64,000 nt of DNA from the NCBI GenBank assembly GCA_016932035.1, contig JAFGDR010000031.1, positions 71,399 to 135,398 on the forward strand. Direction: 5' to 3'. The notes beneath the pieces were generated by a model. That model ran no database searches, was not told the origin of the DNA, and worked only from the letters and a program-made list of their open reading frames with translations. Positions 1 to 64,000 of this stretch are shown here, one piece after another (position 1 is the first letter of the stretch; the number at the start of each line of letters is the position of its first letter). This stretch comes from Candidatus Cloacimonadota bacterium (GTDB lineage Bacteria > Cloacimonadota > Cloacimonadia > JGIOTU-2). The position numbers and the translations under genes were made by a program.

Positions 1-207
1 TTTGATGCGCTTCATCGTTTCTAGTCCATCCATACGAGGCATGACCATATCGACCAGGTATAGGTCGAAGTCATCATAGTTCATCTTATCGAGACCATCC
101 TGACCATCAACTGCGAGCGTGACTTTGTAACCTTCTTCTTCTAGGAATTCCTTGCAGAGCTCTCTGATGCTATCCTCGTCATCGATGATTAAAATGTGTT
201 TTTGCAT
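1..207 (-). CDS. Response regulator receiver domain (runs off the window edge, 3' partial)
   Basis: Hand translation from ATG at 207: MQKHILIIDDEDSIRELCKEFLEEEGYKV...DLYLVDMVMPRMDGLETMKRIK. It has the acidic DD pair and the phospho-acceptor D-x-x-M-P-x-M-D-G motif. Confidence 0.9.
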   Translation of the reverse strand, partial: MQKHILIIDDEDSIRELCKEFLEEEGYKVTLAVDGQDGLDKMNYDDFDLYLVDMVMPRMDGLETMKRIK

Positions 208-224
208 AAAACTATCCTGCTATA

Positions 225-1124
225 TTATTTATTTCGTGCTTTTTTTATCAGGGGCAATCGTTTAAGCTCCTGCAACCGAGCAAGGATGCCATTGATCTTA
301 TTAATTGCTTCGGTTATTTGATTGCTTGATTTATGAAGTTTCTCATCATCATACTGGCTTGCAGCCTTTTTTACCCTGCTCAATGAAAGAGATATGATGC
401 TAAGTGGATTATTGATATCATGATCGATACCCGCCAATGATGCAGAAACCCTTACAACCTCCTCATAATCAGATAATGCTTTTTCATCAGATACGATCTT
501 ATCTTCTTTATCTTTAAGGAACTCTTCTTGATTTTTCAGCTTGTCATTTGCTTCGAGGACCTTAAGTGAGAGTTTTCTTACCATATCACTTATATAACTT
601 GAGATAAATGCGATAACAGTAAACAGACCGGTATATGAGATAAGAAAAATGGTTTGTGTTGCAGCATTTGCTTCATATGGTTGACCATTAACAGGAGCTA
701 GCCATCCGAAGTTGTACATGAGGATAAGAAGAAGCAGACTTAAGCTTCCGATCATAGCAGCAATGAAACCACCAGCTTTTTCGATCGACAAACTCGCAGT
801 TACAACAGCAACAAGGAATATCCATACGAAAGAACTATTTAATCCACCAGTAAGATGAACGACAATTGTACCGAATATAATATCAAGCACGATCTGTGCA
901 GCCCCGATAAGATTGTTTGATGTTATAATCTGAAGATGAAACAATATGTTGAGCACGCTAATACCAAGAAAAGCACCTACGAATGCCACAATTGGAAAAG
1001 TTTGTTGTATCATACCAATGCGAAGCAGACCAATTGCAAACAATATGAGCACAATGAACCAGCGAATTTTAAGCCACCAGGAAAACATCAATTTTTCCGA
1101 GTCTAATAATCTTATTTGTTCCAT
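225..1124 (-). CDS. PilS-like polytopic membrane sensor with a HisKA/DHp domain but no HATPase domain
   Basis: About 6 hydrophobic helices including HLTGGLNSSF, a coiled coil, then H-box GIDHDINNPL. The protein ends about 60 aa later with no N/G1/F/G2 boxes. Confidence 0.65.
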   Translation of the reverse strand: MEQIRLLDSEKLMFSWWLKIRWFIVLILFAIGLLRIGMIQQTFPIVAFVGAFLGISVLNILFHLQIITSNNLIGAAQIVLDIIFGTIVVHLTGGLNSSFVWIFLVAVVTASLSIEKAGGFIAAMIGSLSLLLLILMYNFGWLAPVNGQPYEANAATQTIFLISYTGLFTVIAFISSYISDMVRKLSLKVLEANDKLKNQEEFLKDKEDKIVSDEKALSDYEEVVRVSASLAGIDHDINNPLSIISLSLSRVKKAASQYDDEKLHKSSNQITEAINKINGILARLQELKRLPLIKKARNK

Positions 1125-1145
1125 ATGTCTATCCTTTTATGCTTT

Positions 1146-2036
1146 TTATTCTTCATTCCATTCGACAATTTTTAAGGTTATTGATATTGGTAGCGCTTCA
1201 AGAGCATCCTGAATTGCATCAACATCAAAAGATACAACAGCATGAGCACCCAGAGATGCATCATCAATAACATATACAGCACCAGTGATATCAGAATGAG
1301 CCCCAAGAGAAAGTTCTCCAAATACGACAAGGATACCCTCGAACACTATTTGAGCAGTAGCATTAAAATCTCCGTTTACGATAAGAATTCCAGCACCCGA
1401 CCAATAGGATTGAACCCTCAAATCATTATTCATCCACGTAAGACTATCGGGCATAGGTTCGTTGTTGGCAGGAACTTCAATATATGATCCAAGAGAAATG
1501 CATTCATCTTTAACTTCCTGCTCTGTTAAGCCAAAGGTTTCTTCGAAATCGAAGGTGGAGTCTTCAATAACAATTCCATCAACTACAGCTTTTGCCTTAA
1601 CTGTAATTGAACCCCCAGTGACAATGGCTGCTGTGATGTTAGAAACAACACCTTCTCCTGTGAAAAAGGCAAATTTCGCAGAACTATGATGACTTTTTAT
1701 AGAGCCAAGCACATCATAACTGACCCATGAGTCTATCTTAATTTTACCATCACTCAATGTGGCATAAGATAGACTATCTATGGTGCCATCCATAATGGCG
1801 AGGGAGGTGAATCCTTCGATGTATCCATGAGTACTATCAGCAAAACTTACTTTACCTTGCAAGAGTTGTTTAATACCATACTGAACTGCATAGTTAGCCA
1901 GAGAACGAGCTTGTATCCCTGCCTCATCATCTGTAACTATTTCAGGAACGACTTCGCTCTTCTTGTTACCTATAACAACAATTGTAATCGCTATTGCAAT
2001 AAGTATAATGACAATGATCAATATAACTCTATTCAT
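1146..2036 (-). CDS. PilX-like minor pilin / pilus-associated protein
   Basis: N-terminal hydrophobic helix, an A..LA.YA...GI..L helix, a glycine-rich beta C-terminal half (GAGILIVNGDF, FEGILVVFG), a terminal IVEW motif, and position in the pil cluster. Confidence 0.6.
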   Translation of the reverse strand: MNRVILIIVIILIAIAITIVVIGNKKSEVVPEIVTDDEAGIQARSLANYAVQYGIKQLLQGKVSFADSTHGYIEGFTSLAIMDGTIDSLSYATLSDGKIKIDSWVSYDVLGSIKSHHSSAKFAFFTGEGVVSNITAAIVTGGSITVKAKAVVDGIVIEDSTFDFEETFGLTEQEVKDECISLGSYIEVPANNEPMPDSLTWMNNDLRVQSYWSGAGILIVNGDFNATAQIVFEGILVVFGELSLGAHSDITGAVYVIDDASLGAHAVVSFDVDAIQDALEALPISITLKIVEWNEE

Positions 2037-2045
2037 TTTATCATG

Positions 2046-3968
2046 TTATGGTTGCCAATATATTATTTCAACATCTTCAAGGGTAGTATCGCCGATTTCT
2101 TCTTCTTCATCAACCTCATCTTCGTCTATTTCTTCGTCGTCTACCTCTTCTGGTTCAGGGAGTCCAGGATCAGGAGTTACGGTTGGTTCAGAACAGGTAA
2201 TCTCTATCCACCAGTGACCTTTTGATTGGTTCCAGTTTCCACCATGAGTATTTCTTAGATTAACAGTCATGTCATCAGACCAAAAAGTATATGTTGTATT
2301 TGTCGAGAGAGAGATGTTGGTTTCATTAACGGTTATTGAGTTTCCACCTGTTTTAACACGCATTCGTATTTCAGAAGCAGATCCACTATACGTATATGAA
2401 GAACCATAGGAGTTCAAAGTATTCCTGTCGATCTGACCACTTGGTGTTTGCATCTGGAATCGTTTTGATGAATTATTGGTCGGATTAATATTTAGGTCAG
2501 CTTCCATTGAAAATGTTGGAGTTTCTGGTTCTTCTTCAACATCGAGTTCTTCTTCCTGTTCTCCACCAGAGTATGATACAAGAATCGAGGCAAAACTGGT
2601 ATGGTCATTTTCGTTGCCATATTCATCTTCGCTGACATGGGCAGAGATGTCAACCTGTACAACATAAGAACCAGTGACTGCAGGTGTATCATCACTTGAG
2701 TCATCAATATCGGGAATAGGATCTATCCAACCAGTGTTGGCAGTAATAGTACCACTGCCCGTTATTGTAATTGTATTGGCAACAAGAATACCGCTGATAC
2801 TTCCAGAACCGGTAATTGATGCGTCTGCGTTCGGAGCATAAAGAGCACGCACATATGCATTAGCAGCACCATTTACATCGATCGTTGAGCCGCCACATAT
2901 TATGTGACCGGTAATGCCACCCGAACCACCAATTCTCAAATTAGCATTCTCAATATAAATTGACCCATTATATTCAGTTGCACCTGCCAAATCGAGATCA
3001 GTTGCACCTGAGTAATACATGTGTACCTTACTCGCATCTCCGCTAGTATTGATCACACTACTTCCTGTGAGGGAGAATGTGTTTTCTACATAAAGAATTA
3101 AGTTTCCAGTGCCCTGTAATTCAATATGTCCTTGACCGATACTAAGACTGCCCACAACTATTCTTCTCGTACCAGAACCAACATCAATTGTAATTGTTCT
3201 GTTTCCCGAAGCACTGATTGAAGAGTAATAACCATCTTCATCGATAAGATATTCACCAGATGGTGGTCCAGCTGTGCTGAAAGAACCACGATTTGTCAAC
3301 TCAGGGAAGTCGGGATAATCTGGAAGAGGATAGCTTCGGGCTGAAGGTAGATCTGTAATAGTACCTGTTATATTATCTTCGGGGACTCTCCCCCAACCTT
3401 GGGAATCTATTACATCATTATAATCTGCTCCAGGACCGACATAGAAATCTCCTTCAACAACGGTACTCCACGCAAAGGTGACACTATTATTTGCCGTTGA
3501 ATTTGTTCCAGTTGTTCCATTTATTCTCGCACTACCAGTAAGCGTAATATCCCCATTTGCAAAGATCATATCAAGAGAAGGAATGGTTGTTCCTTCCTCT
3601 TGTTCCTCTTCCTCATCTTCTTCGTCTCCACCTCCCCCTTCCACACTTTGCGTGTCTCCAAATTCATAGGTGATCATATCGATGCTGCCATCTAATGCAG
3701 GAACTTCAAAGAAGGCAAAATGATAGGAACCACTTTCGTTATCAAAAATAGAAGTATTGGTTTCTATAATTTGCTCATTTAGCACTTGCCTGATTGCCCA
3801 TTTGAGAGCATAAGATCCAAGATTTATAAGTTCAGAATGCACTTCATTAGATGCAATTTTTTCTGGTATGACATCTGCCTTACGTTCTACAGAAAGAGTC
3901 ACAGAGGCGATAACAACGATTACCGCGAGAAGCAATGCCATAATTAAGACTGCTTTGCCCATTGGCAC
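2046..3968 (-). CDS. Large PilX-like protein with inserted passenger domains (putative tip adhesin)
   Basis: N-terminal TM helix, similarity to the 1146..2036 paralogue at three separated segments, a Gly/Ser/Thr-rich beta-solenoid-like region, poly-Glu/Asp linkers and terminal IIYWQP. Confidence 0.6.
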   Translation of the reverse strand: MPMGKAVLIMALLLAVIVVIASVTLSVERKADVIPEKIASNEVHSELINLGSYALKWAIRQVLNEQIIETNTSIFDNESGSYHFAFFEVPALDGSIDMITYEFGDTQSVEGGGGDEEDEEEEQEEGTTIPSLDMIFANGDITLTGSARINGTTGTNSTANNSVTFAWSTVVEGDFYVGPGADYNDVIDSQGWGRVPEDNITGTITDLPSARSYPLPDYPDFPELTNRGSFSTAGPPSGEYLIDEDGYYSSISASGNRTITIDVGSGTRRIVVGSLSIGQGHIELQGTGNLILYVENTFSLTGSSVINTSGDASKVHMYYSGATDLDLAGATEYNGSIYIENANLRIGGSGGITGHIICGGSTIDVNGAANAYVRALYAPNADASITGSGSISGILVANTITITGSGTITANTGWIDPIPDIDDSSDDTPAVTGSYVVQVDISAHVSEDEYGNENDHTSFASILVSYSGGEQEEELDVEEEPETPTFSMEADLNINPTNNSSKRFQMQTPSGQIDRNTLNSYGSSYTYSGSASEIRMRVKTGGNSITVNETNISLSTNTTYTFWSDDMTVNLRNTHGGNWNQSKGHWWIEITCSEPTVTPDPGLPEPEEVDDEEIDEDEVDEEEEIGDTTLEDVEIIYWQP

Positions 3969-4051
3969 CTCCTGGTAAAAAGTTTAATATTACCATCAAT
4001 AAACAATGTAAATTGCCTTTTTGTCAATACATTTCTATTTATTATCATCAG

Positions 4052-4600
4052 TTATAAATATAGATTTTTGAAATATTTCCAGATTTGAATTCTGTGTCTA
4101 ATATATCTTTTATCAATATCATCTCTATACGTGTCGTATTCAAACTCCATTGTCATTTGTACATAGCGAACAAGGGAGTCAGCAGGATTTGGATTATCAT
4201 TTACATCGTAATATATAAATTGAACCCCGTAATCTGAAAGCCCGAAGGGTCCGAGAATCGGATCAGGATTGCCGTCAACATAAACAGAAAGCTGCTTCGA
4301 CCCAGCCACATTTTCTTGACCCATATTTACCAGATGTCTGGTTCCTCCGACACTGTCAGCATACGAGTATGTAAAGAGTGTGTCTTGCGCAGCAATAACT
4401 GCCGAATCTGCGACGCCAGCACCAACGAGAGAAAGATATGTTTCAACGACAGAAACAACATCTTCAGATATTTCGACAAGCTCTATCTGTTGGGAAGTAT
4501 TAACGCCAATTGCATGAATATTGATAATACAAGCCACCATGGTCAGAATGAAAATTCCACCGATGATCGTTGCACCGATTGCTTCTAATACTGTAATCAT
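4052..4600 (-). CDS. Minor pilin-like protein
   Basis: Begins M-ITVLE-AIGATIIGGIFIL, which resembles a mature pilin N-terminus with Glu at +5, followed by a soluble domain. It lies in the pil operon. Confidence 0.6.
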   Translation of the reverse strand: MITVLEAIGATIIGGIFILTMVACIINIHAIGVNTSQQIELVEISEDVVSVVETYLSLVGAGVADSAVIAAQDTLFTYSYADSVGGTRHLVNMGQENVAGSKQLSVYVDGNPDPILGPFGLSDYGVQFIYYDVNDNPNPADSLVRYVQMTMEFEYDTYRDDIDKRYIRHRIQIWKYFKNLYL

Positions 4601-4602
4601 AA

Positions 4603-5037
4603 TTAATAATAAAGGTCCACAAAAACTTTGCTTATTGGTGATTGAGGCATTCCAATCCAGAGCGTATCACCATCCGGATGCAATGTCCATGTATTAATAT
4701 CAACACGGACGAATTCCGGTGATGCAGTAGTTGTATCTACCCCTGTTCGGGTGCAGGGGGATGTTACTATATTTATATGATAAACCTGGTCAGAAACCGA
4801 AAGGGAGTCTGAACGATTATCGTAAGTAGATTCCAAGGCATCAAAAGAGAGGAGTTCTCCAAGAATTTTTGATTCTATTTCCTGAAAATATTTATCAACA
4901 ACCTTTTGTCCATTGAGAAGATACATTCCTTTGTATGCGAGATCTGCTTGGTCATATAGACTATTATAAGTTGTAAGGTAAATGGTTGAAAAGAGAACCA
5001 TTGCTAGGAGGATGAGGAAGATCTGCCCGTATGTCAT
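4603..5037 (-). CDS. Minor pilin-like protein
   Basis: MTYGQIFLILLAMVLFSTIYL single N-terminal hydrophobic helix, 144 aa, directly after pilB. Confidence 0.55.
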   Translation of the reverse strand: MTYGQIFLILLAMVLFSTIYLTTYNSLYDQADLAYKGMYLLNGQKVVDKYFQEIESKILGELLSFDALESTYDNRSDSLSVSDQVYHINIVTSPCTRTGVDTTTASPEFVRVDINTWTLHPDGDTLWIGMPQSPISKVFVDLYY

Positions 5038-5039
5038 AT

Positions 5040-6824
5040 TTAACCTTCTGATGTTGCATAGGACACTTCAGAAACAGAAGTAAGTCCTTTTCGGATTCTA
5101 TCCAGACCTGAGTCAAGCAACGAAAGCATGCCCTGGCCTTCTGCGATTTTACGAATCTTTTCTTCGTCAATTTCTTCACCTGACTCCATGATCACTTTTC
5201 GAATCTCGTCAGTAAAATAGAGGGCTTCGCAAATATTAACACGCCCCTTATAGCCGTTCATGCACTTCTTACATCCAGGACCAGCTTCATAGACGAGTCC
5301 CTTTTTAAGATCATCTTCAGTAAGACCAAGTTCAAGAGCGCCTTTATATTTATCCCTGGAAAGAGGTCTTCTGCATTCAGGACAGAGTCTTCTTACGAGA
5401 CGCTGAGCAATAATGATATTGACTGCATAGGCAAGCAGGAAAGTCTCTACACCCATTTTATATAATCGGGAAATAGCACTTGGAGCATCGTTTGTATGGA
5501 GTGTAGAAAAAGTCAGATGTCCGGTATTTGCAAGTTTTACAGCAACATCTGCAGTGATCTTATCTCTTATCTCACCAACCATGACGATATCAGGATCGTG
5601 TCTGAGGATAGAACGAATTGCCTGATCAAATGACATCTTTGCACTTATTTTTAACTGACGTGCACCTTTTATAACATACTCGACAGGATCTTCACATGTG
5701 AGCACGTTTCGAGAGGGATCGATCACATGGTGAAGGGCAGCCATCAAGGTTGTGCTTTTTCCACTTCCGGTTGGACCGGTAAGAAGAATGATACCCTTTG
5801 ATTTGTTTACTGCTTTTAAGAAATCTGATTCTGCTTGTTTTTGTAAACCAAGTTTTGCAAGGTCTGTGATAACGTTTCTGTCATCGATAACACGGATGAC
5901 GATACTTTCGAACCTTCGTTCATATTCAGATGATATGATTGGGAGAACAGATACACGAAAACGGATCAGGTGTCCATCGACAACTCGTTGAGCAAAACCA
6001 TCCTGTGCATTATCTCTTTCGAATCGGTCGATACCATTTGTTCTGTCCTTAACAACTGCAGCTATTGCTTCTGGTGAGGTCTTTTCCTGCCTATGCCATT
6101 GATGAAGCTTGCCATCTACACGAAAGAGGAAATCAACATTCGAGCGCTGAAAGGGGATGATATGAATATCACTTGCACCTTTTCGAACAGCTTCTATAAG
6201 ACTTCCCTCGAAAAGGTTTACGAGAAGGCTTTTATTGATTTCTTCATCTAAAGCATATTCGTCTACACCCTCTGCCTTTCCTTCTTCTTTAACTTCTTCC
6301 ATCTGCTCGCCTGCCTCACTGAGAAGTTCAAGGAATTCATTTTTTTGAGGGGCAATGATCTTGATCAATTCCTCAATGGTAGTGAGTGAGCAGTATGCGA
6401 CTTCATATTTTTTGAATTCAGTATTGAGGGGTATTTTTTCTACAATTTTATCTGTTGGGTCAGCTGCAAGTATGATGAGCGTTGTACGCCTTCCTTGCGC
6501 AAGTTGGTAAGGTAAGACCTTCTTATAAAGCAACTCTCTTTTAAGATTTTCAGGAAATTTTGAAAGGATCTCGCGTGTTTGGCTTATTTGTGCCTGATCT
6601 AATTTATCGACATTAATGTCAACTTTCCTGAATGCATAGAGATCAGCCAGAAGACCATAAACATCATCGTGCTTGACCTTCAGGTCAGTTACAAGGATAT
6701 CTTCCAGACGTCGTGGATTATACGGATCCTCATCTGCTTGGATGATAAGAGCCTTATTCAAAGTATCTTTATCAATGATTGCTTTATCGACCAGCAGCTT
6801 ACCTAATCTTGATTTTCCTAACAT
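5040..6824 (-). CDS. pilB: Type IV pilus / T2SS assembly ATPase (PilB/GspE family)
   Basis: Walker A GPTGSGKSTTL, EDPVEY, LRHDPDIVMVGEIRD, HTNDA and a CPEC...CKKC zinc site. Start moved to ATG 6824 (MLGKSRLG), which has an AAGGA SD. Confidence 0.92.
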   Translation of the reverse strand: MLGKSRLGKLLVDKAIIDKDTLNKALIIQADEDPYNPRRLEDILVTDLKVKHDDVYGLLADLYAFRKVDINVDKLDQAQISQTREILSKFPENLKRELLYKKVLPYQLAQGRRTTLIILAADPTDKIVEKIPLNTEFKKYEVAYCSLTTIEELIKIIAPQKNEFLELLSEAGEQMEEVKEEGKAEGVDEYALDEEINKSLLVNLFEGSLIEAVRKGASDIHIIPFQRSNVDFLFRVDGKLHQWHRQEKTSPEAIAAVVKDRTNGIDRFERDNAQDGFAQRVVDGHLIRFRVSVLPIISSEYERRFESIVIRVIDDRNVITDLAKLGLQKQAESDFLKAVNKSKGIILLTGPTGSGKSTTLMAALHHVIDPSRNVLTCEDPVEYVIKGARQLKISAKMSFDQAIRSILRHDPDIVMVGEIRDKITADVAVKLANTGHLTFSTLHTNDAPSAISRLYKMGVETFLLAYAVNIIIAQRLVRRLCPECRRPLSRDKYKGALELGLTEDDLKKGLVYEAGPGCKKCMNGYKGRVNICEALYFTDEIRKVIMESGEEIDEEKIRKIAEGQGMLSLLDSGLDRIRKGLTSVSEVSYATSEG

Positions 6825-6843
6825 ATACTTTTTCCTTAATCTT

Positions 6844-8187
6844 TTACATGCCCGGTGTTTTTGGTGATACAGTAGCGATTTCCGCAGATACAACAGTGAG
6901 AGCAGTTATAACAATACCGATAAATGCACCAATCAATGTTTGAATGGACTGTATAAGATTCTGCATTTTGTATGTTGTTTCTTTTTCATAGAATTTTGCG
7001 ATTTGTTGAGCGGCCGTAAGAACATTACCCGTTTCCGAACCGGTTTTAAATCTGCTTAATGTTGTATGATTGAAAACCTTTGCAGCTGATAGTGCAGGGA
7101 CAAGTGACATACCTTCTTTCAACATAAGAGGGATGGTGATTTCTTTTATATTCTTTTCCATATATGCATTTCTACAAGCTTCTGCAGCAGCCTGGATCGT
7201 CTCAATGTTATTCTCTGCACCAGAATAGATAGCTGCAAAAACGCGGCAAAATATTTCAATGCTCGATTTATGAAGAAGTTTTCCAACGATGGGAAGCTTT
7301 ATAATCGTCCTATCACGCCACACACGACCATCAGGTGTACGCCACCATATAACAAGTCCGATTATCGGAATAATTACCAATAATGCCATCCACCACCAGT
7401 TTGCTGCAAAGAAATCACTCATCTGCAGTGTTGCTGCAGTCATAGGCGGCACCTCAACACCCGATTTGATGAAAAGCTCGGCGGTCGTGGGGAAAATTGA
7501 AATAATGTAGTAGAGCACAGCTGCAATCATGGCAAGAACAGTAAACATTGGTGTCATCAATGCCTGGCGGAGGCTTTTTTTATATTCCATATCCCTTTCC
7601 ATGAACTTCGCAGTTGCATCATATACCTCAGACATATTACCGCTTTTTGTTGCAAGACCCAACATATAAGCTGGAAATTTGCCGAACACATCTGCGTAAC
7701 GGTTAAAAACTTCTGTTCCTTCCTTTCCTTTTTTAAGCTCTCCTTCAATTTTCTTAAGTGTTGATCTCAATGTAGGATTAGTTTCCTCTTCAGCAAGCAT
7801 GCGGAGAATTTTATCATAGCTCATCTGTTCCTTAAGAAGAAATGAACTTAAGTTTACGAACATCAGGATATTGGCAAATGATGGTTTCGACTGAAAATCA
7901 AAGAGGACAGGTTCGATCTTTGCGTTTGAATATCCAATACGAGAAAGTGCTTGAATGAGTTCAATTTTGGAAAAAGCTGCCTGTTTTCCCTTTACCCTCT
8001 TACCACTTGGCAGTTTAATCCTGTAAATGAAATTCCGTTTTGGATCAATTTTATTTACTGTAATATTTTGTTTGAGTTCGATGTCACGGATAAGTTTTTT
8101 CGCGCTTGTGGAGTTACTCGCAAGAACGACGCCTTGAACGGGCGAGTCAACTTGGTTAATTCCCGTATAGCGAAATTCTTTAAGCAT
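6844..8187 (-). CDS. pilC: Type IV pilus inner-membrane platform protein (PilC/GspF family)
   Basis: Two T2SSF-type domains (GEESG-like motifs LATKSGNMSEV and GSETGNV) and three TM segments; lies between the pilin gene and pilB. Confidence 0.9.
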   Translation of the reverse strand: MLKEFRYTGINQVDSPVQGVVLASNSTSAKKLIRDIELKQNITVNKIDPKRNFIYRIKLPSGKRVKGKQAAFSKIELIQALSRIGYSNAKIEPVLFDFQSKPSFANILMFVNLSSFLLKEQMSYDKILRMLAEEETNPTLRSTLKKIEGELKKGKEGTEVFNRYADVFGKFPAYMLGLATKSGNMSEVYDATAKFMERDMEYKKSLRQALMTPMFTVLAMIAAVLYYIISIFPTTAELFIKSGVEVPPMTAATLQMSDFFAANWWWMALLVIIPIIGLVIWWRTPDGRVWRDRTIIKLPIVGKLLHKSSIEIFCRVFAAIYSGAENNIETIQAAAEACRNAYMEKNIKEITIPLMLKEGMSLVPALSAAKVFNHTTLSRFKTGSETGNVLTAAQQIAKFYEKETTYKMQNLIQSIQTLIGAFIGIVITALTVVSAEIATVSPKTPGM

Positions 8188-8207
8188 GTTTTAAGGGAGT
8201 AAAATCA

Positions 8208-8236
8208 GGGAGGTATAATAAAAACTTATACCTCCC
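8208..8236 (-). terminator. Hairpin between the major pilin gene and pilC (terminator/attenuator or mRNA stabiliser)
   Basis: GGGAGGTATAA-taaaaac-TTATACCTCCC: perfect 11-bp stem, followed by TGATTTT on the minus strand. Confidence 0.65.
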
Positions 8237-8264
8237 AATAATTCTACATTACGTAATAATGCGT

Positions 8265-8687
8265 CTAGTTATCAATTGCCATTGAAACTGGATCAGCTGC
8301 TGTAGCTGTAATAGTGGCAGTAACTTTTGTGTTATTTGTACCATCATTACCAACTTCAGTACCAGAACCGACAATTGTGATAACGCTTGCACTTCCACGA
8401 GTAAGCGCGTAGGTACCATTGTCATTGGAATAGGTGCCGTCAGAAGCAAATCCAATCCAAATTTCTAATGTATCCATTGAAGCCTCAAAAGCTCTTCCAC
8501 CACCACCGTGTGATGTCGGTGTCTTGTAATAAGCGATCATTTGTGATGCAAAATTGTTCGCATCAGCAACAAGCGCTTGACGATTAGCATTCTGTGCTTG
8601 GGTATTAAACATTGTAATACCAACTGCAACGGCAATACCCACGATAATAACGCTCAAGACAATGAGCAGAATTTGTTGAGTTCCCAT
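8265..8687 (-). CDS. Major pilin-like protein with an atypical MGxQQ N-terminus
   Basis: MGTQQILLIVLSVIIVGIAVAVGITMFN hydrophobic helix plus a small Thr/Ala/Ser/Gly-rich globular domain. Strong SD (CAGGAGG), first gene of the pil operon, followed by a hairpin. Confidence 0.75.
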   Translation of the reverse strand: MGTQQILLIVLSVIIVGIAVAVGITMFNTQAQNANRQALVADANNFASQMIAYYKTPTSHGGGGRAFEASMDTLEIWIGFASDGTYSNDNGTYALTRGSASVITIVGSGTEVGNDGTNNTKVTATITATAADPVSMAIDN

Positions 8688-8754
8688 GGGATCCTCCTGG
8701 GTTTTATTTTTGTTCGTAACTCACAAACGTCACATCTATCAACATTACTATATA

Positions 8755-8772
8755 ATACAAGTTCCGTGCCAA
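8755..8772 (-). promoter_or_regulatory. Putative sigma54 (-24/-12) promoter of the pilin gene
   Basis: Minus strand reads TTGGCACGGAACTTGTAT = TGGCAC-N5-TTGT, against the consensus TGGCAC-N5-TTGC. It lies about 70 bp upstream of the pilin ATG. Confidence 0.65.
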
Positions 8773-8876
8773 GATTGAAAATGATAGATTTTTAAAAATC
8801 TTTGCCTTACAACTACTATGCTATGAGCACTTCTAGCGTTCTGATATCAGAAGAGAACAAAAAAACTTATTGAGAA

Positions 8877-8929
8877 AGTGTTATAAAAAAGCGACGCTGT
8901 TGCCGAGGGTGTAATAAAAAAGATACACC
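8877..8929. promoter_or_regulatory. Tandem palindromic sites, putative enhancer (UAS) for a sigma54 activator
   Basis: GGTGTA-ataaaaaaga-TACACC (8908-8929, perfect 6-bp arms) and AGTGTT-ataaaaaagc-GACGCT (8877-8898) share a near-identical spacer and are 31 bp apart. Confidence 0.5.
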
Positions 8930-8930
8930 G

Positions 8931-11057
8931 CTATAGTTTTTCTCTCAGTGATTCTAAAAACGATTTTCTTATGGTTGCTCCAAGTTGTTCAGCCTGAAGA
9001 ACGTCTTGATTAGATTTAATATATTTACCAAGAAGGTAATAGACTACAGCACGCTTTTTATAGATTTCAGCATTCTTTGGTTCGATAGAAATAGCATGTG
9101 AATAGAAATCTATAGCTATTGGCAAGTCACCTTTTTTAGTGAGAAGATCCCCAAGCAATATAACAGAATCCAATTTATCTTTATTCAAGCGATATGATTT
9201 TAAAGCATCAATAATTGCAGCTTCATAGTTCCCTTTTGCTTCATAGAGCATTGCTCTTTGGACAAGTGCATCAATCAAGTCTGGTTTGAGGTTAAGTGCT
9301 GCGTTAAAATCTGATAGAGCTCCTTCTTTATTTCCGATCAGATTTTTTACTTTACCTCTCAGGTAATAAGTTTGAGCGCGATTGGGATTAAGAATGATAG
9401 CACGGGAAAAATCCTTCAATGCATAACCATATTTGTGAAGCTCAAGATAGACGATTCCTCTATTGCTGTATGCCATTTCATCATTAGGATTTATATTGAT
9501 GATAAAGTTGAAATCTTTGAGGGCTTTGTCATACTGTTTCAAATGATTATACGCAACTCCTCGATTCAGATATGCATCTACATAATCAACCTTCTGATCT
9601 ATTGCCTTACTATAATAGGTTATTGCAGAATCCGGTCTTGCATTTTCTGCATATACGATTCCAATATTGTAGTAGGATTTAGTGTGTAAGGAATTCAAAA
9701 TTATGGATTTTTTAAAATCCTCAAGTGCGTTCTTATAATCTCCGCTCTTTTGAAAAGCAATTCCCCTGTTATTATATGCATAGGTATTTGGTTCACCATG
9801 CGTGAGTGCATGACTCCAGAGGATTAATGAATTTTTCCATACAGGAATTTGAACAATACGTGTAAGAATAGTAAATAATAGAAGCACAATAATAATAGGA
9901 ACCCAAATAAGCTTCTTACGATATGTATCTAAAAGCCATGCAATAATAAGACCAAATCCAAACATGGAAAAGTATACATAACGATCTGCAACATTGGACC
10001 ATTTCTGAAAGACAAAGGATATGAGACCCGAAACTGGAAGAAATCCTGCAATAAAAATGAGAAGACCCAGAAATAAGATTCTATTTTTTCTATCTGCCCT
10101 AATCGCTAAGAAAACCAGAAGGGGGGGTATAATCCATTCAAGATAAAACCAGAAATGAGGAAGAAGATTCTGGAATGTCCTTGTATATGTTGTAACCAAT
10201 GGATATGGTATAATTGTCTTAAGGAGATAGAAATTAATTGTATCCATCCAAATAAAAAAACGCGACCAGATAGGAGCGACTTCTGTATGAAAGGATGAAG
10301 GTTGAACATAGCGTAGAATAAAAACGAACGGAATTGTTATAATAATAAAAGGAATGACTTTTTTAAAAGATTGCCACACATCAATTTTGAAGTAAAAGAG
10401 ATAAATGAGAAAGCCAATAATAGATATGACGGCAACTGATGGTTTGGATAGCATGCCGAGTACAAAGAGTATCAATGAATTAATATATCTGATTTTTAAG
10501 CATTTACTAGATAAATCTTTACAGGAATAAACATCATTTTTTAGTAAAATATACAAAGAGCTAAAACCAAAGAATGCACTCATTAATCCCCTGAATTCTG
10601 TGATCCAAGCAACTGTTTCTACTTGAAGAGGGTGTAGGAGAAAGAAAAGAGCTCCGATAAAACAAGGCAGATTCCCCTTGATAAGAAGTCTTAATATTTT
10701 AAAAACAAGAATTGAATTCAAAATATGAAAAAGAATGTTAAAAAGATGAAATGCGAACGGATTGAAACCGTCTACGGAGTTCCCAAACGGAAGGAGTTGC
10801 CCAATCTCTTTAACTAACGCCCATGAAGTGTAGGACATCGGAATATACATCTGTGCATAGGGCATAATCCAGAAGTGTGCGATATTTTTTAAGGAAGGAT
10901 TCTGCAGATATTTGTTCTCGATCAGATTGGGATCTTTATCATCCCAGACAAAATCATAGGTTGTTAATATGCCGAAAATTAGTATACCTATCAGTATAAT
11001 TAAGATGTAATAAACCAAAACTGAATGCTGTGTGGTCTTTGAGATATCGATTTGCAT
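8931..11057 (-). CDS. TMTC-like GT-C fold membrane glycosyltransferase with C-terminal TPR array
   Basis: FVWDD motif in the first loop, HPLQVETVAWI, VADRYVYF, about 11 TM helices, then repeated TPRs (AYNNRG, AYLNRG, AYSNRG). Confidence 0.8.
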   Translation of the reverse strand: MQIDISKTTQHSVLVYYILIILIGILIFGILTTYDFVWDDKDPNLIENKYLQNPSLKNIAHFWIMPYAQMYIPMSYTSWALVKEIGQLLPFGNSVDGFNPFAFHLFNILFHILNSILVFKILRLLIKGNLPCFIGALFFLLHPLQVETVAWITEFRGLMSAFFGFSSLYILLKNDVYSCKDLSSKCLKIRYINSLILFVLGMLSKPSVAVISIIGFLIYLFYFKIDVWQSFKKVIPFIIITIPFVFILRYVQPSSFHTEVAPIWSRFFIWMDTINFYLLKTIIPYPLVTTYTRTFQNLLPHFWFYLEWIIPPLLVFLAIRADRKNRILFLGLLIFIAGFLPVSGLISFVFQKWSNVADRYVYFSMFGFGLIIAWLLDTYRKKLIWVPIIIVLLLFTILTRIVQIPVWKNSLILWSHALTHGEPNTYAYNNRGIAFQKSGDYKNALEDFKKSIILNSLHTKSYYNIGIVYAENARPDSAITYYSKAIDQKVDYVDAYLNRGVAYNHLKQYDKALKDFNFIININPNDEMAYSNRGIVYLELHKYGYALKDFSRAIILNPNRAQTYYLRGKVKNLIGNKEGALSDFNAALNLKPDLIDALVQRAMLYEAKGNYEAAIIDALKSYRLNKDKLDSVILLGDLLTKKGDLPIAIDFYSHAISIEPKNAEIYKKRAVVYYLLGKYIKSNQDVLQAEQLGATIRKSFLESLREKL

Positions 11058-11066
11058 AGAATGGAA

Positions 11067-12491
11067 TTATGATTTCTTCCTGAACTTGTCTACGTTGATA
11101 TTGTGTTTGTTGAATTTATCATAGAGATTGGGTCGTTTAATCCCGGAAAGTTTAGCAGCTTTTGATACATCTCCTTCACACATTTTTAAGAGATGCTCAA
11201 CATATTGTTTTTCAAAAGCATCTTTTGCTTCTGAGAAATACATATGTGTTGGGTCATAATACCGTTCCATCTTAACATCATATTTTTGATAAATTGACAA
11301 CGGGAGGTCATCGAGCACTATTTTATTATGAGCTGCCATAGCAACAGCGTGTTCAACAGCATTTTTCAATTCTCGAATATTGCCTTCCCAATCACTGGAT
11401 TGGAGAACAGACATGACCGATTCGGAAATTTCTAAATTCTTCTTATCATATTTAATACTGAATTCTCGGACAAAGGTATTTGTCAAAAGAGGAATATCTT
11501 CTTTTCTTTCTCGAAGCGGCGGAATATTCAAATGGATAACATTCAACCGATAAAAAAGGTCCTGTCGGAATTTACCTTCCTTAACTTCTTTTTCAATATC
11601 TTTATTCGTTGCAGTAATAACGCGCACATCGACTTCTATATCAGTATCTCCTCCAACATGCCGTATAACACCCTTTTCAAGCACACGAAGGAGTTTTACC
11701 TGAAATGTTGTACTTGTTTCAGTTATTTCATCGAGAAAAAGCGTGCCGTGATTTGCCTCCTCGAAATAACCTACTTTATCTCTGATAGCATCAGTAAACG
11801 ATCCCTTTTTATGCCCAAAAAGCATACTTTCGAGAAGATTCTCTGGAAGTCCGCCACAGTTTACAGCAACAAATTTATTGGATTTTCGCTTACTATTTCT
11901 GTATATAAGATCAGCAAAAAGGTCTTTTCCCACACCGGTCTCTCCGGTTATCAATACTGTTGTGTCAAGTGGAGCAATGCGTTTGACCTTTTCCATAATT
12001 TTTTGGATAGACAGACTATTTCCGATGATTTGAGTGCGATCAAATTCTTGTGCAAGTATGCTTCGCAGTCTCTCAATCTCCTCATGCTGCCATCTTGTTC
12101 GTAATAGTCTTTTTATGATGATCTTCAGCAGATCGAGATCTTCAACCGGTTTTTCAATAAATTCATCCGCCCCGATCTTCATTGCTTCAACAGCCATACC
12201 AATCGAAGCTTTCCCACTTATGATAATAACTGCAAGCTGAGGCCACCGTTTCTTTACCTGAGATAAGAGTTCGAGACCATCAGTTCCAGGCATGACCATA
12301 TCGGTCATCGCAATATGAAAGACATTACTCTCAAGTTTGGTCATTGCCTCATCGGCAGAATGTGCAGTATCAATTTCATATTCATCTTCAAGATGACGGC
12401 GAAATATATCAAGCGTGTCCTTCTCGTCATCAACGATAAGGATTCGTGCATTTCTGTTGAAGAATTCCGTTTGTATTTTTTCGTTATTCAT
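11067..12491 (-). CDS. Sigma54-dependent response regulator (NtrC/AtoC/PilR family)
   Basis: Receiver domain (TDMVMPG), AAA+ with GETGVGKD, a GAFTGA variant GSFTDA, LFLDEI, DLFYRLNV, WEGNIREL, and a Fis-type HTH. Confidence 0.93.
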   Translation of the reverse strand: MNNEKIQTEFFNRNARILIVDDEKDTLDIFRRHLEDEYEIDTAHSADEAMTKLESNVFHIAMTDMVMPGTDGLELLSQVKKRWPQLAVIIISGKASIGMAVEAMKIGADEFIEKPVEDLDLLKIIIKRLLRTRWQHEEIERLRSILAQEFDRTQIIGNSLSIQKIMEKVKRIAPLDTTVLITGETGVGKDLFADLIYRNSKRKSNKFVAVNCGGLPENLLESMLFGHKKGSFTDAIRDKVGYFEEANHGTLFLDEITETSTTFQVKLLRVLEKGVIRHVGGDTDIEVDVRVITATNKDIEKEVKEGKFRQDLFYRLNVIHLNIPPLRERKEDIPLLTNTFVREFSIKYDKKNLEISESVMSVLQSSDWEGNIRELKNAVEHAVAMAAHNKIVLDDLPLSIYQKYDVKMERYYDPTHMYFSEAKDAFEKQYVEHLLKMCEGDVSKAAKLSGIKRPNLYDKFNKHNINVDKFRKKS

Positions 12492-12499
12492 AATTAGTT

Positions 12500-14602
12500 T
12501 TATTCATATGGAAGAAAGATCGTAAATGTGCTTCCTTTGCCAAACTCAGAATGTATAGTGATGTACCCTCCGTATCTTGTTACAACGTTTTTACAGATCG
12601 CCAGACCAAGTCCGAAGCCGCCCTGTCCGTCTCCCCTTTTGGTCGTGAAGTATGGTTCAAAGATCTTTGAATGATATTTCTCTTCAATGCCTTCTCCGGT
12701 ATCTTTGACTTCAATTGCAATCATATCCGATTGCTGATATGTGCGCACATGGACAATCTTATCTTTACTTTCCTTCATGGATTCAATAGCATTATTAAGG
12801 AGATTGGTAAAGCTTTGGCTGATATCGCTATAAACTGCTTTTATATGAGGAAGTTTGTTGAAAAGTTGTGTTTCGAGGACGACATAATGTTTGAAAAATA
12901 GATTATGCTTGAGCAGCTCAAGTTCTTGTGTGATCAGCTGGTTTATATCGATCGGTCTCATCATAGAAATATTATCCTGCTGGACTTTTCGAAGAAGTGT
13001 TTTAACTGCATGGGAAATATTTTTGGCAGCATCGATGATCTTATCTACATCTTCATTATCTTGATAATCTTTCTTTACGAGTTGGGCATAACCGAGGATT
13101 GAATTAAGAGGAGAGTTCATATTATGCACAACTCCTTCAACCCGTCTTCCAATTTCAGCAAGTTTGTTGCTCTTGATAATCTCCATCTCAAGGGCTTCCC
13201 GTGCCTTTTTTTCATTTATTTCTTGAGTTATATCAGTTATTGTAGCCACCATCCTCAAACCAATGGTATCATCAACAGCCTTGATGTTCAGGATGACAAA
13301 TTTAAGGAATTTCTTTTTGCCCGGGAAATTGATTTCTAATCTGGGTAATGTTAGACTGTCTTCGTGGGCTTGGGATATGAGATCTTCATCAAGTTGGATG
13401 AAATCAGAGAGGTTTTTTCCAATGATCTCGTCTGATGAAATAAGCTCAAGAATATGCATTGCGCTGGGATTACAGATCAGGATGTTCATTTTTGAATCCG
13501 TCCACAGTACCCCAATATCAATATTATCAGTGAGGACCTTGTATTCCAGCAGAGATTTGTTATACTCAACAAGAGAACGATTCATAGAACTGAAGGCAGA
13601 AACCATATTACCCAACTCGCCGCTGTATTCATCTTCAATGGGTTCGATACGAAGCGGGTTTTTCTCGATCCTTTGCATCTTATCGCTGATCTGCTTTATG
13701 GGTTGCATAATGCGTTTGCCAAGCCAGTTGCTTAAAAAACTGACGATAACAAGACTCGACGCAACGAGTATTAGGAAGAAGAAAAACATGCTTTGCCGAT
13801 AGAATTTATTGAATTCACGATCGTACACATAGATCGTCAATGCCGCAGGTTCATCAAGAATGGTATAGTTTATCAAAAGCCCAACAGCAATCTCACCATT
13901 CAAACGTAATACTGATTCACGGTTTTTCGTTCTGAGAACAGGTGATAATTTTTTCTTTAATTCAGGTTCGATCTTAGTTAAAATTTCATTCTCTGTTATT
14001 GAGAAATCCGGATATGGCAGGATAAACACATGAAAGTTCTGAGTTAATCTAAGTTCCAGAGATGTTATTTGATGAACGTTCAATACAAGTCCAAGTGAGG
14101 GGGCATAGTTTTCTGTATCCGGGAGCACTGGCGAGAATGATAAATAATAGATCTTATTCAAAAAACTCGCATAGAATCCCTGGGTAACATTTTGTTTTGA
14201 AAGTAAGAGCATTTTGGGAAGATAGGAATCAACCAGATCCCACGATTCGCCATATAGACTTTTACCCTCTGGGGTGAAAAGAGCTATGTAACTAAAAAGA
14301 TTGCGTTCTTTATATGATGTCAGTATCGCTTGTGCAGACGAGATATCATTTCTTTCAAGTGAAGTGATGAGATCCGGGTTACCAGACATTTCCGTAGTGA
14401 ACCTGTTCACATTATTAGTTATGTCCAGCTTAAGGCTTTTTATGTTTGTGAGAACACGTGAAATCCTCTCGTATTCAAATTCAGAAATACCAAACCTGGT
14501 TAACTGCCACACACTGAAGATAAGAAGAAAAACCAGAGAGAAGGTGAAGACAAAATACAAGAGGATGATCTGTTTTTGGAGTCCGCGTTTTTTCTTTTTC
14601 AC
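12500..14602 (-). CDS. Membrane sensor histidine kinase (periplasmic domain, HAMP, PAS, HisKA, HATPase)
   Basis: Two TM helices, HAMP, PAS-like region, H-box VVHNMNSPL, LLNNAIES, DTGEGI, FEPYFTTK, GFGLGL. Confidence 0.92.
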   Translation of the reverse strand: MKKKKRGLQKQIILLYFVFTFSLVFLLIFSVWQLTRFGISEFEYERISRVLTNIKSLKLDITNNVNRFTTEMSGNPDLITSLERNDISSAQAILTSYKERNLFSYIALFTPEGKSLYGESWDLVDSYLPKMLLLSKQNVTQGFYASFLNKIYYLSFSPVLPDTENYAPSLGLVLNVHQITSLELRLTQNFHVFILPYPDFSITENEILTKIEPELKKKLSPVLRTKNRESVLRLNGEIAVGLLINYTILDEPAALTIYVYDREFNKFYRQSMFFFFLILVASSLVIVSFLSNWLGKRIMQPIKQISDKMQRIEKNPLRIEPIEDEYSGELGNMVSAFSSMNRSLVEYNKSLLEYKVLTDNIDIGVLWTDSKMNILICNPSAMHILELISSDEIIGKNLSDFIQLDEDLISQAHEDSLTLPRLEINFPGKKKFLKFVILNIKAVDDTIGLRMVATITDITQEINEKKAREALEMEIIKSNKLAEIGRRVEGVVHNMNSPLNSILGYAQLVKKDYQDNEDVDKIIDAAKNISHAVKTLLRKVQQDNISMMRPIDINQLITQELELLKHNLFFKHYVVLETQLFNKLPHIKAVYSDISQSFTNLLNNAIESMKESKDKIVHVRTYQQSDMIAIEVKDTGEGIEEKYHSKIFEPYFTTKRGDGQGGFGLGLAICKNVVTRYGGYITIHSEFGKGSTFTIFLPYE

Positions 14603-14642
14603 AAAGTAGATAATTATTTGGAAAAATGGTTTTTAAGGATAC

Positions 14643-15041
14643 CTATAATCCAAGAACGGATTTTACAACGGAAATAAACTCCTCTGGCTCGACTGGTTTA
14701 GCTACATAAGCATTTGGTTCTGCACCTAAGAAGACCCCCATGTCTTTTGCATTAAAATGAAGTCCTGTCTTAGATTCGATACCTGTAAGCATGATTATAG
14801 GTGTTGAATCAAAACCAGATTTCGTCTTTAATTTATTAAATACCTGAAATCCATTCATTTCGGGCATTTGTACGTCAAGTATGATTAGATCGGGATTAAC
14901 GCTTTCTGCTTTTTTTAAACCTTCAAGACCGTTTATGGCAGTCTCAATCTCAAAATCTCCAATTTCGGAAAGCATTGCTTCGGAAAAAGCAATTGCATCC
15001 GGTTCATCATCGATGATTAATATTCTTTTTTTCTCTAACAT
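14643..15041 (-). CDS. Single-domain response regulator
   Basis: ILIIDDEP, LDVQMPEMNG, YVAKP. Confidence 0.92.
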   Translation of the reverse strand: MLEKKRILIIDDEPDAIAFSEAMLSEIGDFEIETAINGLEGLKKAESVNPDLIILDVQMPEMNGFQVFNKLKTKSGFDSTPIIMLTGIESKTGLHFNAKDMGVFLGAEPNAYVAKPVEPEEFISVVKSVLGL

Positions 15042-15044
15042 GAC

Positions 15045-16283
15045 CTACCTCCGTAGCTGTTTATGTGTTCTTTTCTTTGGTAATGTAATCGTAAATGCTG
15101 TACCTTTGCCCTTTTCGGATTCAACGGTTATATTTCCCCCATGCTCCTTGATTATTTTATAGGAAACTGCGAGTCCGAGACCGGTGCCCTTCGAACCTTT
15201 TGTGCTGAAAAAAACCTGAAAAAGTTTTGCCTGAATTTCGGGCGGCATACCAATACCCGTATCTTTGACATGAATGCGGAATGTTTTTCCGTCGGTTGAT
15301 TGTACAGATATATGAACGTTTGCTCCCTTGGTCTCCTCGCACGCATCGATAGCATTTGAAACAAGATTTAAAACTGTTCTCTTTACTCCTTTTGGATCGA
15401 TGTGAACTTCCGGCAATTCTTCTTCAGGATCGAATGTAAGCTCAACTCCTTTTTCTTTTCCTTTTTGCAGCATGAGTTCATATACACTTTTTACAAGTTC
15501 GTTCGGATTGACGGTCTCATATTCCGGCTCTCTTTCTTTAGAATAGGAAAGCATGTCGAGAACCAGTTCCTTCATGAACTCATTATTCTTTTTAACAATA
15601 CTCCATCCCTTATCAACACTCGAAAAATCTTCTTTCTTAAGACCCAAATCTAGAATGTATGATCCACCCTGTATACCGTTAAGAATATTTTTTATGCAGT
15701 GAGCAAGACCAGACACCGTTTGCCCAATCGCAGCAAGACGCTCTGTCTTAACGATTTGCTCATGCAGTTTTGCATTCTCGATTGCAATAGCTGCCTGATT
15801 GGCAATCGCCTGAAGGAATTCCTGGTCTTCTTTGGTAAATTTCTCGCCGTTTTCTTTATTGAGAACCTCGATTGCACCGACACATTTTTTGGAAGTGCTC
15901 ATAGGTACGCAGAGAATTGATTTAGTTGTAAAGCCGCTTTTCTTATCAGCTTTTTTAAAGAAACGGGGATCTTTGCTAACATCGTTAACCAATACCGGTT
16001 TTCCCTCCTGAATTACCCAGCCGACAATACCCTCACCAGCTTTCATACGAATGGTCTTGATGATCTTTGCTTTCACACCTTCAGTAACATGAAAGAGAAG
16101 TTCGTTCGTCTCTTCATCCACAAGAACGAGTGAGGATGCTTCCACCTGCATTGCTTGAGTAGCAACATCCATAACCGATTCCAAAACTTTATCCAGTTTC
16201 AGGTGAGAGTTGATCGTCTGCGTGATCGTCAGCAGTGCATCGAATTGTGTGGCTTCTTTTGATTCAGGCATATATTTTACCAA
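15045..16283 (-). CDS. Cytoplasmic GAF-domain histidine kinase
   Basis: GAF domain (GEGIVGWV, SILCVPM, GAIEVLNK), H-box LAHCIKN, LVSNAIDA, DTGIGM, FFSTKGSKGTGLGL. The true start may be ATG 16271. Confidence 0.92.
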   Translation of the reverse strand: MVKYMPESKEATQFDALLTITQTINSHLKLDKVLESVMDVATQAMQVEASSLVLVDEETNELLFHVTEGVKAKIIKTIRMKAGEGIVGWVIQEGKPVLVNDVSKDPRFFKKADKKSGFTTKSILCVPMSTSKKCVGAIEVLNKENGEKFTKEDQEFLQAIANQAAIAIENAKLHEQIVKTERLAAIGQTVSGLAHCIKNILNGIQGGSYILDLGLKKEDFSSVDKGWSIVKKNNEFMKELVLDMLSYSKEREPEYETVNPNELVKSVYELMLQKGKEKGVELTFDPEEELPEVHIDPKGVKRTVLNLVSNAIDACEETKGANVHISVQSTDGKTFRIHVKDTGIGMPPEIQAKLFQVFFSTKGSKGTGLGLAVSYKIIKEHGGNITVESEKGKGTAFTITLPKKRTHKQLRR

Positions 16284-16437
16284 TTATTAATAAATTTAGT
16301 AACCGTGTAATGTTTTTATTACGTCAAGTTTTTCGCTTATTATCAACACAGACATGGTACATTAGGGCAATAATATTTGACGAAAAAACCCGCACACAAA
16401 AACTCCGTTAAACAGAAAACAGGAAGTAAAAATAGTA

Positions 16438-18267
16438 ATGCATTCACATATCTATGATGTTATCGTTGTTGGCGCCGGGCATGCCGGGTGCGAAGCTGCA
16501 CTCGCTGCTGCAAAGATGGGGGCAGATACCCTCATGTTTGTCATCAAGCTTGAGACGATCGGCAGGATGTCTTGCAATCCCGCAGTGGGAGGTCTCGCAA
16601 AAGGGCATATTACCCGCGAGGTCGATGCGCTCGGCGGTGCCATCGGGCAGGTTATCGATAAAACAGGCATTCATTTCAGGATGCTTAATAAAAGTAAAGG
16701 TCCGGCAGTCTGGGCTCCGCGCGCACAAGCAGACAGGATCGCATATCAGATCGAGATGCGAACAGTTATCGAGCACCAGGAAAATCTCGAGATAAAAGAG
16801 GCTTTGGTCGAAGAGCTTATTGTTGAAGAGGGTCATATAAAAGGAGTGATTACTCAATACGGACAGACATATTATGCTAAAACCGTGATCATTGCTGCTG
16901 GTACATTTCTGAATGGCACAATACATGTTGGGAAAAATACATATTCCTCAGGTAGAGCGGGTGAGTTTGCATCGATAAAATTATCTAACTCTCTGAAAAA
17001 ATGCGGATTCCCTCTCTCACGATTCAAAACAGGCACCCCTGCACGTCTCGATGCAAGAACCCTTGATTATTCAAAACTGGAAGAACAAAAACCGGACGAT
17101 CCACCACCAAAATTTTCATTCTATACAGACATTAAACCAAAGAATTTAGTGAGTTGTTATCTAACATATACTAATCTAAAAACTCATAAAATCATTTCTG
17201 ACAACATTACTGAGTCTTCTTTATTCAGTGGAAACATTACCGGGATCGGTGCACGATACTGTCCATCGATCGAGGATAAGATCAAGAAATTCCCAGAGAA
17301 AGACAGACACCAGGTATTTATCGAACCGGAAGGAATAAATACATTTGAAATGTATGCTAACGGACTGCCAACAAGTTTTCCACCGCAGATACAGCTCGAT
17401 ATGATACACTCGGTCGAGGGGCTTGAGAATGCAAAACTGATGAGATACGGTTATGCAATCGAGTATGATTGTATTCCAACAGAATATATTCATTACAGTC
17501 TTGAAACAAAACTGGTAAAGGGGCTTTTCTTTGCGGGACAGATAAACGGTACCTCGGGTTATGAGGAAGCAGCAGCACAGGGAATCATAGCTGGCGTTAA
17601 TGCGGTGAAATATGTGCAGGGGAAAGATCCGGTTATCATGCACAGAGACAATTCATATATAGGTGTTCTGATAGATGATCTTGTGACGAAAGGAGTCGAT
17701 GAGCCATACCGAATGTTCACAGCACGTGCAGAATATCGTCTTCACCTGCGTCAGGACAATGCTGATGAACGTCTTATGCCCCTCGGTCATGAACTTGGAT
17801 TGGTTGATGATAAGAGATTCAAGAAATTCAAAGAAGCGCTTAAGATCAAAAATAGAGAGATCAAAAAGCTGCAAAAACAGAATGCAATATCTGATTCCGA
17901 TAAAGCATATAAGATGATCGATATTCTCAGGCGTCCCGAAATATCATACGATGATCTTTCAAGATTTGGATATACCATCGGAAACGATGTGACCAATGAC
18001 ATTAAAGAGAAAATTTCTCTCGAAATAAAATATGAAGGATACATAAAGCGCCAAAAACAGGAAATTGAAAGATTCAATTACCTTGAGAATAAATCAATTC
18101 CAGTAGATTTTAATTACATGGAGTTTGATACCATATCTTACGAAGCGAGGGAAAAACTCACTAAAGTAAAACCACTGTCTGTCGGACAGGCAGCAAGAAT
18201 ACCAGGTGTCACCTTTGCAGATGTATCTGCACTTCTGATAAAACTGAAAACACTCGATGCAAGATAG
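16438..18267 (+). CDS. mnmG: tRNA uridine-5-carboxymethylaminomethyl(34) synthesis enzyme MnmG (GidA)
   Basis: GAGHAGCEAA, MSCNPAVGG, RFKTGTPAR, YCPSIEDK, GQINGTSGYEEAAAQG, YRMFTARAEYRL. Confidence 0.97.
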   Translation: MHSHIYDVIVVGAGHAGCEAALAAAKMGADTLMFVIKLETIGRMSCNPAVGGLAKGHITREVDALGGAIGQVIDKTGIHFRMLNKSKGPAVWAPRAQADRIAYQIEMRTVIEHQENLEIKEALVEELIVEEGHIKGVITQYGQTYYAKTVIIAAGTFLNGTIHVGKNTYSSGRAGEFASIKLSNSLKKCGFPLSRFKTGTPARLDARTLDYSKLEEQKPDDPPPKFSFYTDIKPKNLVSCYLTYTNLKTHKIISDNITESSLFSGNITGIGARYCPSIEDKIKKFPEKDRHQVFIEPEGINTFEMYANGLPTSFPPQIQLDMIHSVEGLENAKLMRYGYAIEYDCIPTEYIHYSLETKLVKGLFFAGQINGTSGYEEAAAQGIIAGVNAVKYVQGKDPVIMHRDNSYIGVLIDDLVTKGVDEPYRMFTARAEYRLHLRQDNADERLMPLGHELGLVDDKRFKKFKEALKIKNREIKKLQKQNAISDSDKAYKMIDILRRPEISYDDLSRFGYTIGNDVTNDIKEKISLEIKYEGYIKRQKQEIERFNYLENKSIPVDFNYMEFDTISYEAREKLTKVKPLSVGQAARIPGVTFADVSALLIKLKTLDAR

Positions 18268-18895
18268 TAAACAAATCTTTTTAGACTTTTTACGCAAGCA
18301 CAAAGTACAGAATTCCGTCATAGAAAAGTTCGAGAAATACGAAACACTCATTCAAGAAAAGAATCAAAAATTCAATCTCGTTTCTGAAAAAACAATTAAT
18401 ACCATCTGGACTACACATTTTCTCGATTCTGTTTTACTTTCAAATTATAATGATCTTGGCAATAGTTATATTTTAGATTTTGGAAGCGGAGCTGGTTTTC
18501 CAGGTATTCCTCTCAAAATAATTTGTTACGATATGAAGTTGTATTGCGTAGAATCGATTAAAAAGAAAGCGCTCTTTATTACCTTTATAAAAGACAAGCT
18601 CAATCTTTCAGATACAGAAATTCTTACATGCAGATTTGAGAATATCACAGAAGATCTGAACGGCACCTTTGATCATATAGTTGTTCGCGCAGTTAAAATG
18701 ACCGATCAGTATTTTGAGAAAGCATTTAAGCTCTTAAAACCAGCAGGAAGTATCATTTTATACAAATCGAAAGTAATTGATGATGAAGTTGACAAGATAA
18801 AGAACTATCAGGATTGTGCCTCTACAGAAATAATAAGAAATGAGATCTCAGGGCTCGGAAGACGGGCTTATATCATCGTAAAGAAACATGGCTAA
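18257..18895 (+). CDS. rsmG: 16S rRNA m7G527 methyltransferase RsmG (GidB)
   Basis: HFLDS, LDFGSGAGFPGIPL, follows mnmG. Confidence 0.93.
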   Translation: MQDSKQIFLDFLRKHKVQNSVIEKFEKYETLIQEKNQKFNLVSEKTINTIWTTHFLDSVLLSNYNDLGNSYILDFGSGAGFPGIPLKIICYDMKLYCVESIKKKALFITFIKDKLNLSDTEILTCRFENITEDLNGTFDHIVVRAVKMTDQYFEKAFKLLKPAGSIILYKSKVIDDEVDKIKNYQDCASTEIIRNEISGLGRRAYIIVKKHG

Positions 18896-19664
18896 AGTAC
18901 TTGCTATCACAAATCAAAAGGGCGGTGTCGGCAAAACGACAACTGCGATAAATCTTGCTGCATCTCTGGCATCATATGGACAAAAAGTCCTCCTCATCGA
19001 CCTCGACCCACAAGCGAACTGCACGAGCGGAATTGGTATTGATAAAAACACTGTTGACGGGCAGATATATGACCTCCTTCTCGGTGATTCGCATATTTAC
19101 GATTCGATAATTGAAACAGACATTCCGAACCTTCGCATTATCCCATCTTCGATAGACCTCATTGGTTCAGAAGTTGAGCTGCTGGTACTTGAAGATAAAG
19201 AAAAAAAACTTAAAGATATCCTCTCTGCAATAGACGGAAGATTCGATTATATCATTATCGATTGTCCCCCATCTCTCAATATTCTCACCGTGAACGCAAT
19301 GGTCGCTTCGAATGATCTGATCATTCCTATTCAATCAGAATATTATGCACTAGAAGGTATTGCACAACTCCTCAAAACGATACGGCTTATAAAACGAAAG
19401 CTTAATCCTAAACTCTCAATTTTCGGGATCGTGATAACGATGTATGACAGGCGCACACTGCTGTCCGAGCAAGTGGCAAAAGAGGTTCGTCGATATTTCA
19501 AGGATATTGTTTTCAAAACGATCATAGACAGGAATGTAAAACTAAGTGAAGCCCCAAGTTATGGAAAACCGATCCTGACCTATGCTATTGATTCGAGAGG
19601 TGCACAGAATTACCTGCATCTTGCCCTTGAGGTTTTAAGAAAAGATGGAAAGGATGTCGAATGA
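18888..19664 (+). CDS. parA: Chromosome partitioning ATPase ParA/Soj
   Basis: NQKGGVGKTTT, DLDPQAN, IIDCPPSL, PIQSEYYALEG, LSEAPSYG. Confidence 0.96.
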   Translation: MAKVLAITNQKGGVGKTTTAINLAASLASYGQKVLLIDLDPQANCTSGIGIDKNTVDGQIYDLLLGDSHIYDSIIETDIPNLRIIPSSIDLIGSEVELLVLEDKEKKLKDILSAIDGRFDYIIIDCPPSLNILTVNAMVASNDLIIPIQSEYYALEGIAQLLKTIRLIKRKLNPKLSIFGIVITMYDRRTLLSEQVAKEVRRYFKDIVFKTIIDRNVKLSEAPSYGKPILTYAIDSRGAQNYLHLALEVLRKDGKDVE

Positions 19665-20491
19665 GTAAACTTGGAAAAGGTTTGGAAGCTCTGGTTCAAG
19701 TAAATGAAGATGAAAAGACTGGCGTACAGCTGATCCTGATTGAGAATATCTCCTTCAATCCCTACCAACCCAGAAAATCAATCAATAAAAAACAATTACA
19801 GGAACTTGCGGATTCAATAAAGCAAAATGGAATAATTCAACCGATTATCGTTCGACCAGCAGGTAATGAAAAGTATGAACTGATAGCAGGACAGAGAAGA
19901 CTTACTGCTGCACAACTTGCCGGATTTTCACGCGTGCCGGCTATCACACGAACAGCAAAAGATCAGGAATTGCTTGCGCTGGCACTTGTGGAAAATATCC
20001 AAAGAGAAAACCTCAATGCTGTCGATGAAGCAATGGCATATCAACGATTTATTGATGAATTTAAATATACTCACGAAAAAATATCCGAGATCGTTGGAAA
20101 AAGCAGGGTTGCAATTACAAATGCATTACGCATTCTCAGACTTCCGCCCGAAGTGATCGATATGATAAAAGATGATGTGCTTTCTGCCGGCCATGCACGA
20201 GCAATCCTTCAGGTTGATCAATCATTACAAAATAATTTTGCGAAGTATATTGTTAAAAATGAAATTTCTGTTCATAAAGCAGAGGAAATCTCAAAGAAAT
20301 TTGATAAACTCACCAAGGAAAAGAAACCAGCGAAAAGAGACATCCATCTGGTTGCACTCGAACAGGATCTTGAAAAGAGATTTGGCACGAGGGTTAAGAT
20401 CAAAGGGCATAAAAAAGGTAAGTTTGAGATTTATTATCACACCGAGGAAGAATTTGAAAAAATCCTCGAAATGATTATGCATCAAAAATGA
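19661..20491 (+). CDS. parB: Chromosome partitioning protein ParB/Spo0J
   Basis: LGKGL, NPYQPRK, GIIQPIIVR, variant motif AGQRR, ENIQRENL, HTH GKSR, LSAGHARA. Confidence 0.95.
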   Translation: MSKLGKGLEALVQVNEDEKTGVQLILIENISFNPYQPRKSINKKQLQELADSIKQNGIIQPIIVRPAGNEKYELIAGQRRLTAAQLAGFSRVPAITRTAKDQELLALALVENIQRENLNAVDEAMAYQRFIDEFKYTHEKISEIVGKSRVAITNALRILRLPPEVIDMIKDDVLSAGHARAILQVDQSLQNNFAKYIVKNEISVHKAEEISKKFDKLTKEKKPAKRDIHLVALEQDLEKRFGTRVKIKGHKKGKFEIYYHTEEEFEKILEMIMHQK

Positions 20492-21144
20492 AACATAAAA
20501 GAGTTGTTGCATTACTTTCGATTATCATAGCAATCATTGCGGCTTCGTATATTATCGTATCGCTCTACCTTATCAGTGATCTTTCATCGGAAAGCGAAAT
20601 GCTGCGGCAGGAAAAGCAGGGATTGGATCTCAAGGTAAAGCAGCTGGAAGACCTACTAGCATCTAACCAAAAAGAGAGTACAACAACATCCCTTCATTCT
20701 CAACCTGTTAGTGAAATCAAAGTTCATGAAAAAGAACTTGGTGATGCGACAGAAGATTTTGTTAATTTTCAGCAGTACATTCCAAATTTCTGTCCACTCG
20801 CAGACTTTATTCTCACAAAACCCTATTTACCCAAGAAAAACCATTATGGCATTGACCTGGCAGGCAAGATTGGTGAACCGGTGTACGCATCTGCTTCCGG
20901 TGTTGTCGAGATGATTGATCTGGATAATGATGTCTACGGTAAACTATTGACTATAGATCATCTCAACGGCTATGAAACCAGTTATGGTCATAATTCTGAA
21001 ATTATTGTGGAAGAAGGTAAATTTGTTCGTAAGGGTGAAAAGATTGCAGAAGTCGGCAATACTGGAATCAGTTCTGCACCGCATCTGCATTTTGAAATAA
21101 CATATCAAAATAAAAATATCGATCCGGAAACAAAAATAAAATAG
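20488..21144 (+). CDS. M23 family peptidoglycan endopeptidase with an N-terminal TM helix and short coiled coil
   Basis: HYGID (HxxxD), YGHNS, GNTGISSAPHLHFE (HxH). Confidence 0.9.
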   Translation: MKHKRVVALLSIIIAIIAASYIIVSLYLISDLSSESEMLRQEKQGLDLKVKQLEDLLASNQKESTTTSLHSQPVSEIKVHEKELGDATEDFVNFQQYIPNFCPLADFILTKPYLPKKNHYGIDLAGKIGEPVYASASGVVEMIDLDNDVYGKLLTIDHLNGYETSYGHNSEIIVEEGKFVRKGEKIAEVGNTGISSAPHLHFEITYQNKNIDPETKIK

Positions 21145-21157
21145 CGGAGGTTCATTC

Positions 21158-21526
21158 GTGAAAAACGGAGAAAATAATTTAGATACAATTATTGGTGAGC
21201 ACACAACATTTAATGGAGAAATTCATTCCGAGGGTGGTGTTCGTATCGATGGCAGTGTTGAAGGAAAAATAAAATGTGATGGATTTCTGCTGGTCGGAGA
21301 GAAAGCGAATATAAAAGCAGATATTCAGTCGTGCGAAGCGATCATCTCTGGGAAAGTGGAAGGGAATATTACAATTGAAAAGAAATTAGAACTTAAAAGT
21401 TCTGCATATATAAACGGAGACATCATAGCACGTGTTCTTTCCATGGAATCCGGCACGCAGATCTGCGGAAATTGCAGTGTTAAACAGGTTGATGGTCCCA
21501 AAAGCACGAAGAAGTCAAAAGAATAA
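21158..21526 (+). CDS. Bactofilin (polymer-forming cytoskeletal protein)
   Basis: DTIIGEHTTFNGEI, RIDGSVEGKI, ISGKVEGNI, INGDIIARVLSMESG. GTG start. Confidence 0.9.
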   Translation: MKNGENNLDTIIGEHTTFNGEIHSEGGVRIDGSVEGKIKCDGFLLVGEKANIKADIQSCEAIISGKVEGNITIEKKLELKSSAYINGDIIARVLSMESGTQICGNCSVKQVDGPKSTKKSKE

Positions 21527-21529
21527 CCA

Positions 21530-21766
21530 ATGCCGTTGAAAAATAAGGGATATTATAAGGAAGTATTCGAGGGACTCGGCCTTGTGGCGCAACTTGGACT
21601 CACAATGGTTATCAATATTCTCATATTCTTTTTTATCGGACTTTTCATTGATAGAAAATGGCATTTAAAGGGATTCCCGATCATTATTGGTATTTTTTTA
21701 GGCATTGTTACCGGTGCGATGTCCTGCTATCGAATGATAAAAAAAAATGAAAATTCTGACAAGTAG
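21530..21766 (+). CDS. AtpZ/AtpQ-like small two-TM protein
   Basis: GLVAQLGLTMV...GLFIDRKW...GIFLG pattern at the head of the atp operon. Confidence 0.8.
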   Translation: MPLKNKGYYKEVFEGLGLVAQLGLTMVINILIFFFIGLFIDRKWHLKGFPIIIGIFLGIVTGAMSCYRMIKKNENSDK

Positions 21767-22133
21767 CTTCCGCAAATACGTTTATCACATTCTCGGGCTA
21801 ATTTTCTTGACAGAGATTCCGGCACTTTTGCTTATCACAAAAAACTTGAAGCTCTGGCTGGGATATTTTCTAGGCTCGATCCTTTCAGGTTTAAATTTTT
21901 ATTTTCAGGCAAAGGGTGCAGAAAATCGAGTTGGGCTCAGCCCTTCCGGTGCAAAAGTTAGTATTTTCAAGAATTTCTATATCAGGTACCTGACACTTCT
22001 CGTATTTGTGGTCGTTCTTGTAAAATTTCTTAAGGTCAATATATTTTCACTTCTTGCCGGCTTACTCATAGCTCCCATCATCGTACTCGTCGATGGAATT
22101 TTTGCCGGGAAAAATAATCAAATATCAGAATAA
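21747..22133 (+). CDS. atpI: ATP synthase protein I
   Basis: Four TM helices, YIRYL motif, immediately before atpB. Confidence 0.75.
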   Translation: MKILTSSFRKYVYHILGLIFLTEIPALLLITKNLKLWLGYFLGSILSGLNFYFQAKGAENRVGLSPSGAKVSIFKNFYIRYLTLLVFVVVLVKFLKVNIFSLLAGLLIAPIIVLVDGIFAGKNNQISE

Positions 22134-22144
22134 ACGCAAAGTAC

Positions 22145-22975
22145 ATGAAAAAAAAGTCCAAGAAATTATTGGTAATCGTTCTCACAATACTCATTATTGA
22201 GGGGCTTATTTCGGTTGGGCTAAATTACCAGCTTCAAATTGGATTCGATGAAGGGAAGCTTATCATTCGAAATGTTGCGACCGATCTTTCCATACAGGAT
22301 AGGATAACGCACGAATTTCAGCACTATCATATGGTAAAGTTGTTTGGGAAATTCATGATCAACTGGAGTGTTCTTCGCGTCATCCTTTTCGTCGATCTTT
22401 TTTTGATACTTTTTGCTATTCTTGTAAGAAGAAAAATGTCTCTCATCCCTGGTAAACTGCAAATTATAGCTGAAATGATCTACTCATTTTTCTATAGTCT
22501 TGTCGTTGAAACGATTGGGGAAAAGAAGAAATATTTCACACCGTATATTTTTACAATTTTTATATTTATCTGGCTTTGTAATATCATCGGTTTGATCCCG
22601 ATACCAGGTAATCTTGAGCCGACAAGAAATCTCAATGTTCCGCTTGGAATGGGAATCATGGCTTTGAGTGTTGTTCATTTTTCTGCAATAAAAGCAAAGG
22701 GACTTGGACGTTATCTAAAGGAATACACCGAACCGCTTCCTTTCATGACACCCCTGAATGTTGTTAGTGAACTTTCAAATGTTATTTCTCTCTCCTTCCG
22801 TCTTTTTGGAAACATACTGGGAGGAGCAATTATCATCTTGGTCGTTTCAAATCTGACACGATATATCCTTATACCGGTTGGCTTGAATTTATTCTTCGGT
22901 TTGTTCATCGGAACAGTACAGGCATTCGTCTTCACGATGCTTATACTGTCATATACCGCAGTAGCGATAAAATAA
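22145..22975 (+). CDS. atpB: F0 subunit a
   Basis: PGKLQ, NIIGLIP, PTRNLN, SLSFRLFGNI (essential Arg), GTVQAFVF. Has an extra N-terminal hydrophobic segment. Confidence 0.95.
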   Translation: MKKKSKKLLVIVLTILIIEGLISVGLNYQLQIGFDEGKLIIRNVATDLSIQDRITHEFQHYHMVKLFGKFMINWSVLRVILFVDLFLILFAILVRRKMSLIPGKLQIIAEMIYSFFYSLVVETIGEKKKYFTPYIFTIFIFIWLCNIIGLIPIPGNLEPTRNLNVPLGMGIMALSVVHFSAIKAKGLGRYLKEYTEPLPFMTPLNVVSELSNVISLSFRLFGNILGGAIIILVVSNLTRYILIPVGLNLFFGLFIGTVQAFVFTMLILSYTAVAIK

Positions 22976-22978
22976 ATT

Positions 22979-23710
22979 ATGTTTGATACAGTAAGCTTGA
23001 TACATGTTGCAGCATATATAGGTGCCGGACTCGCCGTGGGCATCTCATCCATCGGAGCAGGTGTTGGTGAGGGTTATATTGCCGGCAATGCTAATTATGC
23101 TATGATGAAACAGCCCAAGTCAAATGATGTGCTTCTACGCACAATGCTCATTGCCCAAGCAATAACTGAGACAGGAGCCATTTTCGCTCTCGTTATTGCT
23201 ATGCTCCTTCTTTTTGGGGGTTCCATTGTTCCTGATGCAGGATGGCAGAGAATAGCATCACTCTTTGGTGCAGGGCTTGTCATGGGAGCTGGATGCCTGG
23301 GAACGGGGCTTGGTATTGGTTATGCAGGAGGGCAGGCATGCCAGGGCATTGGCAGACAACCCAGAGAAGCAAAGACCTTAACAGCAAATATGCTTATTGG
23401 ACAGGCATTGTCAGAAACCTCAGCCATCTTTGCCCTTGTTATTGCCATGCTTCTTTTATATTCAACACCGGACGGAAACAGTGTGGTCAAATCTTTTGCA
23501 TTTATCGGTGCGGCATTTGCAATGGGATTCGGCACGTTCGGTCCAGGATTTGGAATCGGTATCGTTGCAGGAAAAACGGTTGATGGGATCAGCAGATTCC
23601 CCAAACAGTCCTCAGTTCTTCTTCGAACCATGTTCGTAGGTGCAGCGGTATCAGAATCAACATCAATATATGCATTAGTTATTGCATTTTTATTATTATT
23701 CGTAACGTAA
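22979..23710 (+). CDS. atpE: Triplicated F0 c subunit (three fused hairpins)
   Basis: Three c-type repeats, each with a GxGxGxG helix, a polar loop (KQP/RQP/RFP) and an acidic residue: E64 (QAITETG), E146 (QALSETS), E226 (AAVSESTSIY). Confidence 0.9.
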   Translation: MFDTVSLIHVAAYIGAGLAVGISSIGAGVGEGYIAGNANYAMMKQPKSNDVLLRTMLIAQAITETGAIFALVIAMLLLFGGSIVPDAGWQRIASLFGAGLVMGAGCLGTGLGIGYAGGQACQGIGRQPREAKTLTANMLIGQALSETSAIFALVIAMLLLYSTPDGNSVVKSFAFIGAAFAMGFGTFGPGFGIGIVAGKTVDGISRFPKQSSVLLRTMFVGAAVSESTSIYALVIAFLLLFVT

Positions 23711-23730
23711 TTTGATCCTTAGGAGGATAC

Positions 23731-23970
23731 ATGGAAAGTGAAATCATTAGAGCAGCAGCTTTGTTAGGTGCCGGCATTTGTATGGGATTCGGTGCTATCG
23801 GACCTGGAATCGGTGAAGGATTCACCGCAGGAAAAGCTTGTGAAGGTATTGCACGCTCTCCTGAAAACGCAGGATTACTCACAAGAACAATGCTTGTTGG
23901 CCAGGCAGTATCGGAATCTACCGGTATCTACTCGCTCGTTATATCCCTGTTGCTTATTTTCGCAGTGTAA
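23731..23970 (+). CDS. atpE: F0 c subunit with Na+-binding signature
   Basis: GPGIGEG (E29), RSPE loop, QAVSESTGIY (E62, S63, T64, Y67), matching the Na+ ligand pattern of Na+-type c rings. Confidence 0.95.
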   Translation: MESEIIRAAALLGAGICMGFGAIGPGIGEGFTAGKACEGIARSPENAGLLTRTMLVGQAVSESTGIYSLVISLLLIFAV

Positions 23971-24024
23971 GCGCTCCTGATATATAGGGATGGAATCCCG
24001 AAACGTCGGAAAGGAGTCTTAAGT

Positions 24025-24522
24025 ATGGTTAATATCGATTATACGCTTATTCTGGTAATTGTAAATTTTATAATTTTACTGATTATCCTAAAAAAGCTCT
24101 TGTATAAGCCGCTTATGGATTTTATTCGGAAGAGAGAGTCGCAGATCAAGGAAGATCTCGAAAGCGCGCAAAAGCATAAAGAATCATCAGAAAAAATATT
24201 GGAAGAACAAAAGAAATTACTCAGAAAAGCAAAAGAAGAAGCGCGTGATATTCGTGACGAAGCTATCAAGCTTTCGAAGATTCAAAGTGAAGAGATTCTT
24301 CATGATGCAGAAGCTCAGCGAGATGTGATCATTGGCGAAGCCCAGGAGATGATCAACGTCGAAGTTATCAAGGCGAAAGAAAGCATACAAAAAGAAATCG
24401 GTGAGTTTGTCGTTGACCTGACTGACAGGATAATCGGAAAGAAACTGACCGAAGATGAAGACCTAAAACTCATCGATGAGATGATCAAGAAGGAAAGCAA
24501 AAAGGAGTCGTCCGTTGATTAG
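24025..24522 (+). CDS. atpF: F0 subunit b
   Basis: N-terminal TM helix, LYKPL...RE..I, long coiled coil, operon position. Confidence 0.93.
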   Translation: MVNIDYTLILVIVNFIILLIILKKLLYKPLMDFIRKRESQIKEDLESAQKHKESSEKILEEQKKLLRKAKEEARDIRDEAIKLSKIQSEEILHDAEAQRDVIIGEAQEMINVEVIKAKESIQKEIGEFVVDLTDRIIGKKLTEDEDLKLIDEMIKKESKKESSVD

Positions 24523-25045
24523 AAATATCATCGCTCGGCGCTATTCAAAAGCTCTTCTTGAAGTTATTGAAGATAGTGATTTACCTCGTCTCGAAAATGA
24601 ATTGCTTGCTTTACAGACAATCCTCAAAGATAACCTAGAAATCGAAAAGTTTTTTATTTCACCGATTGTCGAAGATAGTCATAAAAAGGAGATTGTAGAG
24701 CTTCTTATGAAAGAACTTCGGGCACAGGATGTCATAAAGAATTTCCTGAATGTACTTATCGATAAAGAGCGGATTTTTTTCATTGCTGATATACTCAATG
24801 AACTCCTTGCTTCTATCCACAAAAGACTCGGGATCTATGATTTTGATCTTGTCACCGCGCATGAGATAGATGAAAATACTTTTCAAAAAATAAAGAAATT
24901 TGTTGCAAAATACGTTGATGGAGAGGTGCTTTTCAACCATAAGATAAATCCGAATATAAAGGGTGGATTTCTTGCTTATAATGACGAAATGGCGATCAAT
25001 GCATCCATCAGAAACAACCTCGATGAGTTGAAGAGGAAATTTTAA
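24515..25045 (+). CDS. atpH: F1 subunit delta
   Basis: [24 protein letters not shown], operon position. TTG start. Confidence 0.92.
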
Positions 25046-25071
25046 TATATGAAGCAGATCATTTTAGGAGT

Positions 25072-26763
25072 ATGATGAAAATACAACCTGATGAAATTAG
25101 TAGAATAATCAAAGAAAAGATAGAGAAATATAATTATAAGGTCGATATAGACGAAGTCGGCAGAGTTATCGAAGTTGGTGATGGCATTGCTCGTGTGTAT
25201 GGTCTACAGGATATCATGGCTTCTGAGCTCGTTCTTTTTAATAATGAAATATACGGCATGGCATTGAACCTCGAAGAGGATAATATCGGATGTATTATTC
25301 TTGGGGAAAGTGAATCCATCAAAGAAGGCGATATTGTTAAAAGAACAAAGAAGATCGTTCAGGTTCCTGTTGGTGAAGCTATGTTGGGACGTGTGGTCAA
25401 TCCTCTTGGAATACCTCTTGATGGTAAAGAACCGATAGAGTCAAAATTAAGCTTGCCGATCGAAAGAAAAGCTCTTGGTGTTGTAGCACGACAACCGGTG
25501 ATCGAACCCCTTCAGTCCGGCTTAAAAGCAATTGACTCGATGATCCCTATTGGAAGAGGGCAGAGAGAACTCATTATTGGCGACCGCCAGACAGGAAAGA
25601 CAGCACTCGCAGTCGATACGATCATCAACCAGAAAGATACTGATGTATATTGTATCTATGTGGCAATCGGCCAGAAAAGATCCTCGGTTGCAAAAGTCGT
25701 TGAAGCATTGCGCGAGCGCGGAGCTCTCGATTATACGATCATTGTATCTGCCACAGCATCAGATCCTGCAGCAATTCAATATATCGCGCCTTATTCAGGT
25801 GTAACAATGGGAGAATATTTCCGTGACAGGGGAAAACATGTCCTCGTTATCTATGATGATCTCTCAAAGCACGCTGTTGCATATCGACAGATTTCGCTTC
25901 TCTTGAGAAGACCTCCGGGTAGAGAAGCGTATCCCGGCGATGTGTTCTATCTGCATTCAAGACTTCTCGAAAGAGCTTCAAAGCTGGAAGAAGTCTATAT
26001 CATTATTCCTAAAGAAAAAGAGCATGCAAAAGAGGGAGTGAATAAAAAAGAATATCGTAAGCATATCAAATCAAGTGCTAAAGAGCTTGAAAAAGACCTT
26101 AAGGAACTCGGTGTTGAAAAATGTAAACCGTATAAACTTCCCGAAACCGGTGGTTCACTTACAGCACTTCCCATCATCGAAACCCAGGCAAGCGATATAT
26201 CAGCTTATATTCCTACAAACGTGATCTCAATCACAGACGGACAGATATATCTTGAATCAAAGCTCTTCTTCTCCGGTGTACGACCGGCCATCAATGCCGG
26301 ACTCTCGGTATCCCGTGTTGGCGGTAAAGCACAGATCAAGGCAATGAGACAGGTGGCAGGACGTCTTCGTATCGAGCTTGCACAGTTCAGAGAACTCGAA
26401 GCGTTTGCGAAATTCGGTGCAGAACTCGATAAGGATACACAGGATCAGCTTAACCGTGGATATCGATATGTTGAGATCCTCAAGCAGGGACAGTACAAAC
26501 CCATACCTGTTGCAAAGCAGATCGCTATCATCTTCATGGGTTATGAAGGATATCTCGATGACCTTCCCGTTGATATTATTCAGGATGTTCAGGCAGAGCT
26601 TTTTGAAGTACTCGATAAAGATTATAAGAAACTGCAAGAGAAATTGATTGAGCCGAAAGGTGTGACTGAAGAAATCGAAAAACAGCTGCATGAAGTTTCG
26701 AAAAAGGTAAAATCCGTTTTTGAACACCAAGTCATTGTCGAGGAAGTTGAAGAGGAAGCATAA
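25072..26763 (+). CDS. atpA: F1 subunit alpha with a large insertion
   Basis: [53 protein letters not shown]. Confidence 0.98.
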
Positions 26764-26773
26764 ACGGTAGATC

Positions 26774-29158
<2,385 letters not shown>

Positions 29159-29159
<1 letters not shown>

Positions 29160-29578
29160 TGGCAGATAATTCAACTTTGATCCATATAAAGATCATTACA
29201 CCAAAAGGTGTTTTTTTCGAAGATGATGTCAGCGAGATCGTTGCACCTGGCACCGAAGGAGATTTCGGCGTGCAGTTAGGACATACTCCCTTTATCTCAT
29301 CCGTTCGACCTGGCATCTTAAAGATATATAAAAATGATAAACCCGACATCTATACTCTTATGAATGGTTTCGTGATGGTTGATGTTGATAAAATCAGGAT
29401 CTTTACAGAGATCATTGAGCATCCTGAGGAGATCGATCTTAAACGAGCTGAGAAAGCAAAAGCAAGAGCTGAAAAAAGATTGCAGGAAAAGAAGGAAGAA
29501 ACGGATCTTCGTCGTGCTGAAGCTGCATTGAGAAGAGCTGTAGCTCGAATTAGCCTGCATGACACAGGATTCCATTAA
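29159..29578 (+). CDS. atpC: F1 subunit epsilon
   Basis: IITPKG, PGTEGDFGV..GHTP, IDLKRAEKAKARAE, ALRRAVAR. Confidence 0.96.
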
Positions 29579-29605
29579 TTGATTTCTTTGACGGAGAATA
29601 AAACG

Positions 29606-29637
29606 ATAGCTATATATGCATATATAGCTATTTTTTT
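29606..29637 (+). terminator. Intrinsic terminator of the atp operon
   Basis: Perfect 26-bp palindrome ATAGCTATATATGCATATATAGCTAT followed by a T run, 28 bp after the atpC stop. Confidence 0.75.
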
Positions 29638-29650
29638 ATAGGCGGAACAG

Positions 29651-30943
29651 GTGAAAGGTGTATTGAAAACAGGATTATTACTTCTGTTTGTTTTATGTGT
29701 TATTGTAATTGATACGAGCGCAGAGATAACAGATGATTCGCCCTTTCTTAAACATAAAGTGAAATACGGGGAAAATCTTTTTAAAATTGCGAGACACTAC
29801 ATCGACCAATCGCCAACAATGTTTCTCAATGAATTCGTAGAACAAATAAAAGACGCGAATGGTATTTCGGATTCGAACATCATCCATATCGGTCAGATAC
29901 TTTTAATACCTATACAGGAAACCGAGATACTGAAAGGGGAGGTATTGCATCATGATTCGCTGTGCGGCATTTACCTGAACACCTATTCGCTTACCGAGAA
30001 GAATCTTAAACATATCCTTAATCAGTACGATTCTATGAGATGCAATGCGCTGGTGGTTGATTTTTCAAATGTTACAGGTACACTTTTCTATCTATCGCAG
30101 AACAGAATTGCACAAGAAAATCATCTTACCATACCTATCATCAGCAATCCTGCGAAACTTGCAGACCTTCTCCATACACATGACATTGAACTCATCGCGC
30201 GGCTCACCATGTTCAAAGATACGACCTTAGCATACAGCTACCCACAGTGGAGACCGGTCATTATTCCTGATTCAACGGACACACTTTTATCTGATAGAAA
30301 ATTTGAGGAACACTGGCTCAATCCGTATAATAAAGAAGTCCAAAAATACAAGCTTGATATTATCAAAGAGGTTATTTCTCTTGGTGTTGATGAGATACAA
30401 CTCGATTATGTGCGCTTCCCAACAGAAGGGCACCTGCTCGATGCCGATTTCGGGATCCCGGATTCCCTGACAAAATCCGATGTCATTACAGATTTTATAC
30501 GGCATGTATCAGAAATAACTCATGAAGCAGGAGTAACGCTCAGCGCTGATATCTTCGGCATTGTTGCACTCCAGCATCCGGAAGATGTTCAAAACACAGG
30601 ACAGGATATCAGGGAGATTATGCCGTATATGGACCGCATTCACCCGATGATCTATCCCTCGCATTTCTATGGTGAATTCTGGGGCAAAGCATATCCAGGT
30701 AAAGAACCATATTATTTCATCTATAGAATGTGCAGCGTTCTACAGGAAGAAATTGAGAACGACAAAAAGATCATACCCTATCTGGAATCTTTCTCTCTAT
30801 ACAATAATACCGTTGATTCATACACTATTTCAGTGCAGATACAGGCTGTCATAGATTCTGGATTACGTTCAGGTTATCTTTTCTGGAATGCCGGAAGGAA
30901 TTATGATGCAACGTGGGAAGCGCTGGAAGAATTTAGGAAGTGA
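29651..30943 (+). CDS. Exported LysM-domain protein with a putative glycoside hydrolase TIM barrel (DUF4015-like)
   Basis: Signal peptide, LysM (HKVKYGENLFKIA...NGI...IHIGQILLIP), IARLTMFKD, WLNPYN, GVDEIQLDYVRFP, PMIYPSH. Confidence 0.75.
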   Translation: MKGVLKTGLLLLFVLCVIVIDTSAEITDDSPFLKHKVKYGENLFKIARHYIDQSPTMFLNEFVEQIKDANGISDSNIIHIGQILLIPIQETEILKGEVLHHDSLCGIYLNTYSLTEKNLKHILNQYDSMRCNALVVDFSNVTGTLFYLSQNRIAQENHLTIPIISNPAKLADLLHTHDIELIARLTMFKDTTLAYSYPQWRPVIIPDSTDTLLSDRKFEEHWLNPYNKEVQKYKLDIIKEVISLGVDEIQLDYVRFPTEGHLLDADFGIPDSLTKSDVITDFIRHVSEITHEAGVTLSADIFGIVALQHPEDVQNTGQDIREIMPYMDRIHPMIYPSHFYGEFWGKAYPGKEPYYFIYRMCSVLQEEIENDKKIIPYLESFSLYNNTVDSYTISVQIQAVIDSGLRSGYLFWNAGRNYDATWEALEEFRK

Positions 30944-30991
30944 ACATTCATTTATCTTGACCTGTAACAGATAAAAATTTTCATTCATATC

Positions 30992-31543
30992 ATGAAATTA
31001 GCACACAAACCAATCTTGATGTTACTTTGCCCGATAATTATCCTGGTAGCACTTCTTTCATGTGCTACTCAGCATGGTTACCAGAACCGAACATCAAATG
31101 GAAAATATATCGATGTCTTTCCTCTATCCGAAAATGCCACACAGTACTTTGTTCATCCTATAGAATGGAAGATCAAGGAGATGAGCATCGGGATCGATTT
31201 CACAATACGCACACACAGGGCACCTCAGCCGAACGACCCTGTTACATTTTGCTACACACTCGTTAAAGAAACCCCTTTCCTGACCGATCCATTTATTTCC
31301 TTTATCATCGATGACACCACAGCAGTTACCCCTTCGATGATAGAATCTCTCGCAACAGATGATAATAGTAGATATGTACGTTATTCGAGCCAGATCGTCT
31401 ATTACGACTTTTTAAAGATGCTTTGGGCAAAACGCATCGATATGATCATCCTCGTTGGAATGGATGACTTACGCATCAAGATGCCAAAAGAATTTTTCAA
31501 GGCAGCCAAAGAATTGCAGCAAATGCTTCAAACAAAGATGTAA
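30992..31543 (+). CDS. Hypothetical lipoprotein
   Basis: Hydrophobic leader ending LLSC (lipobox-like); no family recognised. Confidence 0.6.
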   Translation: MKLAHKPILMLLCPIIILVALLSCATQHGYQNRTSNGKYIDVFPLSENATQYFVHPIEWKIKEMSIGIDFTIRTHRAPQPNDPVTFCYTLVKETPFLTDPFISFIIDDTTAVTPSMIESLATDDNSRYVRYSSQIVYYDFLKMLWAKRIDMIILVGMDDLRIKMPKEFFKAAKELQQMLQTKM

Positions 31544-31549
31544 GATATA

Positions 31550-31726
31550 ATGAAGAACGTTTTTAGTATTCTGATTTTCATGGCAGCAGGTCTTCTCGCG
31601 GGGTTCATTGTCAGCAAGCTTTTGCTTGGACCAGATTGGCAAGATGCCTTTGCCAGTCCTGCAGTTATTGGCGCTGTGATCGGAACAGCGATCGGTTTGC
31701 AAAGGAACAGGAAGAAAAAGAAATAG
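31550..31726 (+). CDS. Small two-TM membrane protein (58 aa, below the ORF-track cutoff)
   Basis: Hand translation MKNVFSILIFMAAGLLAGFIVSKLLLGPDWQDAFASPAVIGAVIGTAIGLQRNRKKKK*. It fills the gap in the plus-strand gene run and ends in a basic tail. Confidence 0.65.
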   Translation: MKNVFSILIFMAAGLLAGFIVSKLLLGPDWQDAFASPAVIGAVIGTAIGLQRNRKKKK

Positions 31727-31844
31727 GATTAACAAGTAAATTCATTTATGAGATAAATCTGATTATTATAATTATCAAATTTTCTTGACGAACGAATATA
31801 CTTTTCAGCGATAATTCAGACCATTAATATTCATTAAGGAGACC

Positions 31845-33329
31845 ATGGAAGAGCAGTCTCATGAAACTCAGCTGGCAACATTAACCCTCATTGCAGACAA
31901 AAAATATCTCCCCCTTGCTATGAACTTTATCGAAGACATTACCGTTGTGGTTGGTTTGGAGAAGTCCGAAGCGCACAAACTGCAGCTTATTGTGGAAGAA
32001 GCAAGCATGAATGTTATCGAACATGCATTTGATGAAGATGAGGTCGGATCATTCGATATTGTTATCATGCGACAGCCCGGGCAGCTCAAAATAACGATCA
32101 GAGACAGGGGGCTTCCCTTCGACTTTAGCAAGGTACATCCAGGTGAAAGCTCTGGACTCGGCATGGTTCTTATGAAGGCATTAGCTGACGAAGTACATTT
32201 CGTGAACCTCGGCAGAGATGGAAAAGAAGTAGTATTTATAAAGAACTTACCGTATAAAAGTATCGCTGAGATCGATCAGGAAAAAGAACCGGTAGTTGAA
32301 GAGCCGGCAGAAATGCAGGATGTTGAACTTACCTATCGCCTGATGACTGAGAAAGACGCTGTGCAGATGGCACGATGCATGTATCGGTCATATGGTTATT
32401 CATATGGAAATGACTTTGTCTATTATCCTGAGAAAGTTCAGGAGCTCATAAAAGGGAAGCTCCTTCATTCATGCGTGGTGATAAGTCCTGAAGGAGAACT
32501 TGTCGGGCATCTTGCCATGATGCTGGATATCCCCGATGCAAAGGTTGGAGAAACCGGCATGGCTGTTGTGGATCCCCGGTATCGTGGACATGGTATCTTC
32601 AAAAAAACCAAACTATTCTTGATAGATTATGCCAAGCAGAAAGGCATGTCCGGAATTTACAGCGAAGCAGTTGCAGTACATCCATACACGCAAAAAGGGA
32701 ATATCTCTCTAGGAGCACACGAAACTGGATTTCTTATCGGTTTTACGCCCTCCACAATGTTCTTTAAGAAAATTGAAAAACAGCAACGGACGAAACGTCA
32801 AACAACCGTGCTTTTCTACCTTCCGTTGAAAGATGAAGAAAAGTCCATTTATCCGCCCTTTCACCATAAAGCAATGATTCAAAGAATTTATGAAGTCGGG
32901 GGATTGAAAAGAAGATCCGAACGTGCTACAGCAAAAGATATAAAAGGTACAATTGTGGAAAAATCCCAGGTTGATCTGAAGGTATTCCCGGAACCCGGGC
33001 GAGCATTTATGCGAGTGTCTCAATATGGTGAGGATATTGTTGAGCTTATCCTATTCAGATTACGCGAGATCTGCCTTCAGAAGATTGACTGTATTTATAT
33101 CGATCTGTCGCTGAGCCATCCCATGACCCAGAAGATATGTGCTCCCCTTGAGATGAAGGGATTCTTCTTCGCAGGAATTATTCCCGAAATGTTTGACGGC
33201 GATGTCCTCAGATTGCAATATCTCAACAATGTGGATATCGACTTCGAAAAAGTAACGGTTGTCTCTGATTTTGGGAAAGAGCTGTTCGACTATGTGGTCA
33301 GAGCCCACGAGCGGGAATTGTCAGTATAA
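31845..33329 (+). CDS. RsbW-like ATP-binding (HATPase_c_2) domain fused to a GNAT-fold domain
   Basis: EEASMNVIEHA, IRDRGLPFD, SGLGMVLMK in the N-terminal 135 aa. The acetyl-CoA motif VVDPRYRGHG follows. Confidence 0.8.
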   Translation: MEEQSHETQLATLTLIADKKYLPLAMNFIEDITVVVGLEKSEAHKLQLIVEEASMNVIEHAFDEDEVGSFDIVIMRQPGQLKITIRDRGLPFDFSKVHPGESSGLGMVLMKALADEVHFVNLGRDGKEVVFIKNLPYKSIAEIDQEKEPVVEEPAEMQDVELTYRLMTEKDAVQMARCMYRSYGYSYGNDFVYYPEKVQELIKGKLLHSCVVISPEGELVGHLAMMLDIPDAKVGETGMAVVDPRYRGHGIFKKTKLFLIDYAKQKGMSGIYSEAVAVHPYTQKGNISLGAHETGFLIGFTPSTMFFKKIEKQQRTKRQTTVLFYLPLKDEEKSIYPPFHHKAMIQRIYEVGGLKRRSERATAKDIKGTIVEKSQVDLKVFPEPGRAFMRVSQYGEDIVELILFRLREICLQKIDCIYIDLSLSHPMTQKICAPLEMKGFFFAGIIPEMFDGDVLRLQYLNNVDIDFEKVTVVSDFGKELFDYVVRAHERELSV

Positions 33330-33360
33330 TTTTTTCGTTAAAACGTAAGAAGGAGTTACT

Positions 33361-35016
33361 ATGCTAAAAGAGAACCTTATCGATTATATTGAGAAAGGAA
33401 TAAAAGAGAACTGGAATCTGCAGGCGTTCACAAATTATGGTGGAGACACGCTGAACTTTGGTCAGGTAGCGAAGGAGATACTGAAACTTCATCATATTTT
33501 TAAAGCACTGGAAGTAAAATCAGGTGCAAAGATCGCTGTGCTAGGAAAGAACTCAACGAACTGGGCGATCACCTACCTTGCTGCGGTTTCATACGGCGCA
33601 GTTATTGTGCCCATTCTTCCTGATTTTAAGGCTGATGATATTCATCACATCCTCAATCACTCTGATTCTGAGTTACTTTTTATTGGAGATGGTCTTTTTG
33701 AAAACATCGATGAAAACAACATCCCCAAGATCAATGCAATATTCGATCTAAAGGATTTCTCCCTACTCTACAAAAAGAGTAAATCAATCAAAGAAGCAAT
33801 AAAAAAAGCATCATCAGAATGGGACAAGGATTTATCCCTCGATCTAACCACGAGCTCATTCACCTTTAAAAAAATAAAGAATGACAAACTCGCAGCAATC
33901 GTCTATACATCCGGCACCACAGGTTTTTCAAAAGGTGTGATGCTTTCACATAACAGCTTGATCGGAAATATTGTCTATGCACACGAGCATATGCCGCTAA
34001 AAGCAGGTGAAAGAATATTATCCTTCCTTCCCCTTGCTCATGCCTATGGATGTGCGTTTGAATTTCTCTTTCCCTTTACGCTCGGATGCCACATTACTTT
34101 TCTCACAAAACTTCCGTCACCGAAAATAATATTAAAGGCATTCTCACAGGTCCAACCCCATCTTATTCTTTCAGTTCCGCTTATCATTGAGAAGATTTAC
34201 CGAAAACAGGTCAAGCCCGTTCTGGATAAAGGAAGTATGAAAGTAATTATGGCTTTACCCGGCCTGAAATCGGTTATAAAAAACAAGATCAAGCAAAAAC
34301 TTGTTGCAGCATTCGGCGGAAATTTCTACGAACTTGTAGTTGGCGGCGCTGCTTTGAATGAAGAAGCTGAAGCATTCTTCCAGAGTATCAAATTCCCGAT
34401 TACGATCGGGTATGGCATGACAGAATGCGGACCGCTTATCAGTTACGCGAGTTGGGATAAGCATAAAGCTGCTTCTTGCGGGCAGACTATAAATTTCCTC
34501 GAAGCAAAGATCGATTCCGAAGATCAGCAGAATATCGTTGGTGAGATAATGGTTCGAGGTGAAGTGGTCATGGACGGATATTATAAAAATGAAGAAGCTA
34601 CAAATGCAGCGATAGACAGCGATGGCTGGCTCCATACAGGCGATCTTGGACTCATCGATGAAGATGGTTTTATCTTCATTAAAGGTAGAAGAAAAAGCAT
34701 GATCTTGAGTTCATCCGGGCAGAATATCTATCCCGAAGAGCTGGAAGCTAAGATCAATAATATGCCCTATATTCAGGAATCACTGGTTATCGACAAGAAC
34801 GGAAAACTCGTTGCACTTGTATATGCTGATTTTGAAAAGATCGATGCAGAGAAGATGTCAGAAACTCAAATAGAAGATATCATGGAGCAGAACAGGAAGG
34901 ACATCAATCAAATACTGCCGTCATACAGTTTTATCTCAAAGTTCGAGTTATATCCCGAAGAATTCGAGAAGACACCCACCAAAAAGATCAAGCGTTTCCT
35001 CTATTCGATACAGTAA
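33361..35016 (+). CDS. Long-chain-fatty-acid--CoA ligase
   Basis: YTSGTTGFSKG, GYGMTECGP, WLHTGDLG, GRRKSMILSSSGQNIYPEELE. Confidence 0.93.
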   Translation: MLKENLIDYIEKGIKENWNLQAFTNYGGDTLNFGQVAKEILKLHHIFKALEVKSGAKIAVLGKNSTNWAITYLAAVSYGAVIVPILPDFKADDIHHILNHSDSELLFIGDGLFENIDENNIPKINAIFDLKDFSLLYKKSKSIKEAIKKASSEWDKDLSLDLTTSSFTFKKIKNDKLAAIVYTSGTTGFSKGVMLSHNSLIGNIVYAHEHMPLKAGERILSFLPLAHAYGCAFEFLFPFTLGCHITFLTKLPSPKIILKAFSQVQPHLILSVPLIIEKIYRKQVKPVLDKGSMKVIMALPGLKSVIKNKIKQKLVAAFGGNFYELVVGGAALNEEAEAFFQSIKFPITIGYGMTECGPLISYASWDKHKAASCGQTINFLEAKIDSEDQQNIVGEIMVRGEVVMDGYYKNEEATNAAIDSDGWLHTGDLGLIDEDGFIFIKGRRKSMILSSSGQNIYPEELEAKINNMPYIQESLVIDKNGKLVALVYADFEKIDAEKMSETQIEDIMEQNRKDINQILPSYSFISKFELYPEEFEKTPTKKIKRFLYSIQ

Positions 35017-35041
35017 GAAATAAATCCAATAGTAGTACTAT

Positions 35042-35839
35042 ATGGATCATGCTTTTCTGCTTAAGCTTCTCCTGAGTTTTTTTCTTGGGGGAGTCTGGAT
35101 AACGATCTCAACGATCATTGCAGAAAAACTCGGATCAAAACTAGGGGGTGTCATTGCAGGACTGCCGAGTACGATCATCATTTCTCTTTTCTTTATCGGT
35201 TGGACACAATCTCCAAACGTTGCATATCAAGCGACAACGGTTATTCCCTTAGTGATGGGAGTTAATGCATTTTTCGTAGTCGTGTATGCACTTCTCAGAA
35301 AAAGAGGTTTCTTTATTGCACTTGGCGGTGCACTCCTTTTTTGGGGAGTTACGTCAGCCATTCTTGCGACACTGAAATTCGACAGCTTCTTGATTTCCAT
35401 GATCGGTTTTCTTGTGTTGGTCATTCTCTCTTATCACATTATGGAAAAGTGGAATTCTTTTCCTTCCGAACCAAAAAAATTTACTAAATACTCACTGCAT
35501 TTACTCCTGATACGAGGAATTCTTAGCGGCTCGATCATAGCTTTTGCAGTTCTTATGGCAAAAATTGCAGGACCGCTTATCGGGGGCATGTTCTCTGTTT
35601 TCCCTGCGGTAATGCTCTCAACTTTGATCATTACGTATTTTGCACACGGAGCAAGTTTTTCGATCGCCGTTCTTAAAATACTGACAGTGAGTGGACCAGT
35701 GAATGTCGTGACCTATGCTGTTGCAGTTCGTTATCTTTATGGAAGTCTTGGTTTACTTTGGGGAACGCTGGTCTCATTTATAATATCTATGATAGGTTCT
35801 TTTTTTGTGTATCAATTTGTAAAAAGAAAAATGATCTAA
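35042..35839 (+). CDS. Polytopic membrane protein (DUF3147-like, internally duplicated)
   Basis: Two repeats, EKLGSKLGGVIAGLP and KIAGPLIGGMFSVFP; about 8 TM helices. Confidence 0.65.
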   Translation: MDHAFLLKLLLSFFLGGVWITISTIIAEKLGSKLGGVIAGLPSTIIISLFFIGWTQSPNVAYQATTVIPLVMGVNAFFVVVYALLRKRGFFIALGGALLFWGVTSAILATLKFDSFLISMIGFLVLVILSYHIMEKWNSFPSEPKKFTKYSLHLLLIRGILSGSIIAFAVLMAKIAGPLIGGMFSVFPAVMLSTLIITYFAHGASFSIAVLKILTVSGPVNVVTYAVAVRYLYGSLGLLWGTLVSFIISMIGSFFVYQFVKRKMI

Positions 35840-35854
35840 TGTGTAAGGAGTATC

Positions 35855-37207
35855 ATGGAAAATAAAGCAAAAAACAGTAATGGTTCTTATCTTGGTTTCT
35901 GGGCTATTGTAGCAATCGGTGTGGGAGGTATGGTTGGAGGAGGAATATTTGCAGTACTTGGTCTGGCAGTTCAACTTGCACATGGCGGAACGCCGGTTGC
36001 ATTCGGACTCGCCGGACTCGTTGCACTTGTCACGACCTATTCATATTCAAAACTATCTGTGACCTATCCCAGCGAAGGCGGAACTGTAGAGTTCATCAAC
36101 CAGGCATTCAAGCCGGGATTTTTTACCGGCGGTATGAATGTGCTTTTGTGGATTAGTTATGTGGTTATGCTTTCATTGTATTCCTATGCTTTTGGAAGCT
36201 ATGCCAGCACCTTTTTCCCGGAAGCGATCCAGACACTGATGAAGCATGTGTGTATCTCCGGCGTGATTGTGATTTTCATGTTTCTTAATGTGATCGGATC
36301 AAAAGCAGTAGGACGTGCCGAGACATGGATCGTAGGTATAAAAATAGTCATACTCCTGTTTTTTACGGTCATGGGTTTCTCAACGATCAAAGCGGCAAAT
36401 TTTATGCCTTCACAATGGGTCAGCACTATACCGCTCATTGCTGGCGGCATGATCATCTTTGTGGCGTATGAAGGTTTTGAGCTCATCGCAAACACTGCGA
36501 ACCAGGTCAAGCACAGGGCAAAAACAATTCCGCGTGCCTATTTTACCGCAGTTATTTTTGTTATTATACTCTACATTGTTATTGGAATGATCACAGTGGG
36601 GAATATCACGAACCTTGCTGAAGTTGCAAAATATAGAGATTACATTCTTGCTGAAGTTGCAAAACCATTCCTCGGACAATTTGGTTTTGTTCTCATCACG
36701 ATTGCTGCACTGCTTGCTACTGCCTCTGCCGTGAATGCAACACTCTATGGCTCATCCCGTGTGAGTTATATAATTGCAAAAGATGGAGAGCTTCCCAACG
36801 TACTTGAAAAGAAAGTATGGGGAAAGCAGAACATGGAAGGACTGTTTATTACTGCCGGAGTCACACTGCTGGTTGCAAACTTCTTCGACCTTTCGAGCAT
36901 ATCTACGATGGGAAGTGCAGGATTCCTTTTGATCTTTGCGTTTGTGAATATCTCAAATGTAATGCTGGCAAAAAGTACTAACAGCAAGAAGTTCATCTCG
37001 CTTATTGGAGCAATTGTGTGCTTTATTGCGCTCTTTGCCCTAGTGTGGCAAACAGCAATAACCATGCCGTCCAATATCTGGGTGCTGGTCATCATGCTTG
37101 GCTTGTCATTCCTGATCGAGTTTGTATATAAAAGTATTACAGGTAAGAGTATCAAAACAGTGCTTGACCCTAATCTTAAGGAGAATCAGACGAAGAATCT
37201 GGATTAG
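35855..37207 (+). CDS. APC family amino acid permease
   Basis: GGMVGGGIF, YPSEGG, FVAYEGFE, SAVNATLYGSSR; about 12 TM helices. Confidence 0.92.
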   Translation: MENKAKNSNGSYLGFWAIVAIGVGGMVGGGIFAVLGLAVQLAHGGTPVAFGLAGLVALVTTYSYSKLSVTYPSEGGTVEFINQAFKPGFFTGGMNVLLWISYVVMLSLYSYAFGSYASTFFPEAIQTLMKHVCISGVIVIFMFLNVIGSKAVGRAETWIVGIKIVILLFFTVMGFSTIKAANFMPSQWVSTIPLIAGGMIIFVAYEGFELIANTANQVKHRAKTIPRAYFTAVIFVIILYIVIGMITVGNITNLAEVAKYRDYILAEVAKPFLGQFGFVLITIAALLATASAVNATLYGSSRVSYIIAKDGELPNVLEKKVWGKQNMEGLFITAGVTLLVANFFDLSSISTMGSAGFLLIFAFVNISNVMLAKSTNSKKFISLIGAIVCFIALFALVWQTAITMPSNIWVLVIMLGLSFLIEFVYKSITGKSIKTVLDPNLKENQTKNLD

Positions 37208-37215
37208 GTTCTAAT

Positions 37216-37911
37216 ATGAAATCAAGAAAGGAGAATCTCTTATTGAAATTAATAAATTGTAAGAAGCGTAGAAAGGCTTTATGGGTTATTCTACCCTTTG
37301 CTGTAGTTATTTTTTTACATGCTAATCTCAGTGGACAAGAGATTAAAACAAGTGGTGATTTTGAATACACATTTATAAACAACGATCTAACAATAACAGA
37401 TTACTTAGGTGAAGTAAAGGAACTTATAATTCCGGATTCAATTGACGGCTTTCCTGTGACAGCAATTGGCGATACAGCTTTTACTGATAATAACCTATAT
37501 AGTGTGACCATTCCAAGCTCAGTAAAAACGATTGGTGAGGAAGCCTTTTATAATAACTCTTTATCCAGCGTGTTCATTCCAAACTCAGTAACGGTAATAA
37601 GTGATGGAGCTTTTGATTATAATTGTCTCGACAGCGTTAATATTCCGCAGTCCGTGAAAGTAATAGGAAAAGAAGCTTTTTGTGATAATTTACTTGAAAG
37701 CGTGATTATTCCTGATTCTGTAATAGAAATTGGTGAGAATGCATTTTCGTGGAATGACATAGACTATCTAATTTTACCTTTACCTAAAAAGGATGGATAT
37801 AGGTTTCTATATTGGCAAGATTCTGATGGAGCAGAGTATCCTGCTGATACAGAAATTTACCATCTTGGAATGGGATATAAAGCAATTTTCGAGCCGCTTG
37901 AAAGGGAATAA
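37216..37911 (+). CDS. BspA-type leucine-rich-repeat surface protein
   Basis: Tandem 22-aa repeats V.IP.SV..IG..AF..N.L. Confidence 0.88.
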   Translation: MKSRKENLLLKLINCKKRRKALWVILPFAVVIFLHANLSGQEIKTSGDFEYTFINNDLTITDYLGEVKELIIPDSIDGFPVTAIGDTAFTDNNLYSVTIPSSVKTIGEEAFYNNSLSSVFIPNSVTVISDGAFDYNCLDSVNIPQSVKVIGKEAFCDNLLESVIIPDSVIEIGENAFSWNDIDYLILPLPKKDGYRFLYWQDSDGAEYPADTEIYHLGMGYKAIFEPLERE

Positions 37912-37966
37912 AATTCTTGGCAGATTTTTGCGATGTGCTCAATCGTCTTAAAACTGGAGAAGTAAT

Positions 37967-39031
37967 GTGAATAAGGTTTGTTTAGTCTTTATTATTTTCA
38001 TGATGTCTCTTTCTTTACAGGGTGAAGAAGAAAAGAATTCGGAATTTGCTATATTCCCGCAATTTGCATATTCTCAGGAAACCGGTTTCTGGGGCGGATT
38101 GATAACCTATTATCGTTATGGTCTCAATAAATTTCCTGACCTGAAAAATCATTTGGATTTCATGGCAATGTATACAGAGAAAAATCAGCTCAAACTCAGA
38201 TTTTTCCCAAAATTCAATTTCCCTATTTCAAAGTCAGAGATCAATCTTGATGCAACATTCATGAAATGGCCCAGCGAATTCTATGGAGTAAATAATACAG
38301 ACCCGCAAGCTGAAATGTATGAATTCACACCTGAAATTTTCGAGTTTCAGCTGGACTGGGAATATAATCTCAGGAGCAGGTGGGCTTTGCATTTCTATTC
38401 CGATCAAGTTCATAGTGTCATCACCCAAAGGGAAAATGCTGCAATTATGAAAAATGTTCCGGGAAATGAGAGTTATTTACTTTCCGGGATCGGGGCAGGC
38501 ATAAGCTATGACAGCAGGGACAGCGAAGATTTCACCAGCAAAGGATTATATGCGAATGTTAAGATCGAATCCTACTGCTCGTGGCTGGGAAGTTATTACG
38601 ATTATGAAAAAGTAACACTCGATCTGCGTGAATTTATCAGCATCAACCAAAACCATGTATTCGCTTTTCAGCAGTATGTCTCGTTCCGGTCTGGGCAATC
38701 ACCGTTTTATCGTCTTTTCAAACTGGGAGAATATGTGCGCGCATATAAAGATGAGCTTTTCTTAAATAAAAACGGCATAGCTTTTCGCGCAGAATACCGC
38801 TTTTTCCCGTTTAAAGGAAAGATAGGTAAACGAATCGGGTTTGCTCTGTTCTTCGACACAGGGCAGGGAATGCAAAGTGTAAAGGATGTGAATATAGCTG
38901 ATTTTCGATGCAGTGTGGGAGCTGGGATCAGGATCAGCATTTTTACTGATGATCGTTTTAACCTGCGGTTTGATTATGGAAGGTGCAACGCAAATAGTGC
39001 TGTAGATATCAGTGGCGGGGAGACTTTTTAA
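37967..39031 (+). CDS. Omp85 (BamA/TamA-like) beta-barrel outer-membrane protein without POTRA domains
   Basis: Signal peptide, YDSRD, LGEYVRAY (variant of the lid-lock loop), AEYRF, FFDTG, GAGIR, RFDYG, terminal F. Confidence 0.8.
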   Translation: MNKVCLVFIIFMMSLSLQGEEEKNSEFAIFPQFAYSQETGFWGGLITYYRYGLNKFPDLKNHLDFMAMYTEKNQLKLRFFPKFNFPISKSEINLDATFMKWPSEFYGVNNTDPQAEMYEFTPEIFEFQLDWEYNLRSRWALHFYSDQVHSVITQRENAAIMKNVPGNESYLLSGIGAGISYDSRDSEDFTSKGLYANVKIESYCSWLGSYYDYEKVTLDLREFISINQNHVFAFQQYVSFRSGQSPFYRLFKLGEYVRAYKDELFLNKNGIAFRAEYRFFPFKGKIGKRIGFALFFDTGQGMQSVKDVNIADFRCSVGAGIRISIFTDDRFNLRFDYGRCNANSAVDISGGETF

Positions 39032-39042
39032 GAAAAATATTT

Positions 39043-39144
39043 TCATTTCTAATTGAGTTCGTATATAAAAGCATTACAGGCAAGGATTTCAAGAGAATAC
39101 TCGATCCCAACTTAAAGGAGAACCAGGCAAAGGATCTGGATTAA
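39043..39144 (+). pseudogene. Remnant 3' end of a second, diverged APC permease allele
   Basis: Translates SFLIEFVYKSITGKDFKRILDPNLKENQAKDLD*, 27/33 aa identical to the C-terminus encoded at 37106-37207, with many synonymous differences. Confidence 0.85.
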
Positions 39145-39203
39145 AATAGCACTATATATTGAACCGAATTCAGATAGTAATGTTCTGAACTCGGCTTAAT
39201 TTT

Positions 39204-40244
39204 TTAATTCATTTTTCTTAATATCAAAAATAGTAGTTTACTATCATTCTGATAAAATACTGGTGGTTGATAAATTGTTGTCATGTATCCGTCTTTCAAT
39301 ACTCTGTGATCACTTCCGCCCGTATCCATAATTTCAAGTAATCCGTAATAGTAAGCAATATGAGTTTTATTGCCCGACAATCTCGGTTTCTCTCCGGGAG
39401 CAAGTTCCATCAGATCTCCATTTTCATAATTCAATTTGTATAGGTTATAGCTATCAGTGAATATTATACTATTTTCTTCTTCTATCGCTATAAACTTCTG
39501 AAGTATTGTTATTATGTCATTATATAAATTTGTATTATTTAATCCATCAAGATTTATTGAATATATACCTCTAATTGAATCCGAGCCCGATACATAGTAT
39601 AATATTTTATTATTTGATAATATTGGAATTGCATAGTACATATCATTAGCCTGTTCTTCAATTATACACGTTTTAACTGAATAATCATAAGACATCATAT
39701 TTATAGATGAATCAATCCATGGATTAACGTGCACAGTATCTGGACGAATCCATGAGCAATAGGTTATATGAATTCCATCATTTGAAAAGCAACAATATCT
39801 TTCCTCAATATCAGGTGTATCAGTAACTTGCGTGAACTCATCATTATTATAATCATACGCAAATATATCATCAGCATAACACCAAATTATCCTAAACCCT
39901 TCTGGAGTTTCAGCCCATGAAAGGTTAATGCCAAATTTGATGGAATCCGGGCATTGTGAATACAGATGATAGTTTGAGCCATCGAGATCAGCAGAGTAAA
40001 GGGCATCTGATTTGAAAATAAGAATTTTACTATTATCTGGTGGAACCACATATAGACTGAAATCCTCAGCTTTCATAAGATATTGGAAGTTTTGCCCGGT
40101 TGTATCAATTGTACAGAGGTATGCATACTCGATTACCCAGTCCTCGTGAAATATGTCACAACTCATTATCATAAGAATTGTTAAAATAGCAATCAAAATA
40201 TTACCCCATACATTCATACAACCTTTGTCTTCTTTTCGTTTCAT
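39204..40244 (-). CDS. TolB-like / WD40-like beta-propeller lipoprotein
   Basis: Lipobox-like IMSC, repeated blades (LYSADLDGSN, IYSINLDGLN, QVTDTP). Start set at ATG 40244 with a GAGGT SD. Confidence 0.7.
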   Translation of the reverse strand: MKRKEDKGCMNVWGNILIAILTILMIMSCDIFHEDWVIEYAYLCTIDTTGQNFQYLMKAEDFSLYVVPPDNSKILIFKSDALYSADLDGSNYHLYSQCPDSIKFGINLSWAETPEGFRIIWCYADDIFAYDYNNDEFTQVTDTPDIEERYCCFSNDGIHITYCSWIRPDTVHVNPWIDSSINMMSYDYSVKTCIIEEQANDMYYAIPILSNNKILYYVSGSDSIRGIYSINLDGLNNTNLYNDIITILQKFIAIEEENSIIFTDSYNLYKLNYENGDLMELAPGEKPRLSGNKTHIAYYYGLLEIMDTGGSDHRVLKDGYMTTIYQPPVFYQNDSKLLFLILRKMN

Positions 40245-40298
40245 GGTTACCTCGGGTTGAAAAGAAAACATGATGAAATATTTGTAAAGAAAATTATT

Positions 40299-40347
40299 CC
40301 CCTCTATCAAGAGGGGTGGTCCCGATGCAATCGGTATCGGGGTGTGT
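40299..40347. repeat. REP-like double-hairpin intergenic element
   Basis: CCCCTCT-atca-AGAGGGG followed by CCCGAT-N9-ATCGGG and GGGGTGTGT. Only one copy noticed in this window. Confidence 0.5.
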
Positions 40348-40446
40348 TATTCGTTGTCTATTTATGGAGTAAATCGACTATGCCGATTTAACATTGACGA
40401 AGTCAATTTAGTCCAAATGAACTCAATGTCATCAGTCAGTATTTTC

Positions 40447-41733
40447 CTATTTATTGTTTTCACAATACCCCAGCACTTCACCAATTGTATATAACGAGCC
40501 GCACACGCAGATGAGATCATTTTTATGTGCGATTGCTTTTGCGTGTTCAAACGCGGAAATGCTATCCGGCCTGGCATGATAGTCTTTTCCAGTTCGTTTT
40601 ACTTCTTTTTCCAGTATTTCGACAGGAGCTGCACGGTGAGATTGTGATTTGCTTATCACAAAGACATCGGCTACTTCGGCAAGTGTTTGGATCATCTTAT
40701 GAATATTCTTATCATAGAGAATTCCGATCACCGCAATAAGCCGATCATAGGAATAGATTGTTTTGAGATTATGCACAAGCTGCTTCATGCCTGCAGGATT
40801 GTGTGCACCATCAAGAATTATTGTTGGATTATTCCCTACTTTTTGCAGGCGTCCGTTCCACACAACAGAAGCAAGCGCATGTTTGGTTTTTTCTTCATCA
40901 AGTACAAATCCATAATATTTCGCTAGCACCGCACACACAAGAACTCCAAGCGCAGTATTCCCAACCTGGTGTTTCCCGGCAAGGTTGCAGTGAATTCCTT
41001 TGAAGTTAACATCATAAGCCGTAATTGAGATTTCATAATAAACTCCGTCTTCATCGTATCGCTCGTTGGAAAGGGTAACGACCTTATCGTATTCGACGAC
41101 CGGGCAGGAGAGTTCATTTGCTTTTCTGAGTATTACTTTTCTTGCTGAAGGACGTGTTGTGCCAAGAACAAGTGGAATGCCCTTTTTAAGAATGCCTGCT
41201 TTCTCACCAGCTATTTTTGGCAGGGTCTTACCCAAGGATTTAGTATGATCATATTCGATATTCGTAATGACCGTGATAACAGCATTCAGCAGTACGCTGG
41301 CATCGAGTCGACCGCCGAGACCAACTTCCATGATGGAGAAATCAACTCCTTTATTAAAAAAAAGTTCAAACGCAATCGCAGTTGAAATCTCAAAATAGGT
41401 CGTATCGAATGTATCATGTGCTGCTTTTCTTGTAAAGTAGAGATTGAGAAGTTCTTCGGGTTCGACTTCCTGTTTGTTGATTCTGAACCGTTCTTTGTAA
41501 TCAACAAGATGGGGAGAGGTGTTCAGCCCGACCGAGAAATCGTGGGCGTGCAGGATCGACTCGATTGCAGCGCACGTAGAACCTTTGCCGTTCGTTCCGG
41601 CAACATGAATACACTGTAATTTTTTTTCAGGATTATCGATGGCATCAAGAAATTTCCTGATCCTCGTAAGCTCTATCTTACGATCGGTAGCAGTCTTTGC
41701 GAATATCTCTTCTAAAAATTCTGTATAGTTCAT
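40447..41733 (-). CDS. folC: Folylpolyglutamate synthase / dihydrofolate synthase
   Basis: IHVAGTNGKGST, TSPHL, EVGLGGRLDAS, GRLQ, LDGAHNPAG, CGSLYTIG. Confidence 0.96.
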   Translation of the reverse strand: MNYTEFLEEIFAKTATDRKIELTRIRKFLDAIDNPEKKLQCIHVAGTNGKGSTCAAIESILHAHDFSVGLNTSPHLVDYKERFRINKQEVEPEELLNLYFTRKAAHDTFDTTYFEISTAIAFELFFNKGVDFSIMEVGLGGRLDASVLLNAVITVITNIEYDHTKSLGKTLPKIAGEKAGILKKGIPLVLGTTRPSARKVILRKANELSCPVVEYDKVVTLSNERYDEDGVYYEISITAYDVNFKGIHCNLAGKHQVGNTALGVLVCAVLAKYYGFVLDEEKTKHALASVVWNGRLQKVGNNPTIILDGAHNPAGMKQLVHNLKTIYSYDRLIAVIGILYDKNIHKMIQTLAEVADVFVISKSQSHRAAPVEILEKEVKRTGKDYHARPDSISAFEHAKAIAHKNDLICVCGSLYTIGEVLGYCENNK

Positions 41734-41734
41734 C

Positions 41735-43066
41735 TCATCTCAATAAAATCATTTTATGAAATGCAGTTTCTACTCCATTAGCGATTATTTTGTAAAGATA
41801 AACACCATTGGGAACTTTTTTACCATGATTGTCTTCGCCGTTCCAAGTCACTTGGCAAAAGTATGAATGTGATGAAGAGTTATAAGAAATTTCTAAATCC
41901 GATCCGCCAGCTGACGGACTAATTCCTAATTGCTCTATCATTTGTCCTTTAATATTGTAAATTTCTATTGAAGATAATTCGTGTGAATTAGTGGTTAAAG
42001 AAAACGATAATTTTGTCGAGTTCGAGAAGGGATTCGGATAATTGCATGCAGTTATTTCTTCTTGCGGTGGCACATCTACACCAACACCCGGATAGTAGAA
42101 TCCAGCATCTTGGGGATTAACACCGACAGTGAGTGTATTAAGAAGCTCTTCAGATTCTGAATAGATATACAATCGTCCATTATTGATCCAATCCATTGAG
42201 TCACCGAGATATAATGTGCCGTCTTCATCAATTTTTATAAAACTTCCGCCACTTGCCCAGAGTTCTGATGATGAATGTATGATGGACAGATCAAGAGAAT
42301 TGTATGCCATATACCCAAGCCCGAAGCCATCGGCAAGATAAGCGGTACCATTTGGATGTATAGCGATCTTGGTTGGCGAACCTCCAATATCAAGGACAGT
42401 TATGTCATAATAATTGTTCGTGTTTATTACATAAATTTTACCCCAAACAGCAGGGCTTGTGTAGCCGTAATTACCTGTACATACAACATGTAAACGACCG
42501 AGTGCATCCACTGCTCCAAACTGAGGATTATTACCAACAGGGATCGTGTTCGTTACGATTTCAGAATTGATATCTATAACTGAAACAGTTCCAGTACTTG
42601 AGCCATAAGATGAATTCATGACATATAAATTTTCATTGAAAAGGATCATACCCTCAGGCACTGAGCCAACAGAAATAGTATTTGAAACAATATTATTCAC
42701 AAGATCGAGAACATAAACGCTATTGGTAAAAAGACCTGTTACATAAGCTTTTTGCCCATCTGGATGCAACTCCATCCAGTAAGGATTCGAACCGTTCGGA
42801 CAGTTGATATAGCCGGTTGTGGAAACTGTTTCAAGATCGATTATTTGAATGTGATGAATACCCGAGTTAACGACATATGATCTGTCTTCTTGAACAACGA
42901 TCTGGTTGGCATACTGACCGAGCTGGAGAATGTGATTTTCGAGTACTTCTGTTTCAGTATCGTATCGGGAGAGGGTTTCATCATTGCTGTTTACAATAAA
43001 AACGTCATGTGCACTAAGCCGGGTGAAGAGGAGGCAGAATACAAAGAATAATAGGAAATTTTTCAT
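41735..43066 (-). CDS. YncE/BtuG-like beta-propeller with a C-terminal FlgD-Ig / secretion-sorting-type domain
   Basis: Signal peptide MKNFLLFF (ATG 43066 with an AGAAAGG SD; the ORF-track extension to 43282 overlaps btuB). Propeller blades (VSVID, GNNPQ, GGSP) and C-terminal NYPNPF...YNIKGQ...WNG...GVYLYKI. Confidence 0.82.
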   Translation of the reverse strand: MKNFLLFFVFCLLFTRLSAHDVFIVNSNDETLSRYDTETEVLENHILQLGQYANQIVVQEDRSYVVNSGIHHIQIIDLETVSTTGYINCPNGSNPYWMELHPDGQKAYVTGLFTNSVYVLDLVNNIVSNTISVGSVPEGMILFNENLYVMNSSYGSSTGTVSVIDINSEIVTNTIPVGNNPQFGAVDALGRLHVVCTGNYGYTSPAVWGKIYVINTNNYYDITVLDIGGSPTKIAIHPNGTAYLADGFGLGYMAYNSLDLSIIHSSSELWASGGSFIKIDEDGTLYLGDSMDWINNGRLYIYSESEELLNTLTVGVNPQDAGFYYPGVGVDVPPQEEITACNYPNPFSNSTKLSFSLTTNSHELSSIEIYNIKGQMIEQLGISPSAGGSDLEISYNSSSHSYFCQVTWNGEDNHGKKVPNGVYLYKIIANGVETAFHKMILLR

Positions 43067-43076
43067 AGGAACCTTT

Positions 43077-45242
43077 CTATTTATATATGAGTTTGCAGGA
43101 GCACCCAAAACTTCTGCCGGGCGCAGGGATGTTCCTGGATGATTCATAGGATTCATCGAAGCAATTACGTATGCTGAAATGGGTTTGCAAAGTGAATTTC
43201 TTGGAAAGTGCTGCCTGGCAAGAGATTCCTGCATTGCAGACCGTGTAACCGTCAACGGTAACAGTATTGCTGAAATTGTCATATTGCCTGCCGAGATTGG
43301 TAATTGAAAGAGAGAGTTCGATAGGAAGAAGTGATACTTCTATTTCAGAGTTCAATTTGTGCAGAGGATTATGCGGGATATCCTTATTATAATGGTCACT
43401 GTTCGTGGTTTTATTTATAGGGAAAATTTTTGAGCCACTCATTGAAAGTGAAAGAAATTCAAATGGTTTCCAACCAACCGATCCAGAAAATCCGTACAAA
43501 TCTGCATCGGCAAGATTTTCAGGTTTCCAGACCCCCATCGCGCTTCTGAACCAATATATCAGATCATCGATACGATTGTACGATCCGGTCATCTCAAAAG
43601 TAAATTTCTTTGATTTCCACCTTATGATTGTTTTACCGCCAAACGATCTCTCTGGTTTCAGGTCGGGATTTCCCTGCACGCGAGAATCTCCTTTCCAGAA
43701 AAGAGACGTGAATTCGGGCATTGTGTATGAATTTCCACCAGAAAGTGTCAGCTGGAATTCTTCAGGATTACGAGGTATTTCTATTGTTACATTAGAAGAG
43801 AGGAATGAATTTTCATTTATCAAAGTATCGAATCGTAATGATGGAATGACTGAAATGCTGCTACGCGAAAGAAGTATGGGTATCGAACTTTCATAAGATG
43901 CAAATATATTATTACGGGTTTTTAAAGATATGGTTTGGGAAGGATCAAGATTGTCGTGATAGGAATATGTTTCATGCCTGTATCCGGTTTTTAGTCGGGA
44001 GCTGCACGATCCGAGAAGATGATCCAGCTGCCATGCAGCATCAAAAATTGAAGAACTATTTTCTGAGTTATATGCAAAGAAGACGTTATCGATATCGTTA
44101 AGATATTGACTGTTTGCATGTTGATAGGAGAGCACAAAATCATGTTTAGTTTCATCAGATTCAATCTGGATACTTTCTTTCAAATTGATCCGTGAAGCTT
44201 GAGCTCGTGCATGTTTGTACCACATATAATCGGTCGACTGAGCGGGAATACCTCTCTCCGCCATATACCATTGGAATGCTAAGGTCGAAGATATGTTGTG
44301 TGAAAATAAAATCACATTTTTGGTCGAGAGAGAGCTTTCGGTGATATCATTATTAATGCGCCGAATATCCTTTTGCTCCTGCTCGTTGTAATAAAGAAAA
44401 TTGTTAGACCCTTTATGCGCATAGAAATTAATACTGTTTAAAATTCTTTGGTTAGGGACACTGATATTAAGATTGGTTGAATAATTATCCCAACTGCCTG
44501 CAAAGATCGTGGTATCGTAAGAAAATTCTTTATTAGGATTCTTTGTCACAAAATTGATCGCTCCCCCCATTGCAGCATTTCCGGATACCGACGATGCATT
44601 ACCCGAAAGCACTTCTATGTGATCGATCTGTTCGAGAGGAATAGTCCCAAGCGTATTCATCGTTGGATTATTTACCGTTACTCCATCGACCAAAAGAGCA
44701 ACATGCCGCGATTTATACCCCATGATTCGTATCGATTTTTCGCCCATTGCATTTTCTTCAAGAATAATATCAGGATGTTGAGCAATCAATTCCTCGGTTT
44801 CCAAAACAGTGGTGCCTTTTGGAAGGATAACTGAGATATTGGATTGTGAAAGCGTCAGCACATTGTCTTTTTTACTCTTGACTGTCATACCTGGAATGAT
44901 TATCGGTTCAGGTTCTAGTCCAATAATTGCATAACGAATTTTCGGTTCAAATATGTAATGTTTATTTCTATATCCAATACTTGATAGTGATAATTCCAAT
45001 GATTCTTTATATGGATGTGGATCGATATTAAAACATCCCTCCTCATCGGTAAGAATTATCTCACCGGTTTTAATTATTTCAATGCACACATAGGGTATCG
45101 AGCTGTAGTCTTTTAAAGATATAATTCTCCCACCTATCTTGGAGCTTACCCTGCAGAAAACAATCGAAGGTATAATGAGAAAGAGAATTAGGCAGAGAAA
45201 TTTACACTTTATCAGTCTCATGAGCATAATTGTAGAGTACAT
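43077..45242 (-). CDS. btuB: TonB-dependent receptor, putative cobalamin transporter
   Basis: N-terminal carboxypeptidase-like domain, plug (SIRIMG...LLVDGV...IDHIEVLSG...GGAINFVT), NPDLKPERS, IRNCFDESY...PGRSF; sits in the cobalamin-riboswitch gene set. Confidence 0.8.
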   Translation of the reverse strand: MYSTIMLMRLIKCKFLCLILFLIIPSIVFCRVSSKIGGRIISLKDYSSIPYVCIEIIKTGEIILTDEEGCFNIDPHPYKESLELSLSSIGYRNKHYIFEPKIRYAIIGLEPEPIIIPGMTVKSKKDNVLTLSQSNISVILPKGTTVLETEELIAQHPDIILEENAMGEKSIRIMGYKSRHVALLVDGVTVNNPTMNTLGTIPLEQIDHIEVLSGNASSVSGNAAMGGAINFVTKNPNKEFSYDTTIFAGSWDNYSTNLNISVPNQRILNSINFYAHKGSNNFLYYNEQEQKDIRRINNDITESSLSTKNVILFSHNISSTLAFQWYMAERGIPAQSTDYMWYKHARAQASRINLKESIQIESDETKHDFVLSYQHANSQYLNDIDNVFFAYNSENSSSIFDAAWQLDHLLGSCSSRLKTGYRHETYSYHDNLDPSQTISLKTRNNIFASYESSIPILLSRSSISVIPSLRFDTLINENSFLSSNVTIEIPRNPEEFQLTLSGGNSYTMPEFTSLFWKGDSRVQGNPDLKPERSFGGKTIIRWKSKKFTFEMTGSYNRIDDLIYWFRSAMGVWKPENLADADLYGFSGSVGWKPFEFLSLSMSGSKIFPINKTTNSDHYNKDIPHNPLHKLNSEIEVSLLPIELSLSITNLGRQYDNFSNTVTVDGYTVCNAGISCQAALSKKFTLQTHFSIRNCFDESYESSRNIPAPGRSFGCSCKLIYK

Positions 45243-45993
45243 TTGGCTTGCCAGTAAAAGGATTTATCGTCACCTCGATTGGCACATGAAAAACAGTCTT
45301 AAGAATATCTTTCCTCAATATGTCTTCTGTTTTTCCGTATGCGATTATCCTTCCTTTATCGAGGATAAGGATCTTGTTACAGAATTCGGCAGCAAGGTTG
45401 ATATTATGGGAGACTGCGAGGATCGTCTTTTTCTGAATTACATTTTGTTTTTTAAGAAGCGAGTATATGCCGATTTGGTGATGGATGTCGAGATGGGATG
45501 CCGGTTCGTCAAAAAGAAGAATGTCTGTATTCTGGTTGAGAGCTCTCGCTATCATAATAAGCTGGAATTCTCCTCCGCTTAATTCGCTGAGATATCTATC
45601 TGCGAGATGTTCAATGCCAAGTTCCTGTAGGATAGCTTCAGTTTGCGCAATATGTTCCTGTGTATAATTCTGCCAGAAACCAAGATAGGGATACTTTCCC
45701 ATCAGAACAACATCCATGACCGTAAAATCAAATTCGAAATGAGGTTGCTGAACCACAACTGAGATCTGCTTTGCTCGTTCAAGATGAGAATATGCATGAA
45801 GTTGTTTGTTTTTAATAATAATTTTTCCCTTGTATGTATCTAAAAACCCGCACATGCATTTCAGGAGTGTTGATTTTCCTGCGCCATTCGGACCGATCAC
45901 ACCAATAAAATCATGAGCATCGACATCGAAGGAAATGCCCGTGAGAACTGGATTTTCCGTATATGCAAAAAATAAATCAGAAATAAGTATCAT
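45202..45993 (-). CDS. btuD: Cobalamin/iron-chelate ABC transporter ATP-binding subunit
   Basis: GPNGAGKST, LSGGEFQ, LLFDEPASHLD, SHNINLA. Confidence 0.85.
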   Translation of the reverse strand: MILISDLFFAYTENPVLTGISFDVDAHDFIGVIGPNGAGKSTLLKCMCGFLDTYKGKIIIKNKQLHAYSHLERAKQISVVVQQPHFEFDFTVMDVVLMGKYPYLGFWQNYTQEHIAQTEAILQELGIEHLADRYLSELSGGEFQLIMIARALNQNTDILLFDEPASHLDIHHQIGIYSLLKKQNVIQKKTILAVSHNINLAAEFCNKILILDKGRIIAYGKTEDILRKDILKTVFHVPIEVTINPFTGKPNVLYNYAHETDKV

Positions 45994-46000
45994 TTTTTTA

Positions 46001-46029
46001 TTGACGTTAATATACTTGTTTTGTATGTT
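46001..46029 (+). promoter_or_regulatory. Sigma70-type promoter of rrf2-iscS-iscU with an overlapping inverted repeat (putative Rrf2 operator)
   Basis: TTGACG-N17-TATGTT. The inverted repeat AATATAC-N7-GTATGTT (46009-46029) overlaps the spacer and the -10 box. Confidence 0.55.
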
Positions 46030-46057
46030 TTAATAAAATATGATCATGGAGGTCATA

Positions 46058-46465
46058 ATGAAAATATCGATAGACACCGATTACAGTTTGCGAGCTCTTC
46101 AGGAACTTGCATACCAGGATAAAGAATATCCTTACTCTATTGTTAAAATCGCAACAGCGAGAAAAATTCCTCATAAGTATCTTGAGAAATTGTTCAGAAG
46201 ATTGAGGATGGCAGGCATTGTTACATCTGTTAAAGGGCGCAAGGGAGGATACAGACTCAGCCGAGATCCTTCGAAGATAACGACAAAAGATATTATCAAG
46301 GCAGTTGATGGAAGAACAAATATTCACAGTTGCAACGACCGAAAGAGCGAAAAACTCTGTGAGTTTGTTGATGAATGCTCGTTCCAGGATTTTTGGAATA
46401 ATTTTAATACTCATATTAATGACTTTCTTGATTCTTATACTTTAGCTGATTTTCTTGAAAAATAG
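46058..46465 (+). CDS. Rrf2 family transcriptional regulator (IscR-like)
   Basis: YSLRALQELA, IPHKYLEK, GRKGGYRL, and three Cys (C..C..C) of the Fe-S site. Start set at ATG 46058 after GGAGG. Confidence 0.9.
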   Translation: MKISIDTDYSLRALQELAYQDKEYPYSIVKIATARKIPHKYLEKLFRRLRMAGIVTSVKGRKGGYRLSRDPSKITTKDIIKAVDGRTNIHSCNDRKSEKLCEFVDECSFQDFWNNFNTHINDFLDSYTLADFLEK

Positions 46466-46473
46466 CGGAGTGT

Positions 46474-47658
46474 GTGATGAGCGAAAAGGAAGTATATCTC
46501 GATAGCTGCAAAACGTCCAAACTTGCACCGGAAGTACTCGAAGCTATGATGCCTTATATGACGGATAAATACTGGTATCCGGGTTCTTTTACAAGTATTG
46601 GAACAGAGATAGCTGAAGTAATTGAAGATGCACAGGCACGGGTTGCAGATTCGATGAATGCTGAACCGGAAGAGATAACCTTCACATCTGGTGGTACTGA
46701 TGCTAATAATATTGCGATCCAGGGTATCATGCAGGCAAATAAAGATCGGGGAAAGCATTTCATCTGTTCGACTGTTTCACATCCATCAGTGCTGGCTGTA
46801 TTTCAGGGCTTGGAAAAACAGGGCTTTGAAGGAACCTATATTTCTGCAAATAAGGACGGCTATCTGAACCTTGAAGAATTGAAAGCAGCGATCAGACCTG
46901 ATACCGTGCTTGCTGCATTTACGCACATCAATCATATTCTTGGTACAATACAGGATGCAAAAGCAATTCGGGATATACTTGACCAGGCAGATCAAAAGAT
47001 CTACCTTTTCATGGATTCATGCGAAGCTTATACAAAAATCCCTCTCGATGTGAATGAGCTTGGAATCGATGCACTTTCTATTTCAGTTCATAAATTCAAT
47101 GGACCCAAATGCATGGGAATTCTCTATGTCAAAAAAGGAACGAAGATCATTCCGACGCAGTTTGGCATTGTACGGTTGTACAAGCTCAAACCAGGTGCGA
47201 TCAATATTCCGGGTATTGTAGGAGCTGCAAAAGCAGTCGAGTTAGCATTCACTGATTTTGATATACAGATAGCACATTACAGGGAACTCCAGAAGTTGCT
47301 CTATGATGAGATAATGAGAAGAATTCCTGACGTGGTTTTGAATGGACCTCCGCTGGGAGAACGAAGTCCGGCACATCTGAATATAACCTTCAGATACATT
47401 GAAGGTGAAGCCATCATGATGATGCTCGATTTTGATAATATCCATGTCGAGACAGGTTCAGCATGCTCTTCACAAAATCTGCAACCAAATTATATTCTGA
47501 TGAATACGGGTAGAACTCATGAGGAATCACATGGGTCAGTACGTTTTACGCTGGATCGGTTTGTGACAAAGGAAGGTATTCTTAAAACCGTGGATGCGCT
47601 TGAGAAAACAGCAAAAGAACTTCGTAGAAGAAGTCCCCTTGGTAAGAAGGAGCAATAA
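46474..47658 (+). CDS. iscS: Cysteine desulfurase (IscS/NifS family, divergent)
   Basis: FTSGGTDANN, PLP lysine SVHKFNGPK, catalytic TGSACSS, GSVRF. Confidence 0.88.
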   Translation: MMSEKEVYLDSCKTSKLAPEVLEAMMPYMTDKYWYPGSFTSIGTEIAEVIEDAQARVADSMNAEPEEITFTSGGTDANNIAIQGIMQANKDRGKHFICSTVSHPSVLAVFQGLEKQGFEGTYISANKDGYLNLEELKAAIRPDTVLAAFTHINHILGTIQDAKAIRDILDQADQKIYLFMDSCEAYTKIPLDVNELGIDALSISVHKFNGPKCMGILYVKKGTKIIPTQFGIVRLYKLKPGAINIPGIVGAAKAVELAFTDFDIQIAHYRELQKLLYDEIMRRIPDVVLNGPPLGERSPAHLNITFRYIEGEAIMMMLDFDNIHVETGSACSSQNLQPNYILMNTGRTHEESHGSVRFTLDRFVTKEGILKTVDALEKTAKELRRRSPLGKKEQ

Positions 47659-48293
47659 TGGCTATCAAATATTCGGAATTGGTGATCGAGCATTTTAAGA
47701 ATCCTCATAATGTGGGAACATTAGAAAAACCTGATGCGTCTGCCACAGAGGGGAGTCCCGCTTGCGGTGATCAGTTAACCGTTTATCTGAAGGTAAATCC
47801 AGAAACGCAGGTCATTGAAGATATTAAATTTCAATCCTATGGATGTGCTTCTAATATTGCAACAGCATCGATTATAACAGACCTTGCTCTGGGTAAAACA
47901 CTGAAGGAAGCAAAAGAGATCTCCTGGAAACAGGCGGCTGAAGAACTCGGTGGTCTCCCGCCCGTTAAGATGCACTGCTCAGTCCTTGCTGTCGATGCAC
48001 TTCGTTCTGCGATAAAGGATTGGGAACACAAACATCTTGGCAAAGAGCTCGATGATAATCTTACAAAGAAGAATCTCGTAAAAGAATTACAGAAAGTGAT
48101 CTATGGCAAAGTCGGAGTAGACATCGTAAGCTTAAGGCTGCTCAAGTATGTAGGCATCGATGACAATAAGAATGTACTGATTGAGCTGGCAATCCAGAAG
48201 GATGATCCCTTTATCGATGACCTGAAACATGAGATCAACGAACGTATGGAGAAATTTCCGGATATTGCATCAGTGAAGATTTCGCTCGTATAG
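47658..48293 (+). CDS. iscU: IscU/NifU-N scaffold with an extra C-terminal domain (DUF59/MIP18-like)
   Basis: EHFKNPHN, SPACGD, SYGC, PPVKMHC, followed by about 80 extra aa containing VDIVSLRLL. Confidence 0.88.
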   Translation: MAIKYSELVIEHFKNPHNVGTLEKPDASATEGSPACGDQLTVYLKVNPETQVIEDIKFQSYGCASNIATASIITDLALGKTLKEAKEISWKQAAEELGGLPPVKMHCSVLAVDALRSAIKDWEHKHLGKELDDNLTKKNLVKELQKVIYGKVGVDIVSLRLLKYVGIDDNKNVLIELAIQKDDPFIDDLKHEINERMEKFPDIASVKISLV

Positions 48294-48339
48294 CGAAACC
48301 GGATGCTCATCAACACACTATATAGCTAAAAAGAACGAT

Positions 48340-49287
48340 TTATTTTTTCTTTAACAAATATACAAAAAACGGTGCACCAAAAAGTGCGGTAATAACCCCA
48401 ACAGGGATTTCGATTACAAGCACAGAACGTGCTATAGTATCACACAGAACAAGGAATGTTGCACCAAGCAGAGCGGAAAGCGGAAGCGTGTAACGATTAT
48501 CCGACCCGATCAAAAGACGCGCTATATGCGGAATGATCAAACCAACAAAGCCGATAATCCCGACGAAAGATACGATTATACCAACGAGGAATGAAGTGAG
48601 AATAAAAAGATACTTTCGCGTTTTATAGACATTTACACCGAGCGTTTCTGCTGAATAATCTCCCATTGAAAGGACATTTAGTCTTACAGAAAAGAAGCAG
48701 AGAACAGCCACTCCGACGATTGAACATCCAACAATAATCCAGAGCAGAAAAGCATTGGAATGTGAGAAAATAAATCCAAGATTTCCCATAAGAATTGAGA
48801 AAATCTGCGCCAGGTCTTTATGAAAAACACTCATCAAAAATGCAATGATCGCAGAAAAGAACATGTTGACGATCACACCAGAGAGGATAAGTCGGGTTTT
48901 GTCTACGTGCCTTTGTTTTTGTGCTATCTTCCAGACAAGTATCATTGTTACAAGTGCACCAAGAAAACCGAAAATGGGCATAAGGTAAACTTTTTTTAAG
49001 AGAAGCCCGATGATGCTGCCAAGTGCTGCACCGGAAGAAATACCAAGAAGATAAGGTTCTGCAAGAGGATTGTGAAGCATGCCCTGAAGCACACCACCGG
49101 TCGATGCAAGAATGAGTCCTGCTGCAATACCGAGAAGAATTCGCGGAAGACGTATATTGAAAAGAATATTTCTGCCGATTTCTGATAGAGAAAAAAGATT
49201 TACTGAACTTCCCCCGATCTGTAACGATATAAAGACGACAATGAGGAGTGCTATAAAAGCAAAAACAAGGTAAAGTTTTTTATTCAT
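48340..49287 (-). CDS. btuC: Cobalamin/iron-chelate ABC transporter permease (FecCD family)
   Basis: IRLPRI, NPLAEPYLLGISSGA, GIIGFVGLIIPHIAR, GAPFF. Start set at ATG 49287. Confidence 0.88.
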   Translation of the reverse strand: MNKKLYLVFAFIALLIVVFISLQIGGSSVNLFSLSEIGRNILFNIRLPRILLGIAAGLILASTGGVLQGMLHNPLAEPYLLGISSGAALGSIIGLLLKKVYLMPIFGFLGALVTMILVWKIAQKQRHVDKTRLILSGVIVNMFFSAIIAFLMSVFHKDLAQIFSILMGNLGFIFSHSNAFLLWIIVGCSIVGVAVLCFFSVRLNVLSMGDYSAETLGVNVYKTRKYLFILTSFLVGIIVSFVGIIGFVGLIIPHIARLLIGSDNRYTLPLSALLGATFLVLCDTIARSVLVIEIPVGVITALFGAPFFVYLLKKK

Positions 49288-50107
49288 TTTGCTTAGACAA
49301 TTCTGAAAGTTTTTGAATGCCCTGTACAACTCTCGGACCAGCTCGAAGGAGCAGATCAGGATCGATATCTTCTGTTGTGTATATGTTGTTTGTCTTTACT
49401 GCTGAGATGGTTTGCCATCCAAGCCTGCTTGTGATATCCTTCTTTGTTGCATTCGGATAGGTGATGATAATAATATCAGGATCGAGTTTCACGATATTTT
49501 CTGATGAGACAGCACAGTATTCTCGCGGCAATTCAGGGAAGATATTTTCAAGACCAGTTGCTCGAAGAAGGTCTCCAACAAAGGAACCTGAAGACGCAGT
49601 CATAAGAGGTTTGTTGTATATTTCAATATAAACGGATGGCTTATTGGTTAGTTTTGGAATTTTCTCGATTTTCTGCTGCATGTATTGAACAAGTGAATCA
49701 GCTTCTTGGTCATGATGAAGAAGTTCACCTACCGAGACTATTGTTTCGTATAATGATGTTAATGATGAAGGAAAGAAGCGAAAAACCTCCATTCCGAGTT
49801 TCTCAAGTTGATGGGATAGTATCTCCTGTTCCATACCTGTACAAAGTACTGCATCCGGTTCTAGTGCAGCGATCTTTTCGATGCTTGGTGAGCTGAAGCT
49901 GCCAACAGAATTTATTTCATGTAACTCATCCGGGTAGTCACACTCCAGCACGATACCGATTATGTGTTCCTCAGCACCGAGCACACAGATTATCTCTGCC
50001 AGTTCGGGAGATAGCACAACAATCCGGGGATGTGGTGCATTTACAGGTTGGCGGCCAGTACAACTCAGCATGAAGATTAGAAAAACCAGGATAATACTTT
50101 TTTTCAT
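49280..50107 (-). CDS. btuF: Cobalamin-binding lipoprotein (periplasmic binding protein)
   Basis: Lipobox MLSC, RIVVLSPELAEI, PSIEKIAALEPD, RAGPR; first gene under the riboswitch. Confidence 0.88.
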   Translation of the reverse strand: MKKSIILVFLIFMLSCTGRQPVNAPHPRIVVLSPELAEIICVLGAEEHIIGIVLECDYPDELHEINSVGSFSSPSIEKIAALEPDAVLCTGMEQEILSHQLEKLGMEVFRFFPSSLTSLYETIVSVGELLHHDQEADSLVQYMQQKIEKIPKLTNKPSVYIEIYNKPLMTASSGSFVGDLLRATGLENIFPELPREYCAVSSENIVKLDPDIIIITYPNATKKDITSRLGWQTISAVKTNNIYTTEDIDPDLLLRAGPRVVQGIQKLSELSKQNE

Positions 50108-50108
50108 G

Positions 50109-50139
50109 AAAAAAACCCAATCTCGGTGGAAATTGGGTT
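50109..50139 (-). terminator. Riboswitch expression-platform terminator directly abutting the btuF ATG
   Basis: Minus strand AACCCAAT-N10-ATTGGGTT then a U run, one C, and the ATG. Confidence 0.7.
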
Positions 50140-50190
50140 CTCATTGTATGAGAATTATTTCTTCCACCGAAAAATAATCGTCTAATACAT

Positions 50191-50362
50191 AAGGCAGGTT
50201 TCCTGGCTTACAGCGAAACGAGGATGCCTTCCCATTCCCAATTGATCGGGATCAGTGACGTCTCCTCTTGAAGATGCTGATTACAGTGGCGGGGACCGCT
50301 TCCGATTTTCACGGAATTCCCTCTTGGTATTATGCCAATAGCACGCACACAAGCACCTTATA
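50191..50362 (-). ncRNA. Cobalamin (AdoCbl) riboswitch
   Basis: Minus strand contains AAGGTGC...AAGAGGGAATTCCGTGAAAATCGGAAGCGGTCCCCGCCACTGT...GTCACTG...GGGAAGG...AAGCCAGGAAACCTGCC (B12 box), upstream of btuF. Confidence 0.95.
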
Positions 50363-50553
50363 TATTACACACTATTATAGTTGGATTGGAAAGATATGAA
50401 GAATGGTTGTCAAATATCTTGGGATATTAGTTTGGTTGTGAAAAGAAATCTTTCAGGAGTATGATATTGTTTATGTTACTATTTAAATAACAGAAAACAC
50501 AGAAATTTTGGAAGTTATTGTGAAGCAAATTTGTCGTGAATTACCTTGTAATT

Positions 50554-51327
50554 TTAAAAGGTATTATCTTCTTTTAATAAGATTTCGTTTATAACTTCTC
50601 CTATTTTATTAAGGTTATAAACTTTTGAAGAATTTAAATATTCAGATATGGATTTAGATAAGCTCGGTAATAATTTATCTTTATTTAACTTTTTTAAAAG
50701 GGGTAATATTCGATAACTTACACCATCTACTGAGATATTATCGTTAATTCGGTCAACAAATATTTTGTAATTATAATCTGTTATTGGATTTCCTTTCGGA
50801 GTTTTTCCATATACCTTTTCAATATTATCATCTTGGTGAAATTTATATTTCCGCTTGTTTGAAGCCAATTGGTCTGCAAACTCAACACTTCCTCGTATAT
50901 TACATCTATCACGTTCGACTTCTTTGCATATACTCCAAATAGAGAATAGTATAGCTTGAGTATATTTCTTTTCTTTTTGAAGAAAAATTCTCATTTGGTT
51001 AGCAATTTCTGCTTGTGAAAAGACATCTACAAATTTAACATTGAGTTCATTTAGAATTCTCCACCCCTCATCGTTTTTATTAGCTAGTTGTAAGTACATA
51101 GGAAGCCTCAGGCGTTCTTTAATCATAAGATCATTAGATCCCTTTAAAGAGAATGCCTCTTTCAGTATTTTACAAGCTTCATCATACTTTTTTTCATTTT
51201 TTAGGATTGTAGCTTTCTTTAACTTCTCTCTAGCAGGATTTATCTCATTATTAACAACAAGTTTTACGCCAAATTCAATTTTTGATTGTTTTTTATTACT
51301 AGAGAATATATTTTTAAAAAAATCCAA
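50554..51327 (-). CDS. Hypothetical protein (helical/TPR-like), AT-rich
   Basis: 257-aa open frame with a TTG start in a visibly AT-richer segment; RLPMYLQ motif; no family assigned. Confidence 0.6.
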   Translation of the reverse strand: MDFFKNIFSSNKKQSKIEFGVKLVVNNEINPAREKLKKATILKNEKKYDEACKILKEAFSLKGSNDLMIKERLRLPMYLQLANKNDEGWRILNELNVKFVDVFSQAEIANQMRIFLQKEKKYTQAILFSIWSICKEVERDRCNIRGSVEFADQLASNKRKYKFHQDDNIEKVYGKTPKGNPITDYNYKIFVDRINDNISVDGVSYRILPLLKKLNKDKLLPSLSKSISEYLNSSKVYNLNKIGEVINEILLKEDNTF

Positions 51328-51712
51328 ACATAGTAATTTCCTATTCTTTTTCTGTAGTATATCATCTTATTAATAGTACAAAAAGTACAATAATCTTAAA
51401 ATATTCACAATTCATAACACACTTATATTATTCAATAATAATTACAACAAATTAAAGAAATATTTCATAATTTCCCTGTCAATATTTTATATTACACAAA
51501 AAATTTTGTATACTATACATAGCGAGTATTAATGCAATACTTGATAGACTATCAAAAGTACTTTTATGGGAGTGCATGTCTTAAGTGGATTGAGAAAATT
51601 CTAGAATGAAACGTAAAAAGTTTTAAGGAATAGACTTTCGATTATGCTACGAATTACTCCATCCGGGAGTATGACAAAGGTTTTTATATAATCTCAAGCT
51701 AAGGGCGTCTAA

Positions 51713-52207
51713 TTATTGATTTTTGATTGGATGTTCATGAGTCATAATGGTTTGATTTTGTATTTTTCCTGAAGATGTATCTAAAGTGTCAATAGCTGAA
51801 GGTAATGCTACTACTAATGTTATTAAGGCTATTACTAATAATGTTATTGTAAGAGTTTTTAATGACTTATTCAGTCTCCAGTCTTTAAATTTATCATGCA
51901 GTTTCCAACAATTGCTTGTATCAATTTTATAACGGTCCTTACAGTCTATACGATCAACAAAAGAACAATATTCATCTCCTAGACTTTTTTGTATTTTATT
52001 AAATTTACTTTCATCAAAATTAAGTATTTTTAGCATTTCCTCTTTGTAAAAATGTGGATTGAATTCCTCCTTTTTAGAAGCGTATTCCAGAAGCACAAAT
52101 AAAAATTCTTCTCGTTCTTTTTGAGCCTTATTTATTACTTTCATATCAATTTCCTTATAGCTAATTTTTGCTTTGTTCAAAATATGAAATGCCCTATCAT
52201 TTACCAA
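51713..52207 (-). CDS. Hypothetical protein with one C-terminal TM helix
   Basis: 164-aa ORF, AT-rich, hydrophobic LTITLLVIALITLVVAL. Confidence 0.55.
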   Translation of the reverse strand: MVNDRAFHILNKAKISYKEIDMKVINKAQKEREEFLFVLLEYASKKEEFNPHFYKEEMLKILNFDESKFNKIQKSLGDEYCSFVDRIDCKDRYKIDTSNCWKLHDKFKDWRLNKSLKTLTITLLVIALITLVVALPSAIDTLDTSSGKIQNQTIMTHEHPIKNQ

Positions 52208-52216
52208 TCATTTAAA

Positions 52217-52702
52217 TTATACAAGGTCGCGGATTACATTCTTGAAAATATCGTGGATAGCAGCAAGTAGTATTGAGAATATGACAACAGCAAAAGCTAT
52301 CTCCCATGAAAATCCTATCAAAGCTATACCAAGTGCAGTTCCGCATGCAGGAGGATGCTCGCAGTCTATCATGACCATTATGAACATCGAAATTCCAACC
52401 GATGCAGCAAGTATGAGTATCTCAATATAGAAAGACGAGAAAGGTATAAGGGATATCAAAGAACCAACGAGCAAACCCGTAAGATGTCCACCAATTATGC
52501 TTCTGGGACGTGCGGAAACGCTGTTCGGCATAGCGAATACAATAAAGACCGTTGCACCGATAGAAGCGATCACGATCGCATTGCTGAATTTGAGGATGAT
52601 GAGAATGAGAAATACTGAAACAGTTGCGAAAAGGCTTTGAAAGAGATAGTTTTTCCAGTGCTGGGCTAGCTCAGTTTTATTTTTTCTAAATGTTTTTCTC
52701 AT
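52217..52702 (-). CDS. HPP family membrane protein
   Basis: ASIGAT..VF..P, RSIIGGH, CEHPPACGTAL. Confidence 0.9.
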   Translation of the reverse strand: MRKTFRKNKTELAQHWKNYLFQSLFATVSVFLILIILKFSNAIVIASIGATVFIVFAMPNSVSARPRSIIGGHLTGLLVGSLISLIPFSSFYIEILILAASVGISMFIMVMIDCEHPPACGTALGIALIGFSWEIAFAVVIFSILLAAIHDIFKNVIRDLV

Positions 52703-52705
52703 AGT

Positions 52706-53020
52706 CTAAATTATTTTTTCTATTGGAAGTAATACGATATTTCCAATTCCATCGTCAACAAAATTCACATCCGACCGTTTAAGTTCTTCCAACATAAAAT
52801 CAATTTGAGTATTATCGACTACGGCCATGATGAGGTTTGTGAATTGCTTTTCGTCGCCGAATGTACTTCTAAAACCAGCGAATAGCGGCATGCTGAAAGT
52901 CAATTTATGACTCAAGGATTCTCCGCTGAGAACAATAGTGTCTTCGACCCCGGCTTCTGTCAGAGCCATCATTATATCATCTAAGTATTTTACTTTGTAA
53001 AGCTGCAATATCATATACAT
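52706..53020 (-). CDS. PII-like small protein
   Basis: 104 aa, LDDIMMALTEAGV, and C-terminal GIGNIVLLPIEKI resembling the PII GDGKIFV.PVE; co-oriented with the antiporter. Confidence 0.6.
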   Translation of the reverse strand: MYMILQLYKVKYLDDIMMALTEAGVEDTIVLSGESLSHKLTFSMPLFAGFRSTFGDEKQFTNLIMAVVDNTQIDFMLEELKRSDVNFVDDGIGNIVLLPIEKII

Positions 53021-53038
53021 AGTGTCACCTAATAAAAA

Positions 53039-54259
53039 TTAATCTCCTCTGTCTGCAAGGGCTTCTCCCGATTTGAATAGAGCCCATTTAAGAAATATCG
53101 GTCCAACAAGCATGACGAGAAACGTCGTTGCAGTAACGGTGCTGATGATCTGGTTCGCATACAGTGACATGCCAAGATTTTCAAGGGTCTTGGATGCTGC
53201 TAGAGCTAATCCGATCGCAACACCTGCCTGGTCAAGAAGACAGAATCCCAGATATTTCCGAACAGGTTCTGTTGCGTGGGAGAGCGAACCGCCAACGTAA
53301 GCACCTACCCATTTGCCTGAAGAACGTGCGAGAATATAGACAATTGCAAGAAGTCCGAATTTTATCAATAATGAAAGGTCAAGACGGGCACCGACAAGTA
53401 CGAAGAACCAAACATAGATCGGTGGCGACCAATCACCGAGGGCAGTGAATATTTTCCGGGCATTGATCGGTTTTGAGTTGATGACCACGATTCCCATAGC
53501 CATGTTTAGAAGGATGGGAGAAAGTTTCAAAATCTCAGCAATGCCGCAATTTAGAAGAATGATGCCAAGCGAAAAGATGAGGAGTTTGACCCGGTCATGT
53601 ATGCGTTGACTCACCAGCATCATAAGAAATCCAATTGCAACTCCGATAATAACGGAGAGGAACATTTCAAGACCAGCTGTACCCAGTGCAGAAAGAATGG
53701 ATGATGCTGTGCTCGTGTGCACATCTCCAAGAAAGATTAATGCAACCGGCATAATGATGATATAAATAACAAGCGCAAGAATATCATCCAATCCGACAAT
53801 TGCATAGAGTGTTGTTGTTAATGTTCCTTTTGCTTTATACTCACGAACAACTTCCACTGTAGCTGCTGGAGCTGTGGCAACGGCAAGTGCGCCGAAAATA
53901 AGTCCAAGTGGGATGCTTTTAAGAAGGAGACTCAACGCAATACTAACAAAAAAGAACGCACCAAAGGATTCAAAAAACAGCGTATAAATAATAACTTTTC
54001 CCAATTTTTTTATTTCACTCCATCTTAACGCACCACCGATACCAAAACCGATAAGCGATAGTGTAACGACATTAATGATCTCGAGTGACCTAATCTGTTC
54101 ATAGGAAATAAAATTAAAAACACTTGGACCAAGCAATGCTCCAGCAATAATATAACCTACAATAAGTGGTGATTTTAGAAGTTTTGCACCATTCGAGAAG
54201 ATAAGCGCAGCAATGAGTGATATTCCAAGAAAAATAAAAATGAAATGAGTTGTATACAT
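53039..54259 (-). CDS. Cation:proton antiporter (CPA superfamily), no C-terminal regulatory domain
   Basis: VGYIIAGALLGP, ATAPAAT, VGLDD, FFVLVGARLD, QAGVAIGL; about 12 TM helices. Confidence 0.88.
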   Translation of the reverse strand: MYTTHFIFIFLGISLIAALIFSNGAKLLKSPLIVGYIIAGALLGPSVFNFISYEQIRSLEIINVVTLSLIGFGIGGALRWSEIKKLGKVIIYTLFFESFGAFFFVSIALSLLLKSIPLGLIFGALAVATAPAATVEVVREYKAKGTLTTTLYAIVGLDDILALVIYIIIMPVALIFLGDVHTSTASSILSALGTAGLEMFLSVIIGVAIGFLMMLVSQRIHDRVKLLIFSLGIILLNCGIAEILKLSPILLNMAMGIVVINSKPINARKIFTALGDWSPPIYVWFFVLVGARLDLSLLIKFGLLAIVYILARSSGKWVGAYVGGSLSHATEPVRKYLGFCLLDQAGVAIGLALAASKTLENLGMSLYANQIISTVTATTFLVMLVGPIFLKWALFKSGEALADRGD

Positions 54260-54721
54260 CTAATCCTGCGTTTTGATAAGAGAATACATGTCTTGCGGAG
54301 ATTGAGCAGAGAGGAGTTTTTGTACAAATGATCTGTTTTTCAGACGAAGAACAAGACGGGACAGAAGGCGAATATAATCCTTGTCCTGCGTATCCGAAGC
54401 ACCGATCATGAATATGAGAGAAACCGGTTTGTTGTCTATGGATTCATACTCAAGCCCTTCTACTTTTCTGCCGAGTGCGATAACAAAATCCTGTATGGAT
54501 TTGTCACGTATGTGGGGAACAGCAATGCCATATCCAATGCCGGTACTCATTAGTTTTTCCCGGTCATAAATTTTCTTAAGAAATAGTTTTGGGTCAGTAA
54601 TAAGTTCGCTGTTACATATTATTCCTGAAAGTTCTTTCAGCGCTTCGTCTTTGTTATCGGAAATTATATCGATAATACGATCCGGTTCGAGGTATTTATG
54701 AATTTGAATCAGGTTCTTCAT
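54260..54721 (-). CDS. PTS EIIA-domain protein (PtsN / fructose-type)
   Basis: REKLMSTGIGYGIAVPH (phospho-His motif), IDNKPVSLIFMI. Start set at ATG 54721. Confidence 0.9.
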   Translation of the reverse strand: MKNLIQIHKYLEPDRIIDIISDNKDEALKELSGIICNSELITDPKLFLKKIYDREKLMSTGIGYGIAVPHIRDKSIQDFVIALGRKVEGLEYESIDNKPVSLIFMIGASDTQDKDYIRLLSRLVLRLKNRSFVQKLLSAQSPQDMYSLIKTQD

Positions 54722-54869
54722 AGAATAGCCGTCCCTGCATGATATTTCTGCTTGTTTTTTATGAAGACAAATAATTGTCAAAGAATTAAATGAGAGAGAA
54801 TTATTAATCATTAATTTCTTGACCAAATATATGAGTAAAATGTGCTCAAAGAAAAATCAGGAGCAGGCA

Positions 54870-55592
54870 ATGAAAAAGTATAGTAGATTATTACTTGGAA
54901 TATTTTTTATAATATCTTCAATATTATTAACGCAATGTGATTCACCCCTTTCGGATGAACCCCTTAACGATCCTTCAAAAATTTCTCCAACCCTATCAGT
55001 TGAAAGGACGTTGGATAATACTAAAACAACCACGGGAGAGGCAATAGCATTCCTTTTCGATAAAAATTTGAACCTTGTTAAGATCATGGACGGCGGTGTG
55101 TCTGTAAACGGCACAAATCTTACACTTGAATACTTAATTACGGGTGGTCCCTATTATGAAACAAGTGGAAACTATCCAATCTTTTTAAATACAAATTATA
55201 CGATCACCGTAACAATGAGTAACGGCGATACCTATGACTCAACAATCAGAACCCAGTTCCAGGAACTTCATACCTTCAATATTCCTGCTACTTTTAATCA
55301 TACAGATAGCGTGCAGGTAACATGGGAAGAGGTTATTCAGGATTATCCTATGAGTATAGAATTTTCGTACGATGACGGAGATGATGTCGGAGTTGTATAT
55401 GTAGATATCCCGGAAGACAGTGTTGATACAGGAAGTTATACAATACCGCCCGATAATTTTACTGAACTTGCAGGGAAAACATGCAAGGCAAAGCTTATCT
55501 CGGAGAAACAAGGCGCAGCAAATGAGCATTTTAAAGAAACTGCATCCATATCATCGAAAATTGCTATAATCGAAGAGTGTCACATTAACTAA
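54870..55592 (+). CDS. Hypothetical lipoprotein
   Basis: MKKYSRLL...LLTQC lipoprotein-type leader after a CAGGAG SD; beta-rich body. Confidence 0.65.
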   Translation: MKKYSRLLLGIFFIISSILLTQCDSPLSDEPLNDPSKISPTLSVERTLDNTKTTTGEAIAFLFDKNLNLVKIMDGGVSVNGTNLTLEYLITGGPYYETSGNYPIFLNTNYTITVTMSNGDTYDSTIRTQFQELHTFNIPATFNHTDSVQVTWEEVIQDYPMSIEFSYDDGDDVGVVYVDIPEDSVDTGSYTIPPDNFTELAGKTCKAKLISEKQGAANEHFKETASISSKIAIIEECHIN

Positions 55593-55603
55593 CCTTCTTT
55601 TTA

Positions 55604-56209
55604 ATGTTCCATTTCCTTTTGCAGGCAGATCGATCGGTCTTTCTGTTCTTTAATAAAACACTATCCAACGGTTTTTTTGATAAGATATTTCCTGTCATTA
55701 CAGAGCCGAGAAACTGGCTGATCGTTATCCTCATCGCACTTATTTTCTTTGTCATTAAGGAAAAGAAAAGAGCGATTGGAGTACTTGTGGTTGTTGTCAT
55801 AGCAGTTGCCCTTTCTGATCTTATTGCTTATAGGATAATAAAAGCCCTTGTGGGTAGATACCGTCCGTGCCATCCTGAATTTTTTGTAGATGGGGGTAAT
55901 TTTCTCATTGGTATGAAAACGTCATTCTCATTTCCCTCCAACCATGCCATGAATATGTTCACGGCAGCAACGGTTTTTTCGTGTTTTTACAATAAATACG
56001 CCGGATACTTCTTTGGATTTGCTGTTTTAATCGGATTTTCACGCATTTATGTGGGTGTTCATTTTCCGCTTGATATCATTGGAGGTGCGGTATTTGGCAT
56101 GATCCTGGGTATCGTAGTGTATTTGGCTTATTGCAGGTTAGAAGTTCTTGTCAAACATCATATGAAAAAGAAAACAATAAATGAAGATAACTCCAAGCCA
56201 GAAAGCTGA
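55604..56209 (+). CDS. PAP2 family phosphatase (undecaprenyl-diphosphatase-like)
   Basis: K..VGRYRP, SFPSNHA, SRIYVGVHFPLD. Confidence 0.92.
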   Translation: MFHFLLQADRSVFLFFNKTLSNGFFDKIFPVITEPRNWLIVILIALIFFVIKEKKRAIGVLVVVVIAVALSDLIAYRIIKALVGRYRPCHPEFFVDGGNFLIGMKTSFSFPSNHAMNMFTAATVFSCFYNKYAGYFFGFAVLIGFSRIYVGVHFPLDIIGGAVFGMILGIVVYLAYCRLEVLVKHHMKKKTINEDNSKPES

Positions 56210-56999
56210 GTTTCAAAAAGAAGTATACTCATTTTATACAGCGCATAAAAGGGATTTTCCATGGCGAAATACTGATGATCCATATTGTATTTTTGTTTCG
56301 GAAATAATGCTCCAGCAAACACAAACGGATAGAGTAATAGAAAAATATAATGAATTTATAAAAAATTTCCCAAATTTTGAAACACTCGCAAAAAGCGCTT
56401 TCCCCGATGTCCTGAGCGTATGGAAAGGACTTGGTTATAATCGTCGTGCAAAATGGATACATGAGTGTGCGAAAACAATCGAAAAGATACATGACGGGAT
56501 TTTACCAGGTGAAGCAGAAGAGCTCGAATCGTTACCCGGAATTGGAAAAGCAACAGCACGTTCTTTGCTTGCATTCGCATATAATAAAGATGTCCTGTTT
56601 ATAGAAACTAATATCAGGACGGTGTATATACATTACTTCTTTGAAGAGAAGGACGACATTCATGATAATGAAATTCTCGAATTGCTCAATCAAACATATG
56701 ATAAGGGGCATGCACGGGAATGGTATTCTGCACTCATGGATTACGGCGCTTTTCTTAAAAAGGAAATTGGAAATCTCAATAACCGCAGCAGGCACTATAA
56801 TAAACAGTCAAAATTTGAGGGTTCGGACAGGCAGATACGCGGAAGATTGCTTGATATTTTGCTTAAAGAGCAGAAAATAACGATTGAAGATGTTGCGGGA
56901 ATACTTAATGAAGATACAGAAAGAGTTCAAAGAATCGTTAGGGATATGGTCAATGAGAAATTGATCAAGACAAACAAAAACGGGGTATTAGGTCTTTAG
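56181..56999 (+). CDS. mutY: A/G-specific adenine glycosylase, MutY-like, without the Fe-S motif
   Basis: PWR, VSEIMLQQTQ, WKGLGYNRRA, HhH LPGIG, ETNIRTV, ALMDYG; no C-x6-C-x2-C-x5-C. Confidence 0.8.
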   Translation: MKITPSQKAEFQKEVYSFYTAHKRDFPWRNTDDPYCIFVSEIMLQQTQTDRVIEKYNEFIKNFPNFETLAKSAFPDVLSVWKGLGYNRRAKWIHECAKTIEKIHDGILPGEAEELESLPGIGKATARSLLAFAYNKDVLFIETNIRTVYIHYFFEEKDDIHDNEILELLNQTYDKGHAREWYSALMDYGAFLKKEIGNLNNRSRHYNKQSKFEGSDRQIRGRLLDILLKEQKITIEDVAGILNEDTERVQRIVRDMVNEKLIKTNKNGVLGL

Positions 57000-58268
57000 T
57001 TTTTTCTTCTTAGCTGCTGGGAAAAGGATATTATTGAGGATGAGTCTGTAGCCGGGAGAGTTTTTATGCAACTCTAATAGTGTTGGGGGATCGCCGATCC
57101 TATGCTGATAGTCCTCAGGATCATGTCCGCCATAGAATGTATATGTTCCTCTTCCAAAATTTCCATGGAGATATTTTACTTCATTAGCACCTTCTACCTC
57201 ACCAAGAATTATGGCACTTTTCTTAACAAATTCCTTGTGATAAGAAGTTGTTTGTCCGAGGAATCCATTCACAACATTAACATGACATTGTGTCAGCATT
57301 GTCGGTACTGGATCATACTTTGCAGAAAATTGAAATAAGGTAAAATAGTCTGCTTCTGCTCCTCTTATCTGTGCATAATTGCTTGCATCGATACTTGAGA
57401 ATTCATATTCGTATGGATTTTTAACTAGGGTAAAGTTTTCAAATGCAAAGGTTCTATCAAAGTCGAGTTTTTTCTCAGCATGAGCATCGATAGGATCACC
57501 GTCAAAGGGTACATCGCAGATATCGATACCAGCTGCAGCTTGTGCAATATCATAGGTGTCGGTCGCAGCACACATCGCAAAAAGAAATCCACCGTTTCGA
57601 ACATATTCCCGGATCATCTCTACAACGGCTTGTTTGAGTTGCCAGACCTTTGCGAATCCAAGTTCGCGAGCAAGCTCTTCATCGATTTCCTTGATCTTCT
57701 TGTACCAGTCTGTGCTGTGGAATCCTGCATAAAATTTACCGAACTGACCGGTAAAATCTTCGTGATGAAGATGAAGCCAATCATATTCTTCCAGTTTTCC
57801 TTGTAACACTTCTATGTCATAAATCGTATCATACGGTATCTGAGCATACGTAAGTGCAAGCGTGACAGCATCATCCCATGGCTCTCCTGCAAATCCCTTT
57901 ACCTGCCCGGCTTTGCTTTCCGGCAATGTATAGACTGCAATCTTTGGTGCTTTTTCAAGATGTACAACATCCATGTTCGATTTCTGGATCGTCTGCTCGA
58001 TCGCAAGATAGTCCATTGGAGAAACCAATTCGTAAGACACACCTCTTAGGCGGCACAGAGATTCGATGTCTTCGGATTCAGGTAATAGAAATGAACCATC
58101 CCTATAATTTAACAGCCACTTGCCGTCATATCCGTTTTCAAGAGCATTATATACAATCCCATATGACTTTAGATGATCGGTTTGGGAGAAGTCCATCGGA
58201 ATGAGAATATCTGACCAGCCCAATACTGGTAATAAAATTATGAATACGAGAAGTGCTGTTTTTTTCAT
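56988..58268 (-). CDS. Conserved exported protein with a class I glutamine amidotransferase-like fold (function unknown)
   Basis: Signal peptide, QTDHLKSYG, WLLNYRDGSF, DWLHLHHEDFTGQ, FLFAMC, GHDPEDYQH. Confidence 0.65.
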   Translation of the reverse strand: MKKTALLVFIILLPVLGWSDILIPMDFSQTDHLKSYGIVYNALENGYDGKWLLNYRDGSFLLPESEDIESLCRLRGVSYELVSPMDYLAIEQTIQKSNMDVVHLEKAPKIAVYTLPESKAGQVKGFAGEPWDDAVTLALTYAQIPYDTIYDIEVLQGKLEEYDWLHLHHEDFTGQFGKFYAGFHSTDWYKKIKEIDEELARELGFAKVWQLKQAVVEMIREYVRNGGFLFAMCAATDTYDIAQAAAGIDICDVPFDGDPIDAHAEKKLDFDRTFAFENFTLVKNPYEYEFSSIDASNYAQIRGAEADYFTLFQFSAKYDPVPTMLTQCHVNVVNGFLGQTTSYHKEFVKKSAIILGEVEGANEVKYLHGNFGRGTYTFYGGHDPEDYQHRIGDPPTLLELHKNSPGYRLILNNILFPAAKKKKLKT

Positions 58269-59390
58269 TTATACGAACTCTCTTAATATTTCATCAGACA
58301 CAAAGAGTGCTTTACGGGTTAATTTCAGGTGATCATCCACAATTGTCAAATATCCAAGTTTTGAATATGTCTCAATCGTGTGTTTATATTCTTTTTCAAG
58401 ATCAAATCCATAACGTGTTTTTATTGAGGACAATGAAATTCCTCTTCTCATTCTCAGACCAAGAAATATTAAATCTGAGATATATTCTCGAGTAGGGATC
58501 TCCTTTTTACTCTTTACGATCGGAAGTTCATTTTGTATCGAATGTATATAGCGATTTACATCAGAAATATTTGCGTATCGGGTCATATTGTAATAAGAAT
58601 GAGCTGAAGCACCAAAACCAACATACTCTTTTCCCATCCAATATGAAGTATTGTGTTGTGATTCATATCCTCGAAGAGCAAAATTAGATATTTCATACTG
58701 TTGGATGTTATGAGATTCCAAAAATGAAATCATAGAATAGTACATATCTCGTTGGGAATCTTCATCAGGGAATGGAAGCTGATCTTTGATGTTATAAAGA
58801 GGAGTGTTTTTCTCAACAGAAAGGCAATATGATGAAATATGCATAGGATGAAGCTCAATCGCGCGCAAGATACTTTTTCTCCATGAATCGCAGGTTTGCC
58901 CCGGAATGCCGTACATCAGATCGAGTGAATAATTTAGCGTGCAATATTCAGCAACACATTCCACTGCTTGTTCAATTTCTTCAGCAGAATGAATGCGGCC
59001 AAGTAATTTCAATTCATTATCATGAAAGGACTGCGCGCCGATACTTATTCGATTGATGCCCAGCGTTTTCCAATCCTGAGCTTTTATCCGGTTTATCGTG
59101 GATGGATTTGCTTCGAGTGTTATTTCTGCATTTTTATCAATATGAAAAGTATGAGCAATCTTAGAAATGATAGGGAATAGTTGAAAAAAAGAAAGCAACG
59201 ATGGAGTTCCACCACCGAAATACACGGATTTTACGATGTAATCGTTTCCTTTGAATTTCCCAATCTCTTTTATCAATCCCCTCATGTATTTCTCAACAAT
59301 TTGTGTATCATATGCGATGGAATAGAAATTACAGTAGCTGCATTTTTGAAGGCAAAATGGTATATGAATATAGATTGAAATTTCTTTCAC
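58269..59390 (-). CDS. hemW: Radical SAM heme chaperone HemW (HemN-like)
   Basis: YIHIPFCLQKCSYC, FGGGTPS, EANP, YEISNF, HNTSYW. Confidence 0.9.
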   Translation of the reverse strand: MKEISIYIHIPFCLQKCSYCNFYSIAYDTQIVEKYMRGLIKEIGKFKGNDYIVKSVYFGGGTPSLLSFFQLFPIISKIAHTFHIDKNAEITLEANPSTINRIKAQDWKTLGINRISIGAQSFHDNELKLLGRIHSAEEIEQAVECVAEYCTLNYSLDLMYGIPGQTCDSWRKSILRAIELHPMHISSYCLSVEKNTPLYNIKDQLPFPDEDSQRDMYYSMISFLESHNIQQYEISNFALRGYESQHNTSYWMGKEYVGFGASAHSYYNMTRYANISDVNRYIHSIQNELPIVKSKKEIPTREYISDLIFLGLRMRRGISLSSIKTRYGFDLEKEYKHTIETYSKLGYLTIVDDHLKLTRKALFVSDEILREFV

Positions 59391-59420
59391 AGCAAAATAT
59401 TTAAATAAAGTAAGCAGGAT

Positions 59421-60149
59421 TTATTTTGGGATCTTGAGTATCCTATTCCACCTTATCTTATGATGATCTCCCATCGACCAGTAAATGATCATAGGTATAC
59501 CCTTAATATATTCTCTTTCGAGAAAACCCCAGTAGCGTGAATCATTGCTGTTATCTCGATTATCTCCCATTACAAAGTAGCAGCTATCAGGCACAACAAC
59601 AGGCCCGAAATTATCCCTGCTTCCCATAAATTCATTGTTGATGTAGAGGCGTCCCTGTTCGCGGGGTATGATACGAAAATCAGTATGCTGAACGTACTTC
59701 TCTTTTACATAATTTCCATTTACATACACATTCTTATCGATGATCTGAATTGTATCTCCGGGTAGACCAATGATTCGTTTAATGAAATCCCGGCGTTTAT
59801 AGAATTTGAAGAAGAAGTTCTTTTTATCCCAATAAATCGGACGGATCAGCTTGGTATAGCGGTCTGTAGGCTCCGGGTCGTATGGATCAAATGGGAATTT
59901 AAAGATGACGGGCTCGAACTGCTTTGGTTCTCGAAACCAATACACGAATTTATTTGCGATAAGCTGATCCCCTTTGAGAAAGGTGCTTTCCATGGATTCT
60001 GACGGTATAAGAAATGTCTCGATTATAAATGTCCGAATAATGATCGCAGCGATACCCGCAAAAACGATTGCTTCAATCCATTCACGGAGTGCAGATCTTT
60101 TCTTCATTTTACCTTTTTTATCAGCTTTTATGTCTTTTGGTTTTGCCAT
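59421..60149 (-). CDS. lepB: Signal peptidase I
   Basis: IPSESM (Ser), DFIKRIIGLPGD (Lys), MGDNRDNSNDSRYWG. Confidence 0.95.
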   Translation of the reverse strand: MAKPKDIKADKKGKMKKRSALREWIEAIVFAGIAAIIIRTFIIETFLIPSESMESTFLKGDQLIANKFVYWFREPKQFEPVIFKFPFDPYDPEPTDRYTKLIRPIYWDKKNFFFKFYKRRDFIKRIIGLPGDTIQIIDKNVYVNGNYVKEKYVQHTDFRIIPREQGRLYINNEFMGSRDNFGPVVVPDSCYFVMGDNRDNSNDSRYWGFLEREYIKGIPMIIYWSMGDHHKIRWNRILKIPK

Positions 60150-60172
60150 TCAGTTCGTCCTAATCTTTTCTG

Positions 60173-61711
60173 TTATGATTTATGTTTTTTGCCGTTATCG
60201 AGATACTCCCGGCAGATCTGTTCGACTTCCCTAAAATTGACTTTTCCAGTTCCCATCATCGGAATATCCTCAATAACATGGAATTCTTTTGGTATTGCGA
60301 TAGAGGGAAGCTCTTTTGCCATTTGCTTTTTGATTTTCTTAAAATCAATTTCTGCTGTTGTGAGAGCAGCAACAATGTCAGCGCCTTTTGTTGGATTTGG
60401 AACATCGACGACACAGCACACAACATCATTTGGAAGTAGTTTATTAAGCACATCTTCGACCTTTACAAGTGATACCATTTCACCACCGATCTTCACAAAT
60501 CTGCGGAGACGTCCACGATGCCAGAGAAATCCGTCATCATCAAGGATACCCATATCACCGGTATCGTACCACCCGTTATGAATTCGCAGTGAGGTCTCTT
60601 CGAGATCTCCATAATAGCCCTTCATAACAAGATCACCTTTCACGACAATCTTACCCTCTTTACCGCGAGGTAATTCCTCGTCTGTTTCCCTATCTAAGAT
60701 TTTTACCTGAACACCGGGAATTGGTTTACCGATACTGCCGGGTTTATTCGCTTCTTTAAGATTTACTGAGATAACGGGGCTTGTTTCTGTTGTTCCGTAA
60801 CCTTCGAGAAGTTCGATGCCGTGATGTTTTTGATATGCTTCGCGTATCTGATTAGTGAGCTTATCTGCACCTGCAACAGCGATTCGTACTGAAGAAAAGT
60901 CGCCGGGCTTGGATCGTCTGAAATAACCAAAGAAGAACGCAGGTGTGCCGATCATAATGGTTATCTTATAGTTGATGATGGAGTCCACAATTTTTTTGTA
61001 ATCAAGAGGATTTGCATGGGTGACGACAGCTGATCCAACAATTAATGGTATCCATAGATTCGTCGTAAGTCCAAAAACATGAAAGAGAGGGAGATTGCCC
61101 AGGAATATATCCTCATGAGAAAACTCAAAAACCTCGGTGCAGGATTTAACATTATGAAAGATATTTTTATGTGTAAGCTGTACAGCTTTTGGATCCTTTT
61201 CACTTCCACTGGTAAACAGAATGATCGATGTTTCGTCTTCGCTGCCGTGATGAACAGAGTTCTGAAGCATGCCCGTTGGGAGTTTGGATCGGAGAGCAGC
61301 CTTGATCTTATCACCGGTCGTGAGCGTGGCAAGAATATCCTCGATGAATATCATACCCGGAACAAACTCGATGTTCAGGGTTTCCATTAATTTCTTGCTG
61401 GTTATTATCGTTTTAAAGCTGCATTTTTCTTGAGCATAGATACAGTTATTTGCAGCACCTGTTGAATAATTGATCATGACAGGGATTTTTCCAATGATGA
61501 GGGATGCAAGTATGGATAGCATGCATCCTGCAGATGTGGGGATCATTATTCCGATGTGGGGTTCAGGATATACTGAAAGTTTTTTTGAAAGAATTAGAGA
61601 TGCAATGAGTAATTTATCATAGGTGAAATCCTTTTCAGTTGCCTGATCGTATAGTGCAATTTTCTTTGAGTATTTTTTTGCCGTAGCAATAAATGCTTGT
61701 TGTAGTTGCAT
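60173..61711 (-). CDS. AMP-binding acyl-activating enzyme (Aas-like acyl-ACP synthetase domain, standalone)
   Basis: LFTSGSEKDPK, LPLFHVFG, EGYGTTETSP, WYDTGD, RFVKIGGEMVSL. Confidence 0.88.
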   Translation of the reverse strand: MQLQQAFIATAKKYSKKIALYDQATEKDFTYDKLLIASLILSKKLSVYPEPHIGIMIPTSAGCMLSILASLIIGKIPVMINYSTGAANNCIYAQEKCSFKTIITSKKLMETLNIEFVPGMIFIEDILATLTTGDKIKAALRSKLPTGMLQNSVHHGSEDETSIILFTSGSEKDPKAVQLTHKNIFHNVKSCTEVFEFSHEDIFLGNLPLFHVFGLTTNLWIPLIVGSAVVTHANPLDYKKIVDSIINYKITIMIGTPAFFFGYFRRSKPGDFSSVRIAVAGADKLTNQIREAYQKHHGIELLEGYGTTETSPVISVNLKEANKPGSIGKPIPGVQVKILDRETDEELPRGKEGKIVVKGDLVMKGYYGDLEETSLRIHNGWYDTGDMGILDDDGFLWHRGRLRRFVKIGGEMVSLVKVEDVLNKLLPNDVVCCVVDVPNPTKGADIVAALTTAEIDFKKIKKQMAKELPSIAIPKEFHVIEDIPMMGTGKVNFREVEQICREYLDNGKKHKS

Positions 61712-61841
61712 AGAAACTCCTTACAGGCTTATTTATGCGAAAAGCAACAATCAAAGAGGGTATTTGTAATGTCAATATTTTCATCTACGAGTTAAATGTG
61801 GAAAAAATTGACACGGTGTATGCAACGCTTACATTTCTTAT

Positions 61842-62468
61842 ATGAATATTTTACAGCAGTTCGTTATCATGATTTTTCCCGTGCTCTTTGCACTGACCAT
61901 TCATGAATTTTCACACGGCTATGCTGCATATAAGCTTGGAGACGATACCGCAAAACGAGCAGGACGATTGACGCTTAATCCTATAAAACATCTCGATCCA
62001 ATCGGCACGATCATGCTTTTTATTGCAAAGATAGGATGGGCGAGACCGGTACCGATCAATCCGTATAACTTCAAGAATTTTAAACGGGATACTGCAATTG
62101 TATCATTTGCAGGACCTCTTGCTAACTTCATCAGCGCAATCGTTTTCAGTATAATTTTCAATCTCCTTTTTTCTCCAACAGCTCCTCAAAATGTTTTTAT
62201 TCTTATCATCTTTTATACGATCTTTATTAATATTGCTCTTGGTCTTTTTAACCTGATTCCTATTCCACCACTCGACGGTTCAAAAATATTTGGCGCACTC
62301 TTACCGGATAGACTGTATTTCAAATATCAACAGTTTGAACGGAAAGGCATGATTCTGTTCATAGCAATTATTTTGATAAGCAATTTTGCTGGATTGAATA
62401 TTGTTGGTGGAGTTATTCTTCCTCCAATCAGATTTTTTGTTCGGTTACTAACAGGCGTTTCCGTATAA
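61842..62468 (+). CDS. Site-2 protease (M50 family)
   Basis: HEFSH, GRLTLNP, AGPLAN, NLIPIPPLDG. Confidence 0.93.
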   Translation: MNILQQFVIMIFPVLFALTIHEFSHGYAAYKLGDDTAKRAGRLTLNPIKHLDPIGTIMLFIAKIGWARPVPINPYNFKNFKRDTAIVSFAGPLANFISAIVFSIIFNLLFSPTAPQNVFILIIFYTIFINIALGLFNLIPIPPLDGSKIFGALLPDRLYFKYQQFERKGMILFIAIILISNFAGLNIVGGVILPPIRFFVRLLTGVSV

Positions 62469-62470
62469 TT

Positions 62471-63223
62471 ATGACACAAGAAGCAATCCAAGAAGAACAA
62501 AACGAATCGTATAAGATTATACTTCCTAATTTTGAGGGACCGCTTGATCTCTTGCTCTATCTTATCAGGAAGCACAAGATCGACATCTATGATATTCCCA
62601 TTGCTTTCATGCTGGAAGAGTATCTGAAATATCTTGCTGTGATGGAGGACCTGAATATCTCTATCGAAGGTGAATTCATGGAGATGGCAGCAACGCTTAT
62701 ACAGATAAAGCTGCGTTCTCTTTTGCCGAGATCGGTTGAGGAAGAAGAGGAAGATCCCAGAACCGAACTCGTCAACAATCTGCTTGCATATCAAAAGGTG
62801 AAGGAAACAACAGGCATACTCTCAGAACTTGCGGATGAAAACAGGTATTATGTGTACCGGTCAATGGATGATGAGGTTCGTAAAGAGATACAGCAATCTG
62901 CTGTTACATATGAGCTGGAACAAAAGGATGTCGACCTGTATGATCTTATAAAAGTATTGCAAAAATATATCATTTTGAAGCCCCAGGAAATTGCTGAGGA
63001 TATTTCTCTTGATGAGTATAAAGTGGAGGTTAAGATCGAGGATTTGGCCAAGCTCATGAGAAGGCAGAAGAAGATACTTTTTTCAGATCTTGTGAAAAAT
63101 TGTGGGAGGACTGAGATCATTGCCTTCTTTCTTGCTGTTCTCGAAATGATCAAAAGAAAGAGGATTACAGTTTTTCAGAGTAACGAGTTTTCAGATATAC
63201 ATATAAACAGACCTAAAGATTAG
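62471..63223 (+). CDS. scpA: Segregation and condensation protein A (kleisin)
   Basis: FEGPLDLLLYLI, EFMEMAATLIQIK, EDPRTELV, FLAVLEMIK. Confidence 0.93.
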   Translation: MTQEAIQEEQNESYKIILPNFEGPLDLLLYLIRKHKIDIYDIPIAFMLEEYLKYLAVMEDLNISIEGEFMEMAATLIQIKLRSLLPRSVEEEEEDPRTELVNNLLAYQKVKETTGILSELADENRYYVYRSMDDEVRKEIQQSAVTYELEQKDVDLYDLIKVLQKYIILKPQEIAEDISLDEYKVEVKIEDLAKLMRRQKKILFSDLVKNCGRTEIIAFFLAVLEMIKRKRITVFQSNEFSDIHINRPKD

Positions 63224-63226
63224 AAT

Positions 63227-63727
63227 TTATTTATTTCGTCCTTCCTTTGGTTTGTCAGGATATTTATCACCATCTCTCAGCATCCTTACTTTATCCTGAA
63301 GATCTCTTCCGAAACTTTCCATAAAGATGAGATATTCAGCAAATTTTTCTTCCCCCAAAGTTTTGCGAAGTTTTTTGTAGAGTTCAACTCGTTTAGTATT
63401 TGTTTCGTGCTCGTGGGTAATGAGAAGATCGATATTTTTGGTAATTTCTTTCTTGTTTTCGGCTTTAAGCCCATCCTTTAGATTTTTCACAACCATCTTG
63501 TGGGTATCATAAGAGCTTTCCATCAAAAGATCGATATCTTTAATAACTGGAAGTACTTTTTCGCTTTCCTCATCAGATAGATCGAGAGCTTTAAGAAGCT
63601 CAAGGTTTCTAAGCTGCAAAATGACCTTTTTTTGATCTCCCATTGGATGAAAGTGTCCGGGCTGTGAATATGCGATACCGGAAATAAGTAAGATCGAAAT
63701 AACAATTAGAACAAGTTTTTTATTCAT
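63227..63727 (-). CDS. Exported helical protein (Spy/CpxP-like periplasmic protein)
   Basis: Signal peptide after a GAGGAG SD (ATG 63727); helical repeats LDLSDEE..K.L, typical of genes next to ECF anti-sigma factors. Confidence 0.5.
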   Translation of the reverse strand: MNKKLVLIVISILLISGIAYSQPGHFHPMGDQKKVILQLRNLELLKALDLSDEESEKVLPVIKDIDLLMESSYDTHKMVVKNLKDGLKAENKKEITKNIDLLITHEHETNTKRVELYKKLRKTLGEEKFAEYLIFMESFGRDLQDKVRMLRDGDKYPDKPKEGRNK

Positions 63728-63740
63728 ATATACTCCTCGT

Positions 63741-64000
63741 TTAGGTAACATTACTTTTATATAATTCATTTACAAGTTTCTCAAGTTCCTCCTGATCAAG
63801 ATTATTAAGGATCTCGTCATAGTGTTGCCAATCTCCGTAAAGAATATCGTTAGTCAACTCTTCATTCTCGCATATTTCTTCGAGATACATAGATTCGAGA
63901 TCATCAAGATAAAGGTCACTCAGAGAAACAGTTTCCGAATATGTTACATTATCGATGACATAATAATCAGATTCCGTCGTGTCAGTTGCACGGTGAGGCA
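63741..64000 (-). CDS. C-terminal part of an acidic protein (possibly an anti-sigma-like factor), 5' partial
   Basis: Open frame from the window edge: ...ILYGDWQHYDEILNNLDQEELEKLVNELYKSNVT*. Confidence 0.5.
   Translation of the reverse strand, partial: PHRATDTTESDYYVIDNVTYSETVSLSDLYLDDLESMYLEEICENEELTNDILYGDWQHYDEILNNLDQEELEKLVNELYKSNVT

Follow-up and report, generated by a model that had tools for sequence, protein, structure and literature searches.

To our knowledge, the only bacterial F-type ATP synthases that lower their ion/ATP ratio by mixing rotor subunits are those of Acetobacterium woodii (and Clostridium aceticum), which do so with a two-hairpin subunit. The ion/ATP ratio of the ATP synthase sets the smallest quantum of energy that a cell can conserve. 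It is central for organisms near the thermodynamic limit, such as the syntrophs, fermenters, and sulfate reducers of sediments and digesters.

The Na+ F1Fo enzyme of A. woodii has an F/V-hybrid ring with a proven composition of 9:1 (PMC9171764). In its c1 subunit, which has two hairpins, one carrier Glu is replaced by Gln; c2/c3 are single hairpins (PDB:4BEM). The c11 ring of Fusobacterium nucleatum (PDB:3ZK1) is homomeric, with single hairpins and no fused subunit, and its structure gives the geometry of the ion sites, which sit between hairpins in c-rings (PMC3692424). Among archaea, c subunits with 1, 2, 3, or 13 hairpins are known (PMC9171764). The c/K subunits of A1Ao enzymes (three hairpins in Methanocaldococcus jannaschii and 13 in Methanopyrus kandleri) can have fewer carboxylates than hairpins (PMC9171764; preprint 10.64898/2026.10.01.756066).

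We compared these systems to a locus from a member of the phylum Cloacimonadota. The window (the whole stretch of DNA that was analysed, 64,000 nucleotides) contains a complete F-type operon with two c genes, both between atpB and atpF. One encodes a fused c subunit (c3x) and the other a single-hairpin c subunit (c1x, or the small c). The gene order, from the open reading frames and Pfam matches, is AtpZ-like, AtpI, a, c3x, c1x, b, delta, alpha, gamma, beta, and epsilon:

21530..21766, + strand: AtpZ-like small membrane protein (ATPase_gene1), the operon's first gene (Pfam PF09527, E 4.1e-12)
21747..22133, + strand: AtpI (Pfam PF03899, E 1.9e-7)
22145..22975, + strand: subunit a, 276 aa (Pfam PF00119, E 1.1e-49)
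22979..23710, + strand: c3x, fused three-hairpin c subunit, 243 aa, six transmembrane helices (three ATP-synt_C stretches)
23721..23726, + strand: Shine-Dalgarno sequence AGGAGG, 4 nt 5' of the ATG of the small c (from the sequence)
23731..23970, + strand: c1x, single-hairpin c subunit, 79 aa (one ATP-synt_C stretch; two-carboxylate Na+ motif)
24025..24522, + strand: subunit b (Pfam PF00430)
24515..25045, + strand: subunit delta (OSCP; Pfam PF00213)
25072..26763, + strand: subunit alpha, 563 aa, with an insertion that splits the nucleotide-binding domain (PF00006 in two stretches, PF02874, PF00306)
26774..27640, + strand: subunit gamma (open reading frame; same position as the PF00231 genes of related operons)
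27621..29159, + strand: subunit beta, 512 aa, with a Lys/Glu/Ser-rich C-terminal tail (Pfam PF00006, PF02874, PF22919)
29159..29578, + strand: subunit epsilon (Pfam PF02823, PF00401)

The layout is like that of the A. woodii operon (atpI, atpB, a multi-hairpin c, a single-hairpin c, and atpF onward), and both operons have Na+-type motifs. AtpI, in other Na+ F1Fo enzymes, helps to assemble the c-ring and is not itself a subunit (PMC7911925). The conserved stator Arg of subunit a lies within LSFRLFGNILGG (a motif that we read off the translation). In the 95%-complete genome that the window comes from, the only ATP-synt_C hairpin matches are the three in c3x and the one in the small c, and we found no second rotary ATPase in it that could use one of the c genes. 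This operon is the sole rotary ATPase of the genome.

A preliminary description of this DNA had reported a 243-residue c subunit of three hairpins, followed by a 79-residue one, in an F-type operon, and this is what we found. The c3x frame (22979-23710, + strand) translates without a stop into 243 residues. It matches Pfam's ATP-synt_C (PF00137) in three stretches, with 156.8 bits (E 1.6e-46; cut-off 24), and NCBIfam's model for F0F1 subunit C (NF005521) with 171 bits (cut-off 122). The small c (23731-23970, + strand; 79 residues) matches ATP-synt_C in one stretch, with 66.5 bits (E 2.5e-18; cut-off 24). An AlphaFold2 model of c3x has six helices (pLDDT 92.8, pTM 0.86).

We considered whether c3x might be a triple-hairpin K subunit of the archaeal A-type. 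We rejected this: NCBIfam's V-type K model (NF004913) aligns to residues 12-241 with just 70.3 bits, below its cut-off of 211, and the operon is F-type. The two groups do share the fusion of at least three hairpins and, in many cases, a shortage of carboxylates. But the hairpins of c3x are F-type (three stretches, about 170 bits with F0 c models), its operon encodes an F1Fo enzyme, and a separate single-hairpin c gene always lies beside the fused one in this family.

The three hairpins of c3x and the small c can be aligned with nearly no gaps. All of the residues that had been named for the two proteins are present in the translations and in this alignment:

22979..23224, + strand: hairpin 1 of c3x, residues 1-82, with E31 and E64 (hairpin alignment)
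23225..23467, + strand: hairpin 2 of c3x, residues 83-163, with I113 and E146 (hairpin alignment)
23468..23707, + strand: hairpin 3 of c3x, residues 164-243, with I193 and E226 (hairpin alignment)

The carrier carboxylate, midway along the C-terminal helix, is E64, E146, and E226 in c3x and E62 in the small c, so the earlier statement that all three hairpins of c3x retain it is correct. Around these residues, hairpin 1 has E31, E64-T65-G66, and F69; hairpin 2 has I113, E146-T147-S148, and F151; and hairpin 3 has I193, E226-S227-T228, and Y231. I193 is at least 90% conserved in the family. In an ungapped alignment of hairpin 3 (residues 174-240) to E. coli c (residues 9-75), I193 falls on I28 and E226 falls on D61. 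The small c has the whole two-carboxylate Na+ motif (E29, E62-S63-T64, and Y67), again as first described. This suggests that the small c is of the Na+-binding type. A caveat is that the motif can mislead as to the coupling ion: Sporomusa ovata has it, yet its ATPase is independent of Na+ (PMC9430772).

The pair of c genes is widespread. We found it, as four hairpin matches (three plus one), in 13 of 15 sampled families of Cloacimonadota (151 genomes in all were covered), and in all 20 of the related loci that we fetched, the small c comes immediately after c3x. The two genes always lie side by side on the same strand, 3 to 168 nt from each other. Homologous pairs with a four-hairpin (4x) subunit are present in Desulfobacterales, including cultured Desulfosarcina and Desulfatibacillum, and 4x+1x and 5x+1x pairs are also found on other metagenome contigs. 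The 4x and 5x operons have the same layout as the window's, with the AtpZ-like gene first. By its sequence, c3x is a member of a widespread family of three- to five-copy rotor proteins. The gene arrangement in the window goes far beyond chance. Full-text searches of the literature brought up no account of an F-type c subunit that has three or more hairpins, although they may be mentioned in the specialised literature on hybrid rotors.

Within this family, the carrier residues vary. Among 93 3x proteins, the number of carrier Glu is zero in 3, one in 38, two in 48, and three in 4; the range is 0-3 in 4x proteins as well and 1-2 in 5x proteins. In hairpin 2, the carrier is Gln in 89 of the 93. 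The window's genus departs from this pattern, with Glu in all three hairpins. Relative to the usual state of the family, it has the linked changes N113I and Q146E (codons at 23315-23317 and, for the GAA of E146, at 23414-23416), and each of the four genomes of the genus has I113 together with E146. The codon for E146 is the same in a contig from a second strain from marine sediment. As read from the alignment, the usual Gln of hairpin 2 is replaced by Glu in this genus; that is, a putatively blank middle site is switched back on.

Which residues make up each ion site? The preliminary description had taken each hairpin to be a self-contained site, and that part does not hold. Ion sites lie between hairpins (PMC3692424), covariation assigns positions 66, 67, and 70 to the Glu of the next hairpin, and the site of hairpin 1 is then complete. 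(We number positions 32, 63, 65, 66, 67, and 70 as in F. nucleatum, where Glu32 and Glu65 form a pair with Ser66, Thr67, and Tyr70.) Tyr70 is present in a hairpin only where the next hairpin has Glu (14 of 14, in raw counts that ignore shared ancestry). Similarly, a polar residue at position 67 is associated with Glu in the next hairpin (odds ratio 26, p 6e-29, a test that ignores kinship and is dominated by a few positional classes). The same counts gave no positive link for the reverse register, in which a hairpin would be tied to the one before it. This indicates that the site around a hairpin's Glu is completed by residues 66, 67, and 70 of the hairpin before it, and we infer the register in three dimensions from this covariation.

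Each site would then take position 32 and the carrier Glu65 from one hairpin and positions 63, 66, 67, and 70 from the hairpin before it. For hairpin 1, E31 and E64 would be joined by the Ser, Thr, and Tyr of the preceding subunit to form a full two-carboxylate Na+ site; the sites of the small c would likewise be full. The site of hairpin 2 (I113 and E146, with T65, G66, and F69 lent by hairpin 1) would be stripped, and so would that of hairpin 3 (I193 and E226, with T147, S148, and F151 lent by hairpin 2). S227, T228, and Y231 of hairpin 3 would be lent to the site of the next subunit. The covariation register indicates that the window's c3x has one predicted full Na+ site and two predicted stripped sites. 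F. nucleatum's Glu32/Glu65, Ser66, Thr67, and Tyr70 are shared with the small c and the two carboxylates are shared with hairpin 1, which is the only hairpin of c3x whose predicted site matches the full motif. The stripped sites appear to be without the helix-1 ligand and the Tyr, and they resemble the H+ site of E. coli (I28/D61) at two key positions.

Both c genes are under strong purifying selection. Within the genus, dN/dS for c3x is 0.013-0.029 (at dS of 0.8-2.6), and the small c protein is identical, with 0 nonsynonymous and 23-33 synonymous changes. Across the phylum, the small c is more conserved than the hairpins of c3x (86% versus 59-65%). We had also considered that c3x might be a pseudogene or an assembly artefact; these dN/dS values, the identical state in four congeneric genomes, and the independent contig from marine sediment rule this out.

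The two genes seem to differ in their translation signals. In the window, c3x has no Shine-Dalgarno sequence and its ATG lies 3 nt after the TAA stop of atpB, whereas the small c has AGGAGG. Of 21 loci, 18 have GGAGG ahead of the small c, and in most loci the Shine-Dalgarno sequence of c3x is weaker or absent, with a start about 0-11 nt past the stop of atpB. But upstream of c3x, most relatives have GGAG and two even have AGGAGG. This contrast is thus a weak hint of stoichiometry: it is clear in the window's genus and inconsistent across the phylum. We found related sequence in seven sequencing runs; the sole metatranscriptome among them had only short, divergent pieces from conserved regions of alpha and beta, which belong to other organisms.

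Of the described proteins, the c1 subunit of A. woodii is the closest to c3x. It is the best match in the PDB for hairpins 1-2, both by sequence (4bem_J, E 1e-26) and by structure, as the model of c3x superposes on c1 in its ring conformation with a TM-score of 0.83 and an rmsd of 1.6 Å. In both c1 and the 3x family, the hairpin after the first usually has Gln as the carrier. c1 also obeys the covariation rule: its hairpin 1 ends in F, ahead of the Gln hairpin, just as in the 3x family. There are differences as well. c1 has two hairpins, versus three in c3x and four or five in its relatives. c1 lacks one carrier Glu, while the window's c3x retains Glu in every hairpin, including the one lost in 89 of 93 relatives. 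The helix-1 ligand is Ile in hairpins 2 and 3 of c3x, and thus lost, whereas A. woodii keeps a Gln. Finally, the small c of the window has the two-carboxylate motif E...EST...Y, and A. woodii has Q...ET.

The PDB match and a shared Trp in the linker had led us to consider that c3x might be A. woodii's c1 with one hairpin added. This idea is refuted by the identities of the hairpin classes and by a tree of hairpins. The hairpins of c1 share 68-70% identity with c2 of A. woodii, versus just 35-46% with the hairpins of the c3x family. In the tree, c1 groups with its c2 (support 0.91), apart from all of the hairpin classes of the c3x family, and each of those classes is monophyletic (the hairpin-1 clade has support of 0.98). 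The fusion in c3x arose independently of c1. Because each hairpin class is monophyletic, the c3x gene predates the split of the sampled families and has been retained ever since.

How do the two c proteins work together? We favour, with moderate confidence, the view that the small c and c3x are built together into a single heteromeric c-ring, in the one F1Fo ATP synthase that this cell has. The preliminary description had proposed such an A. woodii-like ring, and it is still the most economical reading, given the phylum-wide pair, dN/dS of 0.01-0.03, a sole rotary ATPase, and a model that fits c1. Co-assembly, copy number, and ion specificity are all things that we infer. Given its high conservation and strong ribosome-binding site, the small c would supply most of the hairpins. 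c3x would be present in the ring as one copy or a few, each of them a block of three covalently joined hairpins.

Such a block is mechanically plausible, because genetically fused dimers and trimers of E. coli c (c2 and c3) reportedly assemble into working F-type rings (Jones and Fillingame, 1998). Those constructs were artificial, with identical repeats and intact carboxylates, while the repeats of c3x are three diverged and conserved classes.

Under co-assembly, it would be in the fused block that evolution turns carrier carboxylates on and off across the family. This would change the number of ions per turn while the number of hairpins stays constant. The fused subunit probably sets the number of ions used per ATP. 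The earlier suggestion that the ring tunes the ion/ATP ratio fits the family, whose 3x subunits have zero to three Glu. But a lowering of the ratio in the style of A. woodii does not apply to the window, because no carrier Glu has been lost there.

A bolder version, which we regard as doubtful, is that one ring has two kinds of sites: full Na+ sites in large number, plus, for every c3x, a pair of stripped H+ sites like that of E. coli. The motor would be driven by both Na+ and H+, in a ratio fixed by the composition of the ring. Mixed Na+/H+ coupling had been raised as a possibility in the preliminary description too. Subunits with three to five hairpins would be a general "gear and fuel selector," in which single flips between Glu and Gln choose Na+, H+, or blank for each hairpin, and the window's genus would have gone from blank to H+ (N113I plus Q146E).

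Alternatively, c3x could be in the ring mainly for mechanical or assembly reasons (nucleation with AtpI, fixing the number of hairpins, or a docking patch for gamma and epsilon), with its ion sites being secondary. The lower conservation of its hairpins (59-65%, versus 86% for the small c) would fit with this, as would the free flipping of carrier residues between Glu and Gln among relatives. The cytoplasmic loops also differ among the three hairpins (KQP, RQP, and RFP), and AtpI and AtpZ are always present (in the window and in the 4x and 5x operons). Nevertheless, we consider this unlikely. Site residues covary with the Glu or Gln of the neighbouring hairpin, which implies selection on site chemistry, and the linked changes N113I and Q146E have become fixed throughout a genus whose dS is saturated, which speaks against neutral drift there.

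It is quite improbable that the two proteins form separate, homomeric rings, such as three or four copies of c3x (9 or 12 hairpins) or the small c alone, as condition-dependent isoforms that differ in ion/ATP ratio or ion preference. A triple-hairpin c does form the rotor alone in some archaeal A-type enzymes (PMC9171764 describes 1, 2, 3, or 13 hairpins), single polypeptides of 7 to 15 hairpins exist, and the window's c3x has all three Glu. But the invariably adjacent and co-oriented genes (3 to 168 nt apart) show no sign of separate regulation, many relatives of c3x have one Glu or none and could not drive a ring alone, and A. woodii, the only characterised case of this gene layout, builds one mixed ring. 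We give hardly any credence to the idea that c3x is a relic, either unexpressed or left out of a ring made of the small c: the missing Shine-Dalgarno sequence in the window's genus would fit, but c3x has dN/dS of 0.013-0.029, an intact reading frame in more than 90 clusters and in 13 families, a confidently predicted fold (pLDDT 92.8), and monophyletic hairpin classes that make the gene older than the divergence of the sampled families.

If the fused subunits do enter the ring with the small c, then the ion/ATP ratios open to bacteria range far wider, and are more evolvable, than has been assumed. Subunits of three to five hairpins, with carrier residues that range from none to all, are encoded in an A. 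woodii-like position in the operon across the phylum Cloacimonadota and in Desulfobacterales, a large order of sulfate reducers. Bioenergetic models of such abundant anaerobes, which rely on counts of c subunits or a single motif, would need to be revised. The window's genus offers a natural experiment, in which a usually blank site seems to have been turned on again, and the 4x form in cultured Desulfosarcina and Desulfatibacillum makes the hypothesis open to direct testing.

As a separate observation on this genome, it also encodes Rnf and an Nqr-like cluster, which we counted as a sign of Na+ economy that favours the hybrid ring.

The preliminary description had placed a triple-hairpin c subunit, followed by a single-hairpin c, in an F-type ATP synthase operon. 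The open reading frames, the Pfam matches, and the gene order all bear this out. The two genes are:

22979-23710, + strand: c3x, an open frame of 243 codons with three serial matches to Pfam's ATP-synt_C (E = 1.6e-46)
23731-23970, + strand: the small c (c1x), 79 amino acids with one ATP-synt_C match

The small c gene begins twenty bases 3' of c3x, and all of the residues that had been named for the two proteins are found in the translations. If c3x is cut at residues 82/83 and 163/164, its three parts give a near-gapless alignment with the small c. The + strand order is AtpZ-like, AtpI, a, c3x, c1x, b, delta, alpha, gamma, beta, and epsilon, which is a complete, canonical F1Fo operon. On its 5' side are mnmG, rsmG, parA, parB, an M23 peptidase, and a bactofilin. 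(The alpha subunit, at 25072-26763, has 563 amino acids; its nucleotide-binding domain, PF00006, is split in two by a Lys/Glu-rich insertion of about 50-60 residues after about residue 306. The beta subunit, at 27621-29159, has 512 amino acids, with a GTG start that overlaps the end of gamma and a Lys/Glu/Ser-rich C-terminal tail of about 45 residues past the last Pfam domain.)

The 3x+1x gene pair extends well beyond this window and is conserved. A search for such proteins in F-type operons had been suggested, and we surveyed 151 genomes, sampled evenly across Cloacimonadota. The pair is present in 13 of 15 families, as four ATP-synt_C matches: three in a frame of ~250 amino acids and one in a frame of ~85. 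In all 20 loci that we fetched, the small c is directly 3' of c3x. Within the window's genus, dN/dS for c3x is 0.013-0.029 (at dS of 0.8-2.6), and the small c protein is identical despite 23-33 synonymous differences, so both genes are under strong purifying selection. As far as sequence can tell, this answers the concern that the large c might not be expressed.

Two families (f6 and f9; genomes G003, G019, and G012) are without the F-type pair and have a two-hairpin proteolipid instead. In G003, the sole genome checked, this protein (171 amino acids; locus L029, C1:1243228-1243635) adjoins a gene for V-type subunit I, so in this lineage, at least, the ATPase in use is of the V/A type. In genome G022, the 3x and small c genes are on separate contigs (C49 and C11), and two genomes have an additional gene for a single c-type hairpin outside the operon (G141, C35:4365-4544; G037, C1:1238-1423).

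We then compared the carrier residues. (In the Ilyobacter/Fusobacterium numbering, position 65 is the carrier.) At positions 32, 63-68, and 70, the window's c3x reads EITETGAF in hairpin 1, ILSETSAF in hairpin 2, and IVSESTSY in hairpin 3. The small c reads EVSESTGY and is nearly invariant (19 of 21 genomes). The 120 best homologues comprise 93 proteins with three hairpins (3x), 19 with four (4x), and 8 with five (5x). Position 65 of the middle hairpin is Gln in 89 of the 93 3x proteins, while Glu is found in hairpin 1 of 63 and in hairpin 3 of 79. Three of these proteins have no Glu at all, 38 have one, 48 have two, and 4 have three; the totals are 0-3 in 4x proteins and 1-2 in 5x proteins. 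The combination I113/E146 occurs in all four genomes of the window's genus and in 0 of 17 genomes from other families, and the next relatives (70-84% identity) read N...Q instead, so it is a derived, linked, and long-kept pair of changes. Contigs of a second strain, found in a different marine-sediment sample, carry the identical E146 codon.

The hairpin-by-hairpin site motifs of the preliminary description need to be re-paired, because the site in the Fusobacterium nucleatum structure is shared between adjacent subunits. There, Na+ is bound by Glu32 and Glu65 of one subunit and by the Val63 oxygen and Ser66 of its neighbour; Thr67 holds a water, and Tyr70 hydrogen-bonds to Glu65 as the donor (PMC3692424). 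We inferred the register from covariation within the fused subunits. In counts that ignore the kinship of the sequences, Tyr70 is found in hairpin i solely where hairpin i+1 has Glu (14/14), and a polar residue at 67 in hairpin i is associated with Glu in hairpin i+1 (odds ratio 26, p = 6e-29; odds ratio 22 over unique motif pairs). The opposite register (hairpin i versus i-1) gave no positive association within the fused subunits. The c1 of Acetobacterium woodii follows the same rule, with an ETSGIF hairpin and then a QTTGIY hairpin. Residues 66, 67, and 70 of hairpin i probably complete the site of hairpin i+1; we say probably because the covariation counts ignore phylogeny.

On this register, the window's full two-carboxylate Na+ sites would be those of each small c and of hairpin 1, where E31/E64 would be joined by the S, T, and Y of the preceding hairpin. 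The predicted sites of hairpin 2 (E146 with I113, T65, G66, and F69) and hairpin 3 (E226 with I193, T147, S148, and F151) would be stripped. Three considerations make these stripped sites look H+-type. First, by established selectivity rules, fewer polar ligands favour H+. Second, the pairing of Ile-32 with Glu-65 is conserved (80 hairpins; I193 is at least 90% conserved). Third, in an ungapped alignment with E. coli c, I193 falls on I28 and E226 on D61. A motif can mislead about the coupling ion, as in Sporomusa ovata (PMC9430772).

For c3x, AlphaFold2 (with 93 family sequences) predicts six long helices, with a mean pLDDT of 92.8 and a pTM of 0.86. The top Foldseek hit in the PDB is A. woodii c1 (4bem_J; target TM 0.83, rmsd 1.6 Å, 165 columns), followed by eukaryotic and Enterococcus V-type proteolipids. 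Foldseek found no PDB chain that spans all three hairpins of c3x (query TM at most 0.63).

We consider it fairly likely that the two proteins form a heteromeric c-ring, mostly of small c with a single c3x block or a few of them; this is favoured by the conservation of the gene pair, by the presence of just one operon, and by the fit to A. woodii c1. The small c would be the main component because it is much more conserved and has a stronger ribosome-binding site than c3x. Rings of 11 hairpins are known from I. tartaricus and F. nucleatum (PMC3692424) and from A. woodii (PMC9171764). If, for illustration, we assume 11 hairpins and a single c3x copy, then relatives whose c3x has 2, 1, or 0 Glu would move 10, 9, or 8 ions per turn, and the window's enzyme would move 11, including two at stripped sites. 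Alternatively, c3x might have mainly a structural or assembly role, which seems unlikely, or c3x and the small c might form separate homomeric rings, which we think less likely still. Given the purifying selection, it is very unlikely that c3x is a relic that is not incorporated.

A heteromeric ring of this kind has a known counterpart in the hybrid rotor of A. woodii and C. aceticum (PMC7911925, PMC9171764). According to a 2026 preprint that surveyed rotary ATPases, c duplications are much rarer in F-type than in A-type enzymes, and its F-type example is A. woodii only (10.64898/2026.10.01.756066). In the literature we searched, we found no description of F-type c subunits with at least three hairpins; an earlier mention is possible. 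The likeness of c3x to the A. woodii protein is convergent, because the hairpins of A. woodii c1 share 68-70% identity with A. woodii c2 versus 35-46% with hairpins of the c3x family, and they group with c2 and F. nucleatum c in our hairpin tree. In that tree, the small c is monophyletic, and so is each of hairpins 1, 2, and 3 of the 3x proteins (support 0.94-0.99 for the four groups). The first hairpins of 3x, 4x, and 5x proteins form one clade (0.86), the middle hairpins all lie in another (0.85), and the last hairpins and the small c form a single clade (0.86). The fusion is therefore older than the divergence of the sampled Cloacimonadota, and 4x and 5x proteins are middle-hairpin duplications within the same ancestral design.

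The closest named homologues are from Cloacimonadota MAGs, and the sequence turns up in sequencing runs from metagenomes of sediment and marine sediment. The window's genome (2.44 Mb, 95% complete, 0.3% contaminated) has only four ATP-synt_C matches, namely the three hairpins of c3x and the small c, so it has neither a V/A-type rotor nor a second F-type operon. It does encode an Rnf complex (RnfC, 576 bits), with rnfCDGEAB at C18:2395-7596, and an Nqr-like cluster at C54:84983-88571, whose NqrF scores above the equivalog cut-off. (The Nqr-like cluster extends from nqrB, which is cut by the contig end, to nqrF.) These genes would fit a membrane energy economy based on Na+.

The 4x and 5x genes occupy the equivalent position in F-type operons, each with a single-hairpin c on its 3' side. 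Scanning species-representative genomes with a 4x profile gave 517 relatives. The best 80 of these are nearly all labelled as Desulfobacterales or related sulfate reducers, and include the cultured Desulfosarcina variabilis, D. alkanivorans, D. cetonica, and Desulfatibacillum alkenivorans, as well as a MAG labelled Desulfonema limicola. The 4x+1x arrangement is found in 76 of the 80 best loci; the other four are interrupted by contig ends. Subunits with three to five hairpins are of high interest for bioenergetics, and the cultured Desulfobacterales offer a clear experimental route.

Several individual proteins differ in their sites. In the 4x protein of D. cetonica (L109, 2501-3475), hairpins 2 and 3 read SVCQTTSY and EVSETTGY: the Glu of hairpin 3 was restored or kept, with Glu at 32, and Thr67 and Tyr70 are in the preceding hairpin. 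The predicted site is complete, unlike the bare Glu of the window's hairpin 2. P0122 (434 amino acids, 46% identity to c3x) has five hairpins, IESTY IESPY IESPY LESPY IESTY; because each combines Ile/Leu-32 with Glu-65, it is a fused subunit of putative H+-type sites alone. In a divergent 4x "MVGS" type (P0089, locus L041), the carrier of hairpin 1 is Gly, Ser, or Ala, with 0-1 Glu in total. Its gene is part of an F-type operon, and the contig around it may be from Planctomycetota or relatives, judging by the N_methyl/SBP_bac_10 genes there. Metagenomic proteins carry 15 (P0167, 1139 amino acids), 12 (P0160, 968; P0197, 1042), 9 (P0270, 784), or 7 (P0175, 524) c-type hairpins per polypeptide, with Glu in nearly all of the hairpins; each protein may make up a rotor from one polypeptide, as in Methanopyrus kandleri. 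Finally, a bactofilin gene is directly 5' of the AtpZ-like gene both in the window (21158-21526) and in the 5x operon of an unrelated metagenome contig (L037, 4309-4665), a hint that operon and neighbour may have been transferred together from one phylum to another.

Follow-up and report, generated by a model that had tools for sequence, protein, structure and literature searches.

When the genes of a vitamin B12 importer are split by an Fe-S assembly operon on the opposite strand, are the two parts still transcribed together? The question is raised by an uncultured Cloacimonadota bacterium, in which a riboswitch, btuF and btuC on the minus strand are followed by rrf2, iscS and iscU on the plus strand and then, again on the minus strand, by btuD, a TonB receptor, a BtuG-like propeller and folC. 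A sequence-only reading had proposed a noncontiguous operon, or excludon, in which the riboswitch-controlled transcript may read through the isc genes. Gene calls and profile matches place every gene where that reading had put it. Within the window, i.e., the whole 64,000-nucleotide stretch analyzed, the features are:

50408–50413, minus strand: -35 box TTGACA of the promoter for riboswitch and btuFC, found upstream of the leader motif in 16 relatives
50368–50375, minus strand: leader motif ATAGTGTG, abutting riboswitch helix P1 on its 5' side; transcription probably starts in this region
50176–50375, minus strand: cobalamin riboswitch aptamer RF00174 (99.2 bits against an Rfam gathering cut-off of 31.5, E 1.4e-23, full model 1–189)
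50109–50139, minus strand: expression platform with an intrinsic terminator (8-bp stem AACCCAAU/AUUGGGUU, 10-nt loop, U7) ending at the btuF ATG
49280–50107, minus strand: btuF-like periplasmic corrinoid-binding protein (Peripla_BP_2 1.5e-34; BtuF model 1e-22, below the equivalog cut-off)
48340–49329, minus strand: btuC-like permease of the FecCD family (FecCD 5.4e-82; BtuC models 7.5e-71)
48305–48336, minus strand: conserved non-coding element just past the btuC stop, GTTCTTT-N8-ATAGTGTGTTGATGAGC, with core ATAGTGTG at 48314–48321
47658–48293, plus strand: iscU/NifU-type scaffold fused to a C-terminal SUF-associated (DUF59-like) domain
46474–47658, plus strand: iscS/nifS cysteine desulfurase (Aminotran_5 7.4e-63; NifS 5e-103)
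46058–46465, plus strand (longer ORF from 46040): Rrf2-family regulator, IscR-like, with ATG 46058 behind GGAGG at 46048–46052
46001–46029, plus strand: rrf2 promoter TTGACG-17-TATGTT, with a palindromic operator ATAC-N7-GTAT in the spacer at about 46010–46028
45202–45993, minus strand: btuD-like ABC ATPase (ABC_tran), without a Shine-Dalgarno (SD) sequence or a TTGACA on its own strand
43077–45242, minus strand: TonB-dependent receptor, BtuB-like (plug and barrel; TonB-B12 model 7.7e-27, below cut-off), start codon uncertain
41735–43282, minus strand: BtuG-like beta-propeller with a T9SS C-terminal sorting domain, start codon uncertain
40447–41733, minus strand: folC (TIGR01499, 9.7e-108)

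All parts of a BtuFCD-type (type II) importer are thus found by Pfam, namely a cluster A binding protein, a FecCD permease and an ABC ATPase. None of the NCBIfam models for BtuF, BtuC and BtuD reaches its curated cut-off, and similar scores are given by heme and iron-siderophore models; the importer is assigned to B12 because of the riboswitch and the BtuG homolog. The propeller resembles solved BtuG structures over residues of about 100–390 (8OKV, 8P97, 8BMX, 8BMY, 3DSM; E 7e-9 to 4e-7), with matches to BtuG2/BtuG3 (8OKV, 8BMX, 3DSM) at E of about 7e-9, and its homologs lie directly behind a cobalamin riboswitch in families f5 and f6. Whereas BtuG is a lipoprotein in Bacteroides, the Cloacimonadota propeller, a putative B12 binder, bears the T9SS domain in place of a lipoprotein anchor.

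The upstream part is the most readily interpreted. Judging from its sequence, the riboswitch works by transcription termination, and the terminator hairpin and U-run recur in relatives. Among 16 relatives, the TTGACA precedes the leader motif by a fixed 29 nt in the same genus and by 32–37 nt in other genera, in agreement with a genome-wide A-rich start position 30 nt past TTGACA; the motif is hence a probable start region. Both btuF and btuC are single-copy genes in this genome.

More than 20 independent assemblies of Cloacimonadota share this eight-gene block. They come from four families (f1, f3, f7, f8), placed to either side of the midpoint root, and the genes that flank the block differ even within the genus. 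This distribution indicates that the block is ancestral and conserved. That the isc cassette was misjoined between btuC and btuD by assembly or binning, a caveat of the sequence-only reading to which a draft of 66 contigs might lend some weight, is refuted: order and orientation are kept within single contigs of these assemblies, which include a single-cell genome and MAGs of different studies. The contiguous btuFCD suggested for comparison was found in one relative, G021, as a derived state, where btuC and btuD became tightly joined once the cassette was lost. Other relatives show the modules to be separable. In family f6 and in G024 (f5), btuFC, btuD-btuB and the propeller lie at different loci; in G032, G036 and G024, btuD stays beside isc without btuFC; and the single riboswitch of f5/f6 precedes the propeller, not btuFC. 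The divergent pair btuD/rrf2 is the most persistent adjacency among the relatives, and the iscU/btuC adjacency is conserved, with the element in its gap, while flanks turn over.

The intervening operon carries the only U-type scaffold gene of the genome, in which SufBD was not found; strong antisense repression would therefore hit the only evident Fe-S assembly route of the cell. Alignments to NCBIfam models begin at residue 7 of the longer rrf2 ORF, and translation probably starts at ATG 46058, so that the spacer between btuD and rrf2 would measure 64 bp. The rrf2 -35 box indeed lies close to the btuD ATG, at a distance of 7 nt instead of the 8 given previously. An alignment of this promoter from 24 relatives shows conservation of TTGACA, the palindrome (TACTAAATTAGTA in other genera) and GTATGTTTTA. 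The layout is that of IscR-type control: the operon opens with the gene of an Rrf2 regulator, and a palindromic operator lies in the promoter of that gene. Scores for the IscR equivalog are below cut-off, and the protein is named only “Rrf2 family, IscR-like.” RNA antisense to isc would be untranslated and has more C than G over most of 2.35 kb, and Rho is encoded in the genome. A 12-nt inverted repeat around the cassette (I11; 45967–45978 and 48337–48348) was considered as an inversion scar; it is not conserved in same-genus relatives and is attributed to chance.

How, then, is btuD transcribed? No family-conserved TTGAC[AGT] was found on its strand anywhere between btuC and btuD in 15 family-f1 genomes. 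Within the window, the sole minus-strand TTGACW from the riboswitch promoter to the end of folC is a non-conserved one at 47127–47132, the next lying just past folC at 40401–40406. The former, antisense to iscS at about -1140 of btuD, recurs in 4/8 same-genus genomes, probably due to coding conservation of iscS. A TTGACA promoter precedes btuD in no split genome but in all five f6 genomes with the modules apart, at -40 to -67. The alternative proposed earlier, a promoter inside rrf2, fared no better, since third-position entropy (i.e., synonymous-site constraint) shows no clear dip beyond the usual 5'-end effect and a family-conserved TTGACA is missing. TTGACA is strongly purged from non-promoter DNA in this genome (37 occurrences in the window vs 95 ± 10 expected), and exact TTGACA is missing at about half of the leading genes. 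The absence of an obvious SD at btuD was correctly noted but is unremarkable: SD-like cores mark about 45% of crudely called starts in the genome against a background of 11%, and SD-less starts, btuF included, are common. Further downstream, folC starts 1 nt after the propeller stop codon and is single-copy in the genome; the operon that begins with btuD therefore needs B12-independent expression.

The 46-bp gap between the convergent iscU and btuC ends (48294–48339), whose length had been given correctly, contains no canonical hairpin with a U-tract on either strand, as also noted before. It does hold a weak A/U hairpin, and a 9-bp hairpin without U-run spans the iscU stop. This lack is the common state in the genome, where a terminator is found at 28% of convergent gene ends and absent at 72%. 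Across relatives, however, a btuC-sense terminator occurs at 1/14 uninserted junctions vs the 28% baseline. In four same-genus genomes the gap has taken up MITE-like inserts of 170–420 bp with terminator-like hairpins in btuC sense, and btuD is intact.

The core of the element past btuC repeats the leader motif of the riboswitch. This motif, ATAGnGTG, is present exactly twice on the btu-sense strand in 11/11 genomes, at the leader start and 19–65 nt past the btuC stop, and its GTGT and GTGA variants are clade-specific and the same at both sites. The element is found in all split genomes of family f1, is weaker in f7/f8 and is absent where btuFC lies elsewhere. Pattern searches revealed no second full copy in the genome; loose resemblances to GTTCTTT...TAGnGTG numbered only three, on contigs C1, C58 and C60, and their surroundings are unrelated, which argues against a dispersed repeat or a general promoter; nor is ATAGnGTG a general start signal there. 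Several further identities were rejected. Rfam gave no match, even with E values of up to 5 allowed; predicted hairpins vary by genus without conserved pairing; the small ORF after an ATG runs for 5–70 codons and is conserved in neither sequence nor length; and the conserved box at -30 to -35 expected of a TTGACA-type promoter is missing. Pairing of an isc 3' UTR with the riboswitch leader was discarded as well, because the two copies in one and the same genome differ at the variable fifth position of the motif. This difference fits better with recognition of the motif than with base-pairing.

Several known systems resemble parts of this arrangement. Noncontiguous operons are recognized by at least one long transcript that spans the co-oriented genes on either side and whose coverage is sustained through the antisense gene(s) (PMC11034616). 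Mutual repression of this transcript and the antisense gene(s) is a further hallmark. As in the cases from Staphylococcus aureus (e.g., menE-menC/MW1733; PMC11034616), functionally linked co-directional genes, here btuF-btuC and btuD onward, are split by opposite-strand genes (rrf2-iscS-iscU), the first break has no evident terminator, and gene order is kept more strongly than the surroundings. Co-transcription in S. aureus was, however, shown by direct RNA sequencing and RT-PCR, whereas for the Cloacimonadota locus it would be a prediction from sequence. Furthermore, 17 of the 18 chromosomal examples in S. aureus contain a single opposite-strand gene and the only three-gene case failed RT-PCR (PMC11034616), while here three genes (2.35 kb), including the only U-type scaffold, follow a riboswitch-controlled upstream part. 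The excludons of Listeria monocytogenes (PMC7154746) likewise consist of adjoining opposite-strand units with very short or missing intergenic signals, from which overlapping transcripts and mutual interference are expected; they are defined from mapped long antisense UTRs, whereas overlap in the present case would be predicted from terminator absence in a 46-bp gap. B12 loci of Bacteroides thetaiotaomicron (riboswitch-btuB-btuG-...-btuFCD; PMC10404256, PMC6143338) share the riboswitch, TonB receptor, BtuG-type propeller and BtuFCD-type importer, but each is contiguous and wholly behind its own riboswitch, whereas here the ATPase gene sits with that of the receptor, cut off from btuFC by the isc operon. 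Finally, a short motif in the leader of a long unit recalls processive antitermination by RfaH, for which operon leaders carry the ops sequence GGCGGTAGCGTG (PMC5995543). Within ATAGnGTG, TAGnGTG looks like the 3' part of ops; the GGCG half of ops is absent. A NusG paralog is encoded in the genome, but it occurs alike in f1, f2, f3, f6, f7 and f8, split and apart, and therefore does not track the split layout, and ATAGnGTG was not found within 1.5 kb on either side of its gene. The likeness is a lead only.

Taken together, we tentatively favor three transcription units with overlapping ends, set in an old and conserved gene block, with a probability approaching an even chance, over a true noncontiguous operon, which we consider rather unlikely. 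In the latter, polymerase at low B12 would pass btuF, btuC and 2.35 kb antisense to isc before reaching btuD, the TonB receptor and the BtuG-like gene; one riboswitch would control the whole importer, its transcription would oppose that of the Fe-S operon, and the repeated motif may render polymerase Rho-resistant. This would account for the persistence of the block on both sides of the root amid differing flanks, the lack of a btuD TTGACA in all split genomes as against its presence in the five with the modules apart, the lack of a conserved minus-strand TTGACW as far as the end of folC, the scarcity of btuC-sense terminators and the motif pair with its clade-matched variants. It would also agree with the tight junction left in G021 and with the riboswitch control of BtuB/BtuG loci in Bacteroides (PMC10404256) and sister families, which leads one to expect such control here. 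Such a transcript would, however, have to escape Rho on C-rich, untranslated RNA, run head-on into an operon that carries the sole iscU of a genome lacking SufBD, and cross the Rrf2 operator and the rrf2 promoter right before btuD. B12 would silence the sole folC, three antisense genes exceed any confirmed example (PMC11034616), the gap tolerates inserts with terminator-like hairpins, and the modules work apart in f5/f6. A fuller version, in which the twice-repeated motif loads an antitermination factor such as the NusG paralog so that polymerase survives Rho from btuF to the BtuG-like gene and translation of the SD-less btuD is helped, is improbable as a whole. There is also a slim chance that the element past btuC forms a second 5' end, by initiation or processing, of a B12-independent RNA that runs antisense through isc as a long btuD-folC 5' UTR, an excludon-type overlap without riboswitch control. 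The element does repeat the sequence at the probable +1 of the riboswitch transcript, TAGnGT agrees with TAnnnT, the skeleton of a -10-like element, and both folC expression and the promoter absence near btuD would be explained. Yet a TTGACA-like box at the right distance upstream is missing in every clade, the motif is no general start signal in the genome, and Rho and collisions pose the same problems.

Three overlapping units would fit the separability of the modules in f6 and G024, the riboswitch position in f5/f6 and the persistence of btuD/rrf2, as expected for overlapping promoters. They would leave folC independent of B12 and spare the sole evident Fe-S assembly route, and they agree with the presence of Rho and the composition of the antisense RNA. 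Convergent ends without terminator are the majority state, inserts with btuC-sense hairpins are tolerated with btuD intact, about half of the leading genes do without an exact TTGACA, and the S. aureus operons nearly all enclose a single opposite-strand gene. Against this stand the failure to identify a btuD promoter in 15 f1 genomes despite its presence in all five f6 genomes and the purging of TTGACA elsewhere, the lack of a clear embedded element in rrf2, the shortage of btuC-sense terminators, and the conserved iscU/btuC adjacency and gap element amid changing flanks, which are left unexplained.

Under the three-unit reading, unit 1 would run from its TTGACA promoter through the riboswitch to btuF and btuC, and B12 would shut it off via the intrinsic terminator. 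Its transcripts probably enter antisense iscU and would be ended there by Rho or head-on collision. Unit 2, rrf2-iscS-iscU, would be transcribed from the TTGACG-17-TATGTT promoter and, judging from its architecture, autoregulated via the operator in the promoter spacer. Unit 3, comprising btuD, the receptor, the propeller and folC, would be B12-independent, with a non-canonical start in the 64-bp region shared with rrf2; its output may depend on Rrf2 and on occupancy of the isc promoter, and read-through out of unit 1 would contribute little to it. The block would be held together by the control region in which the divergent units overlap and by the conserved element in the convergent gap.

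If co-transcription is true, the locus would be the first riboswitch-governed noncontiguous operon, with the largest antisense insert known, and B12 uptake would be directly coupled to Fe-S cluster biogenesis across a whole phylum of anaerobes. Even otherwise, the ATPase of an ABC importer is separated from its permease in a conserved manner in at least four families, and the locus-specific pair of conserved motifs is a useful feature in its own right. The natural “revertant” G021 and the dispersed f6 relatives serve for comparison. Promoters in Cloacimonadota can, moreover, be read from TTGACA alone, so that operon prediction in these uncultured genomes becomes more tractable.

The window belongs to a 2.44-Mb draft genome in 66 contigs from an uncultured Cloacimonadota bacterium, and Ca. 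Celaenobacter antarcticus and Cloacimonetes SCGC AAA252-N17 are among the records of its genus. Sample types with this genus are marine or hypersaline sediment, Guaymas-type and Antarctic lake. The gene list of the sequence-only reading was confirmed: a riboswitch-btuF-btuC unit (minus strand), an rrf2-iscS-iscU cassette (plus strand) and a btuD-receptor-propeller-folC unit (minus strand). The convergent gap between iscU and btuC measures 46 bp and the divergent spacer between btuD and rrf2 64 bp.

Features of the cluster (window coordinates)
50176-50375, minus: cobalamin riboswitch (RF00174, 99 bits)
49280-50107, minus: btuF
48340-49329, minus: btuC
48305-48336, minus: post-btuC element, ~32 nt, non-coding, just past the btuC stop
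47658-48293, plus: iscU
46474-47658, plus: iscS
46058-46465, plus: rrf2
45202-45993, minus: btuD
43077-45242, minus: TonB-dependent receptor
41735-43282, minus: beta-propeller with T9SS tail
40447-41733, minus: folC

Across 40 relatives, btuD, btuC, iscU and the riboswitch were located, and the surrounding DNA was surveyed together with tblastn searches using all cluster proteins. The order propeller<btuB<btuD | rrf2>iscS>iscU> <btuC<btuF<riboswitch occurs within one contig in all informative genomes of f1, the family of the window, with six genera represented, and the full split order, with the isc cassette between btuC and btuD, is also found in f3 (G022), f7 (G030) and f8 (G035). Recurrence within single contigs across these families rules out the assembly artefact that had been considered. 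The 8-gene block is preserved while its flanking genes vary even inside a genus. The modules are dispersed in f5 and f6, the latter including a complete 2.2-Mb genome: btuFC occupies its own locus, btuD and btuB are still paired, and the single riboswitch lies directly ahead of a propeller homolog. Three genomes (G032, G036, G024) retain btuD divergent from the isc genes, with btuFC absent there. A search for contiguous btuFCD, suggested earlier, returned one case, the f2 genome G021, where riboswitch, btuF, btuC and btuD are contiguous (4 nt from btuC stop to btuD ATG) and an isc operon of a different type lies elsewhere. In the BtuC+BtuD tree, G021 falls inside the split clade, f3 being the outgroup (99% SH-aLRT), and the split layout stands on either side of the midpoint root. 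The split is therefore ancestral, and both the contiguous and the dispersed arrangements are derived.

The promoter signal of this genome is unusually easy to read. On the sense strand, an exact TTGAC[AT] precedes 38% of the leading genes in co-directional arrangement and 49% of those in divergent arrangement (antisense strand, 3.8%), with a position peak 40-70 nt ahead of the start codon. TTGACW is scarce outside promoters: the window holds 37 sites where shuffles give 95 +/- 10 (~2.5-fold depletion). A profile of 244 such sites revealed an A-rich start ~30 nt downstream and no -10 consensus; promoters in this genome appear to rely on TTGACA and an upstream A/T tract. The riboswitch unit and rrf2 each possess a TTGAC-type box, and the spacer of the rrf2 promoter contains a conserved palindrome, likely the Rrf2 operator. 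Where btuD has free upstream space, as in f6, an exact TTGACA precedes its ATG by 40-67 nt in five of five genomes, but 15 f1 genomes show no family-conserved TTGACA box on the btuD strand across the 2.4 kb back to btuC; the earlier remark that no promoter is visible for btuD thus stands. No such box lies within 260 nt upstream of btuD in f3 and f7, and f8 has a five-of-six match, TTGGCA, overlapping the rrf2 box. Absence of a btuD promoter box correlates with the split layout. On the window's minus strand, the stretch from the riboswitch promoter to the folC end has a single TTGACW (47127-47132), antisense to iscS; 4 of the 8 same-genus genomes have it at the same position, and the other genera lack it. 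Third-position entropy over rrf2, iscS and iscU gave no clear embedded element. The Shine-Dalgarno sequence reported as lacking at btuD is indeed missing, which is uninformative in this genome.

The rrf2 leader, AAAATATGATCATGGAGGTCATAATG (46036-46060), is near-invariant across the genus and can form a 6-bp hairpin (AUGAUC/GGUCAU) covering the Shine-Dalgarno sequence, so that translational control of rrf2 is possible. The relative G017 carries a GC-rich insert of 366 bp in its btuD-rrf2 spacer (locus L036, 5099-5545), which brings a second copy of the rrf2 -35 box and of half the operator.

At the riboswitch end, an intrinsic terminator (8-bp stem plus U7) abuts the btuF ATG, which marks the riboswitch as a predicted transcriptional OFF switch and indicates that the organism uses hairpin-plus-U terminators. 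In this genome such a site follows 28% of gene ends that are convergent, against 13% of those that are co-directional and 3% of controls from coding sequence. The window's iscU/btuC junction has none on either strand, in agreement with the original observation. A btuC-sense candidate is present at 5 of 19 split junctions, four within same-genus inserts and one in G016; among junctions free of inserts the count is 1 of 14, a mild depletion across related genomes that are not independent. Terminator absence by itself is weak evidence. The inserts that four same-genus genomes carry in this gap are MITE-like, measure 170-420 bp, share the ends CTAACTCGGATAA ... GAATTAAGTAACTAATG and are placed between iscU and the conserved element.

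MITE-like gap inserts (locus coordinates)
L021, 7733-7955
L023, 2379-2558
L025, 12999-13436
L027, 12338-12812

The element reads GTTCTTT-N8-ATAGTGTGTTGATGAGC on the window's minus strand, with its core ATAGTGTG at 48314-48321, and GTTCTTT-N9/10-ATAGAGTGAAAGATGAAAA in other genera. It is conserved throughout f1 and more weakly in f7 and f8, and was not found after btuC in genomes with btuFC located elsewhere. Rfam gave no match to it, neither a fold nor an ORF is conserved in it, and the genome holds no second full copy, only three loose look-alikes in unrelated contexts. In sequence the core copies the opening 8-12 nt of the riboswitch leader, which lie just 5' of helix P1, where transcription is predicted to begin: ATAGnGTGT at both copies in the window's genus, ATAGAGTGA at both in other genera, where the similarity reaches ~21 nt. 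From the riboswitch to the cluster end, the btu-sense strand carries two copies of ATAGnGTG and no more in 11 of 11 genomes, one in the leader and one in the element. As an 8-mer it is not rare inside a single genome (125 copies), and the signal is its conservation. The fifth position varies independently between the two copies, so a recognised motif fits better than RNA pairing. ATAGnGTG is similar to the 3' portion of ops in E. coli (GGCGGTAGCGTG; PMC5995543), and the genome encodes a NusG paralog; a link between the two is no more than a lead.

This paralog, a second NGN-domain protein of UpxY/RfaH type (181 aa; contig C12, 460-1005, minus), is conserved as one copy in f1, f2, f3, f6, f7 and f8 but missing from f4 and f5; families with the split layout and families with dispersed modules both have it. 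The contig end truncates its downstream target operon, and the DNA flanking the gene contains no ATAGnGTG-type motif.

We tentatively favour three overlapping transcription units, in which btuD-folC would be started non-canonically within a control region shared with rrf2. A functional noncontiguous operon, with the riboswitch-btuFC transcript reading through the antisense isc genes into the btuD operon, seems less likely. In favour of such an operon, the gene block is conserved and ancestral; against it, the modules function at separate loci in other families. Terminators are few at the junction, which speaks for read-through, but the gap tolerates inserts with terminator-like hairpins, which speaks against it. 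Also in favour, loss of the btuD promoter accompanies the split layout, and the conserved element sits at the start of the untranslated antisense stretch. That stretch would, however, yield 2.35 kb of untranslated antisense RNA with C>G, a classic Rho substrate, in a genome that encodes Rho. The transcript would also run head-on into isc transcription, the Rrf2 operator and the rrf2 promoter, and the opposed cassette carries the sole iscU of a genome without SufBD.

BtuB and BtuG are under riboswitch control in Bacteroides and sister families, which favours read-through; however, the genome has one folC, whose start lies 1 nt past the stop of the BtuG-like propeller gene, which means that the btuD operon has to be active in the presence of ample B12. 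Confirmed noncontiguous operons nearly always enclose a single gene and, according to the authors who described them, can be predicted only with a transcriptome (PMC11034616). A second 5' end at the post-btuC element is improbable, and other explanations share the remaining probability.

The propeller (41735-43282) matches the solved BtuG2 and BtuG3 structures (E ~7e-9) and is a BtuG homolog, with a T9SS sorting tail in place of a lipobox. In f5 and f6 its homolog is the first gene after the genome's cobalamin riboswitch (L068, 7680-9073; L071, L077, L064, L088, L086); G039 has two riboswitches, ahead of a btuB-like gene and of the propeller, respectively. Adjacency of folC and the BtuG-like gene is kept in several f1 genera and may reflect a B12-folate link via methionine synthase. 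IscU, the genome's sole U-type scaffold, is a protein of 211 aa in which a NifU_N scaffold is fused to a C-terminal SUF-associated (DUF59-like) domain, a form kept in most sampled Cloacimonadota families, with a short form in G021 and f4. Elsewhere in the genome (contig C1, 13740-13960), a second copy of the 5' half of tRNA-Thr(CGU) lies ~170 nt ahead of the complete gene and may be the scar of an integrated element.

What the first reader, a model, noticed from the sequence alone, without database searches (positions are those of the whole stretch)
52217..54721. Four-gene module: PTS EIIA + cation:H+ antiporter + PII-like protein + HPP membrane protein
Seen: tightly packed on one strand (EIIA stop abuts the antiporter start; gaps of 18 and 3 bp follow). 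The antiporter lacks an RCK/KTN tail, and no EIIB/EIIC sugar permease is nearby. Established: EIIA(Ntr) regulates K+ transport (TrkA, KdpD), PII-like proteins gate transporters (GlnK-AmtB, SbtB-SbtA), and a cyanobacterial HPP protein transports nitrite. Inference: an uncharacterised ion-transport complex gated by two signal inputs, PTS phosphorylation state and a nucleotide-sensing PII-like trimer. This would fit an organism with Na+-based bioenergetics.
Basis: inference. Interest (0 to 1): 0.62.

Follow-up and report, generated by a model that had tools for sequence, protein, structure and literature searches.

The report
EIIA and PII-like antiporter control module
Three neighbouring genes (a sugar-phosphotransferase-type signalling protein, an ion/proton exchanger without a regulatory tail, and an unusual PII-fold protein) stay together in many uncultured bacteria and probably form an unstudied switch that ties ion and pH balance to metabolic state, while the fourth gene (HPP) is a local add-on.

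Summary
The four genes are real and packed as described (gaps 0/18/3 bp). The host is a Cloacimonadota bacterium. The 104-aa protein has no Pfam hit but folds as PII (pLDDT 90.6; top matches all PII or PII-like). The conserved unit has three genes, not four. EIIA and antiporter accompany the PII-like gene in 74 of 74 testable genome loci; HPP does so in 2 of 78. All 4 CPA genes of this genome carry an EIIA, two through EIIA-PII-like fusions. Related pairings occur in two more phyla. His70 is kept in 76 of 76 EIIAs, and HPr, EI and HPrK are present; no PF02378 EIIC was found. 'Nucleotide-sensing' is unsupported: canonical PII and c-di-AMP motifs are missing in 84 of 84 orthologues. Best model: a PII-like adaptor replaces the missing regulatory tail and relays EIIA phosphorylation to a CPA2 exchanger, as the CorC domain does in YcgO. 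No binding is shown. I found no paper on it, but this scan noted the same module on other DNA many times.

The parts
54260..54721 (-). Stand-alone PTS EIIA (PF00359, Fru/Mtl/Ntr type), 153 aa, phospho-acceptor His70; core part
   Evidence: Pfam E 1e-33; nearest solved relatives are PtsN proteins (1a6j E 6.5e-24); His70 in 76 of 76 module EIIAs; below the PtsN equivalog cut-offs
53039..54259 (-). Membrane-only CPA2-type cation/proton antiporter, 406 aa; motif A128-T129-A130-P131, D158-D159, K316, plus invariant E97; core part
   Evidence: Pfam E 8e-30; invariant residues in 62 orthologues; motifs; model pLDDT 82.5; closest folds NHA2, MjNhaP1, PaNhaP, NapA at about 20% identity
52706..53020 (-). 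Divergent PII-like protein, 104 aa; predicted helical T-loop with invariant P45 and F47; no canonical B-loop or C-loop motif; core part
   Evidence: AF2 pLDDT 90.6; Foldseek top hits all PII, E about 1e-4, TM about 0.6; VIA top four CPII, DUF3240, SbtB, TM0021 at Z 7.8-8.6; motif counts
52217..52702 (-). HPP-family membrane protein, 161 aa (H116-P117-P118); accessory, limited to this family's loci
   Evidence: Pfam TM_HPP E 1e-22; alignment; linkage counts

Best explanation
The locus is a three-part regulated ion exchanger with a passenger gene. Shown: a tail-less CPA2 antiporter is encoded with a free EIIA and a divergent PII-fold protein; in paralogues the two soluble parts are fused, in either order. 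Inferred: PEP -> EI -> HPr phosphorylates EIIA His70. Unphosphorylated EIIA docks on the PII-like protein, plausibly on its invariant P-x-F T-loop aromatics, as PtsN His73 docks on aromatic residues of YcgO's CorC domain. The PII-like protein contacts the antiporter's cytoplasmic face and acts as a detachable regulatory domain, holding it off until EIIA is phosphorylated. The sign of control is borrowed from YcgO and is weak. The substrate is most likely Na+ (Li+)/H+, since motif position 4 is non-polar; stoichiometry is open. HPP was appended in one family and is not a required subunit.
For: EIIA and CPA are present in 74 of 74 genome loci with at least 1.9 kb upstream, and in 35 of 35 full metagenome loci. 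The PII-like family occurs in 145 of 232 phylum genomes. In this genome 4 of 4 PF00999 genes are tied to an EIIA: one free trio, two EIIA-PII-like fusions beside CPAs, and one CPA-EIIA fusion. All 3 PII-like domains sit at a CPA. The fusion also pairs with a CPA clade only 18-21% identical to this one. Other phyla, within 1.5 kb of the PII-like gene: WOR-3, CPA in 22 of 30 loci and EIIA in 18 of 30; Marinimicrobia, CPA in 22 of 25 and EIIA in 24 of 25. In WOR-3 the PII-like gene appears with CPA alone (10) or EIIA alone (6), which fits a hub role. His70 is kept in 98 of 98 EIIA domains. hprK-ptsH-ptsI is present and no EIIC was found. Precedent: PtsN-CorC-YcgO (PMC11808508 abstract; bioRxiv 10.64898/2026.08.14.744764 abstract and discussion).
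Against: All evidence for regulation is genomic. CPAs are usually dimers and PII proteins trimers (own knowledge), unlike the matched trimers of SbtA-SbtB. In WOR-3, 8 of 30 PII-like loci have no CPA within 1.5 kb. One locus heads an Mrp-like operon and one has neither partner (L348, L349), so targets may vary. Loci within the phylum are kin and not independent. The T-loop helices come from a monomer model with pLDDT 71-87 there, and the hydrophobic moment is modest. Nothing sets the direction of control.
Confidence: 0.55

Rival explanations
1. Two-input gate: the PII-like trimer is itself a ligand sensor (adenine nucleotide, c-di-AMP or an ion) that plugs the antiporter with its T-loop like SbtB or GlnK, and EIIA adds a second input.
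For: SbtB and CPII are among the tied top structural matches. Orthologues keep G93 (67%), K94 (68%), K39 (96%) and R/K51 (88%), and SbtB uses basic T-loop residues for phosphates. CPA plus PII-like loci with no EIIA within 1.5 kb exist (10 of 30 in WOR-3). The genome has a diadenylate cyclase domain.
Against: The PROSITE B-loop pattern, TGxxGDGKI and RxRTG each occur in 0 of 84 and 0 of 133 sequences; GGFL in 0 of 84 and 1 of 133. Q39 and K58 align with K and Y/F. The window protein has N94 and ends at residue 104. The basic residues are not kept in the wider family (K39 26%).
Confidence: 0.25
2. The genes are co-expressed for ion homeostasis, but EIIA and the PII-like protein act on other targets (Trk/Ktr, Mrp, a kinase) and do not touch this antiporter.
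For: PtsN acts on TrkA and KdpD in trans (PMC13104625 passages). The genome has three TrkH-family genes. Six of 30 WOR-3 loci have EIIA plus PII-like without a CPA within 1.5 kb.
Against: CPA-EIIA fusions exist (G000 C34, L070, L189). Adjacency holds across unrelated CPA clades and gene orders.
Confidence: 0.12
3. HPP is a functional fourth subunit, or a second EIIA-controlled transporter (for example for an anion such as nitrite) in the same complex.
For: There is a 3-bp gap to the PII-like gene. G011 and G013 keep intact EIIA and HPP side by side without CPA or PII; G011 has a 27-aa PII remnant between them. One planctomycete locus has HPP right after a permease-EIIA fusion (L229).
Against: HPP is present in 2 of 78 and 4 of 57 module loci and 0 of 55 in two other phyla. 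Two same-genus loci with ample downstream DNA lack it (G005, G008). The closest HPP relatives have no common neighbour; the largest shared cluster is 8 of 80 loci. A crude motif scan found no multiheme protein in 7319 ORFs.
Confidence: 0.08

Closest known systems
E. coli PtsN (EIIA-Ntr) inhibiting the CPA1 K+/H+ antiporter YcgO/CvrA via its CorC domain (PMC11808508; bioRxiv 10.64898/2026.08.14.744764)
   Same: An EIIA with an intact phospho-His and no sugar permease, linked to a CPA-fold antiporter.
   Different: The antiporter here has a CPA2-type motif (DD, K; no position-5 Glu) and no RCK or CorC tail. The EIIA is encoded in the same operon. A PII-like gene is constant. The relay is HPrK/HPr/EI, and the 573-aa EI has no room for an N-terminal GAF domain.
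SbtB-SbtA and GlnK-AmtB (PII-fold proteins controlling a co-encoded transporter; bioRxiv 10.1101/2023.08.10.552651, passages)
   Same: A PII-fold gene abutting a transporter gene; SbtB is a tied top structural match (Z 7.9, rmsd 3.1, 85 aligned).
   Different: The target is a CPA. Canonical nucleotide and 2-OG motifs are absent. The T-loop is predicted helical with invariant P-x-F. The PII-like domain is paired or fused with an EIIA.
CPA2 antiporters NHA2 (SLC9B2) and NapA; archaeal NhaP (Masrati 2018, PMC6181914)
   Same: NhaA fold, TM 0.67-0.78; DD motif; an invariant TM3 glutamate 61 residues before the first Asp (E215 is 63 before D278 in NHA2).
   Different: About 20% identity; Lys rather than Arg at position 8; ATAP in the unwound TM4; encoded with soluble regulators.
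HPP-family nitrite transporters of plastids and cyanobacteria (Maeda 2014, seen only as cited in PMC6093901)
   Same: TM_HPP domain with the H-P-P motif.
   Different: Substrate is untested here, no nitrogen-oxide genes lie at the locus, and this subfamily has no conserved neighbours.

Membership tests
PII superfamily (fold level) | Ferredoxin-like PII core with an extended T-loop | tested here: met
   weak sequence support from Pfam P-II E 1e-3 to 4e-5, below cut-off, in 5 of 47 relatives and 2gw8 E 0.0016
PII superfamily (fold level) | Homotrimer | not tested
   Only a monomer model was made; trimer formation was not scored
Canonical PII (GlnB/GlnK) | B-loop TGxxGDGKI / PS00638 ATP motif | tested here: not met
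   0 of 84 orthologues and 0 of 133 family members (motif)
Canonical PII (GlnB/GlnK) | Gln39 and Lys58 for 2-oxoglutarate | tested here: not met
   They align with K39 and F/Y60
PstA/DarA c-di-AMP receptors | Short T' loop with GGFL | tested here: not met
   0 of 84 and 1 of 133; the T-loop is long
SbtB | Adenine-nucleotide binding by basic T-loop residues | tested here: inconclusive
   K39 and R/K51 are kept in orthologues but not family-wide; equivalence to SbtB K40/R43/R46 was not established
SbtB | Partner is the SbtA bicarbonate transporter | tested here: not met
   The neighbour is PF00999
PtsN (EIIA-Ntr) | NCBIfam equivalog score | tested here: not met
   TIGR01419 69.8 against 138.7; NF008145 63.9 against 221
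PtsN (EIIA-Ntr) | Phospho-acceptor His, no cognate EIIBC | tested here: met
   His70 in 76 of 76; no PF02378 match in the 95%-complete genome
PtsN (EIIA-Ntr) | GAF-bearing PtsP relay | tested here: not met
   The single EI is 573 aa and its PEP-utilisers_N match starts 15 bp into the ORF; it follows hprK-ptsH
YcgO/CvrA | CPA1 motif plus RCK and CorC tail | tested here: not met
   406 aa, no tail; I154 at position 5 and K316 at position 8
CPA2 | No Glu at motif position 5; D7 and basic position 8 | tested here: met
   I154, D158-D159, K316; spacings match the published averages. The best PDB sequence hits are nevertheless archaeal NhaP, and no superfamily tree was built
Electrogenic CPA2 (NhaA/NapA/GerN) | D6+D7+K8 without a neutralising TM3 glutamate | tested here: inconclusive
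   DD and K are present, but E97 is invariant at NHA2-E215-like spacing
K+-selective Kef-like CPA2 | Ser/Thr at motif position 4 and an RCK tail | tested here: not met
   P131, no tail
HPP nitrite transporters | TM_HPP domain with HPP motif | tested here: met
HPP nitrite transporters | Nitrite transport | not testable with these tools
   Needs a transport assay

The most novel reading that the evidence does not exclude
The EIIA plus PII-like pair is a portable control head, the trans-acting counterpart of RCK/CorC tails. It places every CPA of this organism (4 of 4 carry an EIIA, 3 with a PII-like domain) and unrelated exchangers in several phyla under PTS control. Its PII-like part defines a new PII class whose helical P-x-F T-loop reads EIIA phosphorylation, or an unknown ligand, in place of ATP and 2-oxoglutarate. 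It would be the main job of the sugar-less PTS in these Na+-energised anaerobes.
Probability: 0.35. Interest if true: 0.72.

Novelty: new variant of a known kind. Interest (0 to 1): 0.52.

Why it matters
Many uncultured bacteria keep EI, HPr and several EIIAs with no sugar permease, and their targets are unknown. This module names a target class (tail-less CPAs) and a candidate adaptor, and can be tested in E. coli antiporter mutants. It would also join two regulatory systems known separately, PTS phosphorylation and PII-fold transporter gating, and add a PII-like family that Pfam, NCBIfam and PDB sequence searches miss. The HPP gene adds little.

Tried and rejected
Complex prediction of three PII-like copies with the antiporter gave no verdict (score 0.05, mark 0.32); it is not used for or against binding. 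EIIA-PII and EIIA-CPA complexes were not run (one job). No RNA holder was listed for the stretch, and two same-study RNA runs laid nothing, so expression is unknown. Promoter and terminator scans were at chance level (14 against 13.9; 3 against 2.2). The 104-aa protein had no hit in NCBIfam, PDB sequences or plasmids; its Pfam Glyco_transf_52 hit (E 7e-4, below cut-off) and the alphaRep hits were rejected as noise. Atlas hits pointed to P-II but scored under 0.9, a lead only. A search for longer fusions found one EIIA fusion among 8000 scored candidates, weak evidence on other fusions. The 699-aa frame in L093 is read-through across an N gap into FTCD, not a fusion. The HPP tree groups the three module HPPs (98*) but leaves the G011 and G013 copies unresolved, and the one-clade test did not finish. 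The CPA tree is the quick version with long-branch warnings. HPP has no PDB sequence relative and was not folded. Phylum surveys around a planctomycete and an Omnitrophota genome and the nitrite-reductase family searches returned no answer. Literature: nine counted searches plus one for HPP showed no paper on this module; two searches gave zero papers. Subscription reviews of PII-like proteins and a recalled PTS genome survey (not held) could not be checked and may mention EIIA-antiporter fusions. The Masrati supplementary notes on clade motifs were not held (only the review file), so clade assignment is open.

Full report
Observation. Pfam gives PTS_EIIA_2, Na_H_Exchanger and TM_HPP; the 104-aa ORF has no credible family. 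Named homologues are Candidatus Cloacimonetes/Cloacimonadota. The window is contig C49 of a 2.44-Mb, 95%-complete genome. A DNA run from a second study bridges all three junctions, in two contigs.

The 104-aa protein. I aligned 133 sequences: the window protein, 31 of the 106 hits, and the full-length short hits among the 150 listed. AlphaFold2 gave pLDDT 90.6 with a PII-like strand and helix order and two helices (36-43, 45-54) in the T-loop position. Foldseek's listed hits are all PII or PII-like (E about 1e-4, TM about 0.6). The wider VIA search ranks CPII, DUF3240, SbtB and TM0021 first (Z 8.6-7.8, tied), with other ferredoxin-like domains close behind at Z up to 7.8. The profile weakly finds PII chains by sequence (2gw8 E 0.0016). 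The fold is therefore PII-like. Canonical ligand motifs are missing: the B-loop ATP motif, RxRTG (recalled) and the T-loop signature are in 0 of 84 orthologues and 0 of 133 family members; the PstA GGFL motif is in 0 of 84 and 1 of 133 (motifs from passages of PMC5768801 and PMC4316997). Q39 and K58 align with Lys and Tyr/Phe. The near-invariant residues are P45 and F47 (84 of 84; 92% and 98% family-wide). G93-K94 survive in about two-thirds of orthologues, but the window protein has N94. The genome has no canonical P-II match. Nucleotide sensing is thus neither shown nor excluded.

Co-conservation. The family occurs in 145 of 232 genomes of the phylum (150 of 296 matches were listed). I fetched 83 stand-alone orthologue loci: 23 and 60 top-scoring ones. 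All 74 with at least 1.9 kb upstream hold both EIIA and CPA. The 60 loci long enough to classify are EIIA-CPA-PII (43), EIIA-CPA-PII-CPA (10), EIIA-PII-CPA (6) and EIIA-CPA-PII-HPP (1). In 73 metagenome loci, 35 of 35 full ones hold both, and 67 of 67 with at least 300 bp upstream hold one or both; these partly overlap the genome set and all are kin. The own genome has four PF00999 genes: this one; two beside EIIA-PII-like fusions (C12, C7); and one fused to EIIA (C34). In relatives the fusion also accompanies a CPA clade only 18-21% identical. Outside the phylum the profile hit 40 of 81 WOR-3 and 19 of 81 Marinimicrobia-phylum genomes. Within 1.5 kb, the 30 WOR-3 loci returned had CPA in 22, EIIA in 18, both in 12 and neither in 2; the 25 Marinimicrobia loci had CPA in 22 and EIIA in 24. 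A planctomycete-labelled genome appears to have the fusion in reverse order (L344: EIIA at residues 126-269 after an N-terminal part I judged PII-like by eye). Names for other relatives include Planctomycetota, TA06/WOR-3 and Latescibacterota.

HPP. It follows the PII-like gene in 2 of 78 genome loci and 4 of 57 metagenome loci with at least 300 bp downstream; all are close kin, and one metagenome locus is identical to the window. It is in 0 of 55 loci of two other phyla (short flanks). HPP occurs in 21 of 232 phylum genomes. Of the 80 closest HPP loci (of 410 found), 2 lie at the module, and these appear to be the same two genomes; the rest share no common neighbour. On the other side, two genomes of the same family keep EIIA next to HPP without CPA or PII, one with a 27-aa PII remnant. 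One planctomycete has HPP after a permease-EIIA fusion, and three genomes of another genus have a CPA 3-4 kb from HPP across other genes. So the four-gene order is probably older than the genus, but HPP is dispensable and family-limited. Its nitrite link rests on plant and cyanobacterial proteins (cited in PMC6093901, passages) and has no support at this locus.

EIIA and relay. His70 is kept in 76 of 76 module EIIAs and 22 of 22 other EIIA domains checked. The nearest solved relatives are PtsN proteins, but equivalog cut-offs are missed. The genome has hprK-ptsH-ptsI in one operon, with an EI too short at the N-terminus for a GAF domain. No PF02378 EIIC was found. It has seven EIIA domains. 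This is a regulatory PTS, but not the proteobacterial Ntr branch.

Antiporter. By the eight-position motif of Masrati 2018 (PMC6181914; parts 1, 2 and 4 of 8 and passages read) it is CPA2-type: ATAP, no Glu at position 5, D158-D159, K316, invariant in 62 orthologues. A non-polar position 4 suggests Na+ rather than K+. DD plus K suggests electrogenic exchange, but an invariant E97 lies at the spacing of NHA2 E215, proposed to make NHA2 electroneutral; NHA2 and MjNhaP1 are the top fold matches. There is no cytoplasmic tail. The host looks Na+-energised: c subunits with a Na+-type motif (motif recalled), RnfD/NqrB-family genes and a membrane PPase.

Mechanism. In E. coli, unphosphorylated PtsN binds YcgO's CorC domain through His73 against two aromatic residues, CorC then restrains the transport helices, and phosphorylation releases it (abstracts and discussion). 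Here the antiporter lacks any such domain, and a PII-like protein with invariant T-loop aromatics is always supplied, free or fused to EIIA. The simplest reading is that it is the detachable equivalent: EIIA senses PEP-linked phosphorylation and the PII-like protein passes it to the exchanger (0.55). Gene linkage, fusions, fold and residues are shown; phosphorylation, binding, direction and substrate are inferred.

Novelty. The parts each have precedents: PtsN-YcgO, SbtB-SbtA and GlnK-AmtB. I found no paper on the combination or on this PII-like family in ten searches of the open library; subscription reviews were out of reach. This scan has noted the same EIIA/PII-like/antiporter theme in many other genomes (unchecked AI notes, not counted as support); none of those shown holds all the HPP search words. 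Verdict: a real, conserved, apparently unstudied three-gene module and a new variant of EIIA-controlled antiport, with the HPP gene an accessory. Interest 0.52.

Noticed in passing
window 22979-23970: F-ATPase operon with a 243-aa triple-hairpin c subunit plus a normal 79-aa c subunit, both with a Na+-type E-S/T motif (recalled); this suggests a mixed c ring.
   Followed up: partly
G000:C42:22204-24093; L229:3050-4912: Amino-acid-permease (APC) domain fused to a C-terminal EIIA, in this genome and in a planctomycete.
   Followed up: partly
G000:C41:26921-27586 and C24:26130-26606: An EIIA with a short N-terminal helix-turn-helix-like part (by eye), and a further free EIIA; seven EIIA domains in all with no EIIC found.
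   Followed up: no
L083:890-1944 (G011); L078:1477-2699 (G013): EIIA and HPP left adjacent after loss of CPA and PII-like; G011 keeps a 27-aa PII C-terminal remnant.
   Followed up: yes
L126, L129, L131, L133, L137, L138, L140, L144, L145, L107: Variant EIIA-CPA-PII-CPA with two antiporter paralogues; in several the first copy lacks the Arg before the TM10 lysine motif. L116 keeps a 60-aa CPA remnant. A heterodimer is possible.
   Followed up: partly
L348 (G259): PII-like gene heading an Mrp-like multi-subunit antiporter operon (identified by eye).
   Followed up: no
L344:4909-5736: Apparent reverse-order fusion (PII-like-looking N-terminus, EIIA C-terminus) before CPA and a second PII-like gene.
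   Followed up: partly
window 50554-52207: Low-GC stretch (30.6%) with two orphan ORFs (164 and 257 aa) inserted between HPP and the cobalamin-type ABC genes; no relatives in fetched loci.
   Followed up: partly
L161, L168, L169, L186: HPP gene next to a membrane-pyrophosphatase-like gene (by eye) in 4 of 80 loci.
   Followed up: no
L232: Partial HPP joined upstream of a half CPA and the PII-like gene; a rearrangement or a chimeric contig.
   Followed up: no
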